A DNA stretch of 59,900 nt, filler included, from Sphacelaria rigidula (taxonomy: Eukaryota), in assembly GCA_964200075.2 (NCBI GenBank). It is 7 parts of 7 records of this genome, joined end to end, with 100 filler letters (N's around TTAATTAATTAA, not from the genome) between each part and the next. Parts side by side here need not be neighbours in the genome. Positions count along the whole stretch, not along the records: positions 42,859 to 51,329 come from CAXNAA020011034.1; 6 more parts are not named here. The stretch is one strand, 5' to 3'. The notes beneath the pieces are model-generated. The model searched no databases, was not told the origin of the DNA, and was given only the letters and a program-made list of their open reading frames with translations. Made by a program: the position numbers and the translations under genes. Of this stretch, positions 1 to 59,900 are shown one piece after another. Position 1 is the first letter of the stretch. Every line of letters begins with the position of its first letter.

Positions 1-798
1 TGTTCGTGCGTAGTGCTTTTTCCTTTTTCTTGGTGGTGCGTTGTGTTTCGTGCCTTGTTCTGGGGGGGGGGGGGGGTGAGGTGCGGTGCGGTCACTGAAT
101 TCCCGGTCAAAGATTTCTTGTTGGTGTTTTCATTGTTTTCATATTTCGAGCATCCCAAAAACACTGTTACATCATCCAAACGTATTCGCACGGTATACGC
201 CGAAACGGTGGGTATCTCCCCTAAATTCACTGTATGTATCAAGCCTCGGGGGCGGCTATTTCCTCGTCCCCTTCACCATCATGCACCTCTCGCCCAAATA
301 CGACATCACCGATACTGTTGATATATTTTTATTCGCCATCTACTAAATTTCGAGCTTCTCATGAGTTTTTTAATGTATCAAACTGAAAAAACTCAAAAAC
401 GTCTCTTGGTTACCGCGGGTGTGCCTTGAGACATTTGCCTCCATACTACAGCAATCAGCTGGAGGTTTGGATCGTCATTATCCGCTAAAACTTGCAGATT
501 GTTTCATATCCCGTACTTCCTTGGCACACGTCGGGCGTCTCTGCCCTCGACGCTATACTTCTTGGCCGCGAGATAATCGTGGCCCACTTTCTACATGAGC
601 TTGACGCCAGTTTTGACTGGTACATGATTACCCTGTGTATCCTTACTTTTTCCGCGACTAAGCGTTGAGGCCGCTGACTGCAGAAACAGAGATTCCGAAC
701 CCCCCGAAACAGCAGTCACCATCAGGTAGTTCTGAGGTGGCGTCGCGGTCAAGGGATCAACAGCAGGTACAACCCAGATTTAGAGTTTCTCTTGAGCC

Positions 799-1137
799 GG
801 TCGCTCCGGTGGCTCAGTTGGTAACCTCGAAATATTTTGACGGTTGGATCGTAGGTTCGAATCTCGGAGCGATCTAGGATTTTTTTCACACAATGGGGAG
901 CGACTATGTCGTGGGTACATACTGAACGGTCGACGAGTGAAAGAGACTACTGAACCCCTCTCGCGATAAAAAATAAAGACAAGCACCACAGAAAGCAGGT
1001 GGAGAATAAAAACAAACAAAAGAGAAAACAACTCCTGTGTTGACTTTCCTCCTGCGTGACCCCGGCTGGTGCACCCGCATATACCGAAATGTGTAAACCG
1101 GCGTCCAGAATAAATTAGATGGCAACACACGACACAC
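799..1137 (+). mobile_element. tRNA-derived SINE, copy 1 (~340 bp)
   Basis: The head has a Pol III A box (TGGCTCAGTTGG), a B box (GGTTCGAATCTC) and a closing stem GGTCGCTCCG/CGGAGCGATC. The body and CA-rich tail are shared with the copy at 2257-2581. Confidence 0.8.
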
Positions 1138-1734
1138 TTGTCGAGCGACATGGGGGACTCCTGTCGCCGCTCATGGACGGATCCCTCCTTAGTTCAACAC
1201 CGTACTCAAGATACAACCTACACTGTCTGTAGGGCCAAAAGAGAAGCCGGGTCCGAATCGCTCTCTTTTGGAGAGGCATTCCATGAAGACAAGAGACAAC
1301 ATGGCTTCTGCGATTTGCCCCATGTTATCGCATGTCTAGATAATATTTAGGAATAAAGTCGTCTTTCTGTCAATATAAATGTACGGTTATGTAAAGCATT
1401 GTATCGCAGGTCAACGGGACGTAGCACGTGAACACGTGAAACAATTTAGACGCACCGCAATGTACCTGTTCCCATTGTGAAGCCGTCACCTATAATATAC
1501 CGACATCGTCGTACATAAACATCATCCTGACATTACAGTACAAGGTACTTATCCTACCTTTCAGTAGGAAGGGAGAGTAGGGGCCCCGATCGTCGAAGTT
1601 GAAGGCACGCATTTACACTTTTCGGTCCAACACACTTTCGAGAACGACTGTACATGGAGAATTACAGGTTCACACGAGTAGCGTCATCTTTCCCGTCGCC
1701 CCCGTCACGGTAATCCCGAGCATGAGTAAAAAGC

Positions 1735-2057
1735 CACACGTCGCACAGCTCGTGAACTAGTTCCTCTGCGGGCTGTAGCTCACTTGTAGTCGAAAATGTT
1801 CATGTGAGCGACGCCCGATAGCTCACCCAGGGTGAATATGCGTAGCTCATGTAGCTTTCATAGCTCACCGAAGGCGAACATGCATAACTCCATGTAGCTC
1901 TCATAGCTCATCCAGAGTGAACATGCGTAGCTCATGTAGCTCTCATAGCTCACCTAGGGCAAACATGTGCAGCTCACGTAGCTATCATAGCTCCGAGGGG
2001 AGCTGCGCTAAAAAAGAGCTAGCTCGATTTACAGGGAGCTGATCTAAACGACGTGTC
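1735..2057. mobile_element. Non-autonomous TIR element with internal ~42-bp TAGCTC-rich tandem repeats, copy 1
   Basis: The ends ACACGTCG...CGACGTGT are inverted. About 4 tandem units resemble ATAGCTCACCCAGGGTGAATATGCGTAGCTCATGTAGCTTTC. The same right end occurs at 2885-3093. Confidence 0.6.
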
Positions 2058-2256
2058 GAGCTGTACCATTCTTGCCTCCGTGTCTCACGTAAAGAATTGT
2101 CAATGAGAGTTGAATTTATATAAGAACATGAATGACGTGGATGTATCGTATCGGATGTTTTTCCCACTCCACTTTTTCAATCGATCTTTTTTTGTGAGAC
2201 ACCCTAGACTATAGCCTCTTGCCCGAAAAAATGCTTGATCTACTGTTTGTACAGGC

Positions 2257-2581
2257 GGTCGCCCCGGTGGCTCAGTTGGTAACCTCGAAACCTTCTGACG
2301 GTTGGGTAGATTTTTTCTTTCACCATGCCCAACAGTGGAGAGCGACTATGTCGTGTGTATACAAAATGCGACCTAACGATCGACGAGGGAAAGGGACTGC
2401 TAAACCACTCTCGCGATAAAAAAGAAAGGCAAGCACCGCACAAGGAAGGTGGGGTACTAAAAACAATTTTCAAAAAAATGCTCCTGTGTTGACCTTCCTC
2501 CTGTGTGATCCCGGCTGGTGCGCCCACATATACCGAAAGGGGTAGACTGGCGCCCAGAATAGATGGGACGACAACACACAC
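2257..2581 (+). mobile_element. tRNA-derived SINE, copy 2 (B box deleted)
   Basis: Head GGTCGCCCCGGTGGCTCAGTTGGTAACCTCG; the body is colinear with 799-1137. Confidence 0.8.
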
Positions 2582-2884
2582 TGTTTATGGAAGTACAACG
2601 CAGTATAGAAAACACTACAGCACATTGCGATAGTACTGCATTACTGCTGCACACTACGAGTAGACTACGAGTCGTTCACACCCTCTTCTTCTCGCTGAAC
2701 ATACACACACGAGACTGGCATTAGTGCGGAGCTGAACCAAAGGCAATACCAAAGGCAACGCCTTGTTTGCCCGAGGTTTTAAATTTCGCCCCAAGACAAC
2801 GAAGCGAATGCTGACGCCATGGCGGCGGCAGGGAGGTCGCCTGCTAGGATGTCAAATGCTGCTACCTGGTGACTGGTGCCCACG

Positions 2885-3093
2885 TACCGTAGCTCATCCA
2901 GGGCAAACACGGTCAGCCCAAGTAGCTCACGTAACTCTCGTCGCTCATCCAGGGCAACATGCGTAGCTCAAATAGCTCAAGTAGCTCACACAGGGCAAAC
3001 ATGCGTAGCTCATGTAGCTCTAATAGCTCAGTCGGGTGCTACACTAAAAAAGAACCAGCTGGAGCTACAGGGAGCTAGTCTGTCCGACGTGTG
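2885..3093. repeat. TAGCTC-rich tandem-repeat element, copy 2 (left end missing)
   Basis: Same repeat units as 1735-2057 and the same terminal block CTAAAAAAGA...ACAGGGAGCT...CGACGTGT. Confidence 0.65.
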
Positions 3094-4709
3094 AGAAATC
3101 TCATCAACCCCGAAATTTGAAATAATACCCGACCAGTCTAACGGAGGAAGCAGAGATTCGCCAGACATTCTTGAAACCTCTCTATTTTTTTTTCGGGTCC
3201 CAGTATCTAACCTCATATACGTTCTCGAGAAACCTTTCAACCCAGGTTACTTTATTTACCGGTGTTACTCCTCGGTTTTAGTGTATTCGAGAATATGGTG
3301 TTTCCATTGTGGACACAACAAATTTGGTCTATCACAGCGCAAAATATATATGGTTGTGGTGAAAATACGAAAGAAGTAGTCACGGGTCAGTTAGCAATCT
3401 TTATCATATCTTTCCTTACGTTGCATCCACCTGCTGTAGTACCTGTGGGAAAAAAAACATACCCAGTGCATAGATACTGCAAGGACTTCTGCACATGTCC
3501 ATTTTCCCGGGCGAGATGTATGTTTCCTGTCAAATCTTGAGCTGTAGCGACGATGAAAAATGAGCACTATCTCTCCAAAGATGGGTTTTTTTGCACCGCG
3601 CCACGGAAGCATCCAATGGTCTCCCACACGCGTACCACGGGCATCCGAGGATGACGTATGCCTAGCTGTGCATTCGATAGTTGCTTGTGCGGTCATGAGC
3701 AATTCAGAGGTGGGTATCGATGCTAATTATAAGCGCTTGGGATGTGTTCCCTGTGCGGATTTGATCAACGGATATTCCTCAATATCCTGGACTTGGCAAC
3801 CCCTAGACGAAATATCGTATCCTCGGGGTATTAATTCCCTTAGAGTTCTCGCAAAGGTGTCCCCTTGCATACACGAAGCCGTGGCAATGATGGGAAAATA
3901 TCATATCACTCCGTCTCGGAACAAAAATTAGGAGCGTGTCGACTTTTGTGTGTGGCATGGTGGTTGAAGCTCAGGCATATGAACCCACGGTGAGTATGCG
4001 AATTGTCGCCGGAATCGTGATGTTCAAGTTTATGCACGTCGCCAGAAGTTCCCGATATCGATCTTTACAACTGATGTGATGCCCGCTCGGGTTGCCCGAT
4101 GAGGTTAGCTTTCCGGTATAATGGTACCCTCATTGCGCGTGCCGAACAATCACTGGCGAAGCTACGCCATAAAAAGACACCGTGTGTGCGACCTTGATGT
4201 GTGCCATGTGCCCTCCCTCGAGACTTGTCACCTGGGCAGAGCAAAAGTAACCCCGGTTTCGTCCCTGAATCATATGGTGTTTTCCCCCGGAGAAAAACAC
4301 AGGCGTACCTTCTCTCATTTTGTATTTTGTGTCAATGGCTTTTGTATTTTATGTCCATGGATTTTGTATTTTGTGCCAATGGAGGCACAAACTCACGTGG
4401 CACCATAAAAAATCCTCTCGCAACAGACGTGACGTACAGTGGTGTGTAACATGGACTCTTGAAAAATAAGGAGGCTTTTGACACCGCGCGTATAGCAAAG
4501 GTATGGAGTAATGGCGTTACATGTATCCCAATCCCATTTTCCCTTCGCCTACCCAGAAATTCTTGGTACCAGGGCTACGGTAAGCCCCCTTGCAAGTTTA
4601 CGGCAGTGGTGAACCGCCTCTGGCCGACTCCCTTGATCATCCCATCCGCCCGTCGGGCTCGTTTCTTATCCCCTCCCTATTTCCGTCCCACGCTCGCCCT
4701 CCCTCACAG

Positions 4710-7217
4710 TATGGTGCTCTCTAGTCTTCACCATGCGTCGCGACGGGCGGGGTACGGACTCCGCGGCGAGATCGCCACCCTGACGTGGTTGGCTTTCTTC
4801 GCGAACGCTCTCTTGATCGTGCTCCAGCTGAGCAAGCCGGATCCACCCGACGCGAACGGAGCGAGTGTGTACGTTCTCGCGGATTCTCAAGATGGGCCTC
4901 CGGTCACAACCGGGTGGCAGGCGTTTTGGGCCGGCGACGAACCAGTCGACTTTTCGACCGGAAGGGCAAGCAGCGTCGGTAGAGGTGGAGGCCAAGCGGG
5001 GGGTAGCTGTCTCTCATGCTGTTGCGGGATCGGTTTCCTTAGGCAATGCGGTCGCTGCTGCCGGGGGCCTTCTTGTGGTACGCCAAACGCTGATGACGCT
5101 GACGTGTACAGGAGCGAAGCCGGGCTTGATCGCGGTGTCTGGTCAACCGTCGGCGGCCCAGAGGCTTCCGCCACGCTCAACGATTCTCTTCTCGGAAGCA
5201 TTGCGTTCGGGGGCGGGTTGGAAGGGGAAGCATCGCTGTACCGATTGGAGAAACAACAGGGTGGTGGCGCAAGGGAGGATGGATGCATGCGAAAAACGGG
5301 CAGGTTCTTGTCTTCACTTATCGTCGGAAGGAAGTCGGTGCCCGATGGAGAAGACGAAGAGTCGCTCAGACGGCAGCAGCTTGATACCACGTATCGAGCC
5401 TCTTCTGCGGGAGGGGCTGCACTGTCGCCGGGGGCGGGAACACTGATAAGGCCGAGAATTGGGCGCGCGCGGTCTGACAGCTCCTCGACATACTCAGTTT
5501 CTTCCCGAGCGCGGGCGCCGCCTCAGGCCGCGGCTCCGGTGTTTGGCGCTTCGGTCACTCGGTGGCGTCTCGTGAACGCAGACGGGATCCCATTGACGCA
5601 ACGTGGTCTGCCGCCAGATGCTGCCTTGACTGACCGCTCAACGGATCGGTCGTCGGAGCGGACCTTCAGTGTGTCTTTTCACACGGCCACCACCCTCGGC
5701 GAGTCTGACACAACCACCCACGGCGAGAGGACTTCATCATCATCGTCGTCTCCGATCGCTACGCTCGGTAAGACCACCGTCAGTATTGGGGACGGTGACG
5801 CTAGTGGTCCACTCAGGGTCCAGTTCGGGCTTTCGGTCAGGGCTAGCGGTCGCGGAGAGATGGATTGGTGGGGGCGCGACGTCGGGACCCCAGCAAGCGG
5901 CGTGGCGTCGACATCGATAGCAGGAGCGACCGCAGCGGGAGACTGGCGAGTGTGGCGCTCATCCGCGGATGTCCTCGCGCTGTACGATGCGCTAGCTCTT
6001 CACTTTGGGCAAGAATTCTGCGCACGCATTGCGCGGCCGCAGCTGAAGACAGCAAAAGTTTTACGATCGGCCGACGGCGCAGCAAACAGCGATGAGAATG
6101 TCCTTGGTTCGCAGCTGGATAGATCGCCCGCACAATCGAACGCCCCTCATCGTGTGGATATATCCAGAGACGCCAGAGCGATTGGAAGGTTTCTACGCAA
6201 CCTCCTGGGTCTGCGACAGTTCTTGAGGTGAGGGGGGGGGGGGTGTACTCATGATCATGCTTGCCATAGTCATCAGACCATTGACCTCGCTTGAGGTGAG
6301 GGGCGGAATTGTTAAGCCTCCCTCTGCAAAAGCCATTTTTTTCTATCGTTTTGGTTTGATTGCGCAGTCGCTTTGCGGGGGTACCCCTTCGTTGTCTCTG
6401 TGAGCTCACCATGTCGGATGGCTCCACCCGAACCTCAAAGGATGAATGCTGGACCCCAACACGAAACCGTAGGAGCCAGCAAACGGGGGTCGCGCTGTAC
6501 GGAAACCGTACGGTACTGACATGCTGTGTTTCCTTGACACATTTGAAGACAGGACACTCCCTTGTTCCGCATGCGGTGCGTAGCACTTACTTCGGTTGAA
6601 ACGCCCACATGCTCATTACTGTCAAGTGTTTAATACATGGCCATCCTTCCTGCCACCAACCCCCCCCCCCTGCCCCTTACCTTCTCACCACGACCCAAGA
6701 AACCTCCATTTTTACACCCCCGACCCTCGTCGTTGACCTGCCGGTTCCGTTTTGAATTAGCACCGCGGTAATGGACTTTTTAGCGCAACCGCCCCCAGAA
6801 GCGCATGCCCCAACGGAAGCAACCACTGAGTCTTCCGCAAACGTGGACGCTGAGAACTGGCAAGGCTCCGATGACTCGAGCTGTGAGGACTACTCAGAGG
6901 ATGAGCTTGTTGCACCACCGAGAGCGAGTGGCGGGTTCTCCACCATCACCACTGGCGCCAAGCGCAGCAGATATAGTCGCTCTGGTAGGCGACACTTTGC
7001 TGCGGGGAACAACGACGGTAGCGCCGGCGGCGGTGGAAGTTTTGCACCTGAGGACGACGATCCAAAGGCAGCCGGCGAGGCGGTTGCCGGGGCGGCTCTG
7101 GCGGCGGACTACGGAGCGTGGCTCAAGCGCCTGGCGGTAAGACTCCGAAGGGCGACCCCGGCGGGCGATCGGTTTGTTCGACTGCGCCGGATCGGGCCAA
7201 CTGTGACCGGAGAGCAG
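4710..7217 (+). CDS. PX-domain + DEP-domain protein, two internal exons (4710-6227, 6761-7217); partial gene
   Basis: Acceptors CAG at 4707-4709 and TAG at 6758-6760; donors GTGAGG at 6228 and 7218. Splicing gives WRVWRSSADVLALYDAL...IGRFLRNLLGLRQFL-S-TAVMDFL, a PX-domain-like pattern. Exon 2 ends GDRFVRLRRIGPTVTGEQ, a DEP-domain-like start. Confidence 0.7.
6236..6289 (-). mobile_element. Truncated poly(C)-ended retroposon copy with 14-bp TSD
   Basis: Flanked by CTTGAGGTGAGGGG at 6222-6235 and 6290-6303. The sequence matches 41220-41272, 8705-8762 and 10910-10963. Confidence 0.75.
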
Positions 7218-8173
7218 GTGAGGGAGAAATACACTTGCTCTGTGTCATAAGTTCAGGTCATTTTGACTTGTACCCAGACCCTGAATCGTCGCCGATGCAA
7301 AGGGCGATAACTTTTGCGCAATCTGCGGTGTTTCTTGTATTCAAGTCCGCGTCTTTTTTCTCATCTTCGCGCACCTTTATGCATGCATAAACGGCCGAAA
7401 AAGATCAGTTGCCCAAAAAAGGCCGTATTTTGCCCGTTTCTGGAAAACAGCAGACAACATTGGAAACCCCCGGAAACTCCAAAATTCGAGAAAAAACGTG
7501 GAAATAACATCATGCCTCCGATTCATCAGCTTTGTACGATACCCACGCCTCGTCCAAAACCACTTGGACACATAGCTGGCTCCATTTAGTTACAAAACAG
7601 GCAAAAAAAGTCGAATGGTTGCCGAAATTGGTGGAATGTGGTCGAATGGTTGCCGAAATTGTTTCGACCAACGAGTTGTCAGCAAATACGACTCAGATTT
7701 TGTTCCGTTTTTTTTATCAAGAACCACCGTATCTATAGCTTTTCAACAAGCCAAATTGCAGCATCGTGGGTAGCTCCATTGTCGAGATATGATCGGTCCC
7801 CCATAAGGACCTTTTCTTGTGGCATGGAGGAAGTATACACTGGTTAGTTGATGTGTCCCTGTGTTGTGATTGTATCATCCATAAAAATGTCTGATGGGAT
7901 GGCTCTGGTTCAGATGAGGTGTTAGATAAACGCGTTCGCAAATTGAGATGTTCTTATCGTTATCCGTTGAGAACCTGAAGGGCTCATGGAGCCCGCGTGC
8001 GGTCTCTCAGCCACCCCGTCGCTTACAACGGGGAAACAAACAAAACAAGACTCTTGTGCACGCGACCATCACGCTCTGTTGTGCCACTCTTTGCGTCTAG
8101 TCGTGTTCTTAATCCCATGGTAGTTTGCAAAAGAATGCCAAAACACGCTGAAACATGATTTGATCAGAGTTAT

Positions 8174-8472
8174 TGTGAATACCACCATATAGGAGGGAAA
8201 CTCCCACCAACATGAAAGGAAAAAAAATGCTGGATTAAGCGGGCCAACAAGATGTCGAAAACGATCGATGATCAGAAAACTGGTGGGTGACTAGCATGCA
8301 GAGTTTACAAGTCCACGGGAAAGTCTTGTGTGAAGATCGTTGGCTTGCACCCTAACAACCGCAAAGCATTTGTGCACAAAACATGCAAAAAATATCAAAT
8401 ACTGTTCACTGGCGAAAAAAGCTACCTCCACAAACTTCTTCTCGTCGAACAGCGTACGAGGGGGGGGGGGGG
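8174..8472 (+). mobile_element. Diverged TRIM-like fragment, cut by the linker
   Basis: TGTGAATACCACCATATAGGAGGGAAACTCCCAC resembles the LTR of the TRIM at 50493-50907, and the segment ends in a PPT-like G run. Confidence 0.4.
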
Positions 8473-8572
8473 NNNNNNNNNNNNNNNNNNNNNNNNNNNN
8501 NNNNNNNNNNNNNNNNTTAATTAATTAANNNNNNNNNNNNNNNNNNNNNNNNNNNNNNNNNNNNNNNNNNNN
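8473..8572. other. Artificial linker N44-TTAATTAATTAA-N44
   Basis: Six-frame-stop spacer repeated every ~8,572 bp. Confidence 0.98.
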
Positions 8573-8672
8573 GTTGTGCTCGGCTTTTCCCATTTCGATT
8601 TACGGGAAGATTTTGACTACCAAAACCATGCACTTTCGGGGGGGGGGCTATCGTAGAAAGTGTCCGGCGAAA

Positions 8673-8762
8673 ACACGGCGTGCTCCGTCCCGGCTTTGTA
8701 GGGATGCGAGGTCAAAGGTCCTATGACAACGGCATGCACAATCATAGATACACCCCTCCCCC
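8673..8762 (+). mobile_element. Poly(C)-ended retroposon copy (truncated)
   Basis: GGCGTGCTCCGTCCCGGCTTTGTAGGGATGCGAGGTC...GATACACCCCTCCCCC matches 10880-10963. Confidence 0.7.
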
Positions 8763-10104
8763 AGTTTATGGAATACTGATATATTATTTTCTTATTGTCT
8801 TATCGTGTTCCCCCTTCACCAAAAAAACTAAATTACCGAAAAGAACCACCCAAACAGTCCTCCCCCCCAATTGGTATTCTCAAGACTACGAGTATTGAAA
8901 GAAAGAATAGTCGAACATTATTCCCGAGTAGTTCTCGTGCGATGGTACATTGGTGTTTTATTCTAGTACAAGTGGTGGGCAACGTACTGTATGTCTGGCG
9001 AGGGCGCAAGGTTGACTACAGATGTATTGTCGCATACCTTCGATGCGATTTGTCATTCACTCAGACGAGATGTTCGCGGGCGCCCAAGTTTATTGTCTAC
9101 GAGCGAAAATTTAAGCGCTCACGTGAAGACGTTGGTGGCAATAGAGGGCAAGAGTATGACCACCCTGAGAACATGAATCGAAGGGGGTATCGACGAGGCC
9201 CAGGCTCCGGGATTAGCGTCTCGCCGCATGAGGGGTTGGTTCCATTCGTGGGAGTAGCGTACGGTTGATTGATTGATTGAGTGTCGCACTCTAACTGATC
9301 CCCCCCCAGGGGTCCAGCCGCGGTCACATGATGGAGGTACCCAAGACAAAACAAAAGCTGAACACTTGCTAAAGAAAAAGAAGGGGAAAATGAATGTCGA
9401 AGAGAAGGACACAGCAGACTAAGACGTCGAGAAAAAAGGAAGTCTACAAATATTTGTGCACATGCTTTGACCGGAAGAAGCAGTAGACAATGATAAATCT
9501 GGTCAACATCTCTGGCGCAGCAATACATGCGAGCAAACATGAGGAGTAGCATCTTACGGTAGAAGGCGCTGTGCCAGTTCTTGTCTGGAATCAGGGGGTT
9601 CATGGGTGTGAGATGCAGACAACGACAAACAGGTAAATTCGTGATGCCGTGGTAGCGCGCGCACAAACCAGCCCCAAAAACCTTCACGAAGGTCATGGTC
9701 GTACTGCACATGACTGATTTCAGGCTTGATGAAGCCCCTTCACATGAGCGACATTAGCGAAAACGATCCCAACACACCAACTTTTTTCAAACAGGCTTCT
9801 CTCTCATTCTCTCGCTGCTCGCGACTCACAACCGAAAGCTTGGAATTTTCTGTCTTTTTCAACAGCCTGCGTCGGCCTGCGACGTTTCCAGTGACACAAG
9901 TGTGTGACACAATCCATGGTCATACAAAAACCGTACGATATTCAGCGTTGTGGGATAACTTCCGAGATTTCCCGATATTCTCCGTATGGAGTTTTACCCC
10001 TTGTACTCACTGGCGTCACCTTCTCTCTTCCCCTCCCGGTGACTGCCCCACGCATGCCCCGCGCACGCAATTAAACTGATATGCGTCAATATGTGCCAGT
10101 AGTT

Positions 10105-13100
10105 ATGAACAGCCTTCTCCAGAAAACACCATCCAAGTCGGCGATCTCCAGCAGCACCAACGCTTCTCTGTCGGTGTTTCTAAGGGTCCGTCCCCCCGGC
10201 GTGAGCTCCGGCGACGTCGATTCTCGCTCGGGGCGCCGCACGTATCAAATCCTGGAGGACCAGGCCACGCTGAGGACGTTTCCGCCGATGTCTGCAGCTC
10301 ACAGTCGCACGATCAACCGCCAGGTGTGCGCTTGTTTTGTGCAGGGTGGAAGGGTGCAGTGTCTGCTAGGTGGAAGGGTGCATCTTTATATTTTCCCTGG
10401 CGAAGTTTTGATATGAGTTTTTTTTTTTTTCAAATGTGATGAATATGAAAAAACTCACTGAACGGCATACGTGGTTGAAGAAACAATTCGAGATATGATG
10501 GTTGCTCTACAAGACTTCCTTTGTGAGATATCATACACACTGCCGGGAACTCGGTTTTTCTTGATCATTTTCCTAGCTGTATTCTTCACGGGAGAACCCC
10601 GCGCGTGAAATCTATTTTCTTCCCCCCCCCCCCCGCCTCAAATGGTGAGAAGATGGTGAGACACCCATGAGGCAGCGTGTAAGTGTCAGCTGTCTCTGGA
10701 ATTGGAAGTACCACAAAATGAAGCGATTCTTTGGAGTCTGTCATCTCAATGCAAGGTAATCAGTACGCTTCAGGCCGAACAATCTTGGCAGGATGCAGGT
10801 CACCCTTCATGCGACTCGCGGAACACACCACAGCGCTTCGCGCTTGGTGATTGAGAGTGAGCCTGGTTCGGCAAAAAACCGGCGTGCTCCGTCCCAGCTT
10901 TGTAGGGATTCGAGTTCTATCGTCACATGACAATGGCATGCAAGATCATGAGCACATCCCCCCGTCCCCCCACCCGCCCGCACTCCTGCTTTGTCACATG
11001 CCTTATATATACATATATACCTGTCGTCTGATCACGAACATATCTAGAACCTGATTTCGTATGTACTGCCGTGCCTTTTGCGGGTACATCAATCGCCTGG
11101 GCGGGGGGGTGGGGGGGGTGGCACAGGCAAAAGATTTCGGGTTCACCCGCGTGTTTGGGCCGGCGGCCAGCCAGCAGGAGACGTATGAGTCCACAATGCG
11201 CCCCCTCGTGGACGATGTCTTCGGGGCTCGGAACGCTTTGCTCTTTGCCTACGGCATGACCAACGCTGGGAAGACATACACGGTGCAGGGTGAAGAGGGC
11301 AGTCCCGGGCTGATCCCTCAAGCGCTCAAGTGAGTGAAAGGATACTCATGGATGAGGCGCAAGAAGGAACGGTCGGGTTGCCGATGTCGATTTTGTTGTT
11401 CTACCCTGTTGTTGTCGTTGTACGAAAGTCGAGACGCGATAGAGAGTCTGTTATGGAGTTGGAAAAGCCAGTTGATAACCGATGTCCTTTGGGATCGTGT
11501 CTTCTTTTTTTATCCCTCCTCCCCCCCCCCCCTTCCCTCTCGGGTAGGGGACAAGATATGTAGAAGATTTTTGTGCAATATATGGAAGAAAACATAATGA
11601 GTGCCGGAATATTGAAGGTGTCTAGTAGGAGTAGGAATGATGCTCTGTCGCGAAAGGGATGCGTGGTCAATTGTCAAACGGATAAGGCAAGCAACAAAGG
11701 AGTACACCCCCCCCCCTCCCCGTCCGTCTCTAAAGGGATGCGTGGTAAATGGTCGAACAGCTAAATCAAGCAACAAAGTGAATACCCCCCCTCCCCCCCC
11801 CACTTTTTTTCAGGTAGTACTGGAATGACGTCGTATAGTGTCGTCACAGCGTGATCTATCAATAAACAGTAGTTTGGCTTGGCTTGCTTTTACGCGACAG
11901 GGTTTTTTCAATCACCCCAACGGTTGTGACCTCCGGTAATCGATGTAGTCGGTGTCGGGGGCTCAACATTTTCTGGGGCAACTTGGTGTGAATCGCTAGA
12001 CCGCGAGAGAGTGGCATCTGGGTATCTACTGCCTCACTTTTTTTAATGAAAATGATGCGGATTAATTGTATTGTCCGACGCGTGGCGGTTTACCCTTGGA
12101 CCGCGATGGTAGTCGGTTTAGGTCGTGGATTATTTTTTCATGTGAAAGTGATGCCAATTTAACAGATGACCTGCTCTTGCTGCCTCTCCCCGCCGAATGG
12201 CTGAAAAGTTGAAGTCAAGTTTGTGTGCTGCGTGCTTATGTCCCCCCCCCCCTCCCCGTTCCCCCCCTTTCCCCCCCCCCTTTTTTCCAGGGCTTTTTAC
12301 GGTACACGTCACTCGTACGTTGCACGTCAAAAACGTCACGTCACACCGCTGTCACGTGCCGTGACGTATCATTTTCACGACGTCATACTTTTTTTGATGT
12401 AATGTGTAACGTGTAACGTAATGAGCCCTGTTATTTTCCTCCTCTCCCTGTGAATGTCTTATCCCTATCGGTCAGCATTTCCGTCTCTCTCGATGATTTC
12501 CCCTCCTCTCTCCCTCCCTCTCTCCGGTGGTGTTCATACCCCGTCTCCGTTTCTTAGCGACACGTTCGAGCGGCTAGCCACGATGCAAGGCGAGCGTCCT
12601 CGCGTGGAGATGTCTTTCCTGGAGATCTACAACGAGAACGTGTACGACCTGCTCGCGTCGAGCGAAGCGGTGCGTCCTTTTGCCTGCTTGCCTGCTTGGC
12701 GCAGAGGAGCAGAGGAGCAGTGTGTGTGTGTGTGTGTCGGTGCTTTTCATAGCATTCTTCTTGGCTCGCATCCCGAGGGAGATCCAAAAGTTTCCGCCAT
12801 ATCTTGTCCTTGGTAGATTTTTTGTAGCGGTGTCTCATGTATTGTATTTACAATCAATTGCACAGCTTTTGTATCGTGCTTGCTTGTTTGACAAGCCTGG
12901 AGGAGATCCCCTCGAAGAACCCCGTCAGATTTTTCGCTCTGTTGTTGCGTTCTCTCCCCGTCTCCGCTCGAGGGGCCCGCCTTGCTGTATGTAGCGAAAT
13001 TGATCATGGCGTGGTATTCTTCTTTCTTTTCTCTTGTTGTCGCTTTTTGCTGACGTCCAAGTTTAGCACTTGGTGGGACTATGCGGGAACACGGGGAAGC

Positions 13101-13229
13101 CCCTTCTGACTACAGTAGGCCTCTATGTTCTGTGTGCGCCTGCAGTAGTGGCAGACTAACCCTACATAACTGCTATCGAACTCAATGATGAAGAGAAACA
13201 TCGTGGATAGGGTGCACCAGTGCACAATC

Positions 13230-13261
<32 letters not shown>

Positions 13262-16200
13262 TTTTTCATGTTCCCGGTTGTCCTCCCGAAATACCCGAAC
13301 GCTCTCTCAGGATGACTGGGGGCGGTCACGTACGGCGCTGAAGCTGGACGATCGCATGGGCGTGATTCAAGCGCGTGATTTGTCGAAGCACACCATATGT
13401 TCTGCCGCCGATGGTTTGGATCTTGTCAAGCGTGCCACGGCCAGCCGCAGGGTAAGTATAAAAAAATCACTTTCGAATACCCGTCACTACACCGTGGATT
13501 TTTGTCGTCGAAATCCTGAACCACACTCACCCACGCCCCGGTCGTGTATCATGTGTAAGGTGGAGAGTTGAGAGTTCCGGCTGATGCGGATATTAGGAAC
13601 TAGGCTATCACTTATTATGCGAGCACGGGTTCTGGGTTCATGTGACCCATCATATTTTTCAAGATGAACGATTTTTTTTTAAAACGTGCTATTATAGCAT
13701 AATGAGTAAAAAAAAGCCTGTGAGGAACCTGTTCATTTCGACTGTTGAAAACGTTAGGGCGCTTGTGAGGAGTAACAGAAGTTTCGGCGCACGTTTCCTC
13801 GCAAGATTTTATGGACGTGTCTGGTGACGAGAGATGTCTTGTGTTCGCTTGACATTCTAGTGTTCTTCGTTGACTGTTGCTTCGAAAATACTTGTTGCGT
13901 GGATTTTCCACCTGGACAATGGAATACACTGTCAGACGGTGGTGTAACGCGTGTTGTATGGGATCTGTCGTCGTTTGTAATAGATGCAACAGTCGGTACT
14001 GTCCGCAGTACATTTTTTTTTTTTTTCATTTGTCGTGACCCCGAAGGCAGTGGTGATGTTGACCTTTTCTTGTTCTAATATCGATTACACACGGTTATTC
14101 TCTCCATTCCACGCTGTTACATTATTCGAACCGTAGTTGCTTTTTGCATTATGGCATACGCCGATGTAACATAATATATTTACGTATCAGCCGTTCTCCA
14201 TACCGTTACTAGTCGTCTCTTTTATACCAAGGTATCATGCTGTAATGAAGGGGGGGGGGATGTTCTCAACTTTTTCTCTCTCCTCTCCTCTCCTCTCCTC
14301 TCCCCTATTTATTTTTTCCTGGATTGCCACTCATACTGTTTTTTCTACTACACTCAGGTCGGCTCCACGAAGTTGAACGAAGACTCGTCGCGGTCACACA
14401 GCGTTTGCATGGTGAGTGATTCGGTCGGGTCGCTACGATGATGCACAACATTTTCGGTATGAGGGTCGACAAAAGATATGGATCTTCGTGGAAGAGGCGT
14501 GGAATGAAGCGGGTTCTCAGATCGCAGTCCCGTACTGTTGGAGGAGCATTTTTCCATTTATTTTTCTTGTTTTACGCAGAAGTGGTGAGCCCGATTCATC
14601 GCATGTTCGTGCTCAAGAGCAGATCTGCTAATGCAGAAACGGCGTGACGGCGGGGATACCGTGACGAGTGAGTTGTTGTAATATACTGCGAATAGTATCG
14701 ACTATAATGTCCATTGCAACAGATAATGGGTGCGTCACTGGACGCACCACGTCTTTTTTACAACGTAGTCTACTGTCATTATCCACGGTGTGCAGTGGAT
14801 AATGACAACAGACTACGTTATGAACAAGAACCAAAACAAAAGGCGTCACACTCGTATATGATGACGAGTGACGGTACCTCGATATGTTGTTTTCGGCAGC
14901 AATGGTCATGTCCGGCCCAAAAATCATTTCTCCCGCCATTGCCACCGCTCCTGCCACCTATTGGTCGTGTTCCACAACTCACGTAGATCAAGCTCGTACG
15001 AGACCGTGGTGTAGGCTCCAACTTGTGGGTTGTGGATTTGGCGGGTAGTGAGCGCAGCGTTCGGACGGGAGCGGGTGCGTCCAGCACCCGGCAAAAGGAG
15101 GCTAACAACATCAACCGGGGGTTGAGCACGCTGTGGCACTGCCTCGCCATTATGCGGTATGTGTGTGAAACGTGACTTCACTACTGACAATGTGGCTTCA
15201 TCTCCATCAGGGTGTGTTCACACCTTTTTGTTCGGTCGAAAAAGTACGGCGGAAAAAGAAATGCGATCTGATACACTGTTGGTCCGTCTTTTATTTCACG
15301 TCCGCATCATTTATGTGGTGAAATGACGACCTCTATCAGATTGTTTTCTCCTTTTTTTTGTCCCATCGTACTCTGTTTCGACCGTGTGATGATTCCGGAA
15401 TACATGGAATTCATGTTTGAAAAATCCTGCACTTTTAGTACTTGCAATCACGCTTGGATGGATATCTTTGGCGGTTGATCGCCCCTCTCGCCCGCGCAGC
15501 GTGAGCCGGAGGAGAATGGCTCACATCTCGATAGGCATCGTCGATGTGAGCTGTGCCAACGCACACGTTTCCCTCTGTTCATCTAAAGCAATGTGTTAAC
15601 CCCTTTCCCCCCACCCCCCACCCCCCAATACTAGGAGAAAGATGGTGGGTGGCCACAGGCCGCGAAATACGACGGGAAGGAGATTTGTAACTTTTTCTTA
15701 GTTTTGTATGGAAGAAACGTGTGAGGCCGCTCGTTGTGACAAAAGTAAAAATCTGGAAAAGTGCCTTTTTGGAGCTTTCACGTGGTTTTACGCCCAAGAG
15801 AGGACTAGGCGGAGGTTGACACCTCGGAAGGACTTGCTCTACTGGTTGAGGCGGTTCCAGAACATTTTGCGCTGAACTTTTGAAACGACCTTTTTATCAT
15901 CAAAAACGCACCGAAAAAAATAAACATGTAAAAAGTTATAGTGATGTGAAGTTTCTTTAGAAAAAAACAGAAAATCGCTTGAACTCCGCGAAAATAAATA
16001 AATATGTCGGCATCCCTAGATTTGTTGTGCTTACTTGTGTGTAGGAGATCCTGGTGCATGCAGTGGGGCACTTTTTGTGTAACCCTGCCGCGCTCCTTTA
16101 GTCCAAATGATACAGGAGACTCCAGTTATGGCCGTCACGAGTTCGAATCCCGACGAGTTCCTTTTGTTTTTGTTGCGTCCGTGAAGTCATACACTATGCA

Positions 16201-16859
16201 GTACCATTTTTTCGATTTTTTCTTCATTCAGCGCGCTCTCCTATACTACGAAATGGTGATGATTGCGTTCTCTCATATGATTCATGAATCATTTTTTTTG
16301 GATGAGATGAAGGGCTGCTAACAATTCAAACCTCGGATAATATTCGTGAACCCCTATCATCGCACCACACTGCAGAGATTTTTTGGTTCAATATCGCATT
16401 TGTTTATATACGATGCCACACACTTTTCTGATGGTGTTTCACACCCCGACCTCTCGTACGGAGCTCTTCGCCTTGGCTTGGTGTCGTGTATATTGAGTTA
16501 ATTATTAGCACACCTATTTCGTCCACCAATCGACCCGATAGAACGAATCCCAGCTTATTTGCAATTGGCATGATCATCGGTCATTATCCAACGGATTATG
16601 TTCTGGATACCATCGGGTTTGCTTGCACGTTTTTTTGGCGCCCTGAAAGCACGACCATGGATATATGTCCTCGCCAACATCTAGGTAGTCCGGATGAGTT
16701 AATGAGCATTCTTGCCCGAATGTGTTTTATTTTCTCTTGTGCTATCCGGTTGCTTTTTATTTTTTTCATCATAGTTCCAACCTGCGCAAGGACGAACCGG
16801 AGACGAGGGTGCCGTTCCGGGAATCGAAGCTGACCCATCTTTTCAAGAATCACCTCCAG
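10105..16859 (+). CDS. Kinesin-6-like (KIF20/MKLP-type) motor protein; exons 10105-10323, 11127-11329, 12558-12669, 13311-13451, 14358-14411, 14987-15156, 16775-16859; 3' end beyond the segment
   Basis: All introns are GT-AG and in phase. Motifs: VFLRVRP, LLFAYGMTNAGKTYT (P-loop with the kinesin-6-like TN), SFLEIYNENVYDLL, NEDSSRSH (switch I), DLAGSER (switch II), VPFRESKLTHLF. Confidence 0.92.
10654..10963 (+). mobile_element. Longest copy (~310 bp) of the poly(C)-ended retroposon, in kinesin intron 1
   Basis: Colinear over its full length with the reverse complement of 41220-41488. Confidence 0.8.
11640..11801 (+). repeat. Two tandem 3' ends of a diverged subfamily of the poly(C)-ended element
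   Basis: AAAGGGATGCGTGGT(C/A)AAT(T/G)GTC...AAGCAACAAAG...TAC(A)CCCCC occurs twice and shares AGGGATGCG.GGTCAA with 8700-8720. Confidence 0.6.
16090..16160 (+). repeat. Degenerate tRNA-derived head (SINE or tRNA pseudogene) in a kinesin intron
   Basis: A-box-like TAGTCCAAATGA and B box GAGTTCGAATCCC at tRNA-like spacing; no intact cloverleaf. Confidence 0.35.
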
Positions 16860-17044
16860 GTATGTACCATGTTGTAGGTGAAAATACGATTCATGTCCTT
16901 TTTCGTTCTTTTTTTCTTGTCGGAATGGAGGTACCGAAACACGGAGGGGGGGGGGGGGGGGGGGGTGAGAAGTTTTTTTCTCTTGGCTGGCCGCGTTCTT
17001 TTTTTTTTTTTTTGGAGTTGGTCTTTGTTTGGTTTTGTTTTTTT

Positions 17045-17144
17045 NNNNNNNNNNNNNNNNNNNNNNNNNNNNNNNNNNNNNNNNNNNNTTAATTAATTAA
17101 NNNNNNNNNNNNNNNNNNNNNNNNNNNNNNNNNNNNNNNNNNNN
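17045..17144. other. Artificial linker
   Basis: N44-TTAATTAATTAA-N44. Confidence 0.98.
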
Positions 17145-17159
17145 AGTGGACCAGATTTT

Positions 17160-17790
17160 CTTTCATTCATTTTTTTCACTGGTTGAGGGCGTGTTAGTAT
17201 GGTGAAGACCATTTCTTCACAAGAACGCTCTAACCTCTATGAAAAGAAAAAAAACGAAAGCCCATTTTTAATATTTTTCAGCACTCTTCTGCGGTTCTCC
17301 ACACCAATTTTCATCGCCATCGGCTAAATGCATAAATCGATAGTTTCACAGATATTTTAGTATTGGCACTATCTCCCTTAGGTAAAGGATTTACTAGAGG
17401 TTACCGACTGAGCCACCGGGGCGACTATACTTTTTTATCATGCCCTACGATTCATTGTTCCTACCAAATTCTAGGGTCCAACTCCAAATATCGACCGGCG
17501 AATGGGCCGTTCGAAAACCTGGCCGGTAGAAATTCGGAATAATGTTTTGCAGGCCACTTACCAGGTTGCGTTTGGTGTTTGTGTATCGAGTTCTTGTGTG
17601 AGACCTCGCTAGGGCATAATAAACAGAAAATGGGTCAGGTTGGAATTTATTCATTTTTCCATTGGTCTGGGGCGGTTAGTATGGTAACCACCTTTTTTTT
17701 ACGAGAACGCCCGAATCTCCCCCAAACGAAAAAAAAACCGAAGGCCCATTTTTTCAATTCCAAGATACCTTTGTGGGTCTCCATGCTAAG
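17160..17790. repeat. Two diverged direct copies of a ~130-bp repeat (about 17160-17290 and 17645-17790)
   Basis: Both share ATTCATTTTT..CA.TGGT..G.GGCG.TTAGTATGGT.A..ACC...AGAACGC...GAA.GCCCATTTTT. Confidence 0.6.
17397..17426 (-). repeat. Head fragment of the tRNA-derived SINE
   Basis: The reverse complement reads AGTCGCCCCGGTGGCTCAGTCGGTAACCTC, matching the heads at 799 and 2257. Confidence 0.65.
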
Positions 17791-19142
17791 TTTCAAATCA
17801 CAATTCTAAAAGTTGAGCTTAAAAATTGAGATGAGGCCCAAAGCAATGTTCATTTCTCCTCGAAACTGCCCTAAAAATGACAGAAACCGAATTTTATTTT
17901 ATTTTATTTTATTTTGCACTAGCGGTTTCTCATACATAATTTCATAGCATAACTTCAAAAAACTGAGACGCGATATCTAGACTTCGTGCAACTAGTGCCC
18001 CTGCTCGCAATATATTGATTTTTCAGTATAGGACCTCATGTGCGCCATTTCTCGAGACAGATTATCAATCAGGTGAAGGTGAGGGTATTTATCGCCCCCC
18101 CGTGCTCCACGGAAAGCCCATACCAGAAATCGTCGTCATCCGCTGAATGTATCGTTCGGACCTTCACATCGATTTTAGTATGCACGCCATCTCCCTACAG
18201 TAAAGGAAATACGAAGTACTATACGTGAGATTGTCACAAAATGTTCCGCAGCGACGCTCGCTCCCTTAGTCTGGATCATGCATACTTTTTCAAGTAAAAT
18301 TGATGGGTCGGCTCATTATATAAACTGCATTCGCCGTCTAAGGGTCAAACCCCCAAAGTTCGTGAGATTGTCATCAGATAAAAGATCTCAACAAGCACTG
18401 ATCTTCAAAAAGATCGTCTTTCGACCGCTCAAACCCACGCTCTTCATTTTCAACGCGAGCTTTGAAACGACCCATCTTTGCGCCGGGCCTACCCACCTTC
18501 GTGCCGGGCAGCGAAAGTGGAAAATACAACAGAGGGAAAGATGAAGAGAGAACAGAGAAGAGGAAAAGAGCAGAAAAATAATCATGATGAGGAAGATATA
18601 GAACCCAAGGAAGAGCTAGAACATGTACACAGCCAAGAACAGGTCCATCTGGATCATGAATTTTTTTTTCAAGTATGACTGAAGGCTACTCATCAGATGA
18701 CTATTAATAATGTTCTCGTGAAATCGAGAGTCTTGCGTTGATTGAGAGTGAGTTTTATTATCCGCTCTAACTTGACTATTTTTTTATTTCGCGTGCTTTT
18801 TCTTAACCTGTAGCACTGGTCACATGCTTACAGCTACTTTTCGATATCCTTCTCAGGGATATCAAGGGCTTCAGTGGGAAGCCACTACAGAAAATATTTA
18901 TAACCCTCGGAGGGTCTTTAATCGGAACTGACGCTATTTCATTAATTGATTGACGCCCCTCATTCTCAATCGTATCCTAGACTCAATCTCACGGTACCAT
19001 TGTTTTATGCTCGCCGCCAAAGGAGTCAACAACCGAGGGGAAAAAATGGGTGAATCAGTTTCTTGAGCTATACATTTACATCATACTAAACCTCGCCCTG
19101 TCTCCCCGCTTGTCTGATGTTTTCGGATTGCTTCCAAAACAG

Positions 19143-22100
19143 GGTGGAAAGGCGAAGTTCTGCTCTGTGCACAAGCAGCCGTCGATGATAGATGTTCGCA
19201 GTCGACGCTGCGCGGCGGCGGGTTGCAAGCGGCAGCCTAGCTACGGGTTCGAGGGCAGCAGGAGAGCATGCTTTTGCGCGGCTCACAAGACCGAGGGGAT
19301 GGTAGATGTGGTATCTCGCCGGTGCGAGCAACCGAATTGTCTCCGCCGACCCCTGTATGGCTACGAGGTGATCGCAAACAGAGTTCACTACAGCAAATTG
19401 TGCGTTCGTGTCTACGTTCGTTCTCGTTATTTCTTTCGCTCGCTTTCGTGTCTCAAAATAAGCTCTCGAAGGATGTGTCCTGTCGGCAATGTATGATGAG
19501 CGTTGGAGATGAATCCCAGGAAATCCAGATTTTAGTCTCCCCTGTGATGATATGTTGATGTCAATCCTGCACTCGACCGGTGACGATGGACACAGTTGCG
19601 TCCATGTTGATGTTGGGAACGACTGATCGCTCGTTGTTCCCTCGCCCCTTTACTCTTCCCCTCTTCACAGGGGCAAAAATCGCAGTACTGCAGCTCGCAC
19701 AAGAAGCCAGGACAGGTGGATGTGTGCAACAGGAGATGCCAGGAGACGGGATGCTCGAAGCGTCCGTGCTTCGGCTTGCCCGGGGAACGGCCGTCCTTCT
19801 GTGGATCTCACCGCACATCGGCCATGGTTGACGTGATCAGTCACAAGTGCAGCTACCCGGGTTGCAGTCACCCTACAGGGTATGAGGCGAAGCGCGTACG
19901 ATCCAGCTTTTGCGGTGAGGAATGTGTCGTAAAGAAGAAGTAGTGAGACTGTTGATACCGCATGGTTGTGCCTTTGTGTCGGCGGCGAAGGACCTGAGGA
20001 ATGCAGGTGCCTGATTGACCCTACCTGAGCCGACAGACGAGTGCCGGAGGTATTGTTCGAGTCGAACACTTTCTCTGCGACCTCTTCTCGATTTTTGCCC
20101 ACCCTATGGTTCTACTGATTTCGCGCAACTTCTTGCGGTGTGTACACAGACAAGCATAAATCGGTGGGTCAGGCCGGCGCATCGCTCCTACAGCTTGCTG
20201 GTGGTTGTGATGCCTCGGGTTCGACCACGCTGGGTGGTGAGGATATTAAGTCGCCCCCGAGGGCTACCGCCAAAGCGTCGTCTTCGTCTACTGACGACAA
20301 GGCGAGCTGGCGAAAGCCTGCATTATCGAAGGAAGGCGAGGGGTCTGAGGTTGAACGCTCCGGGGTATTTCTTGTCGGCAACGCCGAGGAAGAGGGCCAC
20401 AGACGACAAGGGTTCGCCGCCGATGCGCCCATTCAGCGGCGCGCGAGCTATGCGGGTTCGTCGACTTTGCCGCAGAAGTTGGCATCCCCCGCTAGGGAGA
20501 AGCTGGAACCCTCCCCGAAGCGCAGGTGCAGCGTGCCTACAGTGCTTCCTTCAGTGGGGTCTCTGCTGGAAAGGGTGCCGCGAACGCACCTCAAGCGACC
20601 GCGCGAAGAGACCACGCCAGCGTCGTACGATGCTGCGATACCGTCGGGTCCGTTGTCGGTGTCGGCGCCGGATGCCCCGGGATCCGCTGCAGAGACAGCA
20701 ACCGACAAGGGCATCGAAGATGCTATTGGTGAGGCGAAGGAGGTCGTTGATGAGGCCGGCGTGCAGCAACCACAAGCACGGGCAAAAGGCGGGTCGCTCC
20801 CACCGAAGTGCAGCTCTCCAACAGTTCCGTCGTCCGCTGGCGCGAAGAGGCTCTTCCCTGGGCGACAACCACAGAAAGACCGTGTGGTGTGGGACTCGGG
20901 GTGGCAGGGCAAGGCCGGCACAGGTGTGGGAGTTATTACGTCGCGGATTATGCCGGACTGGAGGAAAGTTGGTCTTGGTGCGGTGGGACGGGCTGCGTCG
21001 TTCGACGAGACCCGTATGGCCACAGATAGGCAGAACATGCGTGTGGAGAACGCCGGGCAGCCTCGCCGAGCGTCTGCATTCGTGAACGAGGTCAGTACGC
21101 TGACCCCAATACGAACGGAGATGGGGCGTCGGGTGTCTGCATACGAGCCACGACATATGAGCCAGCCGCAGCCAGGTGGGCACTACAGCGATCTTCTTTC
21201 CGCGAAGAAGGGGTTCAGCGGTGTGTCGGGAAATGCACCCCCTAGGCACCCATCCGCCTGTTGGCTAAGGAACCCGGACGCTGCGATCGCCGAGGTAGGC
21301 GGGAACGGTGGCTCTGAGATCTCGACAGCAAATTCCTTGTTCAGCGGGTGTTCAACGCCCACCCGTTGGCCGTCTCCCAGGGGACCGAGGCCTAAGCTGG
21401 TACGGCGTGGTTCGGGGCTGACCGCCGGTCTGAATTCCACAACGTCGCTGTTTCATGTTATGCCGGCGCATGCGGCCTTCAGTGCCTCGTTACAGCATGA
21501 AAGGTGCGACGAGACTGCGTCCTTATCTTCCACAACCTCCACGCGCGCAGGAGACTATGCAGGGTCGGGGGAAGGGGAAGCGTTAGAATCGCGCCGTTGG
21601 CCTGTGTCAGAGTCGGCATATGCCCCAGCCGCCAGCGAGCCTACCGAACTCGTTCCGGCGTGGGGCGCACCGATGGACGAGGAAACAAACTCGGAACTAC
21701 CCATTTGCGAACAGACAGCCATGGAGGTTACGTCCGGCGACGGTGGTCCTGGACGCAGATCGTCGCTCGTCACCGGGGCAGGGGCAGAGAGGCCTTTGCG
21801 TCCAGCTATGCGCCGCGGGGCAACCATGATCGTTCCCCCGGTGGAAGGATCGGGAACGGAGGACAGGGCCGGGAGCGACGTGTCGCAAGGGCAAGGGCGA
21901 CGGTGGTCCTTTCCGGAACAGTCATTAACTCCACCGGATCAAGTGGCAACAGGGAGTGCAGGGTTGGCTCCTGCATGGGGCGCAACGGCCGGGGAGATCG
22001 CAGATGTGCAATCCACGTCTGTGGCCAAGCCCGGTTCAGACGTCACAATTGGCGGTCGTGAGTCACGGAGAAAGGGATTGTTCATGGGCGGCGCCAGCGC

Positions 22101-23019
22101 CGATGTGCCCGGTGACGGGATAGACACTCCAGTATCATCCACATCTGGGGCAAAGCCCGGCCAAGACGTGATAGCCGGCAGTCGTGGGTCACGAAGAAAA
22201 GGGTTGTTTATGAGCAGCGCCGTTACCGATGTGCTCGGCGATGGGAGAAGCATCTCAGCGTCATCAGATACCGGTTTGAATACCCTTACCTATCAAGGAT
22301 CGACGTCAAACACATTCGTTCCGGCGTGGGGGGCAGCTGTCGAAGAGGCGACTCAACAAGGATGGGGATCTCAAGATGACAAGCCTATGATCACTCCGGT
22401 TTCAGGGATGGGTGGTCTCCGAAATAGCTCGGTTTTCGGGGGGGGTAGTGAAAAAACAGGGGACCAAGCGTCGCCAACCCGCCTGTCCCAACGCCGGGGT
22501 TCTTTGGTCGTCTCCTCGCCGGAGCAGAAGCCGCACGGACCTGGGATGCTCTCCCCCACACCCAAAATCACTTCGCGTCTGTTCGAGCGGCGCCTGATGC
22601 CCACAGCGCCGCCATCACCGCAAGAGACGGGAGTATCTGCACATTCTCCGCTACGCGCGATGGCACCCCCGCCATCACGCCGTACGAGTTGTCTCATGAG
22701 TCCGGAGGCACCGGCGGCTGAACCGGCGTCCGTTGAATCCATGCCGCCACTGCCAACAGAGCAACGGCGACGGAGATCAATAGTTGGCGCCGGCACTGGT
22801 GAATGCGTCACGCCCGGTGAATTGAGATCGGATCGTGGACGAATGCCTACACCTACGGAGTGTGCAGAAGAAACGCAACCACGGCAGCAGCAGCCTGCTG
22901 TGCACGCCGAGTACTCTGCCGCATGGGTGGGCTTGAAAGAAAATGTGGCTGATTGCAGGGATGAAGCGAGTGGAGAAATTCAAGGGGGTAAGGGGTGGGG
23001 GACGCGAGGCGAAGCATAG
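19143..23019 (+). CDS. EsV-1-7 repeat (Cys/His-rich) protein with a ~950-aa disordered C-terminal tail; exons 19143-19367, 19671-19914, 20150-23019; 5' exons not found
   Basis: About 4-5 repeats of FC..HK..GM.DV..RRC...GC.++P.(Y/F)G, typical of the EsV-1-7 domain. The GT-AG junctions are in phase and the last one rebuilds FC-D-KHK. Confidence 0.85.
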
Positions 23020-24379
23020 AAAGATCAGCCACCATTGAGCCGGTGGTGATAATCCCATCAAAGAAATGAGGTGGCATGTTAGATGCGGAAGGACTGGTAT
23101 GCGTGACTTTTCTTGTGACGACGTTGAAGGTTATATTTGCTGTGCGATATATTTTCTCTCTACTACTTGTTTCCATTCACCTGTGTACTGTATTTTAGGC
23201 GCAACTATTGTGCATGTGCTCGCTACTGTGAAACCCATTCGGTCACAGTGAGCCTTCTGTACGTGAAATCCCGTCCTGGCCTGCAGCTCCGTCAGCTCAC
23301 CACGATGTGGCTCAGGTGACAGCTCATAAGCACGCATAATATCGATTTGAATCTGACGACCTGAATTGGATGTTACCGCGAACTACCGAACGTAGACCCC
23401 CGAGAGAAAATATTTTGACGTTGTTCGGAACGTGCGAGGACGATTACTCAACGATCTCCAAGTCTTGCCGCGGTTATTGTGCGTTAGTTTTTGCAACACG
23501 AACTCTCATGCCCACACGGGCCCTTTTGACAAGATGTGTATGTCGTTTACCAGAGATTTTCGAGCGCATCCCAATATGATCCGTGACATGCGCTAAATAG
23601 AGAAGTAGAAGATGTATATACGAGGTGCGTTCTGCCTGTGATTGGGTTCCATCATATATGTAGTGTAGCGGCGCACGGGTGGGAAAAGCGCACGTGGCTA
23701 CCTGGTCGTTCCCCTAAGTACCTTAGTGTATGTCAGCTGTGTTGATAGTGACCCCTTCTTGGCGGTCTCGTAGGTACGGACAAGTTTAGGTGTAGCCTGA
23801 GAATGGCACAGAGCGTATTATTTTTGGAAAAACAGAGCTCTGTGCTCATCATCAGTTAGAGCGATATGCGTGACTTGTAGCCATCCTCTTCCTTTATCGC
23901 TGTTGTTCACGTGCCAGTCACCATCGGTGTGATTCCCGGAAGGTTCGGTTCGTTTGTAGAACAAGGGCACTGAACGTGGACGAAATAGCTTACTGGTAGG
24001 GACCGCGAGGATATAGTCTTTTCACCAAGGATTTGACGGGCTAGAATCCTGGCATGAGCGGGTAGGCCACCTCGACCAGGCTTTGGCGACGACTGAAACC
24101 ATGTTGTACAGAAGTTTTTTTTCGGTTGCACTTTCACGGCCGACACCTGGATTATTGCGCCGAAAACGGTGCTGCTCGCGGGATAATATTCGATTGTAGT
24201 GTAAGGGTCAATATATCACTTGTTATTAATATGGGGAAATATTTGGATTGTTGCCTCGGTACATATGATCAATATATCTTGGTTTCGTTGTTGAACACGT
24301 TTTGATTTAGTATGGGATTTTATACTAATCACCACACAGGGGGTGAAGTAGCACGCGTATACCCAATGGACCGAAAGAA

Positions 24380-24740
24380 AAGCATGGAATATGATTGGCC
24401 GGCATTCCTTTATTGACAGCCAACGTTATCATGGCTCTCTGGAGCGGGAGAGGTAACTTACCCCAGGGTTACCTCGGGTATCGACTTTCCGGGGTCATCA
24501 GGAGTAGCCGCCCCTATATGATCGACAAACTCCTCCCTTAAGTAGGTACACAAATTACCATACGCGTCGAGGTAGTGGACGTCAGCAGCTGCACACGTGG
24601 GCACATAGCATCCTGTATGTAGCACGTTGCAGAGGGTTCTTCGCACGTGGTCAATACTTCGGTGAGCTCTCTGTGAGAGTTTTAATTTTGGTACTTGTAT
24701 GATGTTTTTTGCACGCTGTGACCGGCCTTGTGGAGGCATA
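24380..24740 (-). pseudogene. Possible decayed retrotransposon gag fragment
   Basis: VRRTLCNVLH and, after a frameshift, PLQRAM resemble IRRTVCNILH and PLHKAM in ORF 56172-57368. Confidence 0.35.
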
Positions 24741-25616
24741 TCGGCAAGCCCTGCACGCAGTCATGCTGGTAATGTGTGCGGCACTTTTATCCCACCTTTT
24801 CAGGGAAAAAGAGTCAAGAAATTGAGTGCAGATTTCTCAACCAGACCATGCAATACAGGCCGGGCCAGCCTCAAAACTGGATTCAAGCTCTCAAAGCAAC
24901 ATCTCACATCGACACAGATGAGTTGGGCCGTGATCCGCATATCGTATTGATTTTTCAATCAGGGGGAAGAACAACGTTTTCGTGAGGTTGAGAGAGGAAA
25001 CGATCAAGATTGAAAAGCGGTCAATCGATGAATGAAGCGTTTCAGTTCCGAAATGCTCCTCCGCAAGGCCTGATATGCTTTCTGTAGTAGCTGGCCACTG
25101 AGGCCCTCGATATCCCTGGGTACGATATCGACGTGTAGCTGTAAGCACACCTCAATGAAGGCAGAGAAAAGCACACACGTGATGAAAAAATGGCGAAGTT
25201 GAAGCGAATGACCCAAGCCATTCTCAATCAATCCTCCACTCTCAATCTCATGAAAACGCCGTTGAAGGTGCCCATCTGCTCAAAAATCTGGGCCACTATT
25301 TTCTCGTTGATCAAGCCTCAGGTTTAGTAATTCCTATACCGTACGGAGGTAGCGTCCACATAACATCTATATGGAAACACGAACGATATATTCAGCGGAT
25401 GATGGCGATCTTTGGTGTGGACCTCCCCAGGAGCACGGGGGGACGAAAAGTACCCTCACCTTTACTTCATTCGTAATCTATCTCGAATTATGGTGCACAT
25501 AAGTTTTCATATTAAACTCGATATATCACGAACAAGGGCACTACGAGCTGGGCCGGGCAAGAAGCCTACTATCAGTCAGTCGAGTCTAGCTCTGCCGCAC
25601 TAGCGAGTTTGGACTT

Positions 25617-25716
25617 NNNNNNNNNNNNNNNNNNNNNNNNNNNNNNNNNNNNNNNNNNNNTTAATTAATTAANNNNNNNNNNNNNNNNNNNNNNNNNNNN
25701 NNNNNNNNNNNNNNNN
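25617..25716. other. Artificial linker
   Basis: N44-TTAATTAATTAA-N44. Confidence 0.98.
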
Positions 25717-26054
25717 GATGAAGAGTGAGACCATGTGGGACGGTCACAACAAAGATCGTGACGCTACTTTGCTACCTTCTCGAACAATCAATCGGTATTC
25801 CCGTATTAGGAACCTTTCTCGAGAACTCTCACTGTCGCATGCTTCGCCAAATTTAGAAAACGTATCCAACCGCCAAATCTATTCATCTGGCGAGTTTTTC
25901 ACTGACCTGGGACTAGTAGTCAAAGGTATCTTTGCAGAACAACCTTCACACCACAGGATTCTCTAAGGCTGCACAACAACTCCAGCCTCTGTATTTTAGC
26001 TTGGTGCTACTGAACATTGACTCACATATGTTATGCAACATGAAATTCTGAACA
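25717..26054 (-). repeat. Probable 3' LTR of the Copia element (far end not defined)
   Basis: Begins TGTTCAG immediately after the polypurine tract. No matching 5' LTR was found in the segment. Confidence 0.55.
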
Positions 26055-29000
26055 ATCCCCCTCAATGGAAATAGCACTCAGGAGAGATGAAGAAATCCGA
26101 ACGGATGACTATTCTAGGCCTAGTTATGCAAACGCATGCGTCCATTTCTGAACATTCCCTACAATGTACACTTGGATTTTCAACTCAACACTTTCTACGT
26201 TATCGTTTATTCAAAACACAGTCGTGATCCAGCCACACGCTAGAAAGTACGCATCAGGCCGGCTCCCTTGTTCGCGTCCTTATTTCAAGTCCTAAAGGTC
26301 TTGGTTACGCGCAGCAGATGCAGGTAACGTTGTTTGCCCAATTATTTCGTCCCAATGTCGGCGATGTTGTTCTTGGTGTCCACGTGATGAAGGGTGGTCC
26401 TCGCTTCTTAATGAGTTCGCGAATGAAGAAGTAGCGCAATTCCGCATGCTTGGTCCGTCCACTGTAGGTGCTGTTACCAGCAACGTGAAGTGTCGAGGTG
26501 TTGTCGATGTGAACCGGAACTCTGTGAAATGCCTCGCCGAACCCCAGCTCCATCATCATGTTGGAACAGAACACAGCCTCCTTCATTGCCAGCGCTGCCG
26601 CCACAAGCTGAGCTTTCATTGTCGACTGAGCAGTTAGACCCTATATTCCGACTTTGAAGCTCACCGGAGCGTTCGAGAGCATGGCGATATACGAGGACAT
26701 CGATTTTCCGTTATCCGGGTTGTTCCCCCAGTTGGTGTCCGAAAACGCCGTGAGCTGAAATCCTCCCTTCTTGTACGTTATATCGAAAGTAGCACTCCCC
26801 GCAAGATAACGTAGAATATGCTTCGCAGCACCCATGTGTGCTTTTGATGGTGTGGACATCGCTCTTGCAAGCTGGTTGACAGCAAACTGGATATCATACC
26901 GGGTCACTTGTGCGAGATAAATTATCGAGCCGGTGATCGCCTGGAATCGCTGTGTTGCCGCCGAGTCCAGAAGTTGCTCTTCCGGCTGATTCAATGACAG
27001 CTCTGCTCCCGTTCCTGGTGTGCTCAGCGGATTGCAGTCCCCCATGCCGTACTTCTCCAGGATCGATTTGGTGTAGTTCTCCTGGCTGAGACTGAGCGTC
27101 CCGTTCTTGCGATCTCTGGTGACTCTCATTCCGTGTACAAGTGACACGTTTCCCATGTCCGTCATTTTGAAACGAACCGTGAGCTTTTTCTTGAGCATTT
27201 GCAGTACCGCCACGTCCCCTCCAACAAGGAGCACATCGACCACGTAGAGAATGAGAAGCGCGACAACCTTCCTCTTTCCAAGAGCGGTGCTGACGGTGTC
27301 ACCCCGGGAGTTATCGGCCCTGATCTCGTCGTTGTCGTCGTTATCAGTGAAGATATAGATGCAGGGATCTGAAGCGAGAGAGGTGAAACCGATATCCCCC
27401 AAACACTTGTCCATCCTGTTCCACCAATTCAGTGGCGACTGGCGAAGGCCATAGAACGATTTCCGGAGCTTCATCACGAGAGGAACTTTCGTCACGGGAT
27501 CATTCTCCTCATAGCCCGGGGCCATGTTGACGTATACTTCCTCTTCAACGGGCGCGTTTAGAAATGCCATTTGCACGTCCAGCTACCAGATTTCCCAGTC
27601 CATCTCCACGGTCGCTGCAAGCACCATACGGATACTCTGTAGCCTACAGACGGGAGCGAAGGTGTCACCGCAATCGATGCCCGATACTTATCACCATCCT
27701 TGGACGACCAGTCTTCCCTTGTATGTGTTGTCGGCTTTTACCTTGTACACCCACCGGGATCCGATGGCTTTCATCCCTGCAGCAATCGCCGTGAAGGGTA
27801 CAAGCGTGAAGACATTATTGGAACGGAGGCTTTGTATTTCTTTGTTTGATGCTGCCTTCCACTGCTTCGCCTCTGGCAGTCGCATTGCCTCTTGAAAGGT
27901 GTTCGGCACTATGGCCACTTTCTCCCCCTCCGAACAACTTCGAATTTGGGTGTCTGTGGTAGAGTACGCATACTCCAGAAAAGAAACTCTATCCTCGTGA
28001 GCGATGTCTCGCATATTTGCCCTGATGTAGAAATCGGCCAAAGTCTCCAGGCGCTTTAGCTCGCGGGCTTGAGCGCTTCTCGTGCTCGCACCGGAGATGA
28101 CGTCTATTGGGGCTTGTGGACTAGCCCGCGTGCTGACACGCGAAGAACCCGCTTTAGGTGACGGTGTTGTAGCTGGAGGTGAACCTTCAGTGACTTGTTC
28201 TCCTGTAGACGCTCCAGTAGGGACCTCTCCCGATGAAGATCCGATAAGGTCGTTGACGCGGTCCGTCACATCGCGTAGATCTCCGTGTTGTTTGCTTTCG
28301 CTTAGAGCACAAAGGTCACAGATTGATAGCGTTCCATCGTAGCTGATACCAGAGCCTTCCACCTTCCGAAGTACATTCAGACTCTCGATGCCGACGTGAC
28401 CAAGTCGACGATGCCAGATATTTGCGCCGGTGCTGACGTGCATAGCCACTCCAGGTTGATGCCCCGGGTGGCCGCTCAGCTTCATGCGGAACGTGTAGAG
28501 GTCTTGGTCATGGATCGATTGTTCCAGGGGAAACACGAACGATGAAGTCTCCAGTTGGGGATGAAATTGATCGAAGATTGCGATGATGCCTTGCTTGGTC
28601 GCCACTTTCACGGAGAACAGATGACGCCCGAGTCCGGGGACGACGAAGCAAGAGAGGGCGACATGGTGCGCCTTCTCTTCTCGGTCGGTAACTGTACCAT
28701 GAATGGTGGCAGTTGCAACTGCTTCAACTCCATTCTGTCCCCCTGCTAAAATATTAAACGGCTGTTCGAGGGCCGTGTACTCACTCGCCCAAGCTAAAAC
28801 ACCCAACTCGAGATTGGTGTCCAAGTAGTGACCGGTCGCGCCACTGTCCACCAGCCAGGTTACGGAGTTGGTGTCGATGGCTGTCCGAGCCGTTGACACC
28901 GTCGCCATGAAAGCTGCCCTAGTACCCCACCGAAGGCACCCAAGAGGTCAATCGTGTTTTCTCCAGCATGCTGTGGTGGGGTGGACGCGCCGAAGGATAA

Positions 29001-30080
29001 CACTGGAGGAGCCGAGGCCGTCATCACAGGTTGCAGGGATCCTCCGACTGTTCCGGAAAAATTGCTGTTTGCAGCCGTCGCTGCGGCAGGCGGTGGGATG
29101 AACGACCCGGGAATGCTTATATTGGCGATGTTGGCGCTTCCATTCGTTGCTGCTTTCGTTTGTTGTACCTTGCACTCGGCGTCGCTGTGCGTTGTTATTC
29201 TATGATACGAGCACCATTTTGATGCCTCGTTCCCCCCGTTCTTCTTTCCTGCTTTTCGACGTCTCTGTGTCGGGTTACTTGGCCGTTTCCGACTTCGCTT
29301 GTTGTTCGGGCATTCACGTTGATAGTGCCCAAACCCCTTGCAAAGGTGACACTGTATACCAGATGTCGTAGCCTGCATGGCCGTCCCAGGTCCGGCCACG
29401 GTTGGTGCAGTTGACGTACCAAAATTCCGATCATTGTACGCGTTGCACATTGCGGTGCGGATGTTGTCGAGGCCGAAGTCGCGCTCGGTGTAGCATTTCG
29501 TGCGTACAAAGTCATACTCGGGGATTATCGCCTTGAGGATAATGTCCTCGTAGCGATCGTCGTGCATTTTATCCCCAAGACCCTCCAGACGCAGTCGAAG
29601 TTCGTCCATGTCTTGGAAGAATTTTTCGGGGTCCTCGCCCGGTTTCATCGTGCGGCTAACCAGCTGAGCGTGAACTGCCCGCCTCGCCGCTTTGGTGTTG
29701 CCGTCGAACTTCTCAACCAAGGCCTTCCACGCACCTTGCCCATCGCCGACCCGCGGGTCATCGAGATCTTGATCCTCTGTGTAAAAAAACCGCCGGATGG
29801 TCGCAGCTGCAGGCCCGATCGTTGAAGGGAACAACAGCGAAAACAGGTCGCTGTTCTTTCGGTCCCATTCGCGCCCTGCTCGTTCGTCAGTAGGCCTTCG
29901 ATGACCGTTGAGAACGGCGAACATCGGCTTGTCAACGATAGAGATAGCTACTCGCAGCTGATTTTTCCATGCAATGAAGGTGTTCTTATCGTTCGAAAAT
30001 GTAGATACCCGTTTGAATACGGTCGCTCTGCGGTCGGAACTGGTGGCGGTGTAACTCATCATGCAGAGAGAAAATGAACC

Positions 30081-30483
30081 ACGCAATGCTGTGCGATTCG
30101 AGGCTTATCAATGCTCGACGCGCAAGTGCGATTTCCCAGACTGTGCCGCCTTCCTGCGCGCACAGGTTTCAACTGTAGCTTGCACAGACTGCAACTGATG
30201 CAGGTTTCGTCCGCAGGGATGATGAAGTACGCAACGCTGTGCGCTTCGAGACTTATCAATGCCCGACGATCAAGTGCGATTTCCCAGACTGTGCCGCCTT
30301 CCTGCGCGCACAGGTTTTCACTGTAGCTTGTACAGACTGCAGCTGGTGCAGGTTTTGTCTGCAGGGATGATGAAGTACGCAACGCTGTACGCTTCGAGGC
30401 TTATCAATGCTCGACGCGTAAGTGCGAATTCCCTGACAGTGCCGCCTTCCTGCATGCACAGGTTTTCACTGTAGCTCGTACAG
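30081..30483. repeat. 148-bp tandem repeat (~2.7 units) in the Copia 5' leader
   Basis: Units start at 30081, 30229 and 30377 with ACGCAA(T/C)GCTGT(G/A)CG(A/C)TTCGAG(G/A)CTTATCAATG. Confidence 0.9.
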
Positions 30484-31388
30484 CGTACCGCCTTGACTCT
30501 AGATACAACAGTGTTTTGGTGAGATTGAGAGTCTACGATACGATTGAGAGCAGACTTGAGAGCAGGCTTTTCATGGCTTTGAGCGGCCGGTTGTGCCTGC
30601 ATCATTAATGGACAAAACGCTTACCTCGCACATTGGTGCAATATCCTGCCGGCAAACCTATTGATGTTTCACTGGGTTTCATGCGAGAACGCTTCGTCGC
30701 GACGTTAGAGAATCCTGGTGCGCTAACTGGTGATGCTTCCCTAATCTCCGTAGGAAGGTGCTTGGATAGGACATTAGTTGAAAACCGAGACATTCTAAAG
30801 GATAGTGTCTATTCATCCGTTTTTTGCTGCAAACTCCGCTAACAACAGTAACAGGACAAGTTTCGAATAATGTTTCGACAAGTGCAGAGATGAAGTATCG
30901 CAACTGTTCCGAGTATCAAGGCAACACTTAATATCACGAGGGACAAACCTTCAGCCCGCGATACATATGCCACTGATGCCTCACAAACAAACCGCCTTGT
31001 CGTGAGCGAATTCCAGGTTTGTTCGCTTTTGCGATGGAAAAGAGTATTTCATCATCAGCAGGTAGTTGTTAACGACATTTTGAGCCAAGCCATGAAAACA
31101 ATCCCTCCTATGAGAGATATTCTGTTGCGGGGATTGTAATTATTGCGCCTGCGGCGGAACCGCCTGTATTCCCGAAAACGCTGCACAACTTCATATACGC
31201 AGAACCTGTAGCCAACCGCGAACAAGACCATATCGACAGCTATATAGCTGCACAATATTTCCGATAACAAGACGACTATCATGCGCGCGAGTTGAAGCCA
31301 GTACACAGCCGGACAAAATCGGTGGTACGACGGGAATGGCTACACATGACAAGCCCCGAACGCCGGGTGTCGGTCAACTCTCTGCCTA

Positions 31389-33224
31389 TCACTCGTCTTC
31401 ATATCCGACATCCATATCTTCATCCCCCACGTCCTCTATAGCGTTTTGTGCTTCTGTAGTTTCTGCAATAGCGGACCACACATGATGCGGAAGTTTCATG
31501 GATGTGGGAAGCTTAGCGAATTTGCAGCTTATTGTTGCAACGTGCTCGAAGGAAATCGAGCGTACCCGTTTCCCGTCCACCATGCGATACTCGGGGGTCC
31601 ACCCTCCTCTCCCATATCTTGACCGCGATGCGTTGGCACCTACCTTCTTTGGCATGTACCACTGAAGTTCCGCCTCGTCCCCATCTACCCCCTTCTTCAT
31701 GGATAAAATTTTTCCGACACAGACCGACAACGGCGAGCTCTTCGGCTGCGAAAAAGCAACAAACTCTCCAATCTCCACCCTGAATAGCGGCCCCGGCGTT
31801 CTATTCAGGCCGCGCCTCCTCCCCCCCCCTCCTTGTGGGACAGGGGAAGCTCCAGTCGCTACTGCACTCCCGGCAACTCTGTTTCTCACCGTTGAAGACG
31901 GATCGCTCCTCACTTTAAGAGTCCGAGCCGCAATACCCGTGCTATCGCGTGTACCTGAGTCCGAAGCCCCGCCATCATCATCTGTGTTGTCGTTTGACTC
32001 GGGCCTACTATACAGGGACATATTCCAGTAGAAAGGAACAGGCGCCGACTTCCCAACGTCGATAACGCTTGACGCCAGTTCCGACATCAACGCCATGTGA
32101 TATTGGTTCGCCGACAACCCCTCCGGCAGCTCACCTGTGTTATTAGACGGTATATTGGCGTATAGTACGGTGCGTGCAGCCTCCATTAATGATGAGGTGG
32201 GAAAGCACTGTCCTATCCAGAAAAATCACCGTGCGGGTGAATCACGGGAGTTCGTGTACGAAAGCGTAACACACGCAGCGCGACTATCCATAACTCGATG
32301 TGGGTGGCCCGTGCAAGATGGTCCGCCGTACGTACAAGGGTCCCTGTTCCAGCGAGTGTAGAAATCGGTGCCTACCCGTGTCTACAGCGAATACGACAAC
32401 GTTATCCTTTTTCGCACTACCGTGACGCATGGCACTGACCAACTGGGCCAGGTCATGACTAAGACTTCTCGGTGGGGGGGTGCTTGGATGATGCTTCACC
32501 AAGATCACCCGTGCAATTTCCAGCGGCCGTACAGGCACCACCGTAGTTGGGATGCTCAGACACTCACCGATGCTGTGGCATTAAGTCTCGATCCGTCGCT
32601 CGGAAGCCTCGATGCACAAGCGGTGCTGGTTCAGGGTGTGGTCATCCACCACTTTCTGTGGGTGATCAGGTGTATCCCGCAGGTCAGGCCAGCTCTTCAT
32701 GATGGTCATGTACCCATCGCCGTACTCGCCGTTCCTTTTTTTCGAAGCATCACAAACGAGCGGACGGCCACGGTTCGCACTATTCATATACATTATGCTC
32801 CATGCTCAACCCTTTCCAATCGGACCCTGTCTTTCGATCCTCAAAGAGCAACCGCGACTACTTGTGAAGGAAAACCTGAAGAAGCTGCGAACATATATAT
32901 ATATATATATATATCAATCCTCGGATGCTATCCTACACGACGCACCTGTTGATCACGCCCCAATCGTCCCTGTAGCTTCTTTCCTGCACTTGCATCTTGA
33001 CTAAGCCGTCCGTAGGATCTCTCGACACCTTGAACGCCTGCGGCTTCGTGACAGAGGGAATCGGATACATGCAGCCGACGAGAAGGTCCCAGATATTCGC
33101 TCAGTTGTTCAAGTGCGTCAGGCCGACGTGGAAGTTGGGTTGCCCCGCCCTGTAGGACTCCAAGACACGTTGACCGAGAAGGGTCCGAGGTGCGGCGTCC
33201 GTCCTGTTGAGGTCGGCTCCCACC
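31389..33224 (-). pseudogene. Spliced transposase-like pseudogene (DUF7869-like C-terminal region); exons 33224-32946, 32779-32568, 32212-31389
   Basis: Both GT-AG introns are in phase, with in-frame stops at 33103-33101 and 32583-32581. The exon 1 pattern DA....L...V.ESY...V.L..L...NI.D.L...I..V.KP.AFKV.R...G.V.M....W recalls DUF7869 proteins; this family call is from memory and unverified. Confidence 0.5.
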
Positions 33225-33454
33225 CTATCCGTCAGAAACCAATGTAATATTCCGGGGACTCAATCCTCAAAGGTGCCGCCGCCTGTTGTGCAATGTCAAC
33301 CTCTGTAGGGAACTGCACGTATGAGAATGTCTTCCCAACACATTATTCTCTAGGTCACCTTGGGAATTGTTCGAAGATGCCGTGCTATGATATTCTCTAG
33401 GCACAAGGTGACGCAAGCCTCTTCCGCTTGGAACATGGGATTGTACAAATTGGG

Positions 33455-33832
33455 CACGGATTTTTTATTGGGTATCTGCGCTTCAAATATTCCTAGCCAC
33501 GCCGAATGTTCGGAATATGGTCCCATTTCTTCACCTACTGATCGTTATTGACAACAACTGCACGCCATACAAAATTGGGTTCGAAAACCGAAACGTTGGG
33601 GTCCCAGAGGTGAAGAACCAATTCCGGGGTCTTTCGCTGATCCGAATGGACGCTGAAAAAGGTTTTTCATCTGGGACCCCAACGTTTCGGTTTTCGAAAT
33701 CCAAATTTGTATGGCGTGCTGTAGTTTTCAATGGCTACCAATAGGTGAAGAAATGGAATCATATTTCGAACATGTGGTGTGAACACGAAGATTTAAATGA
33801 ACCTGGCGCATATACCCAATAAAAATCCATAC
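33455..33832. mobile_element. Foldback (long-palindrome) element, copy 1
   Basis: Imperfect arms of ~170 bp, e.g. TTCGAAAACCGAAACGTTGGGGTCCCAGA / TCTGGGACCCCAACGTTTCGGTTTTCGAA and CCATTTCTTCACCTA / TAGGTGAAGAAATGG. Confidence 0.85.
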
Positions 33833-34187
33833 CCCATGTGACAGGGGATTCTTTAAAATGAGACTCATCAGTGAAATGAGGTTTGAAGACCCTAGCCGTT
33901 GAGTGAAAAAAATATCTCAGGAGTACCGCACGACACTGCTGATGTGCAATTTTTAGGAGGAGTGGGAAGTGCGTCCGTGGTTCCACATGTCGCCCATTCC
34001 TGGTCAGCTGCGGGCGACGGAGCATAACAAGGTTCGTTTGATCGTCGACGATGTTTTCATTATTGTTTGTCTCGAGGCTCGTGTCCAGACAAAAATCTCG
34101 GGCGTCAAGTTGCTGTCAGTAAGGTCAGTAAGGTGCTGTCAGTGACGTGGTGGGGGGATATCACTGCCAACGCAGTGATGAGCCGAG

Positions 34188-34287
34188 NNNNNNNNNNNNN
34201 NNNNNNNNNNNNNNNNNNNNNNNNNNNNNNNTTAATTAATTAANNNNNNNNNNNNNNNNNNNNNNNNNNNNNNNNNNNNNNNNNNNN
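34188..34287. other. Artificial linker
   Basis: N44-TTAATTAATTAA-N44. Confidence 0.98.
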
Positions 34288-35027
34288 CCAATCGCGTGGC
34301 CAAGGAATCAGGCTCTGACGTGTTATTTTTGCACGAGGGTTTTTTCATGATTAAACCCCGCCCCCTTTTTGGTAGCGCACTTTTTGTTTTTTTACGTTTT
34401 GGGTGGAGAGTATAATATATATATTTATCAACAAGGGAATCAATTCAACAACAGAGGTCCCACGACCTTTCTCAAACATAGACCCTTGCGCCGAGTAGGA
34501 AATTCAGCCTTAAGCTTTTTGATTGAGCCCCGCTTCTTAGCCTACCTACCGCCCCCCCCTCCCCCCAAATACTGTTTCCTATCGACCGTCCCTGAAACAT
34601 GTACAGCGTCCGCACCGCGTAAGAAGCCTACCGCACACTTGGCAAGTTGTACTTGACGCTGTTTTTGCCGTCGGCCGAAATCAAAGTGAGCGCAACGTTT
34701 GCCGAAATATCGAAAGACGCTCCCGAAGGGGAACGACAAGCGCGGATTAGACACAAAAAAGGGTTCCAGGGCCCAAGAGCTTGGCGTTACAATTATGGAG
34801 CTTTCTGACCAAAGGTACGTCTATCCTAAGGATGTGCCTCCGTGTCTCATGGTGGGTATTGAAAATTCAGCATAACAAAAATTTTGCAAATGCATGTGCT
34901 CAAGAGGGCTCCAGTGGCTGATTCCTGACATTATGCCTGTACTCGGGAAAATGTGTGCATCTAAAGGAGGTGGGTTTACCTCAGTTCGTCGACCCAAATC
35001 CATGGGTGACACTCTTTCGAAATGACG

Positions 35028-35126
35028 CTAACCCTAACTCTAACCCTAACTCTAACCCTAACCCTGACCCAATTCTAACCCTAATCCCAACCTTAACCCC
35101 AACCCTAATCCCGACCCCGACCCCCA
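35028..35126 (+). repeat. Degenerate interstitial (CCCTAA)n telomere-like tract
   Basis: About 16 hexamers CTAACC/CTAACT/CTGACC that decay towards CCGACC. Confidence 0.85.
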
Positions 35127-37970
35127 CCAAGGCATACCGAGAACGCTCGGGTAAGGGCAACGCAAAGGGTGCCCTAGGCAAAGTGTGCGTTGGCAGACCT
35201 TAAATCGGTGCCTTGGACAAAAAACACGTTGTGCGCATGCTAGGAGCACTCGGAACTATCAATTCCACTATATATCCGAATCTCGGTGTTCGCGCTTACA
35301 TCAGCTATTATGTTTGAACCATGGATTTTACGTCTACGAGCTCGGGTAAAGTCTAGTGATCGAGAGGTAGGCTTAGATCGATTCGCATTCTGGGGTACTT
35401 CACATACCTTGAACAAGCAAGTTGATCTTAGTGTGGTGATGCCCACTATGAAACCTATCTACACATGCGTTCAGGAGATAATCAAGCCTCGTAGGATCAG
35501 CGTTGCCCCTGAACACGTCATTATTCGCCCAGAATATTATATAATATGGGGACCGCCCACTTCACGCCGATATCCGGCTCGCAAAATGCTGTAAATTTGA
35601 ATATAATACGAGAACTCACTATATAATTATGATCCACTATTTCCCTTGTTTTTTTTTACAATATCTACACAACGACACTCGTCCGTTTACTTTGGTAAAT
35701 TTGTTCTTGACCCTGGAGTCAATTCGATGCTTAGCTGCTTTACAATTGGCCTTGACTGGATCACTCAAGGTGTCTTTTTCGAGTGCTTTCAAACGACGAG
35801 GCAATGGTATATACAGTTGTACACTCCTTCGATTCGAATGGCTTCGTCAAGAGCCTACGACCACCGCGGGTTTTGTCGTGCGCCGGTTGTTTGGCGCAGC
35901 CATCGATCCTCGTTGATGCCCGGCGGTTCTAGGTGGGGGTTTCTGTGCCGTAGGTTCGTGTATATGAGCACATATAACGCGAGTACTACCAGTCGAATTG
36001 GCGCCCACAGTCGCTGAAGGCTCCGTCGTTGATCCTGCAGCAGACTGCCGGTGCTGTGCGACAGAAGGATGCACAAACGATGTGCTTCGCCCCGCGCCCC
36101 CCGTTTGCCTTGATTGCATGGATCTGGAATAAATTAATTAATAAACAGTTTTGAGGAGGATCAAAAATATCGTTCGCGGTTCGAGGATTTGTGAGAACGA
36201 ATAAACCGATCCATCGGATTTATGCATATATATCTGAACACATTGTATTGGGGTTTATAAAACCGTTCCCAGTACCTAGTAGGTATAATATAGCGGGATC
36301 TACTTAGCAACTCGGAGCACAACCAACGTAAGATATATATGGGTGCTCATGAAGAAATGCTTCAGAACCAGTACGACATCCCCCTTGCTGTACAGTACAA
36401 AATTGATACGAAGATTGAGCGCATCGCCAACAACGTCATACATATGATGTACGCCGTAGACCTCTGTGCCGTGGACGTGTCGGGTTGTAGTCCGCCTTTT
36501 TTTCACACAACACAGCTGATGCGAAACGCAAAGTACTGAGGAACGTATTGCGGGTTTTGGAAAGCGTCGTATGCATGAGATGTGTACGCTGACGAAAGAA
36601 CATGTTTCCGGAACTTCGGAACTCTCTAGTATGTCTGCTTCTTCTGTAGGCATAGAGCTCACGTTCGTGTTGGTGAAAGCCCCCCCGCCAGGGTATTTCT
36701 TTTTGGATAATCTGATACGGATCCTCGCTGAGATGAGACCAAAGAATACCTCCGCCCGGAGATGGTCGGTTGAGATAGGATGGTGGACGACTTCCGCCCG
36801 GATTTGGTCTGTTGTATCTGTGACGAAATCGGTCGAGAAAGAACGACCGAACAGGAGCAGGATATCGTGTGACGTGAAGGCTGCTACAGACATGCATCTC
36901 ACCGGCCGCAATGGAGCCTACGAAATGCAAGCCACGATTTTCTCCTGAACGATGTCGTACTACTGTGAAGAGTCCATTTCATACCACGGCGTGCGGTGAC
37001 TCTGGTACGTTTCTCGAGCGCATCGCCCAACTATTTGGCAGCGTCGGACGGCGCCGAGGCGTGCGTGTCGTATCTACTTGTAAGGAACATATGCTGCTGT
37101 ATGCACCGCAGTGTAGGTGGGCACAAGCTACGTCTATGACGTTCAACGATCAACTTACCAGCCGAGTTTGTCGTCGGGCCTCGACTGCCGATTTTGCCGT
37201 CGCGCTTGCATCATGGTCGGCAGTTCCCAGACCAAACTGACTGGCTTCCCTTTCCCGAGGGGCTATTCGCGTATCACGAGTTTTGTCCCCGTTTGCACGT
37301 CATCGTGAGTTTTTCCGAATGAAAGAAACAGAAGCGTAGCGACATGAAGGTCAAGGTCGTCGCATGGTAGTGGCTACAGTATGCGATGTGCTCTTGCTTG
37401 ACGTAGATTTCAATGCAACCGGCGGTGAGCGGTATTGATATATCGCACCGGACGTGTGTTGCTGGTGTTTTGATGGCACAGGTCACGTCCCACTCAAGAG
37501 GCGTTCACGGGAGGGAGGTGCCTACAAAGACAAATCGTGAATGGGTTAGCCAATAGTTTTGAGAGAGCGAACTCTAGAATCATGGCAAATACATCTGTTT
37601 CCGACACCCCGTCTGATCGATTGGTTGATTGATTGTCGCACACTACTTTAACTGATCCGCTGCGAATCCGATGGTGACACAAGGTAGAAGCACCCGAAAC
37701 GAATAAGTGGCGCATTCGAGAAAGTCGAAATGTGGAAAAAGGAAAGAAGATGGCAAAAACAGTAGCGTGAGGGTGAGAAACGAAACGCCACCTGCCTGCC
37801 ACATGGCTTCCGGCAAGGGAGTCGTGCGAAGAACAAAAATGAAATGAACGGAATTCCCACCCGTAGTCACGCACTCTGCAGGGGCAAGACACCAGCACCA
37901 AACATCACAGGGAACGAGAACCAAAGCTCAGACAACAATATGAATAAGAAAACGAACCGACTGGAACGGA

Positions 37971-38310
37971 ACACAACTCAACATAACATAGCATAACGTA
38001 ACATAGCATAACAAAACATAGCATAACGTAAAGTAACATAACACGACAGAACATAATACAACATAACACAACATAACGTAACATGGCACGACACGACACG
38101 ACATGACATGGCTGGCATGACATGACAAGATATAGCATAACATGAAATAAAACACCATAACAAAACACAACATAACAGCACATAATATAACATAGCATAT
38201 CAGAACATAACACACCATGACATAACATAACATACCATCACATACTATGACATGCCATGACATGCCATGACATAACGGAACATAACAGAACATAACGAAA
38301 ACAGGACGAG
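37971..38310. repeat. Degenerate pentanucleotide microsatellite (ACATA/ACATG/ACACG)n
   Basis: Clear 5-bp periodicity over ~340 bp; it produces the spurious MLCYV-type ORFs. Confidence 0.9.
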
Positions 38311-38745
38311 ACGAAAAACGACTCCTTAGCGAAAACATAAAGATGCCGTGTTGTAGGCGGAGATCGATTGGCCTGATATAGGGGGCCCCAAATATATTGC
38401 GAAACGGTTCTTTGTCTCTCTCTCGACGCATGGGTTGCCTGGAACGTCTCACATTCCGCTGTGGTTGAGGCGGCGACCCGTCCTGCAACGACCATGCCAG
38501 CAGACGACAGCCGAGCTGTTGGCCGACCGGCGGCTGTGGAACCTTGACTACTGTTGGGAGAATCCGGTGGCTCTTTCGCGACCAAGCCTGCCTGTAGATC
38601 GTGTTGTGTATCGTTTGGTCGATCATCACCAAATGCACGCTGTTGCGTGTGTTTCGTATTTTCACAATGCAAGCGAAAACAACACCCTTCCATTCCATTT
38701 CTATCGCTCTGCACCGATGGATTGAACGCACTCCATGAAATAATG

Positions 38746-38968
38746 TGCATTGCGTGAGCGGACCGCGTGCTTTCTGGACCACATCGGAGTTCAAAACACC
38801 CCGGGACCGACATTTTTCAAGACCACTCGGGCCACTTCCTGCAGGGACCGCGCCCCTGACCCTGACCCTAACACTAACCCTAACCCTAACCCTAACACTA
38901 ACACTAACTATAGGAGTGTTTGAAATCCGATGCGGTCCAAAGAGCACGCGGTCTCCTCACGCATCATA
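38746..38968 (+). mobile_element. Telomere-repeat-carrying MITE, copy A (most diverged)
   Basis: Imperfect ~45-bp TIRs (TGCGTGAGCGGACCGCGTGCT / AGCACGCGGTCTCCTCACGCA) and an internal CCCTGA/CCCTAA/CACTAA tract. Confidence 0.85.
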
Positions 38969-39394
38969 CTATGTATCGCATCTTGGTCACAAAAGTTCTA
39001 GGAGATTTCCTACAGTCTCGGAAGTCTCAGTGCGATTGTTGGCGTCGTTCGGTATGTTTGGGATGTTTCAAGTGCAAGCACGTGACACGGGTAAAGTGCG
39101 CAGCATTGACAGGCATGCTCTCACGTTCAGTAATTTTCGAGGCGTCTCGCTCGAGCGCCGAGGAGCCGGACAGATAGATGTAGTATCATCGAAAGGTGGC
39201 TGGCTCGTGACTCAGCAACGTCAGGGTTCAGCTTCGCCACGTCACATGAGGCTAATTTCTTATTGGTGGGTATGGTAAATTGTTACCGTTGACAGGAAAA
39301 CACACAACAAGAATGACCGCTTTGTCTTAGTTCCCTGTTGGCCTGTCTTACATCATCATGCAAGCTCTATGTGGGTCATGAAAGTTCACGTGTG

Positions 39395-40180
39395 ATATCA
39401 GGTCAATCTGGGTTATCCGTTTGGGATCTCAGGCTCATCTGGGATATCCACCCGGAGTGTAGCATAAACATATCTGGACTTTTACATCCGAGAACTTTAT
39501 CTGGGATCTCGTATCGGCTGAGATACCCAACCAGGACATCTCCTTTCCTGCGTATGCAGCACGACACCTCACCGGCGCGCGCCAACCAAGAAGTATGGAC
39601 TTCCGGTATGCCGTGTACAACGCGTCACCAGCATATTATGTTAACCCACGTGCTCGTCTTACCAGCACACATTGCGTCACACTTCACCACCGGACGCTAT
39701 ACTAGCCCAGATGTGTACCGTAGCGCTTTGCTAAGCCGGATAAATGGTCACTAGCGCACAAGGTGTCTTGGGGTTGGGTCAGGGTTAGGGTTGTGGTTAA
39801 GGGTTTGGGATTGGGTTCGGGTTATAGCGGGACCTCGCATCCAGAACAAATTGCCCACTAGGGAAACTGGCTTTACCGGGTCGGGCGTTCCAGGTGGACG
39901 TCAGCATTACAATCCGATGTCCATCTGGGATATATCAGGTCCAGATAGATATACTAGGTCGGTGTTTTCATCCTAGAGATGGGCGTCCCAGGTAGACACT
40001 CCAGATGTATTCCTGCATCCCAGATGTATGTCACATATATACGCCAAATTCCAGGTGGATTTTCTTATCCTAGATGATATTCCGAGATAGACTTCAGGAG
40101 CCAATGGCTAACTATATCCTTGATAGATGTCCATTTGTGATATCCCAAAGCCTAGGCGACTGTGAGATCCCAGAGAGAGC
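39395..40180. repeat. Element with dispersed ATCTGGGAT / ATCCCAGAT motifs around a degenerate (TTAGGG)-like tract at 39770-39824
   Basis: ATCTGG(G)A motifs dominate on the left and TCC(C)AGAT on the right; the central tract reads GGGTTGGGTCAGGGTTAGGGTT. Confidence 0.45.
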
Positions 40181-40245
40181 TTGCATGATAGTGTAGGACT
40201 CCCGGGGGGCGCGGATTTTCATACTGTCGTGTACTCTTCCAGACA

Positions 40246-40682
40246 TTAGCCGATCATTAAGATTGAGGAAGGGGTTTTCATTGAAGCTGATCACCAGGAA
40301 AACTGAACTCGTTGTACCCACGCTAATTCGTCGGAATGTGGCTGCATTCCTTCACCTACTGTAGCTAATGACAAATACTACAAGCAATTCAAAATTTGAT
40401 TCCAATAACCGAAAGATTAGGGTCCTGAGTGAAAACAACTCTTTGGACTTCAGGTGATCAAAACGGATCATCTAAGTTTCCCAGATTTTTTTTTTCACCG
40501 AGGACCCCAATTTTTCGGTCATCGGAATCGAGAACTACATGGCGTGTAGTAGTTGTCAATAGCTGCCAGTAGGTGAAGGAATGCAACTGTATTTCAACGA
40601 ATTGGTATGGACACGAACCTTCTTAATTTTCCGGGTTATCATCCTTAACGAAAAGCCCCACCCTCAACTTTGATCATAGGCC
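40246..40682. mobile_element. Foldback element, copy 2, with 8-9 bp TSD (Mutator/Foldback-like)
   Basis: Arms of ~190 bp (GCATTCCTTCACCTACTG / CAGTAGGTGAAGGAATGC), homologous to 33455-33832. Direct repeat TCCAGACA at 40238-40245 and 40683-40690. Confidence 0.8.
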
Positions 40683-41219
40683 TCCAGACAGAGATCCAGT
40701 CCTCCCTTCTACGGGAGTAGGCACCTTCGCCAACCGACTCCAAATCTCACACTGCATGTCCTGCAAAAGCAAATGAAGACAACATTATATTCTCTTTTGC
40801 GTTCAAGTCGCTGGACATGATCCGGCCGGACCCCGTACATTATGTGTTTTATGGCGGGTCGATAGTGTACTACTGTACACGGACTGCCCACAGATACACG
40901 GAGGCAAGCCGTCCAACAATAATACCGAACTTTGGCGGCATATCGCTCTCCACACGGAGGACAGATATACAGCACGGACGTACTCACATCTAGTGAAGAT
41001 GGAGCCATTCGGCCCGTGGTAGATATGAACGGCTTTCTTGTCTCTCCATTGCTGCCAGGAGTGGTCACACCTCGATGTTCTTGGTCTTCGATTTCCGCTC
41101 TTACACGTTCAGTTCAGGAGGAAACACGGAAGTGGGGGGCGGTAGTCCGTTCAGTAGTGAGACAGTAAACGGCCAGCCAGATTTGTCGTAGATTCCAATA
41201 GTGGAGTCATGCTACAACA

Positions 41220-41488
41220 GGGGTGTACTCATGATCATGCATGCCATAGTCAGAAGACCATTGACCTCGCTTCCCTATAATACCGGGACGGAGCNNNNNN
41301 NNNNAGCGCCGTGGTGTGTTCGACGAGTCGCATGAAGGGTGAGTTGCATCCTGCTGAGATTGTTTGGCCCGAAGCGGACTGATTATCTTGCATTTGGATG
41401 ACAACCTCCATTGAGTTGCTTTATTCTGTGGTATCGCCACTTCAGGAGATAGCCACGGCTTTTGCACTGCCTCATGGGTGTCTAACCA
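41220..41488 (-). mobile_element. Poly(C)-ended retroposon, near full-length copy (contains a 10-N gap)
   Basis: Reverse complement is colinear with 10654-10963; ACAGGGG occurs on both flanks. Confidence 0.8.
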
Positions 41489-41569
41489 ATACAGGGGGGG
41501 GTATTTTGGGCCACTTTCTTCCACGAAATTCTACTTGCAATCGTCGTTGATAGCAGCAATGACAGTTCG

Positions 41570-41744
41570 TGTATTGCGTGCGAGGACCGTGCTTAGGGTT
41601 AGGGTTAGTGTTGGGGTTGAGGTCCGGGCCGTGGTCCCTGCAGGGACTGGCCCGATTGGTTTTGAGAAACGTCGATCCTGAGGTGTTTCGAAGTTTCGAA
41701 CTACGATGCGGTCCCCTAAGCACGCGGTCCTCTCACGCATTACA
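41570..41744 (-). mobile_element. Telomere-repeat-carrying MITE, copy B
   Basis: TGTATTGCGTG...CACGCATTACA ends, exact 5-bp TSD GTTCG (41565-41569, 41745-41749) and an internal TTAGGGTTAGGGTTAG. Confidence 0.88.
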
Positions 41745-41996
41745 GTTCGAGCGCGCTTGCTTACGATTTATGACGCTCATGCATTCATAGTATTTCACAT
41801 CGCTTTTACCCAAATACAAGCGCACCGCGAGTGTGTTGGGTCGTCTGACGCACCTATGAGCCCAATTTTTCGCCCCCGCTCCCCCCATCGTAGCATGACT
41901 CAGAGTCCACGAGAATGTTTCCCCCCATTTCTCCACTGTACCTTACGCTATCAACATTGCGCAATATCTTAAAATAGTGACGCTGTGAGTCCAGGC

Positions 41997-42195
41997 TGTA
42001 ATGCGTGAGAGGACCGCGTGCTTAGAGGACCGCATGGTTGTTCGAAACACCTCAGGATCGACGTCTACCAAAACCAATCGGGCCAGTCCCTGCAGGGACC
42101 ACGCCCCTGACCCTAACCCTAACCCTAACCCTAAACATAGGGATGTTCAAACTCCGATGGGGTCCTGTAAGCACGCGGTCCTCTCACGCATTACA
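41997..42195 (+). mobile_element. Telomere-repeat-carrying MITE, copy C
   Basis: Perfect 28-bp TIR TGTAATGCGTGAGAGGACCGCGTGCTTA, flanks CAGGC/CTGGC and an internal CCCTGA(CCCTAA)4. Confidence 0.92.
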
Positions 42196-42758
42196 CTGGC
42201 CATCACTTTGATGAATAAGCATTATTATCCACATGATGGGTATAAGTGGACCGATCGTCGTTAGATCTTCGCTTACACCGCGTCTCTTAATTGGACATAG
42301 GCCAGGACATATTCCTTAGCAGCGTCGGCCATTTTTAGACACATGCGGCGGTCAACGTGTGTTTTTCATGGCGAACCCCGTTGCAAGTGGTTGTTGTGGG
42401 CGATGTGTCGGCATCGACATCGCGACCAGTATCTTATGCTGACTTGGGCGGTCATATCAAGAGTGGCCAATAAGAGATATTACAGCAGCAATCAGGGTGA
42501 AGAAAGTACCATAAAGTGGTAAACTGTGACCAGAATAAGTTGGCGCTCGACGAAGAGGATGTGAGGTATATCTTGCTCTCTTGAGCCAGTGTAAGGTATA
42601 TGGCAGCACAGGAAAATAAGCCGCAACGTCGCTGTGTGAACCATCGTCTCGCTTGCTCCCCCCCGTTTTTCACACGGTAAGTGCATAGAGGGAAATGTAC
42701 CGATTAAGATACCCTTAAGGCACCTGGCGGGAAAAACTCTATATCTTGGGACCCATGG

Positions 42759-42858
42759 NNNNNNNNNNNNNNNNNNNNNNNNNNNNNNNNNNNNNNNNNN
42801 NNTTAATTAATTAANNNNNNNNNNNNNNNNNNNNNNNNNNNNNNNNNNNNNNNNNNNN
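42759..42858. other. Artificial linker
   Basis: N44-TTAATTAATTAA-N44. Confidence 0.98.

Positions 42859-42917
<59 letters not shown>
42859..42917. repeat. (AAT)n microsatellite
   Basis: Perfect trinucleotide run at the segment start. Confidence 0.95.
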
Positions 42918-42918
<1 letters not shown>

Positions 42919-44472
42919 CATGAGGTATTTGTGAAAACAACATCGTTCCCTCCTCCTCTTTGTTGTTGTGAGCTCTCGGCGATTTAGTACTGACAAAAAC
43001 TGCTCCGAGTTTTCAGTCGCCGATAAATCACAAAAAAAAAAAGGAGGGGAAGATTTCGTTATCGCAAATACCTCATACACATTGGGTCAAAATTTCATTG
43101 AAGACGACTCGGAATTGAGCTGCGAACGCGCGTTTCAATATTTCTGTTCGCATCTTGGCCGGCTCAGCTTGTAGTACGCTCCTAGGACATGCACATAGCT
43201 TATGTAACCCTTGGGGTGGTGTGTAGAATGCCGAAAACGTGCGCAACGGTGAGTTAACCCTCTTGCAACCCTGCCCTCCTGTCCCCGGGTCAAACGCCTC
43301 ATTATGATAAGCCCTGACAAAGAGGAAAAAATGGAAGTAGAAAAGGCCGACGGTAGCCATTTTATGATGGAAGGTCGGAGAAGAATCCAGTAACACACGC
43401 GGTGGGTGCAAGAAAAATGTCCTCCCTGGAGAGGTCGGGTGAGGTTTGTCCAATCGGACGCAACGGATGAAGTGTGTCCAATTGTATCCATCGACAATTA
43501 TCAGCACAAACACTTTGAAACATTCCATTAAAAAAACAGCAACAGGTTCCAGGGTCTGATACGGCACATTGGTAAAATTGGTAAATGGGAAATCTTCTTT
43601 TGTTCTACTTGCCACTCGCACTGGTCTAAAAGATACGCATTTGGTGAATGTTGTTGCGTCTGAGCTGTAAACCATCAACCATATCTTGCTCAAAAACCGT
43701 AAATTGCAAATGATTAATTTTCCATTGTGTTTTCCAAAAGGGTTAACAACCCTACTAGTGTGTGGATAACTGCTGTTTCACCGCTCTTCTAGTTGACACC
43801 CTCAATAACGTTTGTTGTGGACCAAGTCTGTGTGCACCCCGATGAGCGTTGGCGCTGTCCGACAAACGTTGTGTTATTCCAAAAAGGAGTAAATTCGAAA
43901 TTGGTCTATCACCTGAAGTGGTTAACAAGCCTGCTATCACTTTTTCCGGGAAAAGTAGAAACTGTCCGAAAATGTCGGAGATTTGGGTGGGAAATACTGG
44001 ACCCGTGAGTAATACCCCTATAATGGTTCATCAATTTTTTCTGGAGGCGGCCAGAAAATTACTGTCAGGACTCATCGAGCGTGATGACATGGTATAAGCT
44101 GGGACGCACTTCGTGCCGTTGATAACTAGAAACTTTGCGTCAAAGCTGCCTTTACATCGTGCGTGCGATGGATTTCGCAGCAGACAATTTCCCTGGTACG
44201 GGGACGAGAAAATTGTTCTGTAGCGAAAAATGTTTTTTTTTTTTTTCCAAGACGAAGCACGTCCGCGCCGGCTCCGAGACCTCAGACACCCATTTAACTG
44301 TGTACTCGTGTATCTCTCCTACCTTGGCTGCGACAGGGAACCTTTGCTATCGATATATAACCTCGCTAAATTGGGGGATGGACCTACGGAGCAGGGGTGA
44401 TAGCATATAACTTTACAATGCCCACCGCCGGATGTGTCTGGACTTTCCGCGCGCGGATCACTCTGTGCACAG

Positions 44473-44963
44473 ATGGGATGCAGTTGCCCCCAGTGTCGAC
44501 ACGGTCACGCTGCCTCGGGAGATTTCAAAGACGGGATGGTGGTGTGCCTGGGCATTGTGGATGAAGCCGAGGGACAGGTCTGCACTAATGACTGGCGTTG
44601 ATGTTGATGAAACGGGAAAACAACTTTGAAAAAAAAGCACGAGATCTCACTGCGATATTTGGTGCAACGAAGGATCCTACCTAGTCACTGCCAGCACGCT
44701 CAATTCACTTTTTGGTGGGTAGGTGCTTCGGGGCACTCTAAGGGTTACACATGTTGCGACAATGCTCACACAACGGCACGTGTTTCCCGTTCGACTTCGA
44801 CCAAATGTTTTCAGCGAAGCGAGTGTAATAAGGTACCGATCGTGCCGTAGTGCCCGCTTGACTGTCACGCCGGTAAACATGTTGATTTCGCAGGTGTTCA
44901 TGGTAGACGCCACCCCAGACTTCGGTCGTCAACTATGGGCTCTTCAGCATTCAGGGACAAGAG
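44473..44963 (+). CDS. Two exons (44473-44577, 44894-~44963) of a PqqB-like metallo-beta-lactamase-fold hydrolase; partial gene
   Basis: The intron is GT-AG, phase 0. The spliced peptide MGCSCPQCRHGHAASGDFKDGMVVCLGIVDEAEGQ-VFMVDATPDFGRQLWALQ fits the GCxCxxC...LGIVD...DATPDFxxQL N-terminus of PqqB/PhnP-type proteins. Confidence 0.7.
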
Positions 44964-47212
44964 GTGATCAGGTTATGGGCTGGAATAGGTGAAAAGAAGG
45001 ACCGCGGGTAGTTTTCTGCGGTGCATCGCAGTACGTGAAACATTTGTGTGGTTCAGCGCAAGTTTGCAAATTTCGAGCGCTATACCGTACCGCGGAATCA
45101 CAAGATTATATTTCCCGCGACCGTAAACTATCGCCCCGCGAATGAGTCCATGGCACCGCTCTGTACTGTACCGTGAATCAACCATATTGCGCCATACCGC
45201 TGCCACCGTTCAAATACTGTCCGGCATTTTGCAGAAACAAATCATGACAAGTTGACTCAATGATCAACACCACGCCACACATCGTGTAAGTGCAGCGTTC
45301 GAACCCCGCCCCGCCGTCCTTTCATTTACTATTTTATTTTTACTCATTATTTTTCTCGGGGCAAGTGACGACGGCTCGAAGCGATACAGAAATGGCATGG
45401 ACTGCCTGTAGCGGGAAAACATATGGTGTGCTGAGAAGATTTCACGTTCCACTCCAGGAAGAACCTCATGTATATAAATATAAATACACGTACATCTAGG
45501 AGTTGTTTTCCAGTTAGTTGAGGCTGCGTCATTTTCTTAGGTGTTCTCAATTGCTGCAATACTTCTCCTGGCATCAGTTGTTGTTTCACGTGCATCATGT
45601 ATTATTTTGGCTTCTACCCTTGGGTCGCATTTTCGCAATTAACAAGTCCTCCCGTGTTTTCGAACAGGCTGGTTCACGCTTTCGATCCAAGATTCACTAA
45701 TCAGCGAATGTCTTCCGCGATGCGTACCCCATAGTCCCGTAAGAAGTATCACACTGACCGCCGAGGAAAGCTCAAGAGGGTGACAACTTTTCGTTTCAGA
45801 TCATATTGGTGGCGCTAAGGGCGAAAGAATGGCGAAATAGTACGTCGCCCGTTCAGCGGCCTTCCAATTGTTCTAGAGTAAAACGACGGGTTCCCGACAC
45901 GACTTCAACCCAATCTCCACATGCTTCAAATTTTAGAAACTGCCATCAGCTCGGCAATTAATGGGAAAAAGTTCCTCGAAAACGGTTGCCATGGGATCGA
46001 GTTATGCCCCAAACCGTGCTATTCCGGCAATGTGGGGTTTTGACGTCGTCCGATTCTCACTGATGATTTTCACCGAAGACCCAGGAGACCTCCCGATGTT
46101 TTCCCTTATATCTGTCGTTGATACTGATGCTCAATATGGGAAAAATGTATTGTTGAAACTATTTCCAGGGTTTATCCGCCCTTTGCCGGCTTCCGGGGAT
46201 CCTCGCGTGTAGACCCCCGGGAAGCCGGTACAAAACGCCTGAAAACAGGCAACAAACCACTCGTCACGCGATAGTTCAAGGAACATTTGTGTAAAGCGTT
46301 GTTGTGTAAATAAAATAAACTGATGCAATAGGGTAGTTTTTGACGTTAAGCTAAACCCGAAAAAGTTGCCCAATACTCAAACAGAGTAATTAAGACCATT
46401 ATCTTTCAAGTCAACTGTTCCGCATAAAAGCCCAAATCTTTACGCCGATGCTTGCGAGATAGAGTGAAACTTTGCGCACCTACACTGTAGATCATTTAAA
46501 GACTTTTGATGAACGGTGTTTTTTTTTTTCCACCCTTTTTTTCGTAGCCCTCGAGGGTGCAAAAAAGGGCATCTTACTCCCCATGACATTGGAATCCCCA
46601 CTAACCGGCGAAAACAAATCGAACAACACCGCCAATTCAGAGTTTTGAAATGCCGCATAGAGTATATATGCATTTTTTCAGAGTCTAATTCGAAGAATTG
46701 GCGTGAACATTTGTGAATGAATGAATGGTGGGGTGAATGCGTGAACTAGTCTGCAGTTGCGCTCACATGTAACAAGATTTTCGCGAAATATGGGGACAGC
46801 CTTTTTCATGTAATGAAACGCAAGCAGTTCGTGTTTTAGAGCCGCTTGGATGCGATCCCACCAATTGATGTCTCACACAAAGCTCTTGACTGTATGATCG
46901 AGTGGATACCCTCTTTAACGGTTCCCCATGCGTCCATCACACGTTAACGAGATGCACGTGAATCCATTAAAAACGACGGCGCTTTTCGCGATTTATCAAC
47001 CTGCTCGTCAAAATCATCCGAGAAAAATGGGCGGAAAGACCTAGCAGCCGTAAAAAATGATGGATGGGGTATGGGGTCACCAACAGTATTGGCCTTTGAA
47101 CTGTGAGCCGAAGCTTCCGTTCGAGGCACCCTGTGTTAACGTGCATCTGAGCGTCATTGTCCCTGAAAATCGGTTGGTCCCTTTTCTCAGGAAAATTTTC
47201 TTGGGTGGACTC

Positions 47213-47265
47213 TGATAATAATGATAATAATAATTATAACGATGATTATATTGTTGTTGTTGTGG

Positions 47266-47302
<37 letters not shown>
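47213..47302. repeat. Compound (AAT/GAT)n-(GTT)n microsatellite
   Basis: Read directly from the sequence. Confidence 0.9.
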
Positions 47303-47303
<1 letters not shown>

Positions 47304-48879
47304 ATATTATCATTTCCGCACATTAGCCCGATCTCCCGGCATCCGTGTGATAAACGTTGGCTCGCCTTACCTGTACCGTCACTACTATTCCTTACACGAG
47401 ATAAGAGGCGCTAATGAAGCAATTTCTTCTGAGACTCAACAAAAATAAAGAAGACGAAAACAAAAATAAAACAATGAGCGAGAGACGTCACGGAAATAGA
47501 AAAGAAGGCTCCCCCCGAGTTGGTAGAGGTGTGGTGAAACAAACAACTCAGATCTGCCAATACAGTGAAGGGACTGAACGGATACCAAGCGAGAGTCAGA
47601 TGACATCCCCAGGTACCACGGAGAAAGAGAATCGAAGTTTCCGAGAACACGGCACACGCACCGGCGAGTACTGTACGGTGCAGAACGGCTTCACGCAGGG
47701 CACGGCGAGAGCTTCGAGTCCCGTGATACCGCAGGCGACTGCCGAGGTTTTCGATCGCGGCAGCATCGGCGATAAGTTCAGTTTACCATTGTCGTGTAGC
47801 GATTGTGCAGACCCATACCGTACCGCACTGCAGTTTCAAGAATCCACATCCTGTGTTTCCGCGCGATACCCCCAATAAAAAATATCACCAGTTCCGCACC
47901 GCACATCACGGGTACCGAACACCGCTTACACCAGTAACTCCGCGAAAATCAAGCACCGCGTACCGTGCAGATGATAATGCAAAACCCCGTTCTAGGGCGG
48001 CCATTGTAGTGAATGGGACACCACCCTTCCCTGCAGTATTTGTCTGACGTGTAGCTCAAAATGTCGCAGATAAGTCTGGATGGTGGTGTCGCTCATACCG
48101 CCACGAGGTGCTCCAATTGATTGATCGGTCGACTGCCGTACAATCAACCGAACCCCGAGAAATGCGGTCATGGTCCTTATCCACAAGATAGACGTACCCG
48201 AGGTAAGCGAAGCGGACACACTCGCTGAAGAAACTCGGAAGAGGAAAACTATGAAAAGTGGGAGAAACGAATTAAACTCAAGAACAAGAAGAACAATAAA
48301 ATCAACAGGAGGAAAAGGTACGGCAAGGAAAGAAGGAAACGAGAACGCGCTAAGATGCATCTGGTACAGGTCACGATAAAGTAGACAAGGGATGATCAGT
48401 CACTGCCTGTCATGGCTTCTGGCCAGCACACCGAACAACGAAATAAACGGACGAAGCAGAACTAGAGGGGCCGCAAAAGCACGTTGCGGCTGAACCTTTT
48501 TTGGGAACCACACTATGTGGAGATGGCGTCTGACCCACAAACTTTGCAAGAGCCAGGCACGAAGGCTTCTAAAGCATTTTTGAAACTCAAAAGAGAGAGA
48601 GAGAGAAAGAGAGAGCGGAAATTGAGGAATTGAAGAAAAGCTGGAACCCGGAGCCAAAGCATAACTTGTGCAAGAACATAGCTGGCAAACAGAACTTATG
48701 TTACAAGCCAAGGAAGGAGGCCAACGACTGATGAGAAAAGACAGGGGTATATTGCTCCGTGCTGCCCCTCGTCTCCCATCCATCCCTGGTCGATACGAAG
48801 TAGGTCACTCTCTCAGCCTTTTCCGTCTTGGGTTCCTTGCGAACTGCAGCTGTTGTAGTTGTGTCAGAGGTGGCGCCTC

Positions 48880-50165
48880 TGCTACCGGCGACTCTCCATG
48901 CCACAGTCTCTTGCTTTTGGCGTATCGGGTTAGCGTATGTCTTCGCGTCGTCCGCCTCCTGGGATTCCTCCGCCCCTGTCTCTACCCCCAGCTTCCATCT
49001 GCCCACGTTCTTCGCGGCAGCAACTCACTCTTGTGTGTCTTTGATCTGCATCCGGTATGCGAATCGTACCCTCCGTTCTCCTCTGCGTGGGACAGACCCG
49101 AGCGCTCGCAAGTCCTCCTGGAAGCGGTGCCCCAAGTTCTTGGAGCGCTCGTCAGCCTCCCTAGACTTTTGTGCGGCCGACCGTCCGAAGATGATGCGCT
49201 ACGAAGACGTGGTTTCTCCTCCCGGACAAGGACCGCCGCAAACCAAAACTGACACTTGCGCATGGCTGTCTCGATACGCTCCGGTCATCTCGAGAGCAGC
49301 TCTGTATGCAAAAGTCTTATGTTCATTGCGGTTTGAGTATGTAACGTCTGTTAGTGTCAGGTGTCACTGCCGTTATCGTTCGTCTGTTTATGGGATTGTG
49401 CCCGTTGGAGGCTCGCCGACGTCTTTTGCGTGCGAATCGACCAAGGAACCGAACTGAGACGCACACGATGTTTTTATCTGAGTGCGGCAAGTTGTGCGGT
49501 CAAAGGTGAACGATAGTATTTTGAGAAAGTCTAGGGTGGGCTTTTCGTGTGGGGGTGCAGTCTATGCGCTTCTTGTCCGCAGGACGGCTAGCAATACCAT
49601 TACAGTGGTCATAGGCGGTCTCCCTCAGGGGCGGAAGAATGTTTTTCACCAGCGCCTGGTGTCACGTGCAACTTGGAGCAACGCAGCACCGCTGTTGTCG
49701 CTGGCTTAAGAATCCTGGCCGCATGTCCGTAATGTTGTATGCTTACTCTTTCCTGATCTTACCCTAGTTCTAGCGTTAGCTTGTATCAAAACAAACAGAT
49801 AGTCGCCGTTGGGAACTCGGTTTACCGAGCTGTCCAACTCAGTTCAGAACGTATATCTTTTTCCTTGGCCTTGGAAGTGTCGGGTGGGGGCATAAGCAGC
49901 TACGAACGTAGCAGCGTTCGATGTTCTCCTGATGGGTTGAAAGTCATCAACAGGAGGCGTTCGCTGACGGATGCCTGTGTCCACGTAGCCATATTGACGA
50001 TCGAGTCCTTGACCGCCAGCCCAACCCCATGCTGTACAGCCCTACCATTGTCCCCTTCTGCACCGCAGTTGAAGACGCGGTATCCCGCGGAAGAGAGCAC
50101 ACTTTTACCGGATCATCCTTGTCTCTTGCATTCTGGTGTACGGACGTTGTAGGTCGCCACTTTAG
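48880..50165 (-). mobile_element. RTE-type LINE remnant, internally deleted
   Basis: APE endonuclease motifs VATYNVRT, QETR, GVGLAV, SERLLLM and YAPT lie at 50165-49880. The C-terminal RIIFG...EDLRALG...WVAAAKNVGRWKLGVETGAE lies at 49300-48960. No RT core is seen between them. Confidence 0.75.
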
Positions 50166-50492
50166 TCCTCCTACTTGTGACCTAGCTCTAGCGCCATCGA
50201 CGTCTGCATATTTCGCTCTTTGTTCTGCCCTCCTTTTTGTCCAGGCCTTCCGCCTAACCTTTGTGAGCAGTTTGTTTCTGCTCTAACTTTTTCTTGGTTA
50301 ACATGTCTAGGTAGTTCCCTTTTGCGTTGGTCCGATGGAGAGGCGCAGTCGTCTCAGCCCGCGTAGGCAGCTAGTTTTCATCCGCTGAATCTCGCACTTA
50401 CTCACACATGTCCCAATGTCTACCCTTTCAGCGTCTATATTGAATTTTACAGGTATTTCAGTGCTGGTAATTCCGACTGAAAAACATCGGTA

Positions 50493-50907
50493 TGTGGGAA
50501 CCACCATATAGGAGGGACGAATTCCCACTAGTGCCTGTCAAGGAATCACCTTTTCACACTGGTGACACGATGAAATAGCTCGCACGTTTCACGAACACAA
50601 GGTCCCGGCTTCAAATTCCGGGTCTCACCAAAATGGTGGGAGCCAAACAAATGGTGAGTACCCTCGGAAGGGGAGTTCAAAACTCACAAAAAATCTGCTG
50701 CGGCGGTTGTTGGTTGGATGACTCAACACACGTAAAAGACATGTGAACTAGAGGCAAGATTCCAACCGCTAGCCGACGTAAAAGGGTATTCCTGCACAAC
50801 CTCCAAGAGGCTCATGAGAGGGGGAGGGGGGGTGGGGGTGATGTGGGAACCGCCACATAGAAGGGACAAATTCCCACACGTGTCTATCAAGGCATCACCT
50901 TTTCACG
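50493..50907 (+). mobile_element. TRIM (miniature LTR retrotransposon), 415 bp
   Basis: 66-bp LTRs at 50493-50558 (TG...CA) and 50842-50907, 56/66 identical. PBS TGGTGACACG at 50560 and G-rich PPT at 50816-50840. Confidence 0.85.
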
Positions 50908-51329
50908 GATACTGGAGGATGACCTGTTGACTGGGCGTAGATGAATACCGTTTGAATGTGAGCGCTGAGAACGGTGTATGTTAGATCTTGAGCTTCATCT
51001 GACACGATGGACCCTGAATTTCGTCGCGTGACTAGTGATGGTATCATGGCCAATGCATTTGCGTGACATTTGTGTTGACGCCCACTACTCGATGCGAGGC
51101 CACACAATGAGTGACGCGCCCACACGCGACGACTTGAGATTGTTCGGACATGTATGGCTACAGGTACTACTGTTTACGCAATCACCGCCTACAGTGATCT
51201 CTACACGCCATGGGCACTGTGCTCCTGATTTCAGACACGAAGGATTTTCAGGAAATAGAATATACTTCCTCTGTCCCATAAGCAAAGTCCGTTATGGGCT
51301 TTTAATCGTTTGTGCATTCAAACTCTTCC

Positions 51330-51429
51330 NNNNNNNNNNNNNNNNNNNNNNNNNNNNNNNNNNNNNNNNNNNNTTAATTAATTAANNNNNNNNNNNNNNN
51401 NNNNNNNNNNNNNNNNNNNNNNNNNNNNN
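51330..51429. other. Artificial linker
   Basis: N44-TTAATTAATTAA-N44. Confidence 0.98.
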
Positions 51430-51964
51430 ATCTGTATACATGTGTGACATCAGTCTCTGATATGTCACTGCAAAGGATATCTCCCACATATATATATATA
51501 TATATATAATTCTTTTCATTTGCACACAGCCAGTCGTCCCTCAACTTGTGCTGGGATCATACAGTTATAGTCTGCCCGTGACGCTACACCCGTAACACGT
51601 GTAAGTTGTTCTTCCACGTACCAACGCTGGTACAGGCAATCGGGTCTTCGCTTGTCTTCGACGACACACGTCTGTTCTGTGCACAACCCCGTGCTAGCTA
51701 CTACCGCCACAACTTGAATAAAGTTGTATTCATCAGACCCCAGACATAGTTGTTACAAACCGCAGTTCGCTTGAATAAATTACTCAAGTAAATAAGGTCA
51801 CACGGTCCCCTCCGACGCTATTCGGCTTCCTTATCCAGTATTTCCGGATACAAGCTTCGGCTCTTGCACTTAGCATCTCTTGGTGACACGCTCCTTTGAT
51901 TCGAGCCCGCAGATCAGACATACTGCACCTTCCTTTTTAAGCACAAAGGCTGCGTACGATTATC

Positions 51965-54900
51965 ATGTCGCACAGAAATAACGCTGGCTCTTCCCCTCAA
52001 TTGGGAAACCAACCGCTTCGCCGGACCACCCGGAGTCAAACTACTGGCGGTTCGAAATCTTTCACGGTTAGGACAAATCAACTCGTGAGTCAGCTCAAAG
52101 TCATCATCTCAAAGAATAAATCATGCGTTTTTTACATCAGTTGTAATTCACGCAGTCAACCCTTCTTCATGACTCAAGGCGTGAATGGCTTGTACATGCA
52201 CGCCATGTGTGACAAGTTCGACGTGAGCGCTGGTATATGTTTCCCACCTATGGATGAATGCGGGACCCACCTACGTCAACAAGGTTAATTAATCTGCAGT
52301 CATGGGGCCTGAACCACACACACTTTTCTCAAACCTATAATGCGCGCAAGATGCCTGCACTGCACAATATGTTATATGTTATCCACCCTCGAGTGAATGT
52401 GGGACCAACACTCGGCAAAGAGTTGAATTTTACCATTTCATGTTCATGGGGCCTGTACCACGCGTATTTTTTCCCCATGGCTAATGCGCTGCATATGGGT
52501 AATCCACCCTCGACTCAGCGGACCAATGGTTTATACAGCATGACTGCTTGCGTATCATGGCGAGTCAACATGACACTAGACCCGGCAGGTACAAGGAGGC
52601 GTGGCAGTTCGCCGCGGCTGTTAGTACCGTGCACGAGCGGTACCTCTGCGTAATGGTGGAAATATGCGTTCTTCCAGTCAAGAAACATCGACGGCGTGGT
52701 CGTATGCTGTTGTATTGGGATCTCACAGGAAGGAAACACGCAATATTGTACTGAAAGCAGCTGTACGAATTGCTCCGCCGTGCCGGTACACGAAGCACTA
52801 TTCACTTTTCTGTGCTTCAGACTAACCGACAGCGAAGGGGATGTGGCCGGTACCACAGTACGGGGAAAGAAACATCGAGGATATTGTAGATTGCACATCG
52901 TGAACAAAGTCGCGCAGTGAGTGTACGGTGGTTCACCGCAGTTGGCAATTGCTGTAAAAACGGACCTTGACAGAACCCACTCGGGGTTTCCTTGTCCGGG
53001 CCCAACAAAGCATAGCACAGCAACACGGATACACTACGCTGGGCTAGGCTAGGCTACGCTACACTAGACTAGACTACAAGACACACTACAGCACATCACG
53101 ACACAGTTCCGCACAAACCAGCACGGCAGCGTACTGTGTGCTCCCACAATAAAACTCTGTACGCTGCACTATACTACACTCACGGGCTCACTACACTTAC
53201 CACAACAGAACAAGCCCAACGCAGAGCAGCGCAGTATAATACAGAACATTACTGTGATACCCTACCCTACTGAGAACGGTAACGGTACCGACTGCGCACA
53301 CGATGCTTTCAGAATTTTTGGCGATGTGACATGATGACTCTTAGTCACTCAGAACCATCATTTCAATGAATAGATCATACTAGTCGTACATCGTTTGTAA
53401 TCCATACAGCTTCCTAGCTTGTGCGTGGCTCAGCGTAACCCGAAGGTTCTCGCTTCATACCTTCCATGACTTCCGGGGTAAATAATGGGCACATAAGTCA
53501 ACTCTGCGCTGAAAATTTGGATGCATCGGTTGTACATGTCACCCATTTCTCATTATCATGAGTCGAGAACGTCATGTACAACTTGCCTGGCCAACCTGTT
53601 GGGGATGAGCGCCCGCACATTTTTCCCACCTTCGGGCTAATGCGGGACTGCCAAGTTGTACACAGATTGACTCTTCACTTCCGATGGGCCCCGAACCACG
53701 CGTAAATTTCTCACGGCTGTAATGCGCGCAAGATGACTGCGGTGCATATATGTTATCCACCCTCGACTAGTGGAACCTACGGTTTATACAGCATGACTGT
53801 TTGCGCGTCATGGCGAGTCGATTCGTATAAATATTGATTTGTCCTAACCGTGAAATCTTTCAAGGTAAGCGGCACGTCACCTTCAACACATCGCCGCACG
53901 TATGCGAGCGCTGTTCGTTCTTCGGGATCTGAAGACCAACATTCGGGCAAAGCTCGTTCTTCAAGGCTTGAAGACAAGACTTTGACGCCAAGACCTGTTC
54001 CCTCACGTTCCGACCCGGACTCAGAGAACATGGTGGTGCAACTGGCCGAGTCATTGGTCCCTGACGAACATGTCAGTGAGCCCATAACGGTGGATTCAGT
54101 CGCACACCCCTCGCTGGCCCCTGCTTTCCCGAATCCCAATGTGGAATCCGGAGTTAGGATTGTGCCCTCAGTCGAGTCGTTGCCCCTGGACACACGTGTC
54201 CAGCTTGGCCCTGCACCGGTTTCTTCAACCGTGGTACCCCGTCGCTTGACGGCTGCCAACTCTCGAGACGATTCTGTCCCGACGAAGCGCATCGCTTCTG
54301 GAGCAAGGGACTTTGTCACACGGGCTGCTTCCGTTACGGACCCCTTTCGCACGACTCTCGATAGTCCCATGCGCCCTACTGCACAGTCCAATGTCGGACC
54401 GGTAGTTGCAGCCATGCATGCTGCTATGCAAACTCTGCATCGCGCCTCTTCGGCGTCGTCGCCATCGCCAGCGTCAGCCCTCATCGAGGCATTTACGGCT
54501 TTTTGCCACGCAACGCTCCAAAATCAAGCGGCGTCTGCTCATGTGCAATTCGATGATGATTCTGCACCTGTCACGCCCAAACCCGTACGTTTGGCGTCCC
54601 GTTCGGCGACATCGCGCCCCCCGTTCGTCACTCATGATAAATTCAACGAGCATGAATCTAGCCCTTCCTCAACGTCGCAGCAGAGCCTTACTCGCGCTTC
54701 TGACCGGCGCCGCACACCAAGACGTGGCCACGACCACGTCTCCCGTTCTGGCAGTTCTAAGGGCAACTCCCAGCAAAGCTTGACTTCATCGCGCGTTTCT
54801 ACACGCTCGAAACACGTCACTCATAGATATACTTACGACGGTAGTTCACGTCACAGCTCCAACTCACCACGCGCTCCGCAGCGCCGGGTGAACGCTAACC

Positions 54901-57900
54901 GTGAACATACTCACGAGGATGCCTTGCGGCACAGATCACGATCTGCGCGCGTTAACTTGCGCTCGAACAACACCGATCATGCACCGTCGCGCATCTCTCC
55001 TGCTCAGCAATTGCCACACAGCCGTCATGTACGCAATGATAACACTGTACATGCTGATGATATCCAAAATATATATTTGGACATGTCACCGGCTCTGGAA
55101 TCCTCAATTGAGGGATCTGGCCGCACCTCATCGCACAAGCGACGACCACGCACTGACCGCGAACTACCGTCCCGTTCCGACGCTGCGCTTATTCGTTCTC
55201 TGCAACAACGTTTGACAGATCTTGAACGACAACTCGCAACAGCAACCATGGACCCCAAGTGCACTACCGCTGCTGCTAAGCCTACGAGAGAGACCACCAA
55301 CGCCGCTCCCACTACCGCCGCAGCCGCCACTACTGTGGTCACTGCGCCTTCTGCCGCCGCCACTGCAACCACGGTCCTAACTCCTGCTGCCACCCAGCCT
55401 GCAGTAGACACAGATGCGGATAGTGGTCCCACCACTGGCCCTGTCGGGGACGTCTCCGTGCGCTCGCCTCCTTCGGTGGAGGATCTTCCTCCGCTCGACG
55501 ATGAGCATTGCCCCACCGGGCTTCTGTTGGGGTTATTCAAGGACCGCCCCTGCGCGGAACAAGAACAGCCCATTCATGACTATGCGTACCAAGCCCCGGC
55601 GCTAGCCCGCAACATACTGGACCAGCAACGCAATGCTGACCAGGCTGCCGCCCGCCTCCTTTTGGAGGAACATGCTGCCAAGCTGAAGGATTTTCAGCGA
55701 CAGGCTTCACTCACCCAAGCCACCAAGACGGCGGCGCACAGGGCATTGCAGGAAGGGCAGACTGCAGCCTTGACGGCACAATGGAGGGTTCGCGAGCTAC
55801 AAGATCATGTTCGGCGCACTACGCAAGAAGCAGATTCGTCGATGGCGCGGGTGACTCACCATTAAGCCTCCCCGCCGCCTTCCGGAGACCACTTGCTTGA
55901 AGATCGACCCCCTCGACAGCCCTCGCCCACCAGGTCGGACTACGTGATACCACGTAAGTCCGACAGGGCGTCATCTGTCGCGGCCACCGCCGCCCCCACG
56001 CCGCCTCTTGCACCTGGCCCGGCGGTCACTGCCAGCCCCACCACACGCTTGCAACTTGCATCACATGATCGAGTGTAGCTTTCTCGATCTGCGGCCAATT
56101 ATACCGGCCCCCTTCACCGAAACAATCATCTGCACTGTTCCCGCTACGCTTGGAACACCATATCCCAACGCATGTTAGCCGTTATTGGTGGCTACGTAGA
56201 ACAGGGCGGCTTCTTCCCGGACGACGGCGTGTCGGCGATCACCTTGGGCCAACCGGTCCTCCAGGCGATAATCGGCGATAGTCCGCATCTCCACCGGTAC
56301 GTCGACACTGTCACCAACCTTTTTGCGGCGCTACGCGCCGCTTCTAACTCTGATCCCGCCGCGACTCTCCCCGACGATAACGAAGATGAGGATGGGTGGA
56401 CCACCACGACCTCCAATTGCCGGGGTCACAAGAAGAACCACCGTCGCGATGACGATGATAACAATTGCAGGAATTCACGCCGCCGCCATGGCGATGGAGG
56501 ATCATCCTCGGGCGGTTCCGAATCAAACCGACCGCCCCGCAAGCCGAAAGGCAAGCACACCGGAGGCAACTCTTCCGGATCATCCGCATCGGCCTGGAAC
56601 CGGTCCGGTGCAGCTCTTCCTGCCTCGGGCCCGGAGACCCCCAGGCAAGTGGTTCCTAAGTTGGCTGACGTTTCGGCCCGCATTATAGGTTTGTCCGATA
56701 CGGATACACCTGATCGTCCTTTGTCTTCTACTGCAGCCCGCGCCTTAGCAACGGCTGCGGCTGACAAAGAACGTTCCGAAGCTAGCAAAAAAGCAGCTCC
56801 CGATAGAGCTGAGTCTGCCCGAGTAGCTGCAATACAGAGACAGTATATTCAGATGGATGTGAAAAAACTCTGGCACATCAAAACCATGCCTGCAGCGGAT
56901 AACGAAGATTCGGGCCAGTTTATTTCTGCCCTTATCACGTCCATCCGCCGCACTGTTTGTAATATCCTTCACTTGGCAGATGTGACTGGCACACAACGTT
57001 TCGAAGATTCCGACTGGGTAGAGGGCTGGCAGACTCCCTTGCACAAAGCAATGCATCGATCGATCAGCCGCCGCTCTCCCGACCTCGCTGCTTCTTTGAC
57101 GCAGGTTCTCGACGGCTTCCTCGCCGAGATGGACCCGGGTCGTGCCAAGGGGAAGACAGGCCCGGTATTACTCTCTGATTTGGAGAGGCGTCTGATCGGT
57201 TACTTCGATAAAAGTGACCAGGCCAGTGCCATCCAGAGGCTGAGTTTTTTTGTCGTCGCCTCTGATGTCCCCTTCGCGGACTATCTCCGCGAATTTAAGC
57301 TTTTGGTTTCGGGTACGCCGGGTGTCGATCGTCAGAACGGACCGAGTGACGCAATGTGTCAGACTTAGATTCGCAATAGCGTTGCTCAACAGTATCCGGC
57401 TCTGATGCCGTCGTTATTTCCGGGTGTCTTGGCGCATCGCGAGGTGCCTTACGCCTCCGTTGATACTATGTGGTCTGCTTTTGTACACCAAGAGGGTAAT
57501 CTAACGCCTGCCATACGTGGTAAACCGTCAAAGTCTGTGCGTTCACAACCTACAGTTGTGTCCTCCGCTCATGCCCAAGGGGCTCGCGGCAGGAATTCGA
57601 GCTCGTCTCGCGCTTCGTGGACCTCCGACTCGGTCGCCGGTTCAGTTATGCATGTTCAGAGTACCAGAGATGCATTTAGCGCGAGTTTTGATGGTTGGCC
57701 GTTTTCCGAGGAAACCTGGGATGATGTTTATTTGACTTCAACAACGGCACTCATTACCGATGACCCCCATTTGTGGAACCCACTTCTCTCGTCTTCCGCA
57801 CGACGCAATGCCTTCAGCAGTCATGCCGGCAGTTGCATCAACTGCGATGTTCAAGGCCACGGTATACGCGACTACGACCGCCTATGCATCAATGCCTTTG

Positions 57901-59260
57901 ATCTCATGAACCCTGAATTGCAGAACAATGAACCCGCGTGGCGCCGATGGCAAAAACGCATGCGCGACTACCGCCCACCTCATCGACATTACCGTAACAA
58001 TTCGAACCAACGTGGCAACAAAAGCTCTAATCGCGGTCGCCGACACAACAACAATCACGCAAGCCCTCGCCAGAACGATCCAAATTCTCGCGACAACAAA
58101 CGTTCCGCTGATAGACACCAGCGGACGGGACCGACACAAAGTTCTAATCCCAACACCAGAAACCCTGGTACCTTCACTACGGATTGTCTAGATCCATGAC
58201 GTGCCGACGCCGGCGTTCTTCGGTCTTCCACGCTGCTGACAGCGCGAGCGAAGACGTTTTCAACACAGCCCGCGGAGTCTGTGTCTAAGATTGCTCACTC
58301 GACTCCCCCGGCACTATCCAGGAGCGTAACTGACCGCCGTTCAAATCAATCCCCCCCGTCTCGAACCTCCACACACTTTTCAACACACCCCACAGAGCCC
58401 GCGACTAAGATTGTTCGCCCGGCACCCCCGGCACTATGCAGGAGCGCAACTGACGGCCGTTCAAATCGACCCCCGTCTTCGTCCCTCCACACACAGCGTA
58501 ACAGTTGTGTCACCCCGCGACTCAGACCCACACCCGGCCTTGAACTTGGTCCTGCAGTGCCGAGTATAAGTCTGGGGTGTGGGAGGACCAACCGCCAGTC
58601 CCTGAGGCAAAGGCTTCCCTCAGCGACCGCACGCACAGGTAGTAGCAAGCCTTCTTCAGCTGACCCTAGTGTTGCTGATTTGAACCTGACCACATCGGAT
58701 CATGTAATTCCCAATCAGTTGGATCGAGCTCCTTCCCCGCGATTTTCAACACGCACGGACCTACCTTCGGCCGGTTCTAATAACAACCGCCCCAACATAT
58801 CTTCGGCCATGATCCACCAGCCAAGCTTGCATACGGAAAGCAGCCCACAAGTTTCGCTCCGTCATGCCCCGATGCTGACCCCATCCACGCAACTGGACGC
58901 AATTATGGTTTCATCCCAAAATGTTTCGGAAGTTCCCCGACCTTTGTCACGGCGAAAGAGAAAGCCCCGTAAGCATGCCCCCAAGGACGCGCGCGCATCC
59001 GAAGAAACCATCGAACAGCAATACGACACTTTTCCGGGAATAGCATCGGACATTGCTCGAACAACGGAACAAAAATTGACAAGTTACCGTTCGTATTAGA
59101 AACCAGTGCGCATGGAACGCTTTGCAGCTTGGAGAACACAGATTTTGATGGAAAAAAACTTCTCCGGGCCCCCATGTGTGTTGTATCCGCCGGGAGAAGT
59201 CTTTCGTCCTCGTTCATGGATGCCTGGCTGGGGGACAGGGGAGTCGTCTTCCCTCAGGTT
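51965..59260 (+). mobile_element. Decayed retrotransposon gag-like region (probably Ty3/Gypsy); no RT or integrase in the window
   Basis: Long intronless ORFs: 51965-52062+53861-55865, and 56172-58199 with one in-frame TAG at 57366. They contain FADYLREFKLLVS, QQYPALMPSLFPG and a degenerate knuckle CINCDVQGHGIRDY. A PBS-like TGGTGACACG lies at 51881. Confidence 0.6.
52063..53852. mobile_element. Non-autonomous DNA transposon, 1,790 bp, 19-bp TIR, 8-bp TSD (hAT- or P-like)
   Basis: Perfect TIR CACGGTTAGGACAAATCAA (52063-52081, 53834-53852) and TSD AAATCTTT (52055-52062, 53853-53860). Confidence 0.92.
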
Positions 59261-59900
59261 TTTAGAACCGTTTTCATTTTGTGGATGCAGATAATAAAAA
59301 TCAAACTCCCTACCTTTCACAGGCCTTGCGACTTCGATGCAGTTTGTTACCGTGACCATGTCCTCCTGACATCGGAATAATTATTACTTACGGGAACCTA
59401 CTCGTACTGTACCGAGCTGTCCACGCGACCACCGTGTGCTGCACATTGCCTAAGCGCCACGCTAGCAACAGTTAGGTCACCACCATAGATATCTCTTTTC
59501 ACTCCGCATGTCAAAAAGGTTTCTACCAGTGTTTGATCTCTCATACACCTCCCTCAACTGGCGCGTGGCAGGCTGTTCTCGTCGGGCACCCGGATAGGAG
59601 GAGGTCGGCGAAAATCAACGACGAATAACACCCCCTAAGTTCAAATTGGATCTATCTGTCATTGCCGCAGCACCGCCCTTGCTGGCATGTATGTGACAGG
59701 GAACAGTAGTAGCGGTGACGGGAAGATTGCCCTATTTTTTCAACGACACGTTTTTCAGCGCACAGGGGCACGTCCTGTCCAAAAGGAGAGACAGAGAGAA
59801 ATCGATCTTCGCGTTGGCGACAGGTAAGAAGAGACGACGGAATCCCTTCGCAGCTCGGTGTTTCGGGACATTAAACATTTGGCACATGCTGGTAAGATCG

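Follow-up and report, generated by a model that had tools for sequence, protein, structure and literature searches.

Positions 50493–50905 of the analysed window, which is the whole 59,900-nucleotide stretch taken from the Sphacelaria rigidula assembly GCA_964200075.2, are occupied by a small, non-coding LTR element of 413 bp. Direct repeats of 66 nt, 86% identical to each other, are located at 50492–50557 and 50841–50906. Repeat comparison, contig breaks and depth delimit the 5′ LTR at 50493–50556, and the 3′ LTR occupies 50842–50905; both are 64 nt long, begin with TG (50493 and 50842) and end with CA (50555–50556 and 50904–50905). A TGG triplet is found 3 nt past the 5′ LTR, at the start of the primer-binding site PBS1 (50560–50571), which begins with TGGTGAC in this copy and with TGGCGAC in the majority, and whose complementarity to a tRNA is putative here. 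A polypurine tract (PPT, 50816–50841) with two T interruptions abuts the 3′ LTR. All these features lie on the plus strand. The largest stop-to-stop ORF lying mostly within the element comprises 64 aa, and the element has no gag–pol capacity. The LTR–PBS–internal–PPT–LTR layout described in the initial annotation is thus real, with two TG…CA repeats, TGG shortly after the first repeat and a purine tract before the second.

The left flank CGGTA (50488–50492) and the right flank CGGAT (50906–50910) may represent a 5-bp target-site duplication; the candidate is weak, with three of the five positions matching, a level expected by chance with a probability of about 0.1 according to our own binomial arithmetic. 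The 5′ LTR contains the ATATAG-containing core ACCACCATATAGGAGGGA and a GTGGGAA/TTCCCAC hairpin (folding z = −2.1), and the same hairpin was found in both LTRs, as had been annotated. The element is located in the sixth of the seven 8472-nt pieces composing the window. The pieces are joined by N44-TTAATTAATTAA-N44 spacers (8473–8572, 17045–17144, 25617–25716, 34188–34287, 42759–42858 and 51330–51429), so contiguity across the joins is not to be assumed; the palindrome detected in the window is the spacer.

Distribution of the element in contigs

Contigs of three DNA runs (X1, X3 and X5) and of one possible RNA run (X6), taken from sequencing runs labelled "organism A" and "algae metagenome", were aligned to positions 49800–51329 at 80% likeness. 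In X1, the depth, which is summed over contigs and is not equal to copy number, is 71–76 in the flanks, 4176–5746 in the internal bins and up to 24,917 in the LTR bins, the depth of the element being 55–330 times that of the flanks; from bin 50922 onward, past the 3′ LTR, it is down to 76, the single-copy level. Upstream of 50493, unrelated sequence is present in 38 contigs of X1 and 39 contigs of X5. The excess of depth and the unlike upstream flanks indicate a dispersed multi-copy family, where LTRs far outnumber internal parts. The assignment to TRIM-type elements is upheld by the terminal repeats, the size, the PPT and the multi-copy family. The LTRs of the copy at 50493–50905 have diverged by 14%, and X5 contains this very insertion as well (records 18 and 24); together, these facts indicate that the copy is old.

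The same majority letters were obtained in X1, X3 and X5, and the variable sites listed are each supported by 36–105 separate contigs; these letters come from collapsed contigs, carry no per-copy linkage and refer to the listed sites, beyond which there are 220 further variable sites. Pattern scans for further copies in the viral_contigs, metagenome_contigs and genome_contigs collections gave 0 loci. The run X6, only guessed to be RNA, contains diverged copies of the family, but its element-to-flank ratio does not exceed that of the DNA runs, and therefore no statement on expression is drawn. A variant with the joint 50554/50649, devoid of 50555–50648 (PBS, tRNA-like part and hairpin), occurs in a single contig of X1 and is the best-represented form in X6, with a depth of 75.8.

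Two other repeated stretches were noticed in the vicinity of the element. Upstream of it, positions 49902–50054 are moderately repeated (X1 depth up to 2968 vs. about 71–190 nearby). Positions 51260–51298 contain a very high-copy short repeat with sharp boundaries at 51260–51263 and 51296–51298, where the summed X1 depth is 140,000–303,000 vs. 76 in the adjoining single-copy DNA.

Related element and other repeats of the window

A BLAST match (8181–8207, 89.7%) and an alignment revealed a related small element on the plus strand at 8174–8472, cut by the end of the piece. The two elements have the LTR start in common, with 18 identical nucleotides around ATATAG; judging from the sequence, the region common to both LTRs is likely to be the core promoter. 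At the aligned place, where a PBS is expected, the related element contains AAAAC-TGGTGGGTGAC, with the motif TGGTGGG; it possesses no T arm and ends in a G run, resembling a PPT, at the piece boundary.

Several other repeats were found in the window. A copia-type remnant on the minus strand (26641–30510), also cut by a piece end, contains gag, pre-integrase and RT domains in separate frames, and three 148-nt tandem repeats are located in this region at 30067–30510. Telomere-like CCCTAA runs (38878–38905 and 42105–42135) lie inside a repeated unit present in two copies, 80% identical, and this unit adjoins a microsatellite-like array with a period of 10–15 nt (37951–38301). Another repeated unit (795–890 and 2253–2340) includes a tRNA-like stretch with a 7-bp acceptor-like pairing TCGCTCC/GGAGCGA, GGCTCAGTTGGTA, GGTTCGAATCT and a T7 tail; ARAGORN made no call in this stretch, and the unit may represent either a SINE of tRNA origin or a pseudo-tRNA, embedded in a 1.45-kb repeat.

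The tRNA-like module

Motifs and majority letters define a tRNA-derived module on the plus strand at 50576–50630. Counting from the 5′ end, it contains the A-box-like TAGCTC, the variable-loop-like AGGTC (50600–50604), a T arm (50605–50621) and a 3′ strand ending in CACCA (50622–50630). The T-arm-like hairpin CCCGG/CTTCAAATT/CCGGG was located at 50604–50622, in agreement with the initial annotation. Its loop, described there as B-box-like, has two mismatches to GGTTCRANNCC in this copy, but fits the pattern exactly under the majority letters; with G at position 50609 (36 contigs in X1) and C at position 50617 (46 contigs), the 9-nt loop gives way to a 5-bp stem (50605–50609/50617–50621) enclosing the loop TTCAAAT, i.e., an exact B box and T arm with AGGTC just before it.

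Taken by itself, this copy is not conspicuously tRNA-like; the T arm becomes canonical only with the majority letters of the family. Sites matching GGTTCRANNCC with at most one mismatch occur at the chance rate (30 in the whole window vs. 28.8 expected), and no exact match is among these 30 sites. ARAGORN found no tRNA in the window, nor did it at thresholds of 90% or 80%; at 70% it made three calls, all on the opposite strand, and at 60% one plus-strand call at about 50565–50640, with a four-base anticodon, among five low-score calls. The Rfam search, run up to E = 10, matched no tRNA. The two mismatches of this copy, the chance-rate near-matches and the outcomes of ARAGORN and Rfam would suit a fortuitous resemblance to tRNA in an ordinary leader rich in TGGTG/CACCA-type words, as would the enrichment of the element in TGGTG (3 vs. 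0.7 expected) and GTGGG (4 vs. 0.46 expected). Such a coincidence is very improbable, however, because the majority letters jointly restore AGGTC, the 5-bp stem and TTCAAAT with its flanking G and C, while the expectation for an exact B box, the stem not counted, is about 0.002 sites per 285 nt by our own estimate.

Insertion of an independent SINE into this copy alone, the other refuting outcome named in the initial annotation, was ruled out, as the tRNA-like stretch shows no less depth than the remaining interior: in X1, the depth over 50565–50666 is 5199–5746 vs. 4176–5024 in the remaining internal region. The segment is absent only from single contigs, with the joints 50568>50625 and 50554>50649 found in one contig each. 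The data support a tRNA-like segment that is real, tRNA-derived and common to the family.

The 70-nt tRNA mimic proposed initially stands in part, as a tRNA-derived 3′ portion present family-wide, but it is neither a cloverleaf nor a tRNA recognised by the programs, and it folds weakly: for the 77-nt "tRNA mimic", z = −1.37 and 21 of 200 shuffles fold as well. Manual inspection found no acceptor or D stem in the 5′ half of the module; only TAGCTC is tRNA-like upstream of the T arm, and the strand leading from the T stem to CCA falls 2 nt short of that of a genuine tRNA. The segment thus derives from the 3′ part of a tRNA but is not itself a tRNA. The combination of a cloverleaf, A and B boxes and insertion boundaries of its own, as in a tRNA gene or a SINE, was not found.

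The module is followed on the plus strand by two further PBS-like motifs (50634–50663), neither of which adjoins an LTR end. The first, TGGTGGGAGCC, is present at 50634–50644 as annotated; the second, TGGTGAGTACCC, is also present, at 50652–50663, but starts at 50652 and not at 50653. In most copies, A is replaced with G at 50657 (22 contigs in X1), and the second motif then also reads TGGTGGG. The tRNA-like 3′ end (50623–50630) forms a plus-strand hairpin (50620–50644) with TGGTGGGA at 50634–50641, with the loop AAA and two outer G–C pairs. In this copy, the hairpin has an energy of −16 kcal/mol and z = −3.91, with none of the 200 shuffles being as stable; it is also part of the whole-element fold. 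With the majority C at 50625, the lone G–U pair gives way to G–C, and a perfect 8-bp helix results, 50623–50630/50634–50641.

The exact B box of the majority, with TAGCTC about 33 nt upstream of it, brings to mind an internal Pol III promoter, composed of the A-box-like motif and a canonical B box, or else a B box that would recruit TFIIIC to another effect. According to the accessible text of PMC10886601, the elements Helenus, Cassandra and Ajax, termed "TRIMp3", are TRIMs with tRNA- or 5S-derived Pol III promoters in their LTRs, and show that TRIMs can bear such promoters. The first TTTT downstream of the module is located at 50900–50903, at the end of the 3′ LTR, but about half of random 270-nt stretches of the same composition are free of TTTT by our own estimate. 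The A-box match is partial and the D stem is absent, and the LTR possesses its own conserved TATA-like core. Moreover, a Pol III transcript starting near 50565 would lack the 5′ R and U5, would not permit the first strand transfer and thus would not be the replicative template. A Pol III promoter in the module, similar to that of TRIMp3 or not, is accordingly considered unlikely.

Perhaps the module works as a structure of the leader, a tRNA mimic beside the PBS that would aid packaging, dimerisation or primer placement. The module directly follows the PBS, the majority letters preserve both its T arm and the 8-bp hairpin, in contrast to the decayed 5′ half, and the X1 depth at 50617–50625 (5995–6749) exceeds that of both neighbouring stretches (about 3800 and about 2900), as if this part were more widely shared. 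A precedent exists in HIV-1, where LysRS is bound by a tRNA-like element close to the PBS that structurally mimics the anticodon domain (PMC5113203, accessible part); in both cases an RNA resembling tRNA lies in the leader near the PBS, but the module of the present element is a sequence-level remnant of the T arm and 3′ strand with a putative function. Genuine tRNA genes with a matching T arm could also account for the extra depth, the related element at 8174 has no T arm, and the two single-contig variants mentioned above dispense with the segment. A working leader structure appears quite improbable.

Primer-binding site and self-priming

In LTR elements, the position adjacent to the LTR defines the priming site. 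By this logic of LTR replication, PBS1 is the priming site in use, since 3 nt separate the end of the repeat from 50560; the tRNA-like stretch is not duplicated in the 3′ LTR, so priming does not take place at the downstream TGG motifs. The X1 depth steps down at the LTR end, from 25,541 at 50534 to 15,829 at 50563 and 7616 at 50569. Other occurrences of similar sequences in the window, namely TGGCGAC at 24084 and 54455 and GATCCCACCA at 46854, were considered and discarded, being neither in PBS nor in tRNA contexts.

It had been proposed that the element encodes its own primer, i.e., that a tRNA mimic of about 70 nt is excised or folded back and its CCA end primes the LTR-adjacent PBS. In this copy, TGGTGACAC (50560–50568) and GTCTCACCA (50622–50630) do pair at eight of nine positions, as claimed, and self-priming has a precedent in Tf1/sushi-type LTR elements; in Tf1, it is the initial 11 nt of the transcript that anneal to the PBS. 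The pairing is marginal against chance, however, since, when the internal region was dinucleotide-shuffled 5000 times, a complement of at least 8/9 to the PBS 9-mer arose in 246 cases (4.9%).

The pairing is also lost in the family. In X1, the majority letter is C instead of T at 50563 within the PBS (15,218 of a depth of 15,829, or 96%; 75 contigs), and, within the proposed anti-PBS, A instead of G at 50622 (6336 of 6749; 53 contigs) and C instead of T at 50625 (5485 of 6749; 42 contigs), the shares in X3 and X5 being similar; at 50569, in the PBS1 region, the majority has C and this copy G. With majority letters, 50563/50627, 50565/50625 and 50568/50622 become mismatches, 50566/50624 being mismatched already, which leaves five of nine pairs and a longest run of 3 bp (TGG/CCA). 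Among the sites listed, no compensating changes were found at the partner sites 50627, 50565 and 50568, the outcome named beforehand as refuting the proposal. All three letters creating the pairing are transitions away from the majority, one of them at a CpG, as decay predicts, and the pairing is therefore best regarded as a by-product of decay. In majority letters, PBS1 is not complementary to the tRNA-like end of its own element.

In the fold of the whole element, the 3′ end of the module (50622–50630) favours the neighbouring TGGTGGGA (50634–50641) over the PBS, and the PBS (50557–50564) pairs with the LTR (50526–50533). The latter intramolecular pairing, predicted for the single copy, is similar to that of Tf1. 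Unlike in Tf1, both the LTR–PBS and the module–PBS pairings weaken with majority letters, the former from 8 bp to 6/8 (50529 and 50563 being the sites concerned) and the latter to 5/9; a family-conserved complementarity of about 11 nt between the 5′ end of the transcript and the PBS was not found. In Helenus, as far as the accessible text of PMC10886601 goes, Kojima's search for a PBS complementary to the tRNA-like part was negative. With no cloverleaf present either, a self-encoded primer appears exceedingly improbable, and the proposal is abandoned; the segment does not prime the PBS of its element.

The last 8–10 nt of the module are exactly complementary to TGGTGGG, both in the second and third PBS-like sites of the element and in the presumed PBS of the related element at 8283. 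If the A-like and B boxes directed transcription of the module and the product were trimmed at CACCA, it might act in trans as an element-encoded primer for TGGTGGG-type relatives, or in cis as a decoy that protects a PBS from silencing by tRNA fragments, a scenario we hold to be highly doubtful.

Comparison with known TRIMs

The published sizes of TRIM/SMART elements include 292 bp with 85-bp repeats (PMC3281118, accessible part) and 233 bp with 52-bp LTRs (PMC4717578, accessible part). The present element shares with them the short TG…CA repeats, PBS, PPT, non-coding nature, length of a few hundred bp and multi-copy state with LTRs far outnumbering internal parts. The likeness is one of architecture. 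The internal domain here holds a tRNA-derived piece and three TGG motifs; moreover, the hosts of TRIM/SMART elements are land plants and animals, whereas the host here is labelled an alga. A paper on the transposable elements of Ectocarpus contained nothing on TRIMs or tRNA.

Among known elements, Helenus/TRIMp3 comes closest, within the limits of the accessible text of PMC10886601, and the comparison is made with Helenus. Both are TRIMs carrying a tRNA-derived sequence with a conserved B box (in majority letters, in the present case), and in both the tRNA-like part probably encodes no working tRNA and is not complementary to the PBS in use. The tRNA-like sequence of Helenus is located in the LTRs, which is its defining trait, whereas here it is internal, just after the PBS (50576–50630, outside both repeats); in addition, the 3′ end of the module is complementary here to a neighbouring PBS-like motif. 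Neither of the 64-nt LTRs contains any of the 30 GGTTCRANNCC sites found at up to one mismatch. In the literature searched, as far as its main text was accessible and including part of PMC13570524, no TRIM was described as carrying its tRNA-derived part internally or in the leader beside the PBS.

Possible origin of the module

The element is probably an old, decayed copy of a dispersed TRIM family that is primed by a host tRNA at PBS1 and bears a captured 3′ part of a tRNA in its leader. Transcription of such an element would be driven by the LTR, with the conserved ATATAG-containing core as a likely TATA-type promoter, and the RNA would be packaged and copied in trans by the proteins of a putative autonomous LTR element. 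The minus strand would start at the PBS 3 nt past the 5′ LTR, from a putative host tRNA with a 3′ end fitting the majority TGGCGAC…, the plus strand would be primed at the purine tract, and integration would generate a target duplication of about 5 bp. As regards the autonomous partner, the copia-type remnant of the window (26641–30104, minus strand) was considered and dropped; it showed no related LTR and no PBS likeness to the element.

The 3′ part of the tRNA (variable loop, T arm and 3′ strand) would have been captured before the amplification of the family, and now, in the leader, it is predicted to form the T-arm hairpin and the 8-bp hairpin with the neighbouring TGGTGGGA. The layout on the plus strand, where the sense 3′ end of a tRNA is followed by AAA and then by the complement of that end, matches the product of an end-to-end template switch. 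Perhaps the minus-strand DNA finished an older TGGTGGG-type PBS, added a few nucleotides and jumped to the 3′ end of a tRNA. A Helenus-like ancestor, with an LTR once extending to 50630 and a PBS at 50634, was also considered and not adopted, since the sole T run is situated ahead of the predicted Pol III start, so that no R region would result. The perfect T arm next to a decayed 5′ half may point to selection for the B box or the structure, and not to a mere passenger.

The striking PBS/anti-PBS pairing of one copy, which arose by three decay transitions and is gone in the family, calls for caution; given this loss at the family level, claims of self-priming need family-level data. The module itself points to the capture of a primer-type tRNA during reverse transcription. 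In the literature searched, as far as it was accessible, tRNA-bearing TRIMs are so far represented only by those with the tRNA part in the LTR (Helenus), and a family with a tRNA part in the leader would widen the known routes by which small-RNA sequences enter LTR elements.
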